From Perna viridis (taxonomy: Eukaryota), in NCBI GenBank assembly GCA_037379345.1, contig CM074525.1, forward strand, positions 24,979,840 to 25,043,839: 64,000 bases of DNA, written 5' to 3'. A program made the translations under genes and the position numbers. The notes beneath the pieces are model-generated. The model was not told the DNA's origin. It did not search any database and was given only the letters and a program-made list of their open reading frames with translations. This document shows, piece by piece, positions 1 through 64,000 of the stretch. Numbering within the stretch: position 1 is the stretch's first letter; every line of letters starts with the position of its first letter.

Positions 1-2529
1 TTCCCAAACTACTTGCCATTCACCACAAGGCCGTTCAGTAATTTCTGCATAGGTTCCTTGCTGTACAAACATGTAGACAGAAACCTAATTTAACGAAATC
101 ACTAGAAAAGTTATCTCGTTACGTAAACCGCGTAAACGTGAATATTTTTGTATATTTCTCGATTTTAGGGGGGGGCGGGGGTAAGGAAAAGTTATTGGTT
201 ATCTAGATTTAAATCACATGCTTTTAACATTGGCACGTGATTTACACACTTCCATTACAGTGCATCCGTATTTACCATTTCGGAATTAGACTGCGCCAAG
301 AATGTCTGATCTAAAATGTATACATCTGGTTAAGCAGGGGCGTAGCTTGGGTGTATTTACCGAGACAAGAGGTCATGGGCGTAGTCCTACAGAAACTTGA
401 TATTTTGTGAATGGAGATACGTAATTTAGCACTTAAATCAGATGTTTAAGACCTGGTAGGACAGTCTTACTAAGAGTGTTTTAATATCACAAACTGACTT
501 ACTCTACATGTTTTCCAGTATAACAATGCATATCCCACGTTAACCGAAGCCCATTGAGAGTGTTGGTTCACATTCATAACATATTTGGCAGACATATTTT
601 GATTGACTTGTATCAGCTATTTAAGAAAAAAAAAACAAAAAAGTCTAGTTCTTTTCCCTGGCGCAGTCGGTATTGTTACGCTTTTTACCTTTTGCCCTTA
701 AACTAACCTGATGACAATTCTGTTCCCTGATTGGCTAAATACTGATAACTTAAAGGCGTTCAAAAAACCTGTATCGAAAATTGCGCGCTCTTGTTATTTC
801 CTGAATGAAATGTAGAAAATTATAGGTAAAAGAAAAAAAAATTATTGCGCCGGCTATTTTTTTACAGATAGTTCTTGTTAATATCAACGAACGTACTAAG
901 TTAACCAACCAACGGACGTACTAGGTTAACGGACCAACGGAACGTTTTCCAATGTTAACCAATGTTAACGGACTCAGAACGGCCTCCCGGCCTCCTCATT
1001 TAACCGTTTGACGACCGTGTATCCGTATACGGGGCAAGGCCATACCTGCGTTTACATGGTGTTAAACATGATTTACCAGAAAACAGATGTAACTAGTCTG
1101 TGGAAAGAGTTGAAAGATGTAATATTGACGCATTGAATACACTTAAAGTGAAGGTTTAGGGTACCATAACATGTAAACATGAATAGCGATACATTGATCT
1201 AATTGATTGTTTCACAGATGCAATGTACAGATTCTTCTATTACCACTGGAGTCAAACTTGCGGGAGTTTTCAATGATACTTTGGTTTCAATTTCTTAAAA
1301 TATTGTTACTGTTACATCTCTCCTATATAAGACCTGGGGCGGATTCTGGCTCCCCTCTCTAAAATTTGCAAAGCTTGGGTTGCCAGGGGTAGATTTAGGC
1401 GGTTTTAGGTTGAAATTTTATTTTCTTGCTAATTTTACCAATTTTACCACAAAAGATATCTACATTGCACCCACTCTAGAAGAGTATTTCAAAAATTAAA
1501 CTAAAAGAATTTTAACTGTGCGCCCCTATCTAAAATCCTGTACCCACCCCTGAAGACAGTTTTATAGATGTACATAAGTATTTATAAATTCAGTATAAAG
1601 ACTGATTAACTTACGGCTAACTAAATATTGTCATGATGTGTCAACTACAATTGTATATGATTTGCTCTCTTGTTTTTTTTTTTATGGAAAGCCAGAGTGG
1701 ACCACCCGAAGTTACAATATTCCATAGGTTTCAATGGGAGAAAATTTGTAACTTCGGGGGGTCCACTCTGGCTTTCCATAGTTTTTCGAGTTCAGACATA
1801 TTGATTCTCCAATATCAACACGTGTGGGTGGATACTTCTTTAATATATTTAAATTTGATGCGTTATTCATTTTAACATATTTGAAAAAAAAGATCGAACA
1901 ATATGGTAAATTAAAGCAAAGGCCTACTAACCAAGGAGTCAAAAGTGTAAAATTTTGACTTGAAGTTAATAAATCAAGGCTCATTATTAGACTGATAGAC
2001 TATTTCCGCTGTCAGTTTCACCAAAGCGCTGAGTACGTTTCACTGATTACATGTGACACATGATTTTTTTGCTCTGTTTTTCTTTTCATATTAATAAATA
2101 TGAAAACCAATATCATTACAGATCTCCGATAAACATGGTCAAAATGAGCTTTTACTTAATTCCGTTCTTACTCTCGATTATACAAGTATAGTAAATTTTA
2201 TCGAGGTTGGTAAATAAGTGGATGGAGAGGTGGTACACTGTACACCCTGTGTCGACAATCTGAATTATGGATATGCAGATTGTCATCACCAAGTCCAGAT
2301 AAGAGTCTCCCAGAATGGAATTGCTAAATATGAGGTAGATCGTGGTGTTATGTAGTAAAACAGACATCTTTACCAATTACACACTTTCTGTGTAAAATTG
2401 AGGAGGGGCATACCTTTCGCTTTTTGTTTTATATCATGAAATTCTTTTTTTTTTTTTTGCCACTAAATGTGTTTTTATGTTGACAGTTACACTTTATAAT
2501 TTTGAACAATGCATGCGCTCGGTCTGTAA

Positions 2530-3195
2530 GAGAATCACAAGAAAGAACAAAAAGTAACTAAAATCATACATACAAAGTAACTCGGACTCCACTAAAAACT
2601 GGGAGCATGATCCAGGTGCACCGGTAGGGTATGCTTCCTCTGATTTTCTAGAAACACCCGCCCAGTTGGTCATAAAAAAAAGTCAAGCCCGGGGTAGACG
2701 AAAGAGGACAGGAAAACTATGACACGTTGAACAAATCAGTTTTCATGGTGCAGATGGACACCGTCACGATTCATGAGTTCATGATGACGACCCTAAAACT
2801 TCTGTAGTGATGACCTCAATTTGTACGGTACAAAATGTAGTTACGACAAGCTCTGGCATAACGTATGAGTTGGGATATGAAAACTGCATACGCAGATGCT
2901 GAAGGAATGTTGCCACAGATGAAAAGAAAGTTGACAATTCTAAATGAAAAGTCACGACGTTTGTCGTAAAGTTTGGTCATTTTCCTTTACCTTAGGACTA
3001 GATATGAGGTGCCTGAATTATCCTGTATTATTTCAAGTTCTTTTGGGTAGATGCGATGTATCAAATCACCGAAACTAGAATTATTTAACGATAATATGTC
3101 ATCTATATATCGGAAACTGAGATTAAAATAATCTACCTAAACGATGTTCTTTTTTTCGGAACAGACCAGCTATAAAGTCAACTTCATAAGAGGAA
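2530..3195 (-). mobile_element. Penelope-like retroelement 3' fragment (RT motif C, thumb, 3' UTR), degenerate
   Basis: The reverse complement matches the copies at 9225 and 18530, including an FRYIDD-coding segment and the GCACCTGG 3' module. Confidence 0.8.
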
Positions 3196-3438
3196 CATAC
3201 CACAGAAAACAAAGACATTCTATTATTTTCTTTATAATGAAGCAACTATTACATTTATCCTTACCCCCAAAAGACTAACAACGGAAGTAATAAGTCCACA
3301 ATGCATGCGATTGGTTTGTACATATATTTCTTTGACCTTGTACGGAATATTGGTCCGAATCCTTCTCTAGGTCATACTGATAACGCGTTTAAAAGTATAC
3401 CTGTCCCCGCAAGTGTCGCATTTTTTGTCTTTCTTTTT

Positions 3439-3469
<31 letters not shown>

Positions 3470-4121
3470 GTCTTATTTTATTATTATTATTTTTTTATAA
3501 ATTTGTATTGTTTTGTTGTTGTTGGTGTTGACGTAATGGAGCTTTGTTGTTTTCTTCCTTATAGTCGCCAGACACATTGAAAAAAAGTTGTATATATTAT
3601 ATCATAGTTCAAGTTTCAAATCAAAGCCGTTTCTGTACTATTCAGTGTGCAAAGAACCAAGTTTACACAGTGGTGAAAGACGGACAACATTCATTTTTTT
3701 CTTGTACACGAAAACACATTTTATGATTTTCTGAAAAAGGAGGGGGTTTGATTGGTCAAAATAAGACCCCACTCCAGTGAACGGATTCGCCAAAAACCCT
3801 TTTCTGACTGGTTAAATTGTTAATGCTTCCTTTTTTTTATTTTGTTTTTGTTTTTGTTTTTGTTTGTTTGTTTGTTTGTTTTGTTTTTGGTGTTCTATAT
3901 TTTCAAAATCTACTTTATACAGCCTCGTTACATATTGGTGTCAGCTAGGGTATTCGGGGTCAAGGTTCCCACTATCCTTCTCTCGGATCATAACAATGAC
4001 CTACTGATTTCACTCAATTATTCGATACAATGTCTTCTCTTTATGTAATTCCTGGGTAAATATTATGGAGAAAACCCGGTTAGTATCTGATATGGGGGTC
4101 AAGGCCGCTTGTTTTATCGGG

Positions 4122-4153
4122 TATAAAGAGCCAAAATCTGAATGCCTGATCAG
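4122..4153 (+). promoter_or_regulatory. TATA box plus Inr-like element of gene 1
   Basis: TATAAAGA at 4122-4129; TCAGA ~30 nt downstream (4150-4154); ATG in CATCATG context at 4188. Confidence 0.6.
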
Positions 4154-4187
4154 AAATCGATATTTAATGTACAACCTTTCGTTCATC

Positions 4188-4257
4188 ATGTACATTTCAC
4201 GTTTTGAAGGAATTTTAGGATATTTTCTATTGCTTTGTGCAAGTCTAAGCCTGGCTA
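4188..4257 (+). CDS. Gene 1 exon 1: signal peptide of a secreted precursor protein
   Basis: MYISRFEGILGYFLLLCASLSLA (hydrophobic core, S-L-A cleavage site), then A|GTAAGT consensus donor in phase 1. An alternative in-frame ATG lies at 4167. Confidence 0.75.
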
Positions 4258-4666
4258 GTAAGTTCGTAAAATATTACACAATTTTTGAATAGAAAGCCAG
4301 ACAAGAACATGCATATAAGACTATATCAAACAAAAGTCGTACTTTTCATGATCATCAAATGATACATATTGTTTTGTTCATTTTTTTATTCTGGTGCTGT
4401 TTTTTTTGGGGGGTTTTTTTGGTGTTTTTTTTTTATTATTTTTTGTGGTTTTTTTTTGGGGGGTGTGTGTTTAAAAGTTATTACACCGTTTCATTCCTGG
4501 AACCGTTATCTTATGTGATTCTTGATTATATTTTGCCGACAGCGAAACTGATTTTTTTTTATGTCAGAAAATTAAACTGAGGGTGAGTTTGTTTTGAAAA
4601 CAGGAAGCCAATGGACGCAGACGAGTGAAAAAAACCGTGGGCGATACATTAGAATAATTAATGTAA

Positions 4667-4668
<2 letters not shown>

Positions 4669-4757
<89 letters not shown>
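4669..4757. repeat. (TA)n microsatellite
   Basis: ~44 perfect dinucleotide units in gene 1 intron 1. Confidence 0.95.
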
Positions 4758-4759
<2 letters not shown>

Positions 4760-6553
4760 TCAGGGCGCTTACCCTACCGGATCAACTGGTCCAAGCTCCC
4801 AGTTTTTAGTGGAATCCGTGTTGTTTTTGTGTGTGTGTGTGTGTGATGTGCACGTGTGCTGTTTTGATACTTTTTTTACGGATCGCACCACTACATGTTG
4901 TTACATCCTGCTTTCTTGAATACTAACTATTAATGAGTTTTGAATTTAAGCAACGTTTACGTTATTTAATTATTTTTATTTTTATTTTGTAAATGATATC
5001 ACAATTTTCTAAACTTAAACGGAATAAAAAGTAGTCAGCACGCAAGAAAAGTTTTTTAAAGTTTTTAGGCATGTGCATGTATACAGGTGTATCAAGTAAA
5101 CTTTGACAAATGGCTTTAGAATGGTAGAAGTTTTGTTCTCTTTTTTTTATTAGATGGTCCACTGTAATGTGGGTAAATTATTTACAGCATTGCCAATGAC
5201 AATGTTAAAAGTTGTTAATAGTTTGAGTAAATTCCAAAATCTACACGATACCGTTAATATTTCAGTCGCAATTTCTTGACTAAATAAAATATTCGTGTTC
5301 AAATACACAGAACTTTTAATAACATTTATCCCGACATTAATTTTCAACTCTCACCGGACTAGCAAAAAAAACATTTTTAAAACGGATTTGAACATACTTT
5401 CTTTAAATCTATTGCCTTTTCTTTTTTATCTTTCATTTTTCCCAAACTTCACGTATTGTTACGACGTTCAAAGTCTGACTAATTATAGCGTCAGAGAGAG
5501 GCAATGAAAAAGAAATCATGGTTTCATCAAATATTAAGTTTTTAGCATATGTCGAACAACTTATTTCCGTACGCATGTTGCCAAGATGTTTATTTTGTTA
5601 CATATATACACACCGGCTGCCTCAGTTCAGCAAGGATGTACATTCTGGAAAATTTTAAACAAAAAAGAACTTTACAAACTGACTATACTTATTTTTTTAA
5701 CCAAAAAAAAAAATTAAAATACAATAAAGAAAGCGATGTATATGCTTTCATGGGAATACTTTCATATTTTGTTCAGCGCACGGATTATAAATGTCACATT
5801 AGAATATTTCAACTTAAAATCACAAGACATTTCTTGCAATAAAGTATAGAAATATCCACTTTATTGTACAGCCAATACATTTAATGCATCAAGTAATAGA
5901 CCCTTTTGTACTAACTGTAGAGTAGTCGATGAGCATGCGTAGAGCATGCTCAATATACACTTCCACGAGGAAAATTCTTTTGTTCTACCCTACCTCGCCG
6001 GAAGTGTATATTGAGCATGCTCACCAACTTACCACAAAATGGTGTATTTTCTTTGTCTTGTCACTGGATTGCGTTTTTATAACGTTTAAATTCTGTTTCT
6101 TTAATTGTCCTTTTAAAGTGAAAATAATACATGTATCCCTTGGCTCATCCCGTAGATCACATGATCAATCTGTGTTTTTTTTTTTCAAAAAAAACTTCAA
6201 AACATTTTGTAACTAATTAATTACTTTACAAAGTAAATTAAAAAAAATAAAAAAAAAGAAAAAAAGGTGAAAATTAATTTAACAATGTAAAACCCTAAAA
6301 CACTGAGGTTACAAACCTTTAGTTGCACATGGTGGGAATTTCGTTTCCTATATCAATTTATTGCTTTTGTTTTGACTACTTTAATCCAGTTGCTAATGAG
6401 AAGTTACCGTATACCGAAGTTTACAGTATTAGGATATATTATATTTAATTGTTATTTTTATATTTTTACAAAACAAAAACCAAAATGCAGGAAACGTTGA
6501 AATTTTCTGTTCTTAAGCGTTCATGTATGTATATATTTGTTTTTTTTTTTCAG

Positions 6554-6586
6554 AAGTAATAAAAACGCCATCTGAGTCATGGAAAC
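6554..6586 (+). CDS. Gene 1 exon 2 (33 nt)
   Basis: Poly-T-CAG acceptor and GTAAGT donor; symmetric phase 1; reads (K)VIKTPSESWK(H) in frame with both neighbours. Confidence 0.75.
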
Positions 6587-6860
6587 GTAAGTGTTCTCTT
6601 TTCTATCTTTTTCTGTTTAATAAAAAATTAACATAGAAATATCTTATCTACGATCATCATGATTATACACCACTTCCTACGAGCTGTACGTGTCTATTGG
6701 CAGCACCTTTCTCACATGAAATCTTAATGGATGCATTTATTTCATAAAATAAAATTTACAAATTAATTCGAGGTATTTTCTTTTTTTCAATTGAAATTTT
6801 TGCGTTCGTCTATACTCTTAAGACTGTCCATGAATGTAATGGTTTTAAACACATTTTCAG

Positions 6861-7211
6861 ATGATGATAGATCTTTAGAAAAGTTGGTGCAGTGTTTAAG
6901 GAATTGTCAAGTCGCATCTTCAGCAGAGCCAATCAATTTAAAAAGACTTTTGAAGTTTAAAATCGGAAGTCGTAACTTAGTTGACAGTGCTCAAGATGAC
7001 GTTTTAGATCTCGCAAAATCTGTCGGAACGAACGCTTTGTCTCAAAATAACGAGGAATCTAATAGTGAAAATAATGATAAATCATCACGTGAGTCTCCAA
7101 CCAGCGCAGGAACCGGAAGTGTTGTCATAGAACATACTGATGATATCACGATTCCCAATGTAAACTGGTACTGTCATAACAATTGTTGGCACGTGTCAAG
7201 TGTTGCTGTCG
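6861..7211 (+). CDS. Gene 1 exon 3 (351 nt): CxxxC motif, KR site, acidic spacer, CxxxC motif
   Basis: TTTTCAG acceptor and GTATGT donor; phase 1-1; the only open frame reads DDRSLEKLVQCLRNCQ...NLKR...NWYCHNNCWHVSSVAV. Confidence 0.8.
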
Positions 7212-7764
7212 GTATGTTTTGAATTATAATTCACCTTTTATCGTTTGCTCTAGCCTGACTGGTACTAGAAGATATGCAGCAATGGATCCAGGAGGAGGGA
7301 ATCTCTGGATTGAAACACCCCCATTATTTACAGGGACTTACTCCCACTATTAAATATGCAGCCCCACTAATATATAATTCTAGGTTATATACTGGTGGGG
7401 CTGCATATTTGATAGTGAGAGCAAGCCCTTGAGCATTATTTGCCGGGATCGTCATGTATTCTTTGAAGTTACCACATACGACACAATCCCGTCGTAGAAA
7501 CGCTAGTTGTACGTGATATATTGTCAAGTTTCTCTGTCGAAGTATGCATGCTTTCTGCTTCTTTTTAAACAAAAATAAACCTGTGTACAACGAGATACGA
7601 AATTTTTTATTTACACCAATACATTTACAGAAAATGGTCTTGACACTAACACAAGAAAAACAGGATATGAAAATTTCATATAAAAACAAACAAACAAACA
7701 AAATCAATGAACAAATGCAGTGACGGCGGTGTATATCTACATGTACCTATTTTGTATTTTTCAG

Positions 7765-7769
7765 GTTGA
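7765..7769 (+). CDS. Gene 1 terminal coding exon (G|GT TGA; protein ends ...VAVG*)
   Basis: Strong acceptor TTTGTATTTTTCAG at 7764; the phase-1 join gives Gly then stop; AATAAA at ~8043 could end the 3' UTR. Confidence 0.55.
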
Positions 7770-8134
7770 CTCGTGTTTGATGAGCTGTGATCAGACCGAA
7801 AATGACTGCTCCGTTGTCTGTCTTGTAATTGCATGTATCTGTTTCATCGTCTTTGTAGGTTTTATGAATTTGTTTGACCTCTTTGTAACGTTTGTCAGTC
7901 TTGTAATTTTATGTGAGACCATAGTGATATATGATTTTGTTGTTAACGTTATTCCTCGTTCATCGCAACGTTATATTTCTTTTTTTTAATTTATAAATTT
8001 TATCAGACATGTTACGTTTTTAATCACGTGCCCATTATGGAAAATAAAGAGTCAAAACTTTGTTGGGGGCAGAGACTGTAACAACAAATAAAATATAACA
8101 CATTCAAGGAAAAATGCTTACTCTTTGGGCCTAA

Positions 8135-8900
8135 GATGTCGGTGTGCTCCCCAGTATTACGATTTCAGTGTGCACCCCAGTTTTAAGATTTCAGTGTGCT
8201 CCCTTGGCTGTGGATGTTGGTGTGCTCCGTGGTATTAAGATATCGGTGTGCTCCCTTGGCTCCTCTGGTTTAATTTGGTGTGCTCCCCAGGTTTAAGTTG
8301 TCGATGGATTCCCTTGGCTGTGGATGTTGGTATACACCCTGGGTTTATGATGTCAGTGTGCTCCTTTGGCTGAAGTTGTTGGTGTGCTTCCAGTTGGGTG
8401 ATTTGCTCCCTTGACTGTGGAAGTTGATGTGTTCTCTGGGTTTAAAAGGTTGGTGAGCTCCTTATGCTGTGGATGTTGGTATGCTCACTGGGTTTGTAAG
8501 ATGTCAGTATCCTCCATATGCTGTAGATGTTGGTGTAATCCCTAGGTTTAAGATGTCGGTGTGCTCCCTTGGCTGTGGATGTTGGTGTGCTCCCCATGTT
8601 TAAGATGTCGGTGTGCTCCCTTGGCTGTGGATGTTGGTGTGCTCCCCATGTTTAAGATGTCGGTGTACTCCCTTGCCTGTGGATGTTGGTGTGCTCCCCA
8701 TGTTTAAGTTGACGGTGTGTTCAATCGGCTGTGGATGTTGGTGTGCTCCCTGGTTTAAGATGTCGGTGTCCTCCCTATGCTGTGGATTTTTGTGTGATCC
8801 CTGGGTTTATTGATGTCTGTGTGCTACATCGGTTTTAAGGATCTCTGTGCTCCATTGGATTTAGATGAAGCTGTGTACCCCGGGGTTTTGAGAACTCAGT
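8135..8900. repeat. Minisatellite, 26-bp monomer alternating as a 52-bp dimer
   Basis: GATGTCGGTGTGCTCCCTTGGCTGTG / GATGTTGGTGTGCTCCCCATGTTTAA. Confidence 0.9.
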
Positions 8901-9224
8901 GCTGACTGCATAGGGATTCATATGACGGTGTGCTATCTAGATTTTTAAATGATGGGATCTTCACCATGCATTAGATTGTCCACTGTCTATTTTTTGTATG
9001 TTTTCTTTTAGTTTTTGTATGTTGCTTATTGTATCTATCCAGTTTGTATTTACTTTCATTTTCGTATTTTATAATCCTTCAACCGTGAATTTCGGGAGAA
9101 ATTCCTTCATCTGTGACTTTGGGAGAATCATTTCGTGAAAAATTCATATTTATAGATGGATTGTTTGTGCCAAATACATATTTTAGTGGCATAATTTACC
9201 CACATATATTTCTTTCATCGATTT

Positions 9225-9855
9225 CTAAGTGTATACCTACACTTAGAAATCGATGGTAAAGGAAAACTATTGACCAAACTTTACGACAAACGCGATGACT
9301 GCATTCCAAATTGTCAACTTTCCTTTCATCTGCGGCAACATCCCTTCAGCACCTGCGTATGGAGTGTTCATATCACAACTGATACGTTATGCCAGAGCTT
9401 GCCGAAACTACGCAGACTTTTTGTATCGCGCTAGAACTCTAACAAATAGGCTTCTGGAACAGGTTATGTTGCTACAAGATTGAAGTCATCACTACAGAAG
9501 TTTTATGGTCGTCATCATGAACTCGTGGATCGTTATGGTGTATCCATCTGCACCATGAAAACTGATTTATTCAACGGGTCATAGTTTTCCTTTCCCCGTT
9601 TATCTACCCCGGACTTGACTTTTTATGAGCAACTCGGCAGGTGTTTCTAGAAAAGCAGAGGACGCTTACCCTACCGGTGCACCTGGTCCATGCTCCCAGT
9701 TTTTAGTGGAGTCCGAGTTGCTCATTTGCTTTTGTTACTTTTTTTTGTATGTATGATTTTATTTACTTCATATTCTTTGTTGTGTATGTCTGTTTTGCAT
9801 GTCTGGTCTTTGTCCCTGGATTACATTCTTTTGATTACTTGATTACTCTTTCAAT
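9225..9855 (+). mobile_element. Penelope-like retroelement 3' fragment
   Basis: LEIDGKGKLLTKLYDKRD..IVNFPFICGNIPSAPAYGVFISQLIRYARAC...KFYGRHHELVDRYG...DLFNGS* with frameshifts, followed by a structured 3' UTR. There is no C-terminal GIY-YIG after the RT. Confidence 0.85.
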
Positions 9856-11691
9856 TGCTCCAGTATAGAAAATTTCTTTGCAACAGACGATATATGTTCG
9901 TGATTCAATTAATATATACGTAGAACATGGTAAGTTGTGGGCAAGAAATTATCCTCTAACAGAGGCGGATAAAAATTGAAGAACTGAAGAGTGTGTTGAC
10001 TAGCCAAAGATGGGACGTACATTGTCAGGCTTCAGTGGTTTTCTTTTTCGACTAACATTTTTCCGAGAAAAAAAAACGGGGAGGGTCTGTGGGGCCGGGT
10101 CGGGATCTCTCTTTGTCTATCTGAATCTTATAGGTGAAATCAAACGCCGAGTCTACTGACGAGTTACAAGTATCAGATCTTAAATGTAATGGTTCGTGTG
10201 TTCTAGTACATCAGTAAATATTTAAATATTTTTGTGCATTGCTCTTGAAAAAAGCAAATCAAATTGTAAACATTGGAAACCTTTTGAAATTAAACACTGT
10301 GTATTTTACAACTGACGTCCCAGTATCAGGAAGAAGGAAGAGAAGTAAAAAATATCAGTTCATATTTTCTTTTACTTTAAGTGTCGATTACACATCTTTA
10401 TCCTACTTCATTTTTAAAAGCTGGCTCAAGCAAATGCTTAATTTAATGTGCAAATGGGTTCATCCTTTAGAGGAACAAACGTAAGGGCGGCTAAAAAGGG
10501 CGCTAAATTGACACAAACGGATATTTTTCCATTAATATCCTCGGTTTTAGACAAAATGGAATATTAAAGTGTTAATTAACAGGAAACCCTTGGACAGAAC
10601 ATATTGTTGGGGACACCTTTAAGATAGGAAACTAATGTTAACTTGTGTTTCGTTGGTTAAAGAGGTAATTATTTCTTTTCAGTATAACATTATGAATAAA
10701 CAAGTTTAAATTAGTTTATTACCACAACTAAAATGCCAACAACTGTTACATGACTTCAGAATTAATTACACAGCCAATAAAGTAAACTAAATTCGTTAGC
10801 AATATAATGTATCTATTCAGGACTAAAAAGACAGTGGCTGATACAGGGGAAGGGTTCCGGTATTTGGACTCCCCATTGTTACATAATTTGTCAAAATTGA
10901 TCCTACACTCTCTTCTCAAGTTTCTGGATTGGAACCCCCCGCTTTTAAAGAATTCTGGATTTGATCTTCCGCCCTCCGCTTTTAAAGGTTCTGGATTGGA
11001 AACATATAAATCGCTCATTGAAAACAAAAAGAAAAACGGACAAAAATGGAGAAATAAAAAAATACCGACAAAAATGGAGTAATAAGAAACAAAGACAAAA
11101 ACCAATACAAATTTCGCATTTTATTTTTATTCCCAAATAAGTAATAACCACATACCAGTCAGGGGTTGACATTTAAACTAGTGTATAGAAAACTAAATTA
11201 AAATCTTATTATAGTCAATCAGATCAGTGATTTCAAAACTGGTTATAGCTGTCTATACCGTTACACACCAAAGAATTGTTTACTCATGCATGACGATGTT
11301 GTACAGGTAACCATCACAGGTAGAGAGAAAATTCTACCGAAAGACCGGTATCAGAAAGTCATTAAAGACAACATATTAACCTATTGATCTGGACTGGTGT
11401 ATTTGTTTACATTTTGGGTATTTGAACATTTCGAGCTCTAACTTGTAGCACTGCTGATGAATGTGTAATGGACTATGTAAAGTACGGTTCTGAGTCTGGT
11501 AACTGATATTTATAGACTGAATGAAAATGGAATATTTGCATTAAATGGAAACGTGACTTGGAATTGAGGACTCGCCCTAACAACACATATAAATACATCA
11601 GTTTTTGGATTAAATACTCCTACATTTTAATTAAAAATGGGTAAGTGATGTTAAGTGTTTAGTTCTTCACATCAATGGAACCTCTATTACG

Positions 11692-11785
11692 TTCATTTTG
11701 TCATCCATTTCATGTTCATCGCATGAACATAGCTGATATATTGCTGCTCGGGCGTTAATCCCCGACAAATAATCAATCAATCAAT
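11692..11785 (+). mobile_element. 5'-truncated tail of the same SINE family, ending in (AATC)n
   Basis: TTCATTTTGTCATCCATTTCATGTTCATCG matches 62171-62200, followed by ATAGCTGATATATTGCTG...GGCGTTAA...AATCAATCAATCAAT. Confidence 0.7.
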
Positions 11786-11789
11786 GATA

Positions 11790-11962
11790 CCTCAGGGTAC
11801 ACCTACTCATAATTACAAGCACTGTAGAATTCAGAAAACACCTACTCATACTTACAAGCGCGGTAGACTTCAGGGTACACCTACAAGTGCGGTAGACTAC
11901 AGGGTACACCTACAAGCGCGGTAGACTTCAGGGTACACCTACTCCTAATTACAAGCACGGTA
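11790..11962. repeat. Minisatellite, 39/29-bp units
   Basis: CAGGGTACACCTAC(TCATAATTAC)AAGCGCGGTAGACTT x~5. Confidence 0.85.
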
Positions 11963-12659
11963 GCATCACTTCTGGCTTTTTAATGGTCCCTTTCTCTATA
12001 CTTTCTCTTTATTTTAACTGCCCATAAATCTACGCACTATTTTTCTGGGAGGTAGAACCTCATTTTATGCAAAATCGATAAGAATTGGCAAATTTATAAT
12101 AGCTTGGAACCCGTTGTTACAACATCTCTACTCTATATATAAAACAAGCGGTCCGTTTCTCTGAAACAGTTTTAATCCTCTTTTCATTAGTTTTTACTTC
12201 ATAATTTTATTCCAACCGACTGATACATACATCATGTATACATGTAGATCTGGTACGACATGTCGACAGATGAAAACTCACAATGAATAAAAACATTACG
12301 AGAATAATTATATCATAATAGAAACTAATGTCCTGTCCATTCTGACAAGCGTTATATGTTCATTGTACGCTGGTAAATATAGTGTCTAAACGACTAGCCC
12401 CTCCTCCATTACGTGTATAGGGAATGTAGTATACAAAATTATGTACACTTCAGTTTATTAAATCTATTTACAGATGGTTTTTTTTTCATTTTTGACCAGA
12501 TTATGCGAGCATAACTTGGTCCAAAATTAAAAAACCAAACAATTCTTATAATTAAATTTCTAATCGATTATGAATTAAGTCAAAAATAAGATTAGTCCCC
12601 CCTTTATCAAAGCCTCAGTCCCTTTATCAAAGCCTCATTTAGTTTGGACAAGATTTCAA

Positions 12660-13620
12660 GACAATATTTTATTGATAGCCTCAGACACAGTAGGTGTACA
12701 AGAGGAGAAAAAAAAACCCAAAGAAACAAATACAAACATGTACATACATATAAATAAGACAAATACACAGAGCAGTCAATATCATAAAATATGTGAATGC
12801 AAACAGATTCACATTTACATTTTAACACATTCACTTTCATATGATATTAGCAATTTGTCGTAAAAAAGTACACACTCTTTTGTATAATTGAACATTGCAG
12901 ATAGTCAATAACCCACCAAATTTACTCATATTCGGTTGCTTTGAGTAGTAATCTGGGATGTAACGAGATCTTAAATTCTTAACCGTTGGATTATTACACT
13001 GGAAGAATATGTAAAATTCATCTCCCACCCCTTCTATACAAAGATTACATATTCTTTGACTCCGTAGGACTCCAGACCACCTCCCAGTTTCTATTGGTAT
13101 TTCTAAGTTGGAACATCTTAATTTTGTCCAATGAATACGTTCTGTTGGGGGACAATCTGAGAAGATATGGTTCAATTCTGAATTCATGTTTAAAAGTGAA
13201 CATGTTTAGAATTCACCACAAGATGTGTTGTCCATTTGTGAAAACCAAGATTGATAGAATTGATTACATAATGTCTGTTTAACTATGACCTTAAGCCAGT
13301 TAATATTTACTTTAACGTGTTCGTTCCACCAGTATCATCCAAGATAGATTTAATATAGCTAACCCACCTACATTTGGTTGGATTATTGTCATGCAATTTT
13401 ATCATAAGCCGAAGCATTATATTTGACAGTTCTTGTTCTTTTTGCATAGTTCTTGCCCAAAAGCTAACCATTCTTACATTAAGAAATACTTCATGTGGAA
13501 TTCTACCCAACTCTCCATAAACCATAAAATTTGGAGTGCTGCTTCTCAGCTTAAGGATGTTTTTTAAAAAATTTAAGATGCACCTTTTCAATGTTTTGCT
13601 TATTTTCAAAACCCCAGACC
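12660..13620 (-). mobile_element. Non-LTR retrotransposon (RTEX-like) 3' fragment, disrupted
   Basis: FLKNILKLRSSTPNFMVYGELGRIP...KLRCSNLEIPIETGRW....RICNLC...DEF....C is a typical LINE C-terminal region with zinc-knuckle remnant; AATAAA tail at ~12670. Confidence 0.8.
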
Positions 13621-13899
13621 TCAGAGTATTTGAATTGCGGACTGCCGTCCGATGGACGTTAATGACTTCGCAGTACCAACTTTGTTTATTAAAAATAACC
13701 GTTCTTGCCGAAATGAGTAATAAACAATCAAATTTAATTTGTACAGAGTCTTTAATCTGATGCTGCAGTTCTAGGAGCCATGGTCCTCTGGTCAGCTTAA
13801 TCAGAAAAGCTCTGAACTCATCCATGGTCCTCTGGTCAACTTCAGCTGGAAAGCCTTGGATTTAGCTATGTTTTTTTTGGTCGTAATGTTAAATCTAGT

Positions 13900-14115
13900 T
13901 TTAAACTCGAAAAATATTTACTACATAACTTTGACAAAAAATATTATCAAAATTTATACTAAACTTAGAATAAGCAACAGCAAATCTGATTCAGGTAGAT
14001 TCAGTAAAACCAAATTTGGAGATAGAATCTGTCATCTATGTAAATTCGATATTGAGGCTCAATTTCATTTTGTCATATGTCCAAAGTTGTCAAATTGTAG
14101 AGAATCATTTTTCAG
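13900..14115 (+). mobile_element. Second RTEX-like LINE C-terminal fragment, opposite orientation
   Basis: TKLRISN....GRF.......RICHLCKFDIEAQFHFVICP....R..FF. Confidence 0.65.
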
Positions 14116-14281
14116 TGAATACTGGCGAGATCAGTTGTCCCTTCTTTCAGTAAATACTGGTGAGATCAGTTGTCCCTTCTTTCAGTGAATACTGGTGAGA
14201 TTTCCCTTCTTTCAGTGAATACTGGTGAGATCAGTTGTCCCTTCTTTTAGTAAATACTGGTGAGATCAATTGTCCCTTCTT
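14110..14281. repeat. Minisatellite ~35 bp x5
   Basis: TTTCAGTGAATACTGGTGAGATCAGTTGTCCCTTC. Confidence 0.9.
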
Positions 14282-14599
14282 TATATTGTAATATTGATAA
14301 CCAATGTAAATTTAATTACATGATCACCTGTAATGAGTGTGACATTACTGAAGTTACTGGTATCAGTGTTATGTACCACAACAGATGTGAACATTTTGAA
14401 ACACCGAGGTCAATAATGTAATGTTCTTTTATTACTAGTAATGATTATACAAAACCGAATATATAATATATATGTATCTACTCAATTTTATCATGGATAT
14501 ATACCACACTTTTTCAGTCGTTCAGATATATATAAATACATGATATTTTCCTTGGAGGTGCAGACTGCTAGAAGATACTTTGTGCAATACAAAATGTTC

Positions 14600-14750
14600 T
14601 TATATTTTCCCTTTTGTTGGGAGGAATACAAACAATTGTCTTTATTCTCGTGCTATGTGTGTACTTTATGTCTGTTTGGTATATCATGTATGTTTTTGGT
14701 AACAATCCAACTGTATATATTTTATTCCAATAAAAATTCTGGTTCTGGTC
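14600..14750 (+). mobile_element. LINE-type 3' tail ending AATAAAAATTCTGGTTCTGG; inverted homolog at 16857-16995
   Basis: The two segments are reverse-complement homologs (GGTAACAATCCAACTGTA...TTTTATTCCAATAAAAATTCTG). Confidence 0.6.
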
Positions 14751-17411
14751 AGCTGCTTTAAACAAGCTCTGGACTTATTCAAAGTGTCCTGGTAAGCTAA
14801 GCACTACAGTTCACTTGATACAGACATGCTCGGTACACAAATTACAAGTGCTTTTATTACAGGTCTTTGTATAGTATGCGGAAGTTGTTGAAAGGTTTTT
14901 TGTTTCCATTTAAAAAACATTCTACATGTAACGGGAACAGGTATATTGCATTCATTTATGTAACAATTAGTTTATGGTTTCATATTACAATTTGAAATTC
15001 GTAAGTACAAATAACTAGTAAAGAATAGCAATATCATCCCTGAGTATTTACGCATCTCTTGGATGTTTGTTAAAACATTCACTCTATGTTATGGACGTAG
15101 ACATTAACTGTCCTGGAAGACGCGGACCTGGACGAAGACATCTATACTGATTAAACAATGACTGGTACAAGAATATGGAAATAGATCTGATTATTCGTTT
15201 CATTCTTTGTGTATTCAAATGTTATAAAATTCATACGATTTAAATCTGTTTGCTGCCTTCCTCAGTTGTAATAAAACCGCGATGCGTCGTTCCATAATGT
15301 GACAGTGTGTAGGTGTCACCATCTTACCAAATAGATTAAAAAGTAATTTATATCTATTATAACGAAACCGTTGGAGGTTTATCTTGAGACGTCAAAGGTA
15401 TATAAACATTGAAACTTTTCTTATTTAGTCCAGGATCCCATTAAATCAATCATTTCTTCGAAGTACTGGTTTATACCACTCCACCGCTTGAATAGCTACT
15501 AGGGATGCTGTCAATCTGTTCATCCCCAGTTCTTATCCCCAACTCTCCTCAAACCGCTGAATGGAATGTGTGGAAACTTTCGCACATTCTTTATACAGGT
15601 AACATGAAGCCATTCCTCCAATCTTGTTTTTTTACATCTGAACTTACAAGGTTTCTAGAAAAGGATCGAGTGGGGTTATTACCAAGTGAGCTTTGCTCTC
15701 AGTTGTTTTCTAGTCTATTAATCTGGTTCTTTTTACAATTTTTCCGACCCAAGTTTTCAGATAAGACGGGCAGTTGAACATGTACGTATGTGTGATATAC
15801 AAGACTACTTGTTAACGCAACTTTAGATCCTTCAATCTGAATACTATCTATACTATTTTAACCAAATTGTAATAACTCTGTTGGATTAAGGAAATAAACT
15901 TTTTGTATTGTATTGGTTCAGTATGATGAACCTTTCTTGTTCCCGTTTGTGTCTTTTAAGTAGCAGTCTTTATAAAAATTAGACAGGAGGTGATTCGTGC
16001 ATTTCAAAAACCCACCAAAGTCAGTTTTATTTCTTGTTCAGGAACAGTCATTGCACATGGTCACTTAACTCAGTTTTTCATTTGGTGGTTGCGCTTTTAA
16101 GATAAAAAACATATACATTGTACATGAAATTGGCACTTTGCATGAGTTTCTGAATAGAATTCTTGTAAAATCAAGATTTCATGCAATTGTTTTTAGTTTT
16201 AGGGGGATGTACGCCAGATCCACCCCATACAAATCCGCGTCTCTACAACTTTGTTTTTATAAACTATACACAAACATCTAGAACGCGATAATATATTGAC
16301 TTCTGCCAAATTGACCATTGTAACAGTTGGTGGTCATTTTATAACCAGCTGTTGACATATCATTCCTCGTGTGTGCTTTCAGTCCATTACACAAACGTGA
16401 AGATTCTTCAAAGATAAAACATGTCCCTTTCTACGCTAACAAATTATGTAGAATGTTACAAATAGCGATAGGTATGATCTTAAACAAATATCTCAATTAT
16501 ATCAAAGTAAATATCAGCGTTGATAGTTTAGAATATACACGTATTTATACATAGGGGATGTTGAGTCATAATTGAATAATTGAATTATTTGGAGAGAATT
16601 GGGAAATGTCGTCAACCACGTGTCGTCAGCCACAGTGTCGTCATAGTAACATTCCATCAATACTGTGGAAGGTGAAGTGGTTAAAGTCGTCCGTGACGAC
16701 ATTCAGTCCTACGTTTGTCGTTTTTATAGCACAGCTCGTAATGCCGGAGCTTGGAGAAGTGACATAAGATTTTTAATAATTGCCGTACTTAAATTCTTAC
16801 GAATAAGCTAATATAACACAGTTATCTCGCAAAAAAAGTACATTTAAGGTTTTACATCAGAATCAGAATTTTTATTGGAATAAAATCCGTACAGTTGGAT
16901 TGTTACCAAAAAAAAAAACATACATGAAATATCAAACAGACATATGAAGTACATACATATCATGAGATGTATGTCTCCCAACAAAAGAGAATAATATAAC
17001 ATCATGAACTCATTGACAGTTTCGGCTTTACCAATGCGAATCCCCCATCATAAGAAAAATACTCTTCATAATGTCGTATAGAGTCCCTTTTTACTCAGCT
17101 CTACCGGTGCACCTGCTCCACTTTCCCAGTTTTTAGTGGAGTGTGGGTTGCTCATAATATGGGTTTAATTATTATATGTTGTTTTCTGTCTCCTTGGTTT
17201 TGTCTTCGTTTCCGAAGGAAATCAGTGAGCTGTACAATCGATCGTCATATTATGTGTATCTTGTGATTAATAAACGAAACTACATGCATAAAATATTCAT
17301 GACCTAAAATAAACGTACGAAAAATAAAAATTAAAGAAAGCAGCTAATTATAGAACCTCGACATCTGTCAGTTACCACACTAGACAAAATAATAATGCCA
17401 TTAAGGAGGCA

Positions 17412-17513
17412 AATTTTTTTATTGTACTTGGCCGCCTCACTGTGAAATAAACATCACCTAAAAATTTTTTTATTGTACTTGGCCGCCTCACTGTGAAATA
17501 AACGTCACCTAAA
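17412..17513. repeat. Tandem duplication ~51 bp x2
   Basis: AATTTTTTTATTGTACTTGGCCGCCTCACTGTGAAATAAACRTCACCTAAA. Confidence 0.9.
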
Positions 17514-17679
17514 AAAAACCCTCAGCGAAGACATGATTATCCGGTCTTTACCGCTCGTGCTGTGGCGGAAGTGGCCGGGTTGAGGGTAAAACATGGTACT
17601 GAACATTCTAGTACAGATACCTCCATCCCGGTATAGTACATGTTTTGTTTAGGATTCAGTGCATGGTCACCCGTAAGTT

Positions 17680-17925
17680 TCTCATTGGAGAACTCTATCA
17701 GTGGGAAACTTCTTCAGTTTATTTGTGGAAATTTCTACTGTTTTATCAGTGGAAAACTGTTCTACATTTTCATTTCATCTGTGGCAAACTTCTACAGTCT
17801 ATTAGCGGGAAACGCAGTTCTTCTTTTTTTTTGTCTGGGGCAAACTTCTACTTTTCTATCTCTGGCAAACTTCTTCTGTAGTCCTGTCAGTTGCAAACTT
17901 CTACTTTTCTATTTGTGGAAAACCT
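17680..17925. repeat. Degenerate ~25-bp minisatellite
   Basis: TGTGGAAAACTTCTACTTTTCTATC-like units. Confidence 0.7.
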
Positions 17926-18529
17926 AACATACTTTCTCCCGTTTGTATTTTCCTTCAATGGAAAACAGACGTTGTTCCTTTTCAAGTGTAATCTTACCTT
18001 ACAGTGATCCTACCTTGCTCTAAACTGTCAATCCGTCATTAAACCTATCGTATGAAAGCCATAAAATTTCTGGACCGTATACTTGGGGTAGCAATACAAG
18101 ATTCTTTACTTTTTAATTTAATTATACTCCGGCCTCCAAAGGGCGAAATCCATTAACAAATCTCCCAGAAGCTAAAGACAACAGCGATACAGCTCCAATT
18201 GTTACACTGTAATCTTCAGTTCAATTACTTCATTATTTTGAAAGTAAATGTTACAATGTTACGTGTCAATTTATTATACTAGTATTTTATATACCTCGTA
18301 GTTAATGTTTCTACAGGTCAGTTTAGACCATAGACTGTAGTTTTAAGAATATCAAGACGGTGACCGAGCTTTGAAATTGCAGTGTAAAAATATATGAATA
18401 ACAAACGCGGACAGACCATTAGGATATATTACTTCAGTTCCAAATCATAAACACATATTATGGCTAAACCGTATGTTTATATATTATCTTTCATAGGCGG
18501 GCTAAAGGGAGAGAAGGGAGAAGAGATTC

Positions 18530-19545
18530 CTCATACTTCGTAAAAAAATAATTCCCAATCATCTTCCAAATATACAGAAGAAGATGTTTACAAAATGCTG
18601 GAAGTTTTAATCGACAACATATTTGTCCAGCGCGGTGGACGCGTTTTTCAACAAACGGTCGGCATTTCAATGGGAACAAATTGTACTCCTCTACTTGCTG
18701 ACCTAGATTTGTACTCCTTTACTCTTATGAGGTCGACTTTATAGCTGATCTGATCCGAAAGAAAGAATATCGTTTAGCTAGACCCTTTAATCTCAGTTTC
18801 CGCTATATAAATGACGTATTATCTTTAAACAATCCTTATTTTGGGGATTTGATAATCGCATCAATCCCAAAAGAACTTGAGATAAAGCATACTACAGAAC
18901 TTTGAAGTCAGCCTCATATCTTGACCTACACTTAGAAACCGATGGTAAAGGAAAACTATTGACCAAACTGCATACGACAAACGTGATGACATTTCATTCG
19001 GAATTTTCATTATCTGTGGCAATATCCCTTCAGCACCTGCGTATGGAGTGTTCATATCACAACTCGTACGTTATACCAGCGCCTGCCGAAACTACGCAGA
19101 CTTTTTGTAGAATTCTAACAAATAAGCTTCTGGAACAGGGTTTTGTTGCTACAAGATTGAAGTCATCACTACAGAAGTGTTATGGTCGTCATCATGAACT
19201 CGTGGATCGTTACGGTGTATCCATCTGCGCCACGAAAACTGTTTTGTTCAACGTGTCGTAGATTTCCTTTCCTCTTTCGTCTACCACTTGATTTTTTTTA
19301 TGAGCAACTCGGCGGGTGTTTCTAGAAAAACAGAGGACACTTATCCTACCGGTGCACGTGGTCAATGCTCCCAGTTTTTAGTGGAGTCCGAGTTTCTCAT
19401 TTGCTTTTGTTACTTTGTATGTATGATTTTAGTTACTTTATGTTCTTTTTTGGTGTATGCCTGTTTTCCATGTCTGGTCTTTGTCCCTGGATTACATTCT
19501 TTTGATTACTGCTATAACCTAGCTTCCCTTTATTACTCTTTCAAG
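18530..19545 (+). mobile_element. Penelope-like retroelement fragment (longest copy; RT motifs B', C and thumb)
   Basis: LIDNIFVQ.GGRVFQQTVGISMGTNCTPLLADL...FRYINDVLSLNN...PKELEIK...SASYLDLHLE, frameshifted, with the same 3' UTR. Confidence 0.85.
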
Positions 19546-19636
19546 ATGAAAAGCTTGGAATTATAAATTATAGAACATTCGTAATCTCCGACATCAATTA
19601 TAAATTTTCCATTTGAAAATGATATTCCAGGATTTT

Positions 19637-20013
19637 TCAATTATTCATATATAGAAACATGTTAAACTGTCTGTAATCACAACTGAAATTGTCTGTGGCG
19701 TCTAATGTGACATCTGTGTATTTTGTAGCTCTCACGTCTGAACAGACGGTTGTTTGGTGTACAATAGTCCGTATAACTACACAGACGTTATCATACGGCT
19801 GAAGGTCAAAATATTTACATTTCGTTGATCCATTGGTTTGCTGTTGAAGTATGTAAGGATTAGGAAATTTTCGTTTGTTATCGCTCCACGTCACAGGAGA
19901 TGTATCAATATTTACGACATGCGTAATGTTGTCCTGATTTCACTGAGCCCAGTAACTAATGGTATCTGTGTTAAATTTCACTGAAGAGGCTGTATAGTGA
20001 ATTAGAGTACCGC
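19637..20013 (-). pseudogene. Possible decayed exon or ORF next to the Helentron insertion
   Basis: ~125-codon frame (GGTLIHYTASSVKFNTDTISYWAQ*NQD...FLYMNN) with a single internal TGA at 19940-19942. Confidence 0.3.
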
Positions 20014-20014
20014 C

Positions 20015-20947
20015 TTTTTAGCTCACCTTGCCAAAGGCCATGTGAGCTATTGCCATCATTTGTCATCCGTTGTCGTCGTCGTCCGTCGCCATTGACATTT
20101 TTTCAAAACTCTTCTCTGAAACCACTTTCCCCATTGTAACCAAACTTGGTATGAATGTTCCTTGCGGTATTCTGCATAGAACTGATGTAGGGATTTTTTG
20201 ACCGTCGAAAAACATGGCCGCCGTACTATAAATAGAACATAGGGGTCAGACAGTAGTTTTTCGCATATACCTCCAAAACCGTTAGGTTTAGCTGAATTCT
20301 GACAGGTTAGAAGTATTTAGCATGATAAGGAATATCTGCGGTCAAATTTTCATTTTCATCCATTCAGCCATGTTGGAGTTATTGCCCTTTTTAACGGATT
20401 TTGCTATTTTTAATGTTATTTCTTTCAAAAATCTTCTCCTCTGACACTACTTCACCAATTGAAACAAAACTTGGTATGAATGTTCCTTGTGGTATCCTGC
20501 ATAGAACTAATGTGGGGATTTTTGATCTGTCGAAAAACATGGCCGCCGTTACTAAAACTAGAACATAAGGGTTAGAGAGTAGTTCTTCGCATATGTCTCC
20601 AAAACCATTAGGTTTAGCCAAATTCTTTCACGTAGCTGAAATGATCCTTATTTTTAGGACTACAAAAGTCGTCAGGCATAAAAGTTGTCAGATGACTCCT
20701 TATAAGAGTTATTGCCCTTGAAAGGGGGAAAAAACTGACGTTTTTGTTTTCACAGTTTTCAGCCAATATTTTGAAAACTATGATAGATAGAAACTTTCAA
20801 TGGCTGAAATAATCCTTATGATAAGTCCTACCAAAGTCCCAAAGTCTTCTTGAGTCAAAATTGTTGGACAACTACTTGTTAAATTTATTGTCCTTGAAAT
20901 ACAGAATTCAACCAGGTGAGCGATTCAGGCTCCTGGGGCCTCTTGTT
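20015..20947 (+). mobile_element. Non-autonomous Helentron (HINE)
   Basis: Starts TTTTAGCTCACCT with a 5' hairpin and a GTC/GTCC microsatellite; two internal ~320-bp tandem units; subterminal IR AGGTGAGC at 20914; 3' hairpin AGGCTCC-T-GGGGCCT then CTTGTT; inserted in a T-run. This matches the known architecture of oyster and Drosophila HINE/DINE-1. Confidence 0.85.
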
Positions 20948-21937
20948 TTACATAACATCGTAAAAACAAATATTTACAGAAAAAAGACTACAAACTGTCA
21001 GCGATCGAGAATTGTACATACTGTTGGAGAGTAGTTATTCATGGGATATGCATTTTAAGTGATTTTTGAAATTCTGTCAAACTACGAAATTGAAAGCTTA
21101 AAGACTCTACTGAGAAAAACCACAAACGCTACCTTATTGTCAGTGTGTTACTTCTATGACTTCCTTTCCGTCTGTTACATGACTGTATATTATCATAGTA
21201 CTGTTATATTGTACACTGCTTTGTAGAATATGGAAGACTTGATTGAATTAAAGTATACTTCTCAATTCAAATTTGAGATTAAAAGGTATAGAACCGGACT
21301 CCATTAAGGTTCGACATCCTGCGCATTCGTAGTGTTGAGGAGGCTTGCGGTCATCGTGTCTGATCAATCTAGTTTGTATTTGAATCAAATGTGTTTGAAA
21401 AAATGCAAAGAATAATCATTATCATTTCCGTCCCGTTTTTACTCTGCGTCCTCAACTAACCCTATTCTCTCGTTGACCCCTTTCCTTACAGACATGCTTG
21501 TTACACCTTACTTATGTTCAGAAGTCTGGACTCTCTAAATAACATATTCCTCACTTTGTTTTACTGTCCACACCCTAATGATCAACAGGAATGACGCTAT
21601 AGTATTTCGAACACGGTAGGTGGATTTCAACAATGATTTCAATGAAACTTGATTGAAATGAACCTAAAAAGACCATCATCAAATATGTGTAAAACATCCC
21701 TGTCAAAAATCATTTTAGCAAAAAGAAGAAAACAGATCATGAGTTAAACAACTTAAATTATAGTAGATTTATAATTACAGGTTAATTTCTAAAATGAATT
21801 GTGTGATCTCTGTGACCTTTGAGTGTGACCTCCGAGTGTGATCTCTGAGTGTGACCTCTCTAATAATGTTAGGTAGGAATGGACCTTTATGTTTATTAGT
21901 TTGTGCTCTATGTTAGTAATATAAGGTGATCGACATT

Positions 21938-22268
21938 CAGGAGCGGATCCATGATTTCAGGTTAGGGGTGGCTGGAGTAGTGGATCCATGATTTCAGGTT
22001 AGGGGTGGCTGGAGTGGATCCATGATTTCAGGTTAGGGGTGGCTGGAGTAGTTACATGATTTCAGGTTAGGGGTGGCTGGAGTAGTTACATGATTTCAGG
22101 TTAGGGATGGCTGAAGTAGTTACATGATTTCAGGTTAGGGGTGGCTGGAGTAGTTACATGATTTCAGGTTAGGGGTGGCTGGAGTAGTGGATCCATGATT
22201 TCAGGTTAGGGGTGGCTGGAGTAGCGGATCCATGATTTCAGGTTAGGGGTGGCTGGAGTAGTTACATG
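21938..22268. repeat. Minisatellite 34-37 bp x9
   Basis: CATGATTTCAGGTTAGGGGTGGCTGGAGTAG(TGGATC|TTA). Confidence 0.95.
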
Positions 22269-22867
22269 TTAAGACCTAGCCAAGCCAGAAAAGAACAGTT
22301 TTAAGAGGCAATTTCAAAAATGGAGACTTCATACAAACAAGATTATTCTTTCCTAGTTACTACGTACGCCCAGAAAGACTTTTCTTTAAACATCGCCTGA
22401 TATCTGCACTCATAAATTGACAGAGGATCCCAACTTTTAAACCCGGTTTGGCCTCTTACAACTACACCCAGTTGAAGGATTCGACTTTTATTTACTATGT
22501 ATAGTACATGCATTAATACACATGTACATTTAAATATATTACTAAATTGCGTTTCCCTACTTTGGCGGAGATACATTGTTATGCCTTTTCTATCCGTTCG
22601 TAAGTGTCCCAGTCGTCTGTCTGTCCATTATGCTTTTGTAAGTGCAACTCATTGGACACTACTGCACCAAATTAATTTCATTAAACTTCATAGGTAGTTG
22701 GGACATAGAATTTAATTGTGAATATTACCAGGAATTTATGATGCATTTAATTTTGTGTACCCTCTGGAAAGGAGGTGACATACATTTTTGAAGGCAAAAA
22801 CACAAAAAACTTTTAACTGAAAATTATTTTAGTACACTTTACTTTTAGTTTATCTTTATTTTTTCAG

Positions 22868-23068
22868 CTTGTTCAGCGTTGGCATCAGCAGACGATGGAA
22901 CAGTTATTTTATCTAATTACAGCTCGACCGATGGAACGCGCGTGAAAGTCGGATGTCGGCTGTTCGGGAGACGTCTTACTTCTGGTAATTACGATATCCT
23001 ATGCGCGACCAACAAATGGGTAGAAGTCACGAGCAATAATAATGCTGATACAACTTTTAAATGTGAAT
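22868..23068 (+). CDS. Gene 2 exon: Sushi/CCP-like domain
   Basis: TTTTCAG acceptor and GTACGT donor; 201 nt, phase 1-1; CSAL...DG.V......GTRVKVGC......G...ILC....W..........C has the 4-Cys plus Trp pattern of CCP modules. Confidence 0.8.
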
Positions 23069-23792
23069 GTACGTACACGTATTATAAGTTCAAAATGTTT
23101 TTTTAATGTTAAAAGTATTTTAATGTGTCAATTATGTTCTCACTGTTTTCAGTAACTAACAACATAATGATTTAATGCACATACATTCAAATTACGAAAA
23201 CAATATATCAAGCGATTACAAACTTTACATGCTGAATAAGTGGTGCATTCATGTGAAAGTCTACTTTTTTCTGAAAGTTGTTCATCTATGATAAACATCA
23301 AGGCGTACTATATCGAGGAGTATTTCTTGTTACAAGTACACTCCTCTTCGTATCTGGTACAGTAATAAATAAACTAGGCTATTTAATAAAAACAATATTG
23401 AGTTAGAATGCAAAACATACTACCAGCGTTCCTTCTATAGAATGGGTTTTGAATCATTCATCAAATGCTTCCAACTTTCAAGCATATTTTTATTTTCTGG
23501 CTTGCTTAACTTATCTTTATCATTCATTGCACTCGCCATTTAAAAGGTTAAACACCACCTAAGGGAAATAACTCTGTAAAATCAGCAAAACGTTTTATTT
23601 TGTGACATTCTGATATCAACCTCAGAGCATCTTAGTGATCAAAAGTTTTGTTGACGAAGCTACTTTATTTTCATTGAAATATATGACTAAAATTTCTGAA
23701 AATTTATATATTTTGCTTCTTTTATCATAGTGAAACAATGAAGAAAATTTTAAGAAAATCAAACGAGCCAAGTAAATGTTAGAGAAGATATT

Positions 23793-23895
23793 TTGGTACC
23801 CCCATAAGACATCATATCTGGTACCCCCTTAAGACATCATATCTGGTACCCCCTTAAGACATCATATCTGGTACACCCTTAAGACATCTTATCTA
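23793..23895. repeat. Minisatellite ~25 bp x4 (gene 2 intron)
   Basis: TGGTACCCCCTTAAGACATCATATC. Confidence 0.9.
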
Positions 23896-24489
23896 AAGTC
23901 ATCCATAAATTTAGTAGAGTAGAATAAACTATATACAGAAAAAAATGTAGTGATTATAAGTTTTATAATGATTTTTTACCCATTCTAATTTGTCAAGTTA
24001 TAATATGTTAAAAAATTATCCAGAAGTTCGATTTGATAATTCATTCTCAACAGTCGGTTTTCAGCCTGTCCGGTCTTGAAATGATCTATACATATGTTTC
24101 ATTGAAATTTTGAATGTAGCATTTCAAACCTTTTCTATAACTACTAGAAATTATAGAAAAGGTTTGAATTGTCAGATTTAAAATTTTGACATAACACATA
24201 CAGATAATAAGTATGAAACTCAAACTTGTCTTTAGGTAATTTAAATCGTGACATTACTGCTGTAAATTTCAAGTATCATCAGAGTTATTGGAAAAGACAA
24301 GGCACAGACTCACAGTGAAAGAAATTAGCTGTAGATCTACGGATCGAGTCTATGTAAAATCATGCAGGTCTATGATGAAACTGGCTCAATTTCCTTTGAT
24401 ATCTACAGTGTCTACATAAAATTATGATGGGTCTGTGTTGACCAAAAATTAAGTTGCTAACACTGAACTTATGTATGATTTGTTTTCAG

Positions 24490-24610
24490 GGAACGGAACA
24501 CTTAATATGTACGAGAAGTTAATTATAGGTCTGGGAGCCGCTGGGGGTGGTCTACTTATCTTCGGATTCCTGTTAATATGTTGTCTGGCGCTCATGTGCA
24601 AAAATAAAAG
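24490..24610 (+). CDS. Gene 2 exon: transmembrane helix plus stop-transfer
   Basis: TTTTCAG acceptor and AG|GTAAC donor; phase 1 to 2; WNGTLNMYEKLIIGLGAAGGGLLIFGFLLICCLALMCKNK(R). Confidence 0.85.
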
Positions 24611-25365
24611 GTAACAATTGAGAAAAAAATATAGTTTAACGGTAACAGGTACTTTTAGTTTGGTTTGAATTTATTGTGGTGGTGGAAAATTCTGACCATT
24701 CGAATACAATTTAACCAAAATTTAATTTTGAGTTATCCCGCTTTGATTTGTTAAATTATGTTGTATCGGGACTGTTTTCGTAAAAGGAATAAATGCTTAA
24801 AAGTTGCTGAAAATTTCACGCTTTGTCCCATCTAAGAAATTTAAGACATTGATCAATCTAGTTAACAGTTACATTTTATTTTTAAAATGGTGTCACTTGT
24901 GTAGGCGTTATTAAAAAATATAGAACTATTTTCATCTTCTTGTTTTATTTTTTGGAGAAAAATGGAAACATGCTAAAAATGCTTTTGTTTAGAATGTATT
25001 TTATGTTTTTGCCCTATAAAAATACTATAAAATAATTCTGAGAGTAAGAAATTTTTAGTATTGATATGGTGAGCATGGAAGGTTATGGAACTACTATTTG
25101 AATTTCATTGAGCGATTAAAAATTCGAAAGAACAAAAAGAATTCTTAGATTTTGGATAAAATAAGTAATAATAATATACATAAAAAGGTCTGGTCCTGAA
25201 GTCGATCCAGGGTGAATTTTTATTCCAGATCATTTGATAATAAAAAGCTTCCAAGTGAGGTCACATGTTTAGATTCTCATTTGGAAATAAACCAGGCTAC
25301 TGTTTGTTTGAAGTGATGCATGGGTGATTGTTTGTGTTTAACATCGAACTAACCAACATTTTCAG

Positions 25366-25647
25366 ACGTACAGACAGCGAGACAGAGAGCTATCCACCGT
25401 CCCAAGTTAATGAAAAAGTCGGCTATGCTCAGTATGGTAATGGCGGTTATAACTCTGGTGGTGGCGGAAGTAGTATTAATGGCGGGTATAACTCTGGTGG
25501 TGGACGTGGTATAAAAGGCCATCGGCCAAGCGGAAAATACGAGAAACAAATAACTCCGGATTCTCGTAATGACTATCCCCGTATTCCGGATTCCGGGAAA
25601 CGAGATCCATACTTGTGGTCTGGTTATAATGCTAATCACCATACAAG
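25366..25647 (+). CDS. Gene 2 exon: cytoplasmic Gly/Tyr-rich region
   Basis: TTTTCAG acceptor and AG|GTGTGT donor; 282 nt, phase 2-2; RTDSETESYPP...NGGYNSGGG x2...NANHHT. Confidence 0.85.
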
Positions 25648-26449
25648 GTGTGTTTTACTGGATATTTAAGGATCAGGGGGTTCTTGTGTAAATTAAATAA
25701 CATTCTTCAAATTTAGAATCTATTGTATAACGATAATTTGTCAAAGAGACAACAACCCCACCTGGATGAAAATGTCCGTCCAGGGCCATTCATTGACTGG
25801 GATGAAAATGTCAGCCCGGGGCCACCTATTGGTCTTCAATGAACGCCGAGGAAATCTTCATACCAGAGGGCATGCTGCAGCTGGCCACGAAATGATTGTA
25901 TTTACCTGGAGGTACTGACGATAGGAGGAAACTAGTACTCCAGCAATTCTAAGGATTGGCCGGCAAACTATTTTTTTTACTTTGAGCATTGGGGTATTGA
26001 GAATTAAACGGATTTCTAACCTCTTATTGTGTCAGAGAAAGAAACTAAGTTGATTATAAATCGATTTGTTTTAAAAATGAGTAAAAACTAGAAATAACAA
26101 ACTGTTCTCAGAAATGAAGGGTGTGTTGATATATCGTCCAGACGGTTGGTTTGGTTGGACACAAGTAAACAGTTCAAATCTTTCCCAGAAAGAGTTTTTT
26201 TTTTGGTTTTGTTTCAAAGTAACGAGTGTATTATTACTGGAGCCATTTAAGTGTTACTTATTGATATGAAGATTTAATATTGAAAATTTAATGCTAACAT
26301 GACAAACTGTTACATTAGGTACTCTATGTGGCATTAACAAAAGCTGCATACATGTAATTCCACCTGTTGACTTAAACTTGTTCACACCATTACAGAAAAC
26401 GTATAAATATATTTAGATGACAAGTTTCACACTTTTTATTTATTCTTAG

Positions 26450-26614
26450 CAATAAGGAACCAGAACGACCTGATACAAGTACAGGTTACCAGTTTTATAG
26501 TGGTAAATCACAATATGATAATCGGGCGTTTGACCGGAATGAAAACGACCGTTACCGGGAAACCGGTTACCATGGTACCAATTATCAACAGGGTAAAAGA
26601 GAAGATTATAGATG
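26450..26614 (+). CDS. Gene 2 exon: cytoplasmic region
   Basis: TTCTTAG acceptor and GTTAGT donor; 165 nt, phase 2-2; NKEPERPDTSTGYQFYSGKSQYDNRAFDRNENDRYRETGYHGTNYQQGKREDYR. Confidence 0.85.
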
Positions 26615-26629
26615 GTTAGTATATTTCTT

Positions 26630-26900
26630 GGATAGGAATGTACTCATGTAAACAATAATACAACACGTTTGGAATGTATTCAGGTAAACAATTACCCAAC
26701 GGATGGGAATGTATTCATGTAAACAATTACCCACCGGATGAGAATGTAAACATATATTAGTAAATGGTTACCAATCGGATGGGAATGTATTCATGTAAAC
26801 AATTATCCACTGGATGAGAATGTATATATATATTAGTAAATGTTTACCAATCGGATGGGAATGTATTCATGTAAACAATTATCCACCGGGTGGGAATGTT
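26630..26900. repeat. Minisatellite, 35-41-bp alternating units (gene 2 last intron)
   Basis: GGATGGGAATGTATTCATGTAAACAATTACCCACC-like. Confidence 0.85.
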
Positions 26901-27046
26901 TGTTTAAGATTTTCTATAATTACATAAATTGAAAAAAAAATGTTTGAAAATTTATATTAAAAAAAAACATCAATACACTGCACATGCAGTTTCTTATTGC
27001 ATAAAAAACTAACATTCATTTCATAAAGCTATATTCCTTTTTTCAG

Positions 27047-27095
27047 GAATGGACAGCTACCTCGGGCACATGTAGGCCGCGATCGGCAGTATTAA
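27047..27095 (+). CDS. Gene 2 terminal exon
   Basis: TTTTTTCAG acceptor; the phase-2 join gives (W)NGQLPRAHVGRDRQY*; AATAAA at 27421 and ~27887. Confidence 0.8.
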
Positions 27096-28329
27096 CAGCA
27101 GATAATACCACTTCATCATGCCAAAACCTTTGATATTTACACATCGTTATTAACGTAAAAACGTTACAAGCTAATTTTACATGGCTTATATTACAAATAG
27201 GTGCTGTTTACATCGTTATCATACAAGAACAACTAGTACAAGCAGTTTTTTTTCTATACACAATTTAGGACATCTATACAATTAATGCAATTTATTTAGT
27301 TAGAGTTGTCTTTCTTTCCATACTTAGTAGCACTTATACAACGAAGAAAAGAACTTCTTCAGTGGAGCTATGAACCTCCTGGTGTTTTTTTTATTCAAAT
27401 CTACGCAAGAAATTCCAGTTAATAAATCATTTTCACATCTCTACAATCCATCCCACATAACAGTACTAATCGTTCTCTGTTTAAACGCAGAATTTGTAGG
27501 TGTAACCCCCTCCACCTTTGAGTACAGTGTGCATGTGCACTCTTAAAATGACGGCGAGTCCTGCGTACGGTCAAAATTTTACAGCGTACAATTCACAACT
27601 CTGCGTCCGAGTCCAATTGAAAAAAAATCTTGCGTCCGGTACTTGCAAGCGTACGAAAGCGAGGGGTTGTACCCTCATTTTTGTCATTTTTGTTTTTCTG
27701 ACCTTTATTTCAATCCAGTCAAAATTAATTCCATGTTTTTTTTCGATATTTCAAATGGGCCCGTACAGACGGGAAAGCTCTTTTTTTTAAATTCCATCAG
27801 TTCACTAAAATCAGGAATTTAATACACTGCAGTAGCTGTGAATTTCGACTCTTTGTCATTTTAGATGGTCATTTGTTATTTGTACCAATAAAAACATAAG
27901 TAATTTGTAAAGACCTTATTCAAACGGTAATATCTCATTATTTATAACATTTATTTGAAGGGGAGATAACCGACAACTTCGCCCGTCTTAATCAGATAAT
28001 ACCCGTTTTAAATTTCGGTAAAACACAATTTCTTGCGTATCTTTTTTAAATGTTTTATTCTGTATACAAACATCATTTTAGTTTATTACACAAGACATAA
28101 TATTATGTATTTTTGTTACATATTAAAACATATAAGTACCTTCTGTGTTTGCATTTGTGTTTCTCACGGTTAACGAGGGCGATATCAACTAACACGGTCA
28201 CTTTATGAATATGTATCACACTAGTATAACTATATAACCTCTTTCCCGACTAAAACAATAATTGCAAAATTACAGTCCGGATTTGACATGTTACAAAAGG
28301 TGCTTCCCATTGTCGAATCAACATTACCC

Positions 28330-28900
28330 TTAGCCACGTCTCCTAGTACGGTATCAGAACAGAAGGCAATGCTTCGCAATACGAAATCATAGTTCTCGAC
28401 CATACCTCACAAATACGGAGTCATAACCCTTGGCCAGGTCTTGCAGTACGGAATCAAAACTCTCAACCATACCTCACAATACGGAGTCATAACCCTTGGC
28501 CAGGTCTCGCAGTTCGGAATCATAACTCTCAACCATACCTCACAATACGGAGTCATAACCCTTGGCCAGGTCTCGCAGTTCGGAATCATAACTCTCATCC
28601 ATACCTCACAATATGGAGGAAGTCAAAACCTTCGGCCAGGTCTCGCATTTCGGAACCATAACTCTCAACCATACCTCGCAGTATGGAGCCATAACCCTTG
28701 GCAATGCCTCGAAATACGGAGTCATAACCCTCGGTCATGTCTCGCAGTATGGAATCATGCATAATCGACGTCAATACCTCGAATTACGGAGACAAAATCA
28801 TCGCGCATGCCTCGCAATACAGAATCACAACACACGACAATGCCTCTTGGTAAAATGTCACAATTCTCAACCATGCCTCGATGACCGGCGTTTTAACAAT
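28330..28900. repeat. Minisatellite 36 bp with a 72-bp higher-order core
   Basis: CATACCTCACAATACGGAGTCATAACCCTTGGC / CAGGTCTCGCAGTTCGGAATCATAACTCTCAAC alternation. Confidence 0.85.
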
Positions 28901-29834
28901 CAACAATGCTTCGCGTTATGGTACAAAAACTCGTCACGTAGCGCTAATTGACATATCCCTTTCTGTATGCATATAGTACTTGCATGTACATATGGGTTAT
29001 TCAATTTCTAGATTTCATACATGTAACGAAAAAAGACCTCCAGACACATTTTCTTATTTTTTTTAGTTCCAGCGTCGAGATAAAATCTATTGTTCTTGTT
29101 TTCTTTTTTTAAATTTTGTCACGATTTCTGTTTAACAGTTAGCACGTGACTATATGTTTGACCTTTCTCCTATTCAAATCGTCGACAAACGATTTAAAAC
29201 TTGGTAAACAGCTTGGCTCGGTCGTTGCTTTGTTTGTTTGTTTGTTTGGCTTTTTTTGCAAGGGTTGTCCTAATTTTGTTTGGCAACCCACCATGAGTTT
29301 GATATTATTCATGGAGAAGTTCACTAAGGTCTGATGTTTCTCTGTGGTTTGGTTGTTTAACATGCTAAAAAACGAATACAAACAAAGAACAACAACAACT
29401 AAACGTAGCTGCTAATCTGCTACATTTCTGATCGTTTATATGAGGACCAGTATATCTTATTGGTATGTGTGCACTAAATTAAATACCTGACTTGCGTCTT
29501 TGCAATTATCTACACTAAATTGGTGATCAATAGAAAAGAAAAGATTAAGGGTCGTGAATTATTAAAGAAGGAGTCTTGTAAAGCAGCGCCCGACATTCTG
29601 ACTCTGACACAAAATCAATCGCCAGTACATTCAAAACAATACAGTTTCCATGGTTACTCACTTATTCTAATTACAAAATTGTCCAATATTGTGAGAAAAT
29701 GTGAAAATATACGAGATGGGGACGTACTAAATTTGGTCTTGCAATTATCGAACCATCCCGTAGGACCACTTATAATGAATAGAAAAGGATTCTGTACAAC
29801 TCGTAGTGGCTGTGAAATTATATATATATATATA

Positions 29835-30047
29835 AGGGTCTGAAAAATTCCCAACGATGTTAGAACTGTCAAATTTGCGAAGCAAATTTTTGTCGTTCCC
29901 TCCGCGGGACTCGAACTCGTACCGCTGTGACATCTATGGAAACACCGCCTGCACTAAGTCCAGCGCCCTAGACCACTCGGCCAGCTAGGCTATATTTGAT
30001 CCGATGGAGCAGTGTAGTGAATAGAGTCGTCACACTCTGAGACATTG
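29835..30047 (-). mobile_element. tRNA(Leu)-derived element embedded in (TA)n
   Basis: A box TGGCCGAGTGG (29983-29973) and B box GTTCGAGTCCC (29916-29906); GGTCTAGGGCGCTGGACTTAG resembles tRNA-Leu; the acceptor stem does not pair; (TA)n on both sides. Confidence 0.7.
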
Positions 30048-30211
30048 TATATATATATATAATTAGGAGATGCAAAGATATGTGTGTGTTTGTCTCTTTT
30101 TTCGATAAATTGATGGTTTTTGTCCTTTCTCGTTATTTTTTATATAACAACACACCGGTAACGACAAGCTATGAACAGAGTTTAGTCATTTGATTAAAAG
30201 TAGAGAATCAT

Positions 30212-30449
30212 AATGTCAATCATTCACAATAGAAGTAAATCAACATCGTCCATCAAAGCTGCGATAATTTGATTGGTTGAAGAGTTTGGATTTGAAAATG
30301 ATCAGCCATGATAGGAATTCTAACCTCCCGCGTTATAAATCATGGCGGATTATTTTCATAATCCAAACTCTTCAACCAATCAAATTATAGCTGCCTTGAT
30401 GGACGATGTTGATTTCTTATCTATAGAATTATTGTGAATGGTTGACATT
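30212..30449. mobile_element. Fold-back (palindromic) MITE-like element
   Basis: Two ~100-bp arms are near-perfect inverted repeats (AAATCAACATCGTCCATCAA / TTGATGGACGATGTTGATTT; TTTGATTGGTTGAAGAGTTTGGATT / AATCCAAACTCTTCAACCAATCAAA) around a ~25-bp spacer. Confidence 0.8.
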
Positions 30450-30454
30450 GCAGA

Positions 30455-31750
30455 AGGGTAGGAACCTCAGTTACGAATCCAGTAGGGGGGTAGGACCCTC
30501 AATTACTGATCCAGGAGGAGAATAGGACCCTCAGTTACGGACCAATGAGGGGGATAGGGAACTCAGTTACAGACCCAGGAAGGGATAGGACCATCAGTAA
30601 CGGATCAAGCAGGAGAATACGACACTAAGTTTCGGAACCAGGAGGTAGGCAGCGACCTCAGTTACGGATCCAAGAAGGGATTGGACGCTCAGTTACGGGT
30701 CAAGAAGGAGGATAGGACCATATGTTATGGATCCAGGAGGTAGGTAGCGACCTCAATTACGGATCCAAGAAGGGATAGGACTCTCAGTTACGGGTCAAGA
30801 AGAAGATTAGGACTCTGAGTTGCGGATCATGGAGGATTGCAGGACACTCAGTTAAGGTTCTAGGAGGAGGGTTGAACCCCGAATTACGGATTCAGGAGGA
30901 GGAATAGACCCTCAGTCCCTGATACAGGAGGATAGGACCCTAGTATCAAAGGTCTCACTAACCACTTCTAACATTTCCATTACTTTACATGTTAAAAAAA
31001 GTAATTTTCAATGTTTCACTGTAAATTTCCATGACAAATAACATCTTAAAGTTGCACACCACTGCGAAGCTTGGAAAATAAGGCTTCCAAAATCATTATG
31101 CTAATGGTACGATGATCGTAGAAATTCGTCTCAAAATTTATTTCAATAAATAATACTGAAAATCCACATTTTTACCTTTTCTGCTAACTGACAGCATGGA
31201 GGCAAATTACTTACATATGTAAACAATATTCATACACTTTTGTAGTAAATTACAAATATTATTTTAAAGTACACATTCTCAACTTTATTTTGACTATTTT
31301 TACCAGAATACACAAATAATGCACTTACATTACATAGATCTAGGTTAAGTATGTTTTTGGTACTACATAAGGGATGACCATTTGACCCGAAAGTGGTTAG
31401 TGAGACCAGGAGCAGGATAAGAGCCTCAGTTACGGATCATGAAGGTAGGTGGGAACCTTAAATTATGGATACAAAAGGGGGACAAGAATCTCAGTTACGA
31501 ATCAAGGAGGAGGATTAGACCCTCAGTTCAGTATCCAGAAATGAGGATTGGATACTAAGTTAAAGATCAAGATGGAGGGTGCATAGCACCCTCAGTTAAG
31601 GATCCAGGAAGAGGAAAGGAACCTTCAGTTACATATCCGGGATGTCGGTAGGAGACTCAATTACTGATCCAGGAGGAGGATAGGACTCTCAGTTGCTGAT
31701 CCAGGAGGTAAATAGAAATCTTAGTTGCAGATCCAGGTGGAGGATGGGAA
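30455..31750. repeat. Degenerate ~31-36-bp minisatellite split by a TIR element
   Basis: GGATCCAGGAGGAGGATAGGACCCTCAGTTAC units on both sides of 30951-31407. Confidence 0.85.
30951..31407. mobile_element. TIR element inserted in a minisatellite
   Basis: Perfect 17-bp TIR GGTCTCACTAACCACTT / AAGTGGTTAGTGAGACC; no clear TSD. Confidence 0.75.
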
Positions 31751-32179
31751 ACCTCCTAATGTTGGAAAATTTAGTTACATGTTCAATCTAAATTTACGTT
31801 TCGTTTTTGTATGCTTGAAATCGGCGATAAGCAACCAAGAATTTCTGTTGTTGTTTTGTAAGAATCAAGAAAATACCTTATCCAACTCTTATTGAACCTC
31901 TATATCAGAATTTGTGAATTGAGAACTAGAGATCTAAGCTCACTGATGAAAATGTCTTAAAATTCCGTTTATATCGCTTACTCTCTTATTTTTCCTTTCA
32001 TTTTTAATTTGAAATTTTATCCAATTTTTGTTGACCTCTTTCGGTCCCAAAAATAATTTATGATCCATTACCATCCTTTCGTGACAAAAATATTTCCTAG
32101 ATACCTAATTAATTTCGAACTTTATAAATAATATATTATATAAAATATAAACATATAAACATATATTAATATTTGTATC

Positions 32180-32900
32180 TTCAGTGACAGTATCGTGATG
32201 GCAATATATGTATCTGTTCTGGCAATACAACGGTGGAGGTATATGTATCTGTTCTGGCAATACAACGGTGGTGGTATATGTATCTATTCTGGTTATATAA
32301 TGGCAATACTTTGGTATTATTCTATCTTGACTGTACCTGGGTAACGGTATAATTCTGTTCTGGCAGTACAGTTGTGAGGATATGTTAACTGTTCTGACTG
32401 ACCCGAAGTAGCATTATTATTCTGTTCTGAAAGTACAATGGACTTGATGACGACATTATTCTGCTTTGACAATACAAAGGTGGCGATATATGTATCTGGT
32501 CTGTCAGTACTATGGTGACGGTTTGTTACCTGTTCTGTCAGTACTATGGTGAGAGTTTGTTACCTGTTCTGTCAGTACTTTGGTGACGGGGTGATTATGT
32601 TCTAGTAATACCATGGTAATGGATTGTTATCTGTTCTGTCAGTACTATGGTGGACGGTTTGTTACCTAATCTGCCAGTACTATCATGAGAGTTTGTTACC
32701 TGTTCTGTCAGTACAGACGGTGTGATTATGTTCTAGTAATACTATGGTGACGGTTTTTTACCTGTTCTGACAGTGTTCTGGTGACGGTATGTTTTCAGTT
32801 ATGACAGTACAGTGGTGACGGTATGTTAGCTATTCTAGTCGTTCATGGGTTACGTTGTAACTCGTTCCTGACAATACAATGTGTCGGTATGTTATATATT
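32180..32900. repeat. Degenerate ~32-36-bp minisatellite
   Basis: CTGTTCTGTCAGTACTATGGTGACGGTTTGTTAC-like units. Confidence 0.8.
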
Positions 32901-33325
32901 TTTATAGTGCTATAGTGTGATCATGCTTCTATTCTAGCAGTAGCCTAGTATCAGTATGCTGCACGAAAGCGCCATAAAACTACAAATGTACTATTGAAAT
33001 AACACAGTCTTTATTCTTCGATCAATAGACATCATTATATCAGCCACTGGAACTCACTGACTCGGAGTCAATCTACAAATTAAACTCAACGGATTGAATA
33101 ACTATTCTCCGTGTCAGATGTAAATACACACCTCTAATCCATGCTGCTAACCCACAGAACGATTACAAATAAATAAAATAATGTTTCTTACAATATCCGA
33201 GTACACAGGTCGGATACTGTACATCGATGATTAATTTTCTATTATCTGAAACAAACAGAATAAAACAAATCAAATTAAATTATAAATATCCACAAAACAG
33301 GGCACCGTTGTTTTAATAAACATAT

Positions 33326-33544
33326 TTAATAAAGATATTGTCTGACAGTTTGTAACGTCTTTAATGAATTCCGAACGACAGACGATGTGAACTTTGGACT
33401 TCGAGAGAGATTGTATACCGGAGCAATCTCCAGCATAGCAGGTATTTTCGCTGTTAAGCTTTGGAATTTTTCGAAATCATTTATCAGCACTACAACAGTA
33501 GCAGGGTCGTGCATCTTCTGTTGCAAAAATGAGCGAATAATACC
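33326..33544 (-). CDS. Tentative gene 3 terminal exon
   Basis: T-tract-AAATCCAG acceptor, phase 0; GIIRSFLQQKMHDPATVVVLINDFEKF...RQYLY*; minus-strand AATAAA at ~33010. Confidence 0.45.
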   Translation of the reverse strand, partial: GIIRSFLQQKMHDPATVVVLINDFEKFQSLTAKIPAMLEIAPVYNLSRSPKFTSSVVRNSLKTLQTVRQYLY

Positions 33545-33678
33545 CTGGATTTAAAAAAAAATAAATTTCCCGATCGGAACCCTGCCTCTTTGAAAAAATT
33601 GTAGGATCCACCCTTGGTATCATAGCCTCTGCTAAACTTGTCTGTTCAATAACTAAATTAGAACATTGAGAGATTCAC

Positions 33679-33937
33679 AGACTCTATACGGTGAAAAACC
33701 TGGTTCAGTATTCCTGCATAGTTTGCAATTTTTCCATTATTATCCTCCGTTAATTGAACGTAATGAGTACTCCCTGGCTCGCAGTGTTTATTTTGTATGT
33801 CAAAATACAATTTAGTGACGAAATGTTTCAGCTTTGTAGAGGATTCATGCGGTAAATCGTTGCCTGTTTGCCCGTTATCTAGTAGTTTTTCAGTTATATC
33901 ACGAAGGACACCATTTAACAGAGAGACTGTTAATCTA
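33679..33937 (-). CDS. Tentative gene 3 internal exon (unknown protein)
   Basis: TTTTTCCATTTAG acceptor; open frame RLTVSLLNGVLRDITEKLLDNG...QVFHRIES; non-optimal GTGAAT donor in phase 0 (alternative CAG|GTT at 33700). Upstream exons not found. Confidence 0.45.
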
Positions 33938-34004
33938 CTAAATGGAAAAAGCATGGATATATTGTCAAAATAAAGTAGAAAAAAAAAGGGAGATCAGAAA
34001 ATAC

Positions 34005-34730
34005 AAAACACGAGGTCCGGGAATAAGGACTAAACACAACAAATCGAAGGTGAGGTCCGGGGATAACAACTAGACACACCAAACCGAATACGGACTAGAT
34101 ACAACAAACCGAACATGAGATCCTGGGATAACGGCTAGATACACCAAACCGAGCATGAGGTCCAGGAATAATGACAAGTCAAACTAAACCGAACACGAGG
34201 TCAGGGGGTAACGACTAGACATACCAAACCGAACACGAGGTCCAAGGATAACTAGACATATCAAACCAAACACGAGGTTCGGGGATAATGACAGAACATA
34301 CCAACGGGGATAATGACAGAACATACCAAACCGAACACAAGATCCGGGAATGACGACTAGACACAACAGACGGGACACGAGGTCCTGGGATAACGACCAC
34401 ACACAACAAATCGAACACGAGGTCCGGGAATAACGACTAGACACACCAAACCGAACATGAGGTCCGGGATAACGACTAGACACACCAAACCGAACACGAG
34501 GTCCTGGGATAACGACTAGACACACCAAACCGAACAGGAGGTCCTGGGATAACGACTAGACACACCAAACCGAACACGAGGTCCTGGGATAACGACTTGA
34601 CACACCAAACCGAACACTAGGTCCTGGGATAACGACTAGACACACCAAACCGAACACGAGGTCCTGGGATAACGACTAGACACAACAAACCGAGCATGGG
34701 ATCCTCGGATAAATACTAGACACACCAAAC
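34005..34730. repeat. Minisatellite 40 bp x~18
   Basis: ACGAGGTCCTGGGATAACGACTAGACACACCAAACCGAAC. Confidence 0.95.
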
Positions 34731-34734
34731 ATGT

Positions 34735-34840
34735 AATAAACAAAATAATAAATAGAAGAAAAAGTAAATGAGTAATCCGGACTCCACTTAATTTGGGAGA
34801 ATAGACCAGGTGTACCGGTAGGGTAAGCGTCATCTGCTTT
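34735..34840 (-). mobile_element. Penelope-like 3' UTR-only remnant; others at 4758-4830(+), 17090-17160(+), 36990-37110(-), 40620-40745(+), 52370-52450(+), 53895-53970(+)
   Basis: Shared core GCAGA..GACGCTTACCCTACCGGT.CACCTGGTC and downstream AGTGGAGTCCG. Confidence 0.7.
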
Positions 34841-34847
34841 TATGTGG

Positions 34848-35025
34848 TAGTCTTTGTAATAATCATGCAAATTTTGTTATACACCCTAAAAAAAGGCTAC
34901 AAATTTTTATTTTGTTATTAAGTTGCATTATAGGCCAGTATGATAAAATGTATAATTAGTTATTCCAATCTGTCTGCTCTTAGTAGATAATTCACGTTGA
35001 AAATCCAATAGTTTCTATTTTATTT
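34848..35025 (+). repeat. Dispersed ~180-bp repeat; second copy at 60772-60955
   Basis: GTAGTCTTTGTAA.AATCATGCAAATT...TTTTGTTATTAAGTTGC...CAATCTGTCTGCTCTTAG.AGATAAT...TTGAAAAT shared in direct orientation. Confidence 0.8.
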
Positions 35026-38000
35026 TAATGTCTAGTACAGAGTTATCGCCCTTAATATTGAATTCTATAGTACATTCTACTTTTTTTAGTATTTAGTATA
35101 CAATTTATGTATCGTATGAACAGGAGTTATTTGAAAAGCCCCATGTTAATTTCGGTTTACTAAAAAAAAATTAACAAAATATCTGAAATAAAAATATGTA
35201 GGATTTCCAACCATGAATCACACTTTGTAAGATTCTTAGCTGGAGTACTACTTTCATTACGATCGAAAGAGGGGATGAAAGAATTGAAAGTCCTCCTCGT
35301 CTTATGAACTTAATAGTTACCATTGTCGATAAAATTATTTTTTTGTATCCAGGTCTTCGTATTCGTTTTGTCGTTGTAATCGTCTTGAGTGAAATAATTT
35401 TTTTTCTTGTCAAATAACATATGGTAATGAAGTGAAGTAAACTTCCCACAGATACCTCATTCTTAACAGCTAAGATATACTCGTCAGAGTTTTGATGTAC
35501 ATGTAAATAAAACTGTCTGGAAATTACTAAATGAAAGTTCTTATTTATGAGTCTATATATTCTTGAATAGTATTTTGTCAATTATAAATACCATCAATCA
35601 TTCAAAAACAAATGATTCTGACGAACTATATTTCATCGGAATGTTACATAACGTAATTTGGTCGTGATTATTCGATATGGCTTTTATCAGACCTCCGTAG
35701 GAACAGTGGCTCCATCTTGTCCAGACGTTTCCATTGATTTGAATAGTTAATCAAACAATTGACACACCAACTGTCCCAAGTGCAATGGAGACTTTTATAT
35801 GAAACAAATAGCAACTGATAGCTAAAAATGCTGTCGGAAATTACTGGAGTTGATCGACAGTGATGGATGATTCCGAACAGAAGAAATCGCTATTTCAGTA
35901 TTGCGCCTATGCCAGGGATTGATCCAGGATTTCGGGTTAGGGTGTAAATACAGGACAAGCAAATAGAAAAAAAAATATTGGGGTAGAATTCAGGTTTTCA
36001 CGCAAAAAAAAAGACAAACAAATAAAACACAGAGGTCATATCCCAGTCAAAACAACATGACTTGCCTTCATGTGATTTTAATCTCTTAATTCCACATTAC
36101 GCGCGTTTCCATCGTTTTTAAAAAAATAAATATCAAAACACTTTCTTGGACTACATATCTTATAATTACTGCGTCAAATGTTAACGACTTCTATCAGGAT
36201 AAAAAGGCATTAATGCACCTTGAAATAAATTGATTGCCAATAATATCAAATCATCTGCTGTAACCGGAAGTTGTTTGTATTTCCGGTAAGTTGACCTAGT
36301 TGCTGCAATACATATTGTTTCGTGCTCTCTCCTTGATGGTACGTACTAAATCGAAACATTACATGTAAAACGATTGTAGGAGTTGTTTTTAATTAGACCA
36401 ATTGAATTTAGTCCTCATATTACTCAATAATCTCCTACGCATGCCTAACTTAATTGTTTCCTGATTTGCCCATGTATTTTTTTCCCACAAGTCATTCTCT
36501 AAACAGTATTAAGCTCTTTTCTGTTACTGTTTTGTTAAATTAATAGGCGGGTTTTAGTATTGTCTTTGAAAGGGTAGAACTCCATAGCAAAAACAAAAAA
36601 AACAAAAAAACAAAAACAAAACCCCCCCAAAAAAACAAGTACTTTGCACTTCTATTTCTAGGGGTTCACTAGAATCGGGACATCCATCCGTCCAATATTG
36701 ATAAAACGTCATTTGGAGGTTAATGTAATTGAAAGCCAGACAAAATGTCCATGAGGGCTTCCTTAATTGAGCCTGTCAAGAGGTGTTCTGATATATGTTG
36801 ATCTGTATAATAAAAATACTGAAACGCCTGCAGTGGGATAACTCAAATACATCACCCCTCGTAAAATAATATGGCCTGAATGTGAACACAAACAACATAG
36901 ATCTACATATATGCAAAGTAGCGAACTGAATACGCATATGCTACATAAATTACATAGAAACCGAAGGAAAAAAAACAAGACGTCATACAAAGAACTAATA
37001 TGCAGTAGCAATATGAACTACCCCCCTAAAAAAACACCGGGAGTAACATCAGGTGTTCTGAAAGGGTAAACATGTCCTGCTCCGCCAGAGGCACCCGTCA
37101 TATTGCTAATAAGTATAATCCAGTAATGGTCTATCAAAAATAATGCAGCTCTCCGACACGACTCACAAAGGGGTGTTATCAAAAACAGTTCACACTAGTG
37201 CGAAATAATTCAATTCAACAAAGTATCATGATGTAAACAAAGTATATAATGCAGAGATGGCGGTATATTATACAAAATAGACAAATTAAATAAGGTTAAT
37301 AACAAATTAACCTAAAATTAAACATGGGCATTACCAAACGGCGGGTTTTGATCTTGAACTTGATATAACATAGCAATAAATCGTGCGATAAATATTAACA
37401 TTGTACTCAAAGGAAATTAAATGAATATTTGAGTAATTTCAATGCCCTCACGCGATAGCAGTGTGACTTATAATTGTAATTGTGAACCGTAGTGATTCAT
37501 ATGACCTAGCTACTTTGACTTGTGTCCAAGGAGCTACATCACTACATCATCTATGAAAGGAAAAGGAGTCTCCTACATGTGTACGCATGTACTACATGTA
37601 ACTGACATCTGCAGTATACGTTGATAAGGGTTGGTGGACTTTTTCTTATTTACCATGTGAAAAACGTGTTGGAATGGTGTAGTTCGTTCTTAGACTGCTC
37701 AATATCTGTAGAAATGTGGCGATCTGAGTTATTCCATATTTATATACCGTCACGCTAAAATTGTGGATCGCTTTCCGTAATTATTTTCCTATAATTACCA
37801 TAAATTGCCACAGAGTATTCTTCTTAATTGCTAAAACTAATTATACAAATAAAGATTTGTTGTTTGTAATGTATATAAAGAAAGTCCCTTCGGAACTTGT
37901 ATAATTGTTTCCCATTATGAGGGTCCCCATGGGGTTTCTGCACAGTTTCCGTTTCTAGTGATGCAAACCAGAACCCATGGGAACAATTCTCTCCGATGGA

Positions 38001-39378
38001 AATGTAATAAAAATGGAATAATTCCTGAAGTGAAAATGGAATCAATTTATCCTCATAATGCTTCATATTTAGTTTGTTATCGATTCACTGTTGAAACTGA
38101 CTGCATATGCCGAGGTATACCACTGGCATGGATTGGTAGTGGACCAAGATTACACATGCGCAACTTTTCTTTTTTTGTAACCTAAAGTGGCAATTCTAGG
38201 TGAAACCCCTGTTTATAGCAAAATTTGTATTTTGTACATTTATTTATTTATTTATTTATTTATTTTTTTTGGTGGGGGATGAAGATTGACCAAAAGAAAC
38301 CTGGAACCCTCTCTCTGGATCAGTCACTGTTTACCGCCTTCAGATAAACCGGCATACGCAAAAATGGACAAAATATCGGTATCATATGCACCATTATTCG
38401 TATAACAAATCTGGAAATTAGGTTAAAGCATGAAGATATTGTACAGGATGTTGTGTCTTGTCATTTACATATAGTAAAAATGACCATATATTAGTAAGAT
38501 CTACATCGCTGGTTGAGCTGAGCAAAAACGTTAACGAAGTACTCTTAGCTTATAGAGGTTAGATATATTGTTTATTGTCAAGTATTAAATGTTTGTATTC
38601 GATTTTTCTCCATGAATATTGCTGTTTTTTGCTGAATATGGAACACATTAACTAGAATTGTGAAGCGTAATTATTCCGATACTAAAGACAAAAAATGGCC
38701 CGAATTCCCAATGTGTTAATGCAAGCAATATTGTGTTTTATGTTTCTGAATAATATAGTTTTAAAATTTGGAAATTTCATATCTACATTTTTCCGATATT
38801 GGAATATTTGGACCAGAACAAATTTCCCACAAGACACTGGCAACTTTCTTTGGACAAAAAAGCAGGAACAGAAGTTTGCCTCCTAAAACAAATCCATCCA
38901 GCTCCCTCCCCATGACGATCAAGGTATAGTCTAAATGAAAATGGTGTAATATTTACAAATAGACACACATAAAACCGCTTTTTGCAACTAAAAATGTCAG
39001 CATTGGGCAAGAAAGATGGGAAATAAAATCGTTGTCAGTTTGTGGTTGAAGAGGTTGAAGTGGATATATTAAAACAGAGAGTAGTTTTGCCCCCAGTTAT
39101 CTGAAATCAATAATGCAGTTAACGGACATTACACACCTTCCCGCCTTTTTAATGAAAAATAAAGTAATTCGGATATCTATGTCGATGTAAGTTCCCGTCA
39201 GGAACGCCTCTCCGTCCCAGTATCAAAACACCGATCAATATACTCCGGCTACATTGTTGGTTTCTCTTCAAATTTGATAACCCGACCTTCCATTACAATG
39301 GACTGTAATTTATAATTTAACTTTTCATGTGGAAGAAATTACTGACCTAAAAAGTTAACACACTGAGAGTCTTTATGA

Positions 39379-39526
39379 ATGAGCACACAGATGCTTCTAA
39401 TGGATTCATTAAGATTCAGCACAGTGCGCAGCTGCGTCAGAACCCGTGACGTGGACATATTGGGTAAATTACTGCAGGCAGACGACACCGGTTATAATGG
39501 ATATATAAGTACTGATCGTGGCGATG
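39379..39526 (+). CDS. Isolated candidate first coding exon
   Basis: Open frame MSTQMLLMDSLRF...LLQADDTGYNGYISTDRGD ending at a G|GTGAGT consensus donor; no partner exon identified. Confidence 0.25.
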
Positions 39527-42500
39527 GTGAGTGTTGTTCTCTATTATAAGTATTTAGCCAATGTTATTTGTCATTATAACAAAATGTTCAAAAATTATAT
39601 ATTCAAAAAATTAATTTCCTTCAAAGTGGAATACGATTTCGGTAAATTACCATATATAACATAAGTGTAAAGCTACGTAGTGTTGTATTAACATTTATGC
39701 ATATTTACATACATACTACAGATATATGACATTTCAGATTGAATGTACGTATTAAGTACACACATAAAGTAAATTTATGAGAGATCTCAGTAGTCTTCTC
39801 TTTTTGAATACATCCAAATATCGTGTTAACTGTTTTGGGCGCATTTCAGTGATTTTTATAAAGAGGCGTGGCAGTTGATGTAAACTAATAACTTAGGGAG
39901 AGGCGTATAGATTCTTCGTCAGTTCCTTTATTTGTCCGCTCGCCCGTGTTTATGTGGGGCACGTCATAGTTTAAAGTTTGCTTTACAAGCTTTTTTTCTG
40001 CTCAAAAGCAATAGCATCATATTTCATGATACAAAATTGTTACGCCCAAAAGACGAATTGGGAACCAATATCTGCATTTTAAAAAAAGTCCCCACCAACA
40101 TTTATTTTATATCGAGTATGTACCATATTATTTCAAGATTTAAATTCAGACGTGTATTTCTTCCTTTACCATTTCTTCAGATCAATGATACTTAAAATTC
40201 AACGAAGGATAGATTTGCATTTCAAGTAGTTCGTCTTTTCAAGCCATTTCACAAGTAAGGAATTGTTACAAAGATAAATTTTGATCAGTAAACCATCATT
40301 TTACATCAAATATAGGTGGCCTTGAAAAAGTATTCAGTAATCACTTTTTTTTGGAAAATGGAGAAAGTTTACTTTAAAATGCACCTATAGTTATCAGAAA
40401 TCTTCTTGTACAGAAATCAGAAAGGGCAACACAGAGTTAAAGGTAAAAAGGTATATTATTAAGTAAATATTGTCTGAATGATCTCTTTAATGGACTTTTA
40501 AGCCGTTCTAGCTATTTGCTAGAAACATAAAAACGGCATATGGTCTCCCTAAAGTATCCATGCAGACTTAGATTGTTTTGTTATAGGAAGTACAAGTTAA
40601 TATGGCTGAAGAATTTCCCCAATATGAAAACTGATTTATTCTACGTTCCATGGTTTCCTTTCCTCTTTCGTCTATCCTGGACTTGACTTTTTATGAGAAC
40701 TCGGTGGGTGTTTCTAAAAAAGCAGAGTACGCTTACCCTACAACGGTGTATCTGCATGAATTACATTCTTTTGTCTTCCGTTAGAATCTTTGTTCCCTTG
40801 ATTATTCTTTGTACTGGTCTTCGATGTCAAGTTTGGTGTGATATGTTGATCCTGCTTTGTATACACGAAGAAGTAACACTGACCAACATTGAGATTGTGT
40901 CTGAGGGCAACACCCGGTACCACTGGTTAAGTTTCTCATCTATTATACCGACACCAGATGAGTTTTATGTCTTCTCGTCTGTAATCTCTCCTAGTTATAT
41001 CCGTTTCCTTCCTTCAAAGTTAGGCAAAAAAATGTGTGTTTACTGTCGTCGTCAGCTGAAAAATAGGGTCAGTCGGGATGCAGTAAACACGCATATTTTG
41101 TTTTTAGCTTTAGCTTGGATTAGTTGATGGTTTTCGGTTTATAACCCCCGCAAAATGATTTGTACATGTAAGTGACAGAAGGTCAACACTTATTTAGTAC
41201 ATATAGTCACTTGGTGCAAAGAATTACTGAAAAGCCCCACTTTGGGTACGAAAAGGACGATGTATTTGTGGTATCAATAATTGTAACTTAATGTTGAAGT
41301 TACCAGAGAAGATTCGAAATTTCAAATTGTGGAAATGGCGGAGGATAAACATAACCACTTGCCAAACTGAGCAAGGCTAATATTTTGGGGGTAATAGCTT
41401 AGGACATTCAAAATTTCATACAAAATATAAGTGTATACAATTATAGGATGTTTAAGAAGTAAATTTATCTAAAAATCAAAATTTCCTGCCATACTATACA
41501 TTTTTCCATTTAAGGGAATGAACGCCTCATTTGTTGCCTCAGAAACTTCTACTAAGCTTTGAGAGGAATGTATAATTGAGTTCTGGAATACCTGTCAGTT
41601 CCTAAAAGGGTAAAAACGCCTACAAATTTGAGCTACAATTTTGTTACGTTTTTATCCTTACTTATTTTCAAAACTGTCAGCATTTTTGTTTCAAAGAGGA
41701 TAATAATGTTCTACTCAGAAAGCTCCTTCAAAGTCATTTACATTCTACATCAACCCAAACGAGTGGTTGGATTGTGACTTCCTAAAACATTGATTGGTTT
41801 ATCGTGCCTGGATTTATGATGTTTGGTTCATTCAAACGACTTTCGACACTCTCACTAAACAACACGTATCTACCCTGTTAACAGTGTTAACAAATTATGA
41901 TACAAATTTAGATGGAGTAGTACATTTTTTTTCATATGTGATTCACTAGTATGCTGACCTACGAGCTGAACAAGACCCATTCTCATGGTCAAAACAGATT
42001 GTCCATGCCGTATTTTACAATGTGTCGCCGTTAATTGTAAAGTAGTTTTACATTCCCCAATATTGATTGTGCATGAAATATGATATATTGATTTACAATA
42101 AGGAGTTTGAATAGATATTTTCAGTGTCATGTGTCCACCTTCGGTTCCCAGACAAAAACTCAACCAACATAATGACAGTCCTCTTCGAGCTTAGTAAATA
42201 CTCGGTAATTTGTTCTAAAACGCTAGGAGAACTTATTTTAAATCTCTGTAAATGGTTCGCCCTAAATATTGAATGTGGTAAGTGTGATATGAATACAAAC
42301 ACCATTCCTAACGATGGGCCATAACAGGGTTTATCCTCCATCGTCCTTCATATGTTTGTAGTAATGAGCTGGTACGAAATAGATGTCATTTTTAACGACC
42401 GGAAGTTGTATGTTATAATAAAGATCAAATTAATTTCCTTTACATGTACTTGTATATCTGGGGGATACTTGAATCAAACATATATTGATGCTTCACGCCG

Positions 42501-44082
42501 TATAGCATGGTTCATGTAAAATGAAGTTTTTCCATACATGGACATGTACATACTACTGGAATTAAAATCCTACATTACACACTTTATTTCTTTACTTATT
42601 GATATAAGTAAATTGAGTATGATTTTTCCTTGGATTTATCGTATAGATAGATTGAAGGCCGGGAAGGCGAATTGTCATTTCTTTAACGGTCGGTTTGTAT
42701 TTAAAGGATGAGTATTGTGTCAGATCACGCACAAAAATAGGATAACATTTAGTTTTTTTTATGAAAATGATAACAGTGCCTCCTCTCTGTCCCAGCAAAA
42801 ATGTTAACTTTTCCTCTTATTATTCCAGCCTCTAGGCCAATTCCCTCAGTTGCCCTAGACTGATTCACTTATTACCGCTAAAACTTGATCCTTGTAACCT
42901 CAATGTGACAGCATCATTTTGACCTTCGATATTTTGTCTATTCTGAATACTGTTCTTAAGACAATGGCCTCTGTTTTGGGCCTGATCTAGCAAGGACATC
43001 AGGTTAGGCGGGTAAAAAGATTGAAAGGCTTGGCGATGTTAGGCAAGAATTGTTTTGGAGAAGAATCTGAAATATCAAGATTTCAGGTAAATTATTTCCC
43101 ATATTTGTAGGGGAGTACGCTTGGCAAGCCTTTAAATTCCTTGGATCCGTGTCTGCGCCATTATACCCATGATGGAAATACATTGTTTTACTATTACAAT
43201 CCACTACAAAAGATCTAGAAAATAATGCCCTTTTATAGAAAAACGTTTTATACATTTTTGTGCAGCAATTATGTATTTATTCGTGTATTTCTCACCCTAA
43301 CATTCCATCCGGGTATATTCGAATCACAAGCCAATTCAACGGAAAGTAGATCGGAACATTTCTAATTTTGTATTTTAACTTTCTACGTGGTTTCCCGTTT
43401 TGAGCCTCCAGGTCTTACAATATTGAATTAAATGAAATATTTGTTGAGAAAAATTAAACAACTTTTTCATTTTCAATCCAGTGCTAAAAGCTCATTCTAG
43501 TGGCATCAAATTTTGTCGTAGTCAAGTAATCAATACTAGAGGCGATAGCTCACATGTGAAGCGTTTTATAGTCAGTAATTCCATCTTGATGAGAGCCGAT
43601 TTACCATGCTGGTTTAAAGAACTATCACCAATCAATAGTCAAACTCGTGTTCTTGTACAAACTACCATTTCTTTATTCAGACAGAACCGGAAATGACTTA
43701 TTCAGGAAACGGAAATGTAATCTCTAAACTATTTCGGTTTACAGGCTCGTTCATATCTAAATTCAACAGGAGTAGTTTAGAAGAAGTTGAGGTTAATTAT
43801 CATCAACCGTGTCCGCTCGTTTCAAAACGATTAATAAAATGCATGGGTAAAGCAGGTGCATGTGATTGCATTGTCCTGTCACAGTAAATAACATGATGGA
43901 TATCAGAGTAGGTCACACGATCGGAGAAGACCACATGATATAATCACCGAGTTGCATAATCAAATAGAATCATTTTTATAATCGAAACGTCCTTCAAGAC
44001 GTATAGACAACAGGAAACAATTATTGAACTTAACGTTAGTAAAAATTAAAAGAAAAAAATGAATAATTTATTTTTGTTTCAA

Positions 44083-44472
44083 GGAGGTAGACCTAGGATA
44101 AGGGACATAACTCTTACAAATCATTGGAACGTTTGTACTCAGCATTTTATAACAATCTCATGTAAGCATTAAAGTAACTTGGCAGGGGCAGATTTAGAGT
44201 TTTATGTAAAAAGGGGGGGGCATAAAAAATTATTGACAGGATAACCGGTGAGGATCACGAATTGAGTATTTTTCATGATTTAACACACACAAGTTTTCAA
44301 CAACTTTTTAAGGGGGCCCGCCCACCCCCCCCCTCCCCCCTTGGATGCGCCACTGTTTGGACTGATTTAATTTTGTTTCAAATAAAAGCTTGATAGGCTT
44401 TAATGAAATTGAATATGATACAAACATTTCACCGATTTCAAGAGTTATGTTACTTACCCTAGGCCTACCTCC
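44083..44472. mobile_element. Non-autonomous TIR element with TTAA-type target (Kolobok-like)
   Basis: ~33-bp TIR GGAGGTAGACCTAGGATAAGGGACATAACTCTT / AAGAGTTATGTTACTTACCCTAGGCCTACCTCC; flanks TCAA and TTAA. Confidence 0.75.
44183..44354. mobile_element. Short MITE with CAGGGGCGGAT-type termini, nested; relatives at ~1334-1552, 7277, 10832, 33548-33616, 35913, 38300, 45590
   Basis: CAGGGGCAGATTTAG ... TTGGATGCGCCACTG imperfect TIRs with internal G and C runs. Confidence 0.6.
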
Positions 44473-44749
44473 TTAAAAAAGAACCGAGACGAAAATCAGC
44501 CTTATTACCAAGAAATGGTAATGGAAAATACAGAACGTAAAAAGTTTTTAAATCAGAAAATTTATTTTCAAATGCTTTACGACTAGATTATTAATTTTCA
44601 TGATAATGTACAGTAGAATCAAAAACTGCCCCCAATTCATATCAAAGGGTTGACATCTAACATCCTTGGTCACGTGGTGTACATGTGGCAAACGCATACA
44701 TGTAACCTTTTCATCATTCAACACACATAGTACGTGGCGTCTTCCTGTT

Positions 44750-45020
44750 GGTTTTCTAGGCGAGTGTCACGGATCATATCCTGACGTTTTCCAGTCGGTT
44801 GCCACTGGGCATATCCTAGCGTTTTCCAGTCGGTTGTTATGGGTCATATCCTGGTGTTTTGCAGACGAGTGTCATGAATAGTATCCTGGTGTTATCCAGT
44901 CGGTTGTCATGGGTCATATACTGGCGTTTCCTTGTCGGTTGCCATGGATCATATCCTGGCGTTTTAATGTTGGGTGTCATATCCTACTATTTCTAGGCAG
45001 TTGCCATGGCACATATTCTC
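44750..45020. repeat. Degenerate minisatellite
   Basis: CATATCCTGGCGTTTTCCAGTCGGTTGCCATGGGT-like units. Confidence 0.75.
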
Positions 45021-46069
45021 ATACTGTCTATTTTTTTGTGGTTACTTGCATTTTTTTTGTTTTTTTGTTTTTTTGCAGTGTCTGTCGTCTTCTTCTGTTT
45101 TCCAGTCGATGACCATGAGCCAAGTAAGGTGTTTTTTTCTACTGAAAATGAAATTGTAGAATATTCTAATGAATCAAGGATAAGACACTGACCATTTTTA
45201 TCTTGAGGGGGAGGGGACTGGGATTTAATGTCCGGTAAGAAGTTTCTGTTCGCACATGAGCAACTAATTTATATTTCAGCAGCACCGAAATTAATATTTT
45301 TATTTAAAATCTGTTTTGTTTTGCAATGGAGAAAACATTATTTCTGTTTTTTTTTCAATGGATATGTAAATTTTTTTTTCCAAATTAAGAAAATTCATTT
45401 TTATTTCAAAAAGATCTCAGGCACCCATCGCTAATGAAATGCATGGTTGCTGCCTGAGATCGTTGACATGTTGCAGGAGTCATCCAAGAAGTCCATTAAG
45501 AGGATTCTGATATAAATAAATTATAGAAAAAGGTGAGTCAGGCTTTTGCCAAACGTTTGCACGAACTTAACAATAGAAGGTTTCAGCCCGGTATCCTGGA
45601 TCCGCCCTTGCCGTGTCTCTAATAGCGTTCATGTGTATGCTAGTAGATCTGGACAAACACTAAACATGTCACGTTTCGACTATTTAGTGTATACTTTTGT
45701 TCCTTAAATTTGCATATTTTACATTATCTATATATATGGTTATTCGTGTTCGTAACGTAATACTGTGTTATTATTTTCCTGTGAAATACTAAGTTTTTAT
45801 TAGTATTTTAGACTCTTATTTGTTTATCTGGCTGAAAATAATAAATGGTATAGGGATGATTCTATTAAATACAGTAGAATCCTTGTAGCTGGGTTGTTCC
45901 TAAAATAGGAAAAGTCATAGATCAAAACGGTAGCTTTCTTGGTACGTCTGTTAACCGAAGAGTCTATCGATTGTTGGACGGACGGTAAATTAAGTTTAAT
46001 CCTTAACTGTATTTATTCCTCTTCTTACATATCTATTACTGGCGTGATCGATCAAACATCAGGATAACT

Positions 46070-46700
46070 GATTGGGCCATAACTAGGGAAATTCTTAAAT
46101 TGATGGGGCAATAACTTGAGGGTATATTTTGTCTGGCATGGTTTTCATACAAAAAATTCTAAAATTGAATCATTGATTTTTTTCTCCTCATCTTCAATAT
46201 CAAGTGATTTGATTGGTAAAATTTTGCTTTGAGGAAAGGTTTTAGGAAAATCTCAATTTGAGATTCTTTATGAAACCTAGCCCTAATGGGGCCACAACTA
46301 GGGGGATTGCATATACGATAGGACAAAGTAATTTTTTAATATCTGATGGTGCCAAAACTAGAGGGAGATTTTTTTTTCTGATGGGGCCATAACTAAGGGG
46401 GTCATTTAATTGATGGGACCGTGACTAAAGGAATCCTCCATCTGATGGGGCCATAACTAAGGGGGTTCTTAATCTCATAGGGCCATATCCATGAAAAATC
46501 TTCATCTGGTGGGGCCATAACTAGTGGAGTTCTTCATGTGGTGGGACAGTGAATAGGGGGATCTTTTATCTGACCGGGTCATAACTAGGCGGATTCTTTA
46601 TCTGAAGAGGGCTACATTTAAGGGAAATTCTATCTTATAAGTGGGGCTATGTATTTTGGGGTTATAATTTTATCTGTTAGTGGGGTCATTACAAGGGATA
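46070..46700. repeat. Degenerate minisatellite
   Basis: TCTGATGGGGCCATAACTAGGGGGATTCTT-like units. Confidence 0.75.
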
Positions 46701-48929
46701 TTATTTTATCTGCTGTCTGTTATAAAGTATTTTGTAGATCTGTTGTTTTGATGACAGATATTGAGATTCGTAATGAAATGGGGGCATTACTTCGCGATGT
46801 TTTCGTGAATAAGGCATTACTTACTTATACGTGATGAGGTCATTTTTATGTTTTGTTTCAGTTATTTCATTTTAGAATAATTAAACATTGATTATGATAT
46901 CTGTGCGAAATCACTGCAGGACAAAAATGTCAAAACATTCGGCGATATTTACGTTAATAATCATTTTCTGTTCCATTCCGCAAAATACCAAAAGTTTATT
47001 ACATCTGGTAGTATAAATACATTTTGCGTAAGACAGTGTACAATGTTAGTTACTTACAATCTGTTAGGATTTGTTTCTCAATGGAACTTTTCAAAGTAAC
47101 AACTCACTACCAATATAGACAATTAAAATTCATTATATATGAAATAATTCCATATTTAGGCCCCGTATCTGCAACAAATGATACTGCTATAATTTTCATA
47201 CCCGTAAAATTGTTCATTTGGGGGAAATTATGACAAGAATATTATTTTCATGTCTTTTTTCCTTTTGTTTCACGACCAGTGAATGAATGTGAATTAAAAC
47301 AAAATTGGTTTTGTCTGTGCCTTATTGAATATATTTTATCTCTTTGTACCATAATTAGACAATATTGCATTTGTTGCCGTTCAGGGACAAAATTATGAGC
47401 AATATTCGATTATCAGAAACCTCGTTACTGGCTTCGCCACAGCTGTGTATCGACCCATCCAAAATGCACACATTAAACCGGAAATAACTTCGGGCGGAGG
47501 TTGGTATGTGGCTGAAAGATACGTCACACAAGAATCTTATGGATAATTTTCCAAATACAAAATGTAGCTAAACATAATTGATTCCTAACTTCTTATTTCC
47601 TTTCTGTCAGTGAGGGTAAGATCAGATTTCTCGGATTTTTCCCTTTAAATAACGCTGCCAAAATAATGAAAGTTGAAATTTGATTGGCTGATGAACAAAA
47701 AGTATGATGGAGTTATGTTAAACCCCACATGCAATTTAGTGGATCTAATTGAGATTAGCTTGGCCACACACCAAACCGTCTGTCAAAATATGAACAAGGA
47801 CAGTACTGGAATGTCCGTCGATCTGTAAAATATCCCCGCTACATCTTTACAACAATCTTTGGAGGATGTTATCTAACTTATAAACCAAATTATTCATTTA
47901 GGCGGGTGAATTTATGTTATGAGGGATTACTATGCAGGCTTACTTTGGAAGTAATGAAGCACAATATAGTAAAGTTAACAAACATTTCAACCATTAGTGT
48001 TTAATGCTGAATCGCAAAGGTTCTTTGTTTCAAGTTTTCATCTAGGAATCTCTGTAGATTTGACCTCCCATCGACTGTAGATACTGTAGTATTTAGTGTT
48101 TCTGTTTACTCGGAGGTACTTAAATTAACGTTAAACGGATAGAATGGTATAATTTGGTAGAGTATATTATCTGACCCGAGTGACCCACCTCCCCAAACAC
48201 ACAAACTCCTCTAGTTATAATATAATAAACCTTTTTCTTATTTAAAAGTATATTCGTATACACGTAATACTTCCCACACCCCTATAATATGTGACATGTG
48301 TCTGCTATCTAGGCCATTACTGCATACAATGCACGGTGCTAAGTGTTTTCTCAACATAACTGTCAGAACTAGAACAAAATCAATATTGATAAAATGCATT
48401 AAGACTACAAAACATCATCATCATCCTCTAAGCGCATACACTCACTGATATTAATTATACATGTTGCAAAATCCAATTTGATACCGAACACATGTAACTA
48501 ACGTAAATGTATTTTAACAAATTATAAAACAGCAATCCATCAGCATAGTGAAACAGGCTAACACGCTTGTACAGAGAAAAATAGCGATCCACAATCAATA
48601 TTTAACCATTAAAAAAAGAATTATTCTTCTTTAGATGTTTGCTTCCATTTCATAGATATATCACAGGTCAAGTCAGAATCAAGGAAACGTCATTAAAAAG
48701 AAGGAATCTGATAGTATTTGGGATTGCATCGCAATATCTCTTTAAAAAATGGGAGATTAATAAAAATGGTTCATATTTCCAGCTGATCATATAGAACTGC
48801 AAATCCTACATGAGAAATCATTCAAAGGTCTGAAATACGATCGTTCATATACACTCGAAGTTAATGACATTAAATCAGATGGGAAAACAAATTTAGGTAA
48901 CGAAAACTATTTATGTATTACCGAAAACA

Positions 48930-49980
48930 ATGGGTGACATCGTAATATTGCTAGTCATCTTCTGCGTAACACAAAGAAACCAAAGGTGAAGCTATTGCTA
49001 GTCATCTTGTCGCATAGAATTAAGAGGTGACGATATGGTTAGTCGCATAGAATTAAAAGGTGACGATATGGTTAGTCGCATAGAATTAAGAGGTGACGAT
49101 ATGGTTAGTCGTATAGAATTAAGGGTGACGATATGGTTAGTCGCATAGAATTAAAAGGTGACGATATGGTTAGTCGCATAGAATTAAAGGTGACGATATG
49201 GTTAGTCGCATAGAATTAAGAGGTGACGATATGGTTAGTCGCATAGAATTAAGAGGTGACGATATGGTTAGTCGTATAGAATTAAGGGTGACGATATGGT
49301 TAGTCGCATAGAATTGAAAGGTGACGATATGGTTAGTCGCATAGAATTAAAGGTGACGATATGGTTAGTCGCATATAATTAAGAGGTGACGATATGGTTA
49401 GTCGCATAGAATTAAGAGGTGACGATATGGTTAGTCGCATAGAATTAAGAGGTGACGATATGGTTAGTCGTATAGAATTAAGGGTGACGATATGGTTAGT
49501 CGCATAGAATTAAAAGGTGACGATATGGTTAGTCGTATAGAATTAAGGGTGACGATATGGTTAGTCGCATAGAATTAAAAGGTGACGATATGGTTAGTCG
49601 TATAGAATTAAGGGTGACGATATGGTTAGTCGCATAGAATTAAAAGGTGACGATATGGTTAGTCGCACAGAATTAAAAGGTGACGATATGGTTAGTCGCA
49701 CAGAATTAAAAGGTGACGATATGGTTAGTCGCATAGAATTAAAAGGTGACGATATGGTTAGTCGTATAGAATTAAGGGTGACGATATGGCTATATAGTAA
49801 TCTTTTGTGTGTAGCATATAATTAAAGGGTGACGATATGGCTGCCATCTTCTGCGTTTCGCATAAAATTGAGGGGTGACGAGATGGCGGTCATCTTCGTG
49901 TAGCGTAGAATTAAAGGGTGGCGATATGACTAGCCTTCTTCTGCATGTCGCATAGAATGAAAGGGTGACGATATGGCAGG
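48930..49980. repeat. Minisatellite 32-33 bp x~24 with longer diverged flanking monomers
   Basis: GTGACGATATGGTTAGTCGCATAGAATTAAAAG. Confidence 0.95.
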
Positions 49981-51139
49981 CCAAAACAGTAAGAAAGATA
50001 CGAGCAATAAATTAGTGAAATAAAAGGAACCAAATACACTTAAAATACAAGTTGAATTAAGAAGGCACCGACATGAAAATAAGTCCCAAACTTTGTTCAA
50101 GTTCAAGATACAAGTTAAAATTACTGAAAATAAATTTGTTGATACTATGAAAATCTATCATATGTAACCTGTTAGTCAGAAACAGATCATTCATTTCTCA
50201 ATAAGATCTGGATATCGGAAATAAAACCTTTTTTTTGGAATTTCCTTCCGGTAATGATTCCAGATTATCCAGACCTAGATGCAGTATACCGACATTTATA
50301 TAATGACTCTTAGGTCTAGTGAATGATAATGTGGAGGTCAACAAATAAGACGCGTGCCTGCTAAAATTACTGTCATGTCAGTCTTAATGGAAAGTAATTA
50401 TCAAATTTTATTCTCGCGAGAACGAGAATCGAATTGATAAAGAGGAGAGTTTAATCTGTTAACACGTGTAATAAAGATGTTGTGTTTTATTACAGTTACA
50501 GTGTAGATCAATAAGCAAGAATTACAACACTGATTTTCTTCCTAAAGATTAACACAAGCACAGCTACATGTATTGTGAAAAGTCATACGGTGGTAGCTGT
50601 GGCAATCAAACCCATGACCGTCAACACTCTAATCGAGTGAGCTAAAGAGTTATCCCCTATCGCATCAGATATGTGCCTTTATAGTACGACACATGTAACG
50701 CCTGCTTGGGTAACACGCCTTTCGTTGAAAGGAAAATATGTTCTTCATTGCAAAGAATTTAGAAACATTGTGGTATTTCTACTTAAATGACAGTTTATTG
50801 CATGCAGGAAATCGAACTGCTCACCCATTCGGAACGCTTAACACAGGGTATTTTTGTTGGATTCACCGTGTTACATGTAGTTTGATTTTCAAAGAAGACT
50901 AATAGTTACTTTTACATGCTCTTGTATAGAGAGATTGGAAGATCGACAAGCAAAGGTAATCACGCAGGAATACCATTATTCGAGGATCTTCCAATCGTCC
51001 TTCACAAAGTCCGCGGTTCCTTTATATCTTGTCCGTTGTCCGTTTGTTGTACTGAATGATCTCCTGTATATGAACCTAACTACGCAATGAAATACAAGTC
51101 TATGTAAGAATCAGGAAGAAGGGAAAAAAATCTGAAAAA

Positions 51140-51475
51140 TGCAAAAAACCACTCATCTAACTACAAATAATCTCTCTATCTGATATCAGCAGCAAAAACC
51201 CCACGATCTGACTACAAATAGTCTATCTATCGGATATCAGCAGCAAAAAACCCACCGATCTGACTATAAATAGTCTATCCGATATCAGCAGCAAAAAGCC
51301 CACGGATCTGACTACAAATAGTCTCTCTATCTGATATCAGCAGCAAAACCCCACCGATCTGACTACAAATAGTCTCTCTATCCGATATCAGCAGCAAAAA
51401 GCCCACCGATCTGACTACAAATAGTCTTTCTATCGGATATCAGCAGCAATAAGCCCACCGATCTTACTACAAATA
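51140..51475. repeat. Minisatellite ~46-50 bp x~6
   Basis: GATCTGACTACAAATAGTCTCTCTATCCGATATCAGCAGCAAAAAGCCCACC. Confidence 0.9.
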
Positions 51476-52892
51476 TTATTTTCACAAGCAAATTGAATAG
51501 AATATACATATATATAGCATATAAAATTACTCCATTCAGATAATGAAAATGAATGTATTCTCATCAAATAGTCTGATTGTTTTTACATACTGAATTCCCG
51601 CTAACTGTCCCCGGGTACAAACAATTTGTCTAAATATAAAAAATGTGCAAAGAGAGTTGAGGAGCTTTATGATTGAAGGACTTGATCCTGGTTTAGTCCA
51701 AGCCTGTACCATTAGGAATATTTCTGTTTGCTACTGTTATTTGATAAAATTAAAAGCTGTCATCAACAATGCTACGAATGTTTTGAACTATCGTTGTCAA
51801 TTAATTGTGTATAACAGTATTGTTCACAGGTACATATGGTCAAATAAATTCATTCGGATATGACCTCTTGCCCATTTCGCTACGCATTGTCGAAGAGTAC
51901 AAAACAATGACTTGACAATTTTGGAAAGGCTTTTCTTTATTACATAATATCACTGTAATAAAAGTTTCTTGGACAGAGAAATATTGACTCGAAAAGATAT
52001 TAAAAGTGGATCTTTTCCAGAAATTACAGTGTTCTGTAGCTGAAATAGTGATTATTGTCCCGATCATGACAACATTGTACGTCTAAAAACCATCTGATCA
52101 ATCTACTACCAGACACAGTGGCGCTTTTGTCCAATTGTTAAGAGATCATCTTTACTTTATTCTAAGAAATGTACAAAACCAATATCTTCAATATAAAGAT
52201 AATGGGAATAAGTTTATATATCGTCAGAAGAAGGTTTCAGTGGAACGTTTTATGTAAGTAGACATAGAGAAAAGGATTCAAAATATTGATAACCCATGGT
52301 TTACATATCGAACATATTTACTGGTATACTTATAATTGCAATCCATAGTTTACTCTTATGTGACGCCGATGGAACAGGACATGCATGCTTACCCTTCCAA
52401 GAACCTGATGTCACCATGGTGTTTTGATGGGAGTATATATGCGCTTTAGTTTTTTTGTGTGTGCTGTCTTGTTTCAACATAACTGTATATGGATTTCATT
52501 TTGTTGTCTACATTATGTACTTGAGTCGTCTCTGTTTTTATATTTAAGGGCATGTCTCTGGAGTCGGGTGTCTCTGAATCACGCCTCTAGTTTGATGCTT
52601 CGGTATATATTGCCGAAATCCAAGGCCCACTGTCCAGAAAATAAAAAAAAATAAAAAACACCCACGTCGGCAAGGTCTCCTGCGCTCCTGCGCAGATCGT
52701 TTATTTGCTATATCAAAGCTTTACACCTCTGCTACGCTCTGTGATATATAAAGACCACCCCTTTATGCAAATGAAAACAGTACAACGGAAACAGATTCGG
52801 TGAAATGTAATGAGTAGTTATCATGCCTTTTGGATTTTTTTCTTATCACGCATAGCAGCCTATAATCTACTGGAGTGATACGAAGTGAAACG

Positions 52893-53013
52893 GTTATATG
52901 TCGGCGGAGGGGATTGGCTACGTACACTCATGTTATATGTCGGCGGAGGGGATTGGCTACGTACACTCATGTTATATGTCGGCGGAGGGGATTGGCTACG
53001 TACACTCATGTTG
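52893..53013. repeat. Perfect 39 bp x3
   Basis: GTTATATGTCGGCGGAGGGGATTGGCTACGTACACTCAT. Confidence 0.95.
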
Positions 53014-53169
53014 TTTTGACTGTTCAAATAGTTTCTAAAACTATTGTTCAACTAAATTGTTTGTTTACACACACCCAGACCAGTTGTTTGTCATCATCTA
53101 TCTACTGAAAATTTGGGAATTGCACAGTAAAATCAAAGTGTTTATAAAAGACAAACTCTCCTCCCGACC

Positions 53170-53251
53170 ATGAAGTCTGACAGTTATACGTCGTCTGAAA
53201 GCAACCACCGGACAGAAGCCACTAAAGGAATACAAATCAGAAGCATCTCTG
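53170..53251 (+). CDS. Isolated candidate first coding exon
   Basis: GACCATG start, MKSDSYTSSESNHRTEATKGIQIRSIS, G|GTAAGA donor; TATA-like motifs at ~52746 and ~53143; no convincing downstream exon. Confidence 0.25.
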
Positions 53252-56200
53252 GTAAGAAAGAATGTTTAACTTGTCAAAGGATACTGAACTGTCCCAAGAA
53301 CTGACCATTCACTTTTACATCCGGGTAATTTCAATATTTGTTTTGAAAACGAATATTTACGCTTACGCATGTACCGCTAAATAACTCTACCGGGGACGTA
53401 CATCTGCTACATGGGTTACAGCTTCGCTTGATGAAGCCTACTTTTTAAAAGAGAAATGATACACATTTTTACATGTATTCTAACTAATCCAATTATAATT
53501 GCATATTGAAAGCGGTAATATTGTGTGTAAAACTTCACATTGTTATGACACATGCGAATGATAATACAAAACAAAGGCTGATTGGAACATTTTCACGGTA
53601 AATGTTGTATCTGCTTTAGTCATATATTTACAATCGAAATCAAATTGAGCAAACTACTTTGTTGTCGGAGACTTCAAGAGCTTAATTAAAGGTGTGTTTA
53701 CATTTATTGATGACTTTTTGTTACGCTTCACCACATCCGTTCTTGGAACCTCCCTTCCAAATTCTACGGATGTCCGCCTGGTATACATTGTCTGTATCTC
53801 TATTAGTTCTTTATCGTTGTACCCAGATTTATACTGGCCCTCCTTTGATATTAATTAACTAACTCCCTGTTTTCATGACACGACCTTCGTCGTTCATCAC
53901 AGGGGGTGTCTGTCAAGAAGCGGGATCTGGTCATTCATGAACCCTCTAGTTTTAGTGGGGTTCGTGCTGCTTATCTGTGTGTAATTTAATGTATCCTTGT
54001 CAGTTTATATATATTCTCAAATGTGTTTTTGCTGATGGATGTCTTCTCTTTGATATTCCCTACTTTAATTGGCATTTTGGTATTTTCGATGTACGGTGTA
54101 CTCTTCAGACAGGATAATAAACCATCTATATACCGTGTTATAATGAGAAGACTGTTGTATGAAATTGTTGATTTATGTCTGTCGCACACGAAATGTAAAC
54201 ATGCCAAATCATTCATCCCTCTGACAAAAAACTGTCCCCTCGGAGTTACAATTTATTATTGATGTCATTCTACTGCAGAAAATTTAATTATTATCTACCA
54301 GTTCTTAAATCCAAATGGAGCATAAGACATAATCAACGCGGGAGTTTATTGTCTTCTGTCGTTTATGTTTCTTTATTACAAGCCCTTACGAATTCTACCA
54401 CGGTATCATTATATGGTAAATTTCATTTCTGCTGTCGGCAGTTTTACATTTTTACTGTTTTGTAGACGCTGCAGTATTTCAATGAAAGTTTATAAACAAA
54501 ATTGTCAAATTTATGACATTTTACGATGGTATCACACTCATGCACCAGAAAGATTCATCGTACATTTCATTTCTTTTGTCGATCCACAGGGTGTTGCTTC
54601 CACTCTCAATTTATATACTAGACGGGCTGCATATTATCATTGTAGGAGGAAGTCATTGTGGTCGAAGGTTGTAAACCCTTGAATGATTTCCAGAAGACGC
54701 CATCTGGAAACTAGCATTTCCATAAAATTTGAAAAAAATCAATCATTTTTCTCAGAATGACTCAGCTAGTGTCCACCTTGTCAGGAATGGGCCTTTTTGC
54801 AATGTCGAAAATTTGAAGGTAATAGTATGTAACTGTTCATTATACTTATAATTCTAATTACTACATCAAGACATTGGGGAAAGGTCAACATAATATTGTC
54901 CTACCCATTTTTGCATTGCATCCTTAGACAAATTCAATTAAGATAATGGTTGCTGAAGATAAAACTTCCATTTCTGTTGAAATGAAACATCCTATATTTT
55001 CGTCTGCGAAAAGTAAAAATGAACTACTGCCGACATCAGAAACGATACTCCGTCCGTCCGACTGTTCACAGACGCGAGACACCCCTTCCACATAAAATGA
55101 AGCTTTGAAGGATTCCAATTTCTCTCACTATAATGTTGTAGGCCACGGAATGAATCCTCTTTTGGTTTGTAATTGGTATATTTCTTTTCGCGAAACCCTA
55201 GGAAAGAGCATATTACGTGATATATAGAGCAATATTTAATTATTTAGTATTTCACTGTGATGTGGTATATAACAGCTTGCAGTAATACATTCCCAATTGC
55301 TGGAAATATATTAATTTTGTAGTGGTTTAATTCTTCGGACATTCATCATGAAACCGGAAAAATATTTATACACTAATAACTGTTATGGCAATATATAGGG
55401 GAGTGCAATCTGGTGGCATATGAAGGGGAGTAGAGTCTGGTGGCATATGAAGGGGGTGCCATCTGATTTCAGCCCATTTCAATACGTATAAAATAGTTAT
55501 TTAAATGAGTGTCTCACCATGCCTTCTGTCCGTTTCACTGGTAAACTGGTGTTATCATAATCCACTGAAGTATACAAAGTGTCATGTTTTAACATGATAT
55601 AGATATACGCTGATTACAGGTAACTCCTTTGATGTTTATCTCTACAGGTGAAATACACGTGGAATCGTATCCACTACTTCATCCAAACATGTATCATCTT
55701 TGACATATTAAATTATAGTGTCCGTTCCGTCACATTTTATTACCTCAAGAAGGACGTCAATTTACTGTAAAACGATGAGTATAACCATACAAACATTGAT
55801 GAAGATTGGGGATTCTCGGTACTTCTCGGTAATAGTAAAGATGAAGTTCGGGGATTCTACGGACTTCTCGGTTTTAGGTTACAGACCACCAATTCAACCA
55901 ATGAGCATTTGGAACGTACGCAAAAATAGTCCTACGCAGAAATTACCCCTGTTCCTCATAGTGCTGTGAAAAAAGTTCTCATCTTATTTAAAAAATTGAA
56001 ACAGTTTCTGAAAGGAAAAACATTTCTGTACATTTTATAGGTGCATTTTGCTTCATGTGATGTGAAGCCTAATCTCCATAATGATTTTTAAATATACCCC
56101 TATCTTGTGAAAACACTGGGATTTCCCATGCTATTTATAGACCCTTCACTTCCGGTGACCAGTACTGCACTGCAAGTCTGCTAACCCCACATGCCATTCT

Positions 56201-56339
56201 GAGGATTGTGAGCTGACATATGTAGAATCATGCTGATATATAGTCATCTGCAGGTTAAAGTTAAGGTAAAGTCCAGAGAAGCCATTGAATATTGTGAAAT
56301 TAGCATAGAAGCCTATGGGAAGTGGAATTAGTGGTTTTT

Positions 56340-56620
56340 AGCCTAATAGTAAAGATGAAGATTGGGGATTCTGCGGACTTCTCGGTAACAGTAAAGATGG
56401 GGTTCGGGAATTTTGCGGACTTCTCGGTAATAGTAAAGATGAAATTCGGGGATTCTACGGACTTCTCGGTAATATTTAAGATGAAGATTGGGGATCCTAC
56501 GGACTTCTTTGTAATATTAAAGATGAAGTTCGGGGATTCTACGGACTTCTCGGTAATAGTAAAGATGAAGTTCGGGGATTCTACTGTCTTCTCGGTGATA
56601 GTAAAGAAGAAGTTCGTTTC
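56340..56620. repeat. Minisatellite 39 bp x7; two more units at 55797-55872
   Basis: TAATAGTAAAGATGAAGTTCGGGGATTCTACGGACTTCTCGG-like; explains the spurious ORFs 56300-56693. Confidence 0.9.
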
Positions 56621-57373
56621 GATTTCTAGACTATCAACATTGATGAAGTCCAAATTTTCCCACACACTATATCCCTTCATTTTATCAATTTAGATCGAAA
56701 ATCAGAATTGATATAGCAGTCGCCAGAGATTTGTAAAGCCTGATAGCATCTGCAATTATCTTACACTACCGCAGTAAAATAGTTCCATTGGTATACCCCG
56801 TTTATGTTCCAAGGCAGATAGTTTGGTCCATTTAGACTAAGGCATAGGAATTTTGATGATGCATTTCTCGGAAATAGTGTCAGTGTGTGGTCTGGTGGTA
56901 TTGCTTTTTTGTAATAATCATTCTATTGGGCTATTTTGGCCATGTGTAAAGATAATAGAGCTGCAGATACTCCAGGGCCTTAAAAGTGCGTTCCTAGTGT
57001 TGTCTATACGTAATTGTTGATATTGTATTTTAAGACTTTTGCAATTATGTAAATGTACATGTGTCTGGAACTAAATACCCAAGCAACAAAGCACTTTAAA
57101 TGACACATAGGTCTATATGCGATAATCTTGTAGCACGTGAGCTATAAAGCTGATCAACTGAGCAATGTTGCTAGTTGAGAGGGACATGCATCTTAGGAGA
57201 TGGTTTATTTTAATAATTGTGGTGGTTTAAGTTTGAATGATTTGACCGACAGTTTCGGTCTGGAGGTTGATAAAATTTCGACTTGAAAATATTTAGAAAC
57301 TTGGAAAGGCCGATTAGTAGTTTGTAGTTGAATTTCGCAGAATGTCGGAAAGTTTTGTGTTCATTCATCTATA

Positions 57374-57981
57374 CTCGGCGTCACATAAATAACATACTGT
57401 TAAAATTTGAATAAAAAGACTTTATTGACAACTACCGTCGTTTAAATTGTCTTAAATGACTTGCTCATTCGTTTAGCCAAACGTCTTCTCCCTAAACATT
57501 GAATCGTTAAATACCGGTCAGATTTTAATTCTCGGTGCCAATATTTACATTGTAAAAAGTCGGCCATGTTTACAGTGATCGGGTTGCTAGGAGATGTTGT
57601 TTACGTTTAAATGGTTTGTCCAAAAACCGAAGAACCCAGAATGCATTTCGGCGTTATTTCGGATATCTCGGATTTATTTTACGCGAACAACGTACAATAC
57701 CGAGAAGTTGATCAAGCAGACGATTGTCACCGGAGTTCGACGGGAACTTACGAAATTCGTTTGTAAACAAATCGTTCCGTAGAAACCAACATGGCGGATA
57801 TTAGTATGGGATTTTCCCGTAAGGATTTGTTACGCATGATTTAAGCTAATAAGCGACTTGTTTAGGGAGAAGCCGTTTGGCTAAACGAATGAGCAAGTCA
57901 TTCAAGACAATTTAAACGACGGTATGTGTCAATAAAGTCGTAGAAATATTTTTAACAGTATGTTATTTATGTGACGCCGAG
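57374..57981. mobile_element. MITE with ~125-bp TIRs and TA TSD (Tc1/mariner-type target)
   Basis: TA|CTCGGCGTCACATAAATAACATACTGTTAAAA...CTTCTCCCTAAACA and its inverted copy ending ...GTGACGCCGAG|TA. Confidence 0.85.
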
Positions 57982-59249
57982 TAAAGGTGTTCCATGTAAA
58001 CCGACTTCTGCTGTACTGTTACACTGCATTATGAAATTGGTGTGTGTTTTGTCAACGTAATCAGAATGCAATTGATTAAGGGATAAAAATTCAAACGGTC
58101 GATATAAATTGATTCAGTACATGAGTACTTTGATTAAGTCTAACATTGTTAGCGACTTCTTGCTCTCGTAATTTCAGTATTTTAAATTCACATATGATTT
58201 GCATAGTTATATATTACTACACCACCTTATGCTCTGATTGGTGCCGTAAAACGATCAATTCTAGCGTCATTCGAGATCAAAATTTACCTCTTAAATATCA
58301 GTCATACACATGTGTTCTACGTATGAGAACCTGAAGTTTACATTAAAAGATGAAATGATCGGTTGGCATTGAACGCGTAATATTACTCGTCTCTGATTCG
58401 GACTATGCTGCAGTTGTTTTTTTTTTTCAAGTCACATATTCTAATACAAGGATTCAATTTCACTTGGACGGAAGAATGGGGCAAAAGAAGGGGCAATCAA
58501 TGTCCACTGCCGGCATTGAAACGAATGGGGGTTCAAATTCTTCGAACGGCATTGAAAAAAAACTAAATTAGCGTTTCTAGTTCAGAAGTTAAGTTTCGAC
58601 TTACAGGGATTGCTCGAGATTCGAGTTACAGGGTGGTTTCCAAACAAAAGCTCTTAAAATTAAAAGGCCAAGATGACCTCTTTTTATCGTGTGCATAAAT
58701 GACAGTGTCCTGTGTCCCTTTCACAAAGTTCATACAGGGTTCAGAGGTTTGTTTAAAATGTTAAACGAGACAAAAGGCCGTATTACAATATTAATGTCAT
58801 TTTTGTATATGTCGAGTTTTATTAGGTTACACTGTAGTGTGTGTTCATAAATCTACAGTAATCTGTTATCTGTGGACCAGTTATTTCATTCTAAACGGTG
58901 CTGGCAAATTTTGCGGGGACGGAGTATATTTTTCTTTAAATTTTGCAGGTCAAAAAATTTATTTTCAACCATACCGGGGCAAGATTATTTATTTCCATTC
59001 CACTGTATTAATTATTTTCTCTCGGAGGTGTAGGCCAGAATTTTTATTTCCAAAAAAAAACTGCCAGTCCCCCTCACTCGGAATCAAATTGTCGTTCTCT
59101 TAGTGTAAGCGTCATATTTGACAGAGGGCCGTAGGTCAAGTCAAATGGATTGACGATACTTTGGTTTTTTAAGTGTTTCATTTGGTTAATGGACCTTTCT
59201 AGTATTACTGGAAAAACGACCAAAGTTATGATAATGGCAGGTATATAAT

Positions 59250-59500
59250 GTCAGTTCCATCGATATGTCATATCCGTCGGTAAGTTAAGTCCATCGGTAT
59301 GTCATATCCGTCGGTAAGTCAAATCCATCGGTAAGTCAGATCCATCCGTATGTCAAATACATTTATATGTCATATCCGTCGGTATGTCAAATCCATCGGT
59401 ATTCCATATCCGTCGGTAAGTCAAACTCATCGATAAGTCAAATCCATCGGGTTGCAAGATCCATCGATATGTCAGATGTGTCGGTATTTCAGGTTCATCT
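59250..59500. repeat. 17-bp minisatellite
   Basis: TCCATCGGTATGTCATA / TCCGTCGGTAAGTCAAA. Confidence 0.85.
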
Positions 59501-61014
59501 GTTTGTCAAATGCGCCGGTATTAAAAAATAATTTGGCCTTATAGTACCCGGTTTCTGTTCTTCCCTCAAACAGTAGCCCTAAGAACATTATTTACATTTT
59601 CGCCTGTGATAACTTGTTATTTATCTTAATCATTCGATTAACCCTTGAGACCATTATGTGTTATCTTAACACTTGGTTATCTGTCCTTTATCCATAGAAA
59701 GAGGCGTACACTTGTATCTCTTTTCACTCATCATTTACTCTTGAAGGTGGTCAATCATCGAAACAGAAATATGTTGAGGAACATCTAAAATGACGTTTTG
59801 TCTCCTTGTAGCTGAGAGATATGTTGGAAAAATGATACAGATGAAACAAATTGACGGAAGGAGGTCAAGAATGAGGTCAAGATGGGAGGAAAAACGAAGA
59901 CAATGGATGTAAAACATGTTGACGTAAGCTTATTATAGACGATCGATTTAAGTCGAACATACATTCGAACAATAAAATTGTAGTTATAATGACAAAATCG
60001 GAGACTTGAATCCTCTCTCTGGTACACCAGGAGTGGGCATGTCGTTTTGGAACCAGTATAATTGGGAAGAAGACACTAAGGGAACCAGTGCTTACGGAAC
60101 GAAAATGCAGTTCACTTGTTAGAAAATATAGAATAGCTCCAGTCTAAAAAAAGTACCCACTTAGAAGTAAGTATATCAGTTTTAGCACAATTGTAGCCCT
60201 AACAGTGAAGTTTATATTTTGTTATGTAACTAAAGTCTGGCTTAGACGAATTCAGTCCACCCAACATTATGCTCGAAAATTCTAGTTGATTACATATATC
60301 TAGAAATCACTTTTCAGTTGGCTGTTCTTAAACAGTACAGTTTCGTTATATTACCATTAGAGTTTATTTTTATGCTTCTTTTGGTAAAATGATTATAAAG
60401 TTATGAAATGCTCGTCAAATTAACATTGCAGGGGAAGATAACTCAGTCAATGAGTCATTTTTTTTTAAATAAAAAATTCTAATGATGCAAATATTAAAGT
60501 GGTCATTTCAAATCGAGGCTATGAATGATATGTTACATGCGCATTGTCTGATTGCATGGTGGTTTTTGATCTGCATGTTTCAGACTCCCGCCCCCCCCTC
60601 CCCCCAATTTTCCGGATCCTGACAAGAAAGTGTACTGAGCAGACTTTTTCGTCGAAAGGTCGCATTGTTATGATGTCCTTTCTTTCACTTACCCGAAGAC
60701 TCTTATTTTACAAAATGAAGAAGATTGGGGAAAATTTTCCTGAACATAAATAAGAATGAAATATTTAAGTAGTAGTCTTTGTAAGAATCATGCAAATTCT
60801 GTAAAATATGATACACACCAAAAAAGGCTGCACATTTTGATTTTTGTTATTAAGTTGCTTTAAAGGTCTGTATGATGAAATATATAATTATTAATAACAA
60901 TCTGTCTGCTCTTAGGAGATAATCCACATTGAAAATTCAACAGATTTCTATTTTATAATGCATATTAAATAGAGATTGTAGTTCCGTTCCTTCTACAACG
61001 TTAGATTGAGATGT

Positions 61015-61480
61015 ATGAATTCGCAGACTTAAGCTTTTTTGTATCGCGCTAGACTTCTGACAATTATGCATCTTGGACAAGGTTATGTTGCTACAAGACT
61101 GAAGTCATTATTACAGAAGTTTTATGGTCGTCATCATGAACTCGTGGATCCTCACGGTACCCATCTGCCCTATGAAAACTGATTTGTTCAACATATCATA
61201 GTTTTCCTTTCCTCTTTCGTCTACCCCGGAATTGACTTTTTTTATGAGCAACTCCGCGGAATTTTCTAGGAAATCAGAGGACGCTTATCCTACCGGTACA
61301 CCTGGTCCATGCTCCTAGTGGAGTCCGAGTTGCTCATTTACTTTAGTTACTTCGTATGTATTATTTTGGTTTATTATGTTCCTGGTTGTGATCGTCTGTT
61401 TTCCATGTCTGGTGACTGGTCTTTGTCCCTGGATTACATTCTTTTGATTTCCACTAGAATCTTGGTTTCCTTGATTATTC
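61015..61480 (+). mobile_element. Penelope-like retroelement 3' fragment
   Basis: Highly similar to 9410-9850 (GYVATRLKSLLQKFYGRHHELVD plus 3' UTR). Confidence 0.85.
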
Positions 61481-61739
61481 TTCCATTCATGGGTCACAGA
61501 TTTTAGAAATATGGGTTTACGGAGTCGAATTATAACCGACGAGCAGAGCAAGGGGCGAATAATTTTGCGTTAGAACAGGGTTATTTTTGTGTGCCCAGTA
61601 AGCAATGTATAAGGGGAGGTAATTCAATTCTTAACCCGCAGAAATAAATTGAAATTAGTATAAACATGACTTTTGTGAAGGTTAACCAACCAATGAGTAT
61701 ACATTAGTAGCACCTAGTAACACGCCCAGTAATCGCTGT

Positions 61740-62214
61740 CCCCCGTGCAGGTCCGGGTTTTAAAAGAATAGGCCTGCAGCAGCGCTGAGCTTGTCGTAAA
61801 AGGCGACTAAATAGTGCTCAGATCCCTAGCCGGGGGCTAGGGCGCTCTGCCCACAGAGCAACTGGGATGTGTGCCCCAGGTGGTGGAATGGGGTACCCCT
61901 GGTGTGTTACATGCTGGGGTTGTCAAGCTATAATACGGAAAACCTGACCGCAAACCATAGTGGTGCACCGTGTTGGGAAAGATGCCACGTTCCTCGCACG
62001 TTAAAGAACCCTACTGTGGTATTCTCCCGGAGTAGGGACCATAGGGCTCCGCCACAGGAGGCTGAATTGCCCGGCCCTACCCACCTCTCCTTATTTCCAG
62101 CGGCAATTAAAATTTGTCGACCCCATTGTCCTTGTGTCCCATTCCTTTTTCATTTCATCATCATTTCATATTCATTTTGTCATCAATTTCATGTTCATCG
62201 TTTGAATATAACAA
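61740..62214 (+). mobile_element. SINE-like retroposon with a structured non-tRNA head and 12-bp TSD
   Basis: AGTAATCGCTGT direct repeat at 61728-61739 and 62215-62226; GC-rich, hairpin-rich body; the 3' part is homologous to 11692-11785. Confidence 0.8.
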
Positions 62215-62889
62215 AGTAATCGCTGTGGAAAAAGTGAAATTGTCATAAAGTGTATGACTTCTTGTATCATACTTCATTTTAGCCATGACGTCATCAGCCA
62301 CGATAATTTCAATACTTAGTCGGTCTTGTTAATTCAAAGATACAAATTCCTACCCATCCATGTTGATAAAGAGGATAAAGATACAATTACCAGATTAGCA
62401 TATTAACAAGATCGGATTTGTTTTAAAATTCCGAGATAAAAGTGACGAGCTCGTCTGCTTGACTTCCATTTTGATAATCTTGACAGGGTCATAAGTGCGT
62501 TTAAACCCCCTAAAAGTGTTTCATCACCTTGATACTTGGGCATGTTTGGTCGTCCCCGCCTTTGTTACATTTCAAACATCTCGTTAACATAGAAGTTTGT
62601 GCGATTACACCACAAAATTAGAATAAAACCAATTTTAATATGACGATGAGAAAATTCCCGTGATTGTCTTTGGGCCAGCCATTTGATTTTATTAGAAATG
62701 ATGCTTTTAAACCCTTATTTCCTATTCTCGATTATTGTCATCGTATTTATTAACATCTGACATTTGATTATTTTCCTAGTTTCTTTTCAATTTAATGTAT
62801 TTTTTTTATTTGACAGAAGTGTGTATTCTGTTTTTGTTTGTTTGTTTCTGTTACTACATTCTATTTGTATTTTGATCTAGAAATAAAAT

Positions 62890-63570
62890 TGTAACCTCCG
62901 GAAATAAAATCATAGCAAACCTCTTAGTTAAAATTATAGCAAACCTCTTAGTTAAAATTATAGCAAACCTCTGAGGTAAAATCATAGCAAACATCTGAGG
63001 TAAAATCATTACAAACCTCCTTAGGTATGATTACTAACTCCTGAAATATTATCATAGCAACCTCCCAGGCTGAAGTATAATCATTGCAACCTCCCAGGCT
63101 GAAATATGATCATAGCAACCTCCTAGGCTGAAGGATGATCATAGCAACCTCATAGGCTGACGTATGATCATACATGTAACAACCTCTTTGGCTGAAGTAT
63201 GATCATAACAACCTCCTAGGCTGAAGTATGATTATAGCAACCTCCTAGACTGAAGTATGATCATAGCAACCTCCTAGGCTGAAGGATGATCATAGCAACC
63301 TCATAGGCTGACGTATGATCATACATGTAACAACCTCTTAGGCTGAAGTATGATCATAACAACCTCCTAGGCTGAAGTATGATCATAGCAACCTCCTAGA
63401 CTGAAATATGATCATAGCAACCTCCCAGGCTGAAGTGTAATCATCGCAACCTCCCAGGCTGAAGTATAATCATCGCAACCTCCCAGGCTGAAGTATGATC
63501 ATAGCAACCTCCCATGCTGAAGTATGATCATAGCAAGCTCCTAGGCTGAAGTATGATCACAGCAACAGTA
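62890..63570. repeat. Minisatellite 29 bp, preceded by ~25-bp related units
   Basis: GATCATAGCAACCTCCTAGGCTGAAGTAT. Confidence 0.95.
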
Positions 63571-64000
63571 TATAGATTAGTTACTCCATAGGTGTTAATA
63601 CTTCCCATAAGTTTTTAACCATCTTGTGTCATCCTCGTTGCTAGATAACTTATAGGTAAAGATCTGATCCGATTTTTTTTTGTTTTGTTTCAAAATGTAA
63701 CATTCGGTCATAGTGATTTGTACATGAATGGAATTGGCATGCATTTGACGAGTATGTACAAATTCTAGCTACGTCGCTGTTACAATTACGGATAAAATTA
63801 CTCAATATTGACAACGCTTTTTTCATATTTTTAAATGATTTTGATGCATGTTGTCTGTCGACGTGTCAACTATTTCACTACATATTTTGCTTTCGTTGTT
63901 TCAAAGTAAAGGAATTTTTAAAATATTTAAACAATGGATAACTTTTTGAAAAAAAAAGTTCACCAGCCGAGAATTTAATGTTTCTTTTGTCATTTCTGTA

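Follow-up and report, generated by a model that had tools for sequence, protein, structure and literature searches.

Background

What is the structured RNA of about 100 nt that follows a reverse transcriptase (RT) remnant in the window, the whole 64-kb stretch of DNA analysed here, and what might it do for the retrotransposon that carries it? The original prediction, made from the letters of the window, proposed an uncharacterised cis-acting RNA at the 3' end of Penelope-like elements (PLEs), such as an RT recognition or priming signal, a 3'-end protection or a ribozyme. Small self-cleaving RNAs fall into only about ten known classes, several of which came to light as unknown folds in places where known ribozymes usually sit (passages of PMC6765202 and PMC10085705). 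The hammerhead ribozymes of PLEs have a short palindromic stem and are thought to cleave as dimers within tandem transcripts, giving RNA that can be circularised (passages of PMC4209133 and PMC6765202). One group of PLEs, the Naiads, has been reported to be devoid of canonical hammerheads, an absence that Craig et al. (2021; PMC8557442, in the sections available) took to indicate that PLEs may simply be parasitised by hammerheads.

Results and discussion

The module and its host element

The reading frame upstream of the module is the 3' end of a decayed Naiad ORF encoding the C-terminal RT/thumb region (9222..9584, forward strand), as recognised by three-frame translation and by 93% identity to a natural 3,410-nt Naiad unit. 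According to the available parts of PMC8557442, Naiads are diagnosed by an N-terminal GIY-YIG domain with an upstream CX2-5CxxC motif, by CxC, GxKF/Y and DKA motifs, by a C-terminal RT and by pseudo-LTR tandems. Near-full-length copies of the present element encode an N-terminal zinc finger and GIY-YIG domain, then CxC, GPKY and DKA motifs and a C-terminal RT; the GIY-YIG domain with its upstream CX2-5CxxC was seen in the frames of three such copies (L277, L280 and L281), the CxC, GxKF/Y and DKA motifs accompany the C-terminal RT as in other Naiads, and both 5' truncation and partial tandems (pseudo-LTRs) occur. Pfam returned no match for a 716-aa piece of the ORF, and neither Pfam nor PDB yielded useful information on the ORF; the identification rests on motifs read by eye, and by these the host is a Naiad PLE. 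In full-length elements that bear a pseudo-LTR, the module is present twice, once in the pseudo-LTR and once in the 3' UTR. Just upstream of the RT remnant, the window also contains a degenerate tandem array of ~30/60-nt units around GGTGTGCTCC (8140-8830), and at 7324-7431 there is a long, imperfect, MITE-like inverted repeat whose match to a miRNA model is weak.

The module lies, as had been noticed, just past the RT stop codon (9582-9584), beginning 40 nt downstream, and all of its parts are on the forward strand. It opens with the 5' strands of the outer stem P1 (9625..9637) and of the inner helix P2 (9638..9643), the latter invariant in sequence, usually CGGGUG and in the window CAGGUG. 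There follow a 10-nt palindrome (palindrome 1, 9644..9653), the 5' core strand RGCAG (9654..9658), whose C, A and G are nearly invariant and which pairs with GCU in one of two registers, five variable bases that form the 5' strand of a pseudoknot (9659..9663), and the 3' core strand GCUYAC-YCN, with its conserved columns GCUYAC-YC at 9664..9671, of which 9667-9671 can pair alternatively with the P2 5' strand. The 3' half comprises palindrome 2 (9673..9678; 6 nt, or 8 nt in some families), the P2 3' strand CACCYG (9680..9685), the pseudoknot 3' strand, again five variable bases (9686..9691), and, from folding and alignment, the hairpin P6 with a variable U-rich loop (9692..9712) and the P1 3' strand (9713..9725). 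A U-rich 3' tail follows (9726..9852) with an internal deletion in the window copy; in the family, the tail has a fixed end ~140 nt beyond the module. The 13-bp P1, the CAGGTG/CACCTG helix, the conserved GCTTACCCT segment and the 3' hairpin were all in place as first described, and the stems and core of the original fold stand; what it missed was the 5-bp pseudoknot, the palindromes (10 and 6 nt) and the predicted dimer discussed below. Copies often have the last 38 nt twice or lack them, as at 9830-9852 of the window and at another locus (L238:5500-5540), and joints that go back 38 nt occur in both RNA and DNA reads.

Copies in the window and beyond

A covariance model detects ten copies of the module at E<0.01 in the 64 kb (two of the ten belong to its training set) together with three weaker matches, in agreement with the earlier count of about ten. 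Three further family-1 copies have RT upstream in translation (19296..19422 and 61240..61361, forward; 2550..2677, reverse). Another has lost the 3' half of the module (40688..40821, forward), one is truncated within palindrome 1 (34746..34908, reverse), and two are family-1 remnants, one next to a (TA)n run (4749..4849, forward) and one truncated in the core (17087..17177, forward). The copy at 37006..37108 (reverse) has the stem and core first ascribed to it, but derives from an older Naiad family (family 2), in which outer stem, palindromes and pseudoknot all differ, and is not a diverged copy of family 1; a decayed family-2 copy lies at 52347..52467 (forward). The impression that many copies are reduced to this module alone was mistaken: truncation points run continuously through and beyond the module (202 ends, 1.02 Mb of loci), and, because the 3' end is fixed ~140 nt past it, the short copies are ordinary 5'-truncated ones and not module-only elements.

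Genome-wide, the exact core pattern has 13,062 matches in the 723-Mb animal genome, against 0 for a reversed control. By-eye reading of File S5 of PMC8557442, which covered part of the 54 published consensus 3' ends, found the same motif in at least 12 of the 54 Naiad consensi: Chem-1 and Chem-2 from Cnidaria, CGi, Sglo, Olur, Tgra and Pmar from bivalves, Skow-1, Skow-2, Pfla-1 and Pfla-2 from hemichordates, and Cmel from a fish, the toadfish (Tgra and Skow-1 assigned by file order). In the same material, Naiad-1_Chem and Naiad-2_Chem have in common a further conserved, hairpin-rich 3' UTR element upstream of the module. A pattern scan of metagenomes gave at least 120 matches; among the matches listed, 119 were scored. 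AT-rich contigs contain 70 of these (a single assembly series supplies many of the contigs) and GC-rich contigs 49, and a Naiad-type RT lies upstream in 13 of the 70. Viral contigs gave 0 module matches. Prokaryote genomes gave 31, of which 29 are chance matches and two look real (L407 and L411); the motif in these bacterial assemblies is probably animal contamination, in the case of L411 because the sequence is near-identical to the 3' end of Naiad_Pmar. L407 has a GCUGAC variant of the core.

No description of this motif was found in the searchable full-text literature, a scope that stops short of subscription papers and bioRxiv supplements. The motif is likewise undescribed in section 6 and in the passages and supplement parts examined of PMC8557442, though 12 of its consensi carry it. 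The module is a real, deeply conserved RNA fold and, apparently, an undescribed one.

Covariation and a predicted dimer

Covariation was examined on aligned copies, with shuffles and family permutations as controls. Across 16 aligned rows, one of which (L192) is misaligned and some of which are related in a way that inflates the test, 24 of 36 pairs changed on both sides, with 0/500 shuffles doing as well. Such changes affect 8/9 counted pairs of P1, 5/5 of palindrome 1, its centre pair included, 5/5 of the pseudoknot and 3/3 of palindrome 2, against 0/6 of P2. The compensatory change first claimed thus holds for the outer stem, and extends to the palindromes and the pseudoknot, but not to the CRGGTG/CACCTG inner helix.

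The pseudoknot consists of two five-base stretches that are complementary in every family. When one row per family was permuted, the pseudoknot scored 52 against a mean of 32.4 (0/200,000; 12 chosen rows), palindrome 1 scored 55 against 35.8 (0/200,000; 11 rows) and palindrome 2 scored 34 against 25.9 (295/200,000; 12 chosen rows). The cleanest control is unselected, the metagenome search pattern containing neither palindrome 1 nor the pseudoknot: among the matches listed, both features were present in 52 of the 70 AT-rich matches and in 0 of the 49 GC-rich chance matches.

The palindromes cannot pair fully within one copy. Over 12 families the centre pair of palindrome 1 is TA in four, AT in four, CG in three and TG in one, a pair that a hairpin cannot use; the predicted energies are 0 to -1.2 kcal/mol for the hairpin against -9 to -20 kcal/mol for the duplex. 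For these reasons we infer that both palindromes form intermolecular duplexes between two RNA copies, giving a two-copy dimer. Whole-module dimer energies were left out of the argument, since the outer stem can swap strands.

Bases that are both invariant and unpaired are concentrated at the junction of the predicted fold, and for the core RNAalifold by itself gives the A-U and G-C pairs. Folding z-scores are moderate (-2.65 sense, -4.03 antisense) and do not pick out a strand, and it is by covariation, not by these scores, that the module exceeds chance. An alternative GGGUG/YACYC pairing is compatible with the alignment (95% paired); as a switch it was set aside, being without compensatory support. 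A role of GCUYAC as a branch point or antisense 5' splice site was also dropped, since it cannot account for the covariation.

Comparison with known ribozymes

An Rfam search gave no relevant match to the module in the window at the E-value thresholds. The hammerhead core is absent, as first noted: the natural 3,410-nt unit, which contains one module, has no CUGANGA and no match to the twister loop, the CUGANGA/GAAA core is not among the conserved columns, and Rfam gave no hammerhead match. Nor was a SECIS element recognised: Rfam gave no SECIS match and the zinc-finger cysteines are ordinary Cys in the family.

The closest functional parallel may be the dimeric, minimal type I hammerheads of PLEs. 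Judging from the available passages of PMC4209133 and PMC6765202, these resemble the module in their pseudo-LTR site, in occurring twice per tandem transcript and in their short palindromic stem. They differ from it in that the module lacks the CUGANGA and GAAA core, has two palindromes instead of one, contains a 5-bp pseudoknot and has a different junction. A short, palindromic, dimer-requiring stem within a pseudo-LTR is a feature of the module as well, which amounts to a shared working principle and not to hammerhead membership.

The nearest chemical parallel is with twister-sister. The C-A-G and G-C-U-Y-A of the module, invariant or nearly so, correspond to the highly conserved C6, A8, G9, G59, C60, U61 and A63 of its L1 loop, a match of seven residues that assumes A7 to be absent, and the tolerant C62 position is variable in the module (PMC5660989, in the part available). 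Minimal twister-sister-like RNAs cleave without SL4, as reported in passages of PMC11620745, and the module has neither the SL4 loop nor a conserved SL4-like loop. A G5A change abolishes the ribozyme (passages of PMC5660989), and the equivalent position of the module carries a G in 12 of the 16 rows and, in some of the published consensi seen, an A or C. The helix past G9-C60 would have to be the pseudoknot around a tight loop, and the pair 33-50, which would flank the loop, forms in 12 of the 16 rows but not in the window family, so the flanking stems do not fit. Compared with the twister-sister-like ribozymes of LINE-1 and OR4K15, the module has an invariant C as the base after the A, a change that nearly abolishes the LINE-1 ribozyme (PMC5660989 and PMC11620745, in part). 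With no SL4, misfitting flanking stems, a varying G5 equivalent, this invariant C and no Rfam match, membership of the twister-sister class was rejected, and it is doubtful that the module uses twister-sister chemistry.

HDV-like ribozymes have a 7-bp P1 and a 2-bp pseudoknot. The module shares with them a nested-pseudoknot outline (passages of PMC6707401), a run of strands (P2, pseudoknot, hairpin) reminiscent of P1, P1.1 and P4, and a 3-bp stem with a 7-nt loop. Its stem has 6 bp instead of 7 and its pseudoknot 5 bp instead of 2, no J4/2 strand with a catalytic C is present, there is no break between the hairpin and the outer stem, and the 5' flank takes part in pairing; the missing J4/2 catalytic C, the 6-bp stem and the paired flank led us to reject HDV-like membership. 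The twister consensus has a U-A-A cleavage loop and an L4 that makes two pseudoknots. Both are absent from the conserved columns and from the 3,410-nt unit, and twister membership was rejected too. By these comparisons the module belongs to none of the ribozyme families considered, and it most likely works in the manner of a dimeric PLE hammerhead.

Head-to-tail junctions and the 5'-start structure

The genome has 78 places matching the 5' start of the element, of which 75 were analysed (a four-copy array being counted once, and a few segmental duplicates included). The same exact head-to-tail junction into the pseudo-LTR is crossed by 63 of these 75 copies, 25 of which end in the tail, eight in the module and 30 beyond it, two of the 30 reaching the limit of the 1,367-nt reference. 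The other 12 stop at or before the junction, one of them exactly at it. At least 16 full-length Naiad units stand head to tail with a period of 3,409-3,410 nt (G000:C3:46,030,000-46,082,000; L326-L331 and L400). Such a pattern suggests a template without a hard end at the junction or the module, and fits either a circle or an exact template jump, both of which would yield the same junctions.

A second conserved structured RNA, with covarying stems around invariant UGCUGGUGG and CCCCGAG, occupies the 5' start of the element, that is, the first ~65 nt after the head-to-tail junction (loci L302-L331 and L332-L399 of G000). Its outline resembles a type III hammerhead with an altered core. In the material available it is found in at least 11 published consensi (bivalves, hemichordates and toadfish), with variants in corals, and is kept in motif-bearing and twister-bearing families alike. 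A distance of 6 nt separates it from the fixed 3' end that copies share, and it adjoins the fixed start of the cDNA. Because it is retained in both types of family and stands next to the cDNA start, it is a better candidate for RT binding than the module, and it may be bound by the RT. In a transcript made up of a pseudo-LTR and a body, the module occurs twice and this structure once.

The 3' UTR slot in other Naiads

Twister-like cores were called by comparison with the twister consensus. When the File S5 consensi were read by eye, five of them (Mgal, Bpla, Mphi, Scon and, placed by file order, Mmer) had a twister-like core in permuted form, accompanied by palindromes, in the 3' UTR, and hammerhead cores whose stem II is long were seen in four consensi from nematodes: Nbra-2, Nbra-3, Hcon and, by file order, probably Parc. 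The nematode cores in that file look complete; their very long stem II is probably pseudoknotted, and standard descriptors would miss them.

A twister-like family in the same genome has 634 pattern matches against one for the control. A Naiad-type RT lies just upstream in seven of 20 of its loci (L433-L452, G000 C1; two independent), and the present motif was found within 1.5 kb of 0/20. Rfam did not confirm the twister-like cores in eight genomic loci, and no report of such a core in Naiads was found in the searchable full-text literature, subscription papers and bioRxiv supplements lying outside that scope. By their sequences, then, this 3' UTR slot appears to be occupied by the module in some Naiads and by a twister-like or a hammerhead core in others. 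The separation is incomplete, because Naiad-1_Chem carries the motif and, in the annotation available, an HHR_core as well.

Search for a cleavage site

If the module cleaves, a guess by analogy with twister-sister would place the cut at GCUY|AC, which is the putative site 9667/9668 in the window. No run among those listed with the module was recorded as RNA; in one raw RNA run there were no sharp RNA-seq ends at the module and reads came from both strands, a result that says nothing on cleavage. Among genomic copies, 409 5' junctions fall at +26 to +29, the guessed cut, compared with 255 for a TT-matched site and 178 for a third one, and the 1.6-fold excess over the TT-matched site is confounded by TT bias and indels. 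Most of the listed 5' ends near the guessed cut fall 1-3 nt upstream, with two T bases kept. The truncation rate within the module is 11-17% per 33 nt, matched by peaks of 14-16% in the ORF; a 5'-end pile-up as a mark of cutting was given up, no sharp pile-up being found.

Weighing the explanations

On balance, we consider it somewhat probable that the module is a dimer-activated self-cleaving RNA that takes the place of the hammerhead in Naiads. The module, within both 3' UTR and pseudo-LTR, would fold into the predicted pseudoknot; two copies would pair through both palindromes; and the dimer would cleave itself, releasing a unit-length RNA that might be circularised and then reverse-transcribed, a circular template being one of the two that the junctions suggest. 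Solo copies are numerous, and a need for a dimer would presumably leave intact any host transcript containing a single one of them. This reading is favoured because the module matches the role of PLE hammerheads in position, duplication and dimer design, and because the same slot holds hammerhead or twister-like cores in other Naiads. It gains support from the clustering of invariant unpaired bases at the fold junction, seven of which match twister-sister loop residues.

A possible, though clearly less probable, explanation is a non-catalytic dimer or RT-binding scaffold that holds RNA ends or two RNAs together, a precise jump of the RT from the 5' end to a 3' end building the pseudo-LTR. The retroviral dimer-linkage element and the R2 3' UTR offer analogies. 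Such a scaffold would explain, without cleavage, why there are palindromes and invariant bases and why the junctions are seamless, and agrees with there being no visible cut site in genomic or RNA ends; it fits less well with the hammerhead and twister-like cores that occupy the same slot in related Naiads, and with the 5'-start structure, which sits beside the fixed cDNA start and is the better RT-binding candidate. That structure might instead be the true processing ribozyme, the module merely stabilising or localising the RNA (3'-end protection or translation control). Its conserved, covarying stems in at least 11 of the consensi available and its closeness (6 nt) to the fixed 3' end shared by copies speak for this, but the proposal is improbable: a structure present once per pseudo-LTR-plus-body transcript cannot excise a unit, families with a twister-like core retain it, no accumulation of copy ends is seen there (12/75 ends are spread over -1 to +34), and end protection by the module would not require palindromes. 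Very improbable is a signal at the DNA level, in which the palindromes and the E-box-like CACCTG would serve the pseudo-LTR as promoter or as sites bound by proteins, or in which the fold would be that of the cDNA strand. The Penelope and Chlamys pseudo-LTRs contain the promoter (PMC8557442, in part), palindromes are typical of DNA sites and folding is as good for the antisense strand as for the sense; against this, the palindrome sequences change freely, the pseudoknot covaries, and the non-Watson-Crick pairs in the consensi seen, judged by eye, are mostly sense-strand G-U, which would be A-C on the cDNA.

The original description of an uncharacterised, conserved cis-acting RNA in a PLE 3' UTR is borne out by the lack of an Rfam match and of CUGANGA and by the strong covariation. 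Of the functions it listed, a priming signal at the module is disfavoured because the fixed 3' end lies ~140 nt downstream, beside a different structure at the 5' start, and a ribozyme has become the leading one, with a likelihood that we put modestly above even.

Conclusions

The fold of the module is, in animals, a further unknown structure in a place where ribozymes usually sit. Even without catalysis, a natural RNA would be unusual in forming dimers by means of two covarying palindromes set around a pseudoknot, and at 100 nt it would be easy to study. If the self-cleaving reading is true, it would account for the fact that Naiads thrive without canonical hammerheads and, with the junction data, would make the long-proposed circular-RNA route of Penelope-like retrotransposition directly testable.
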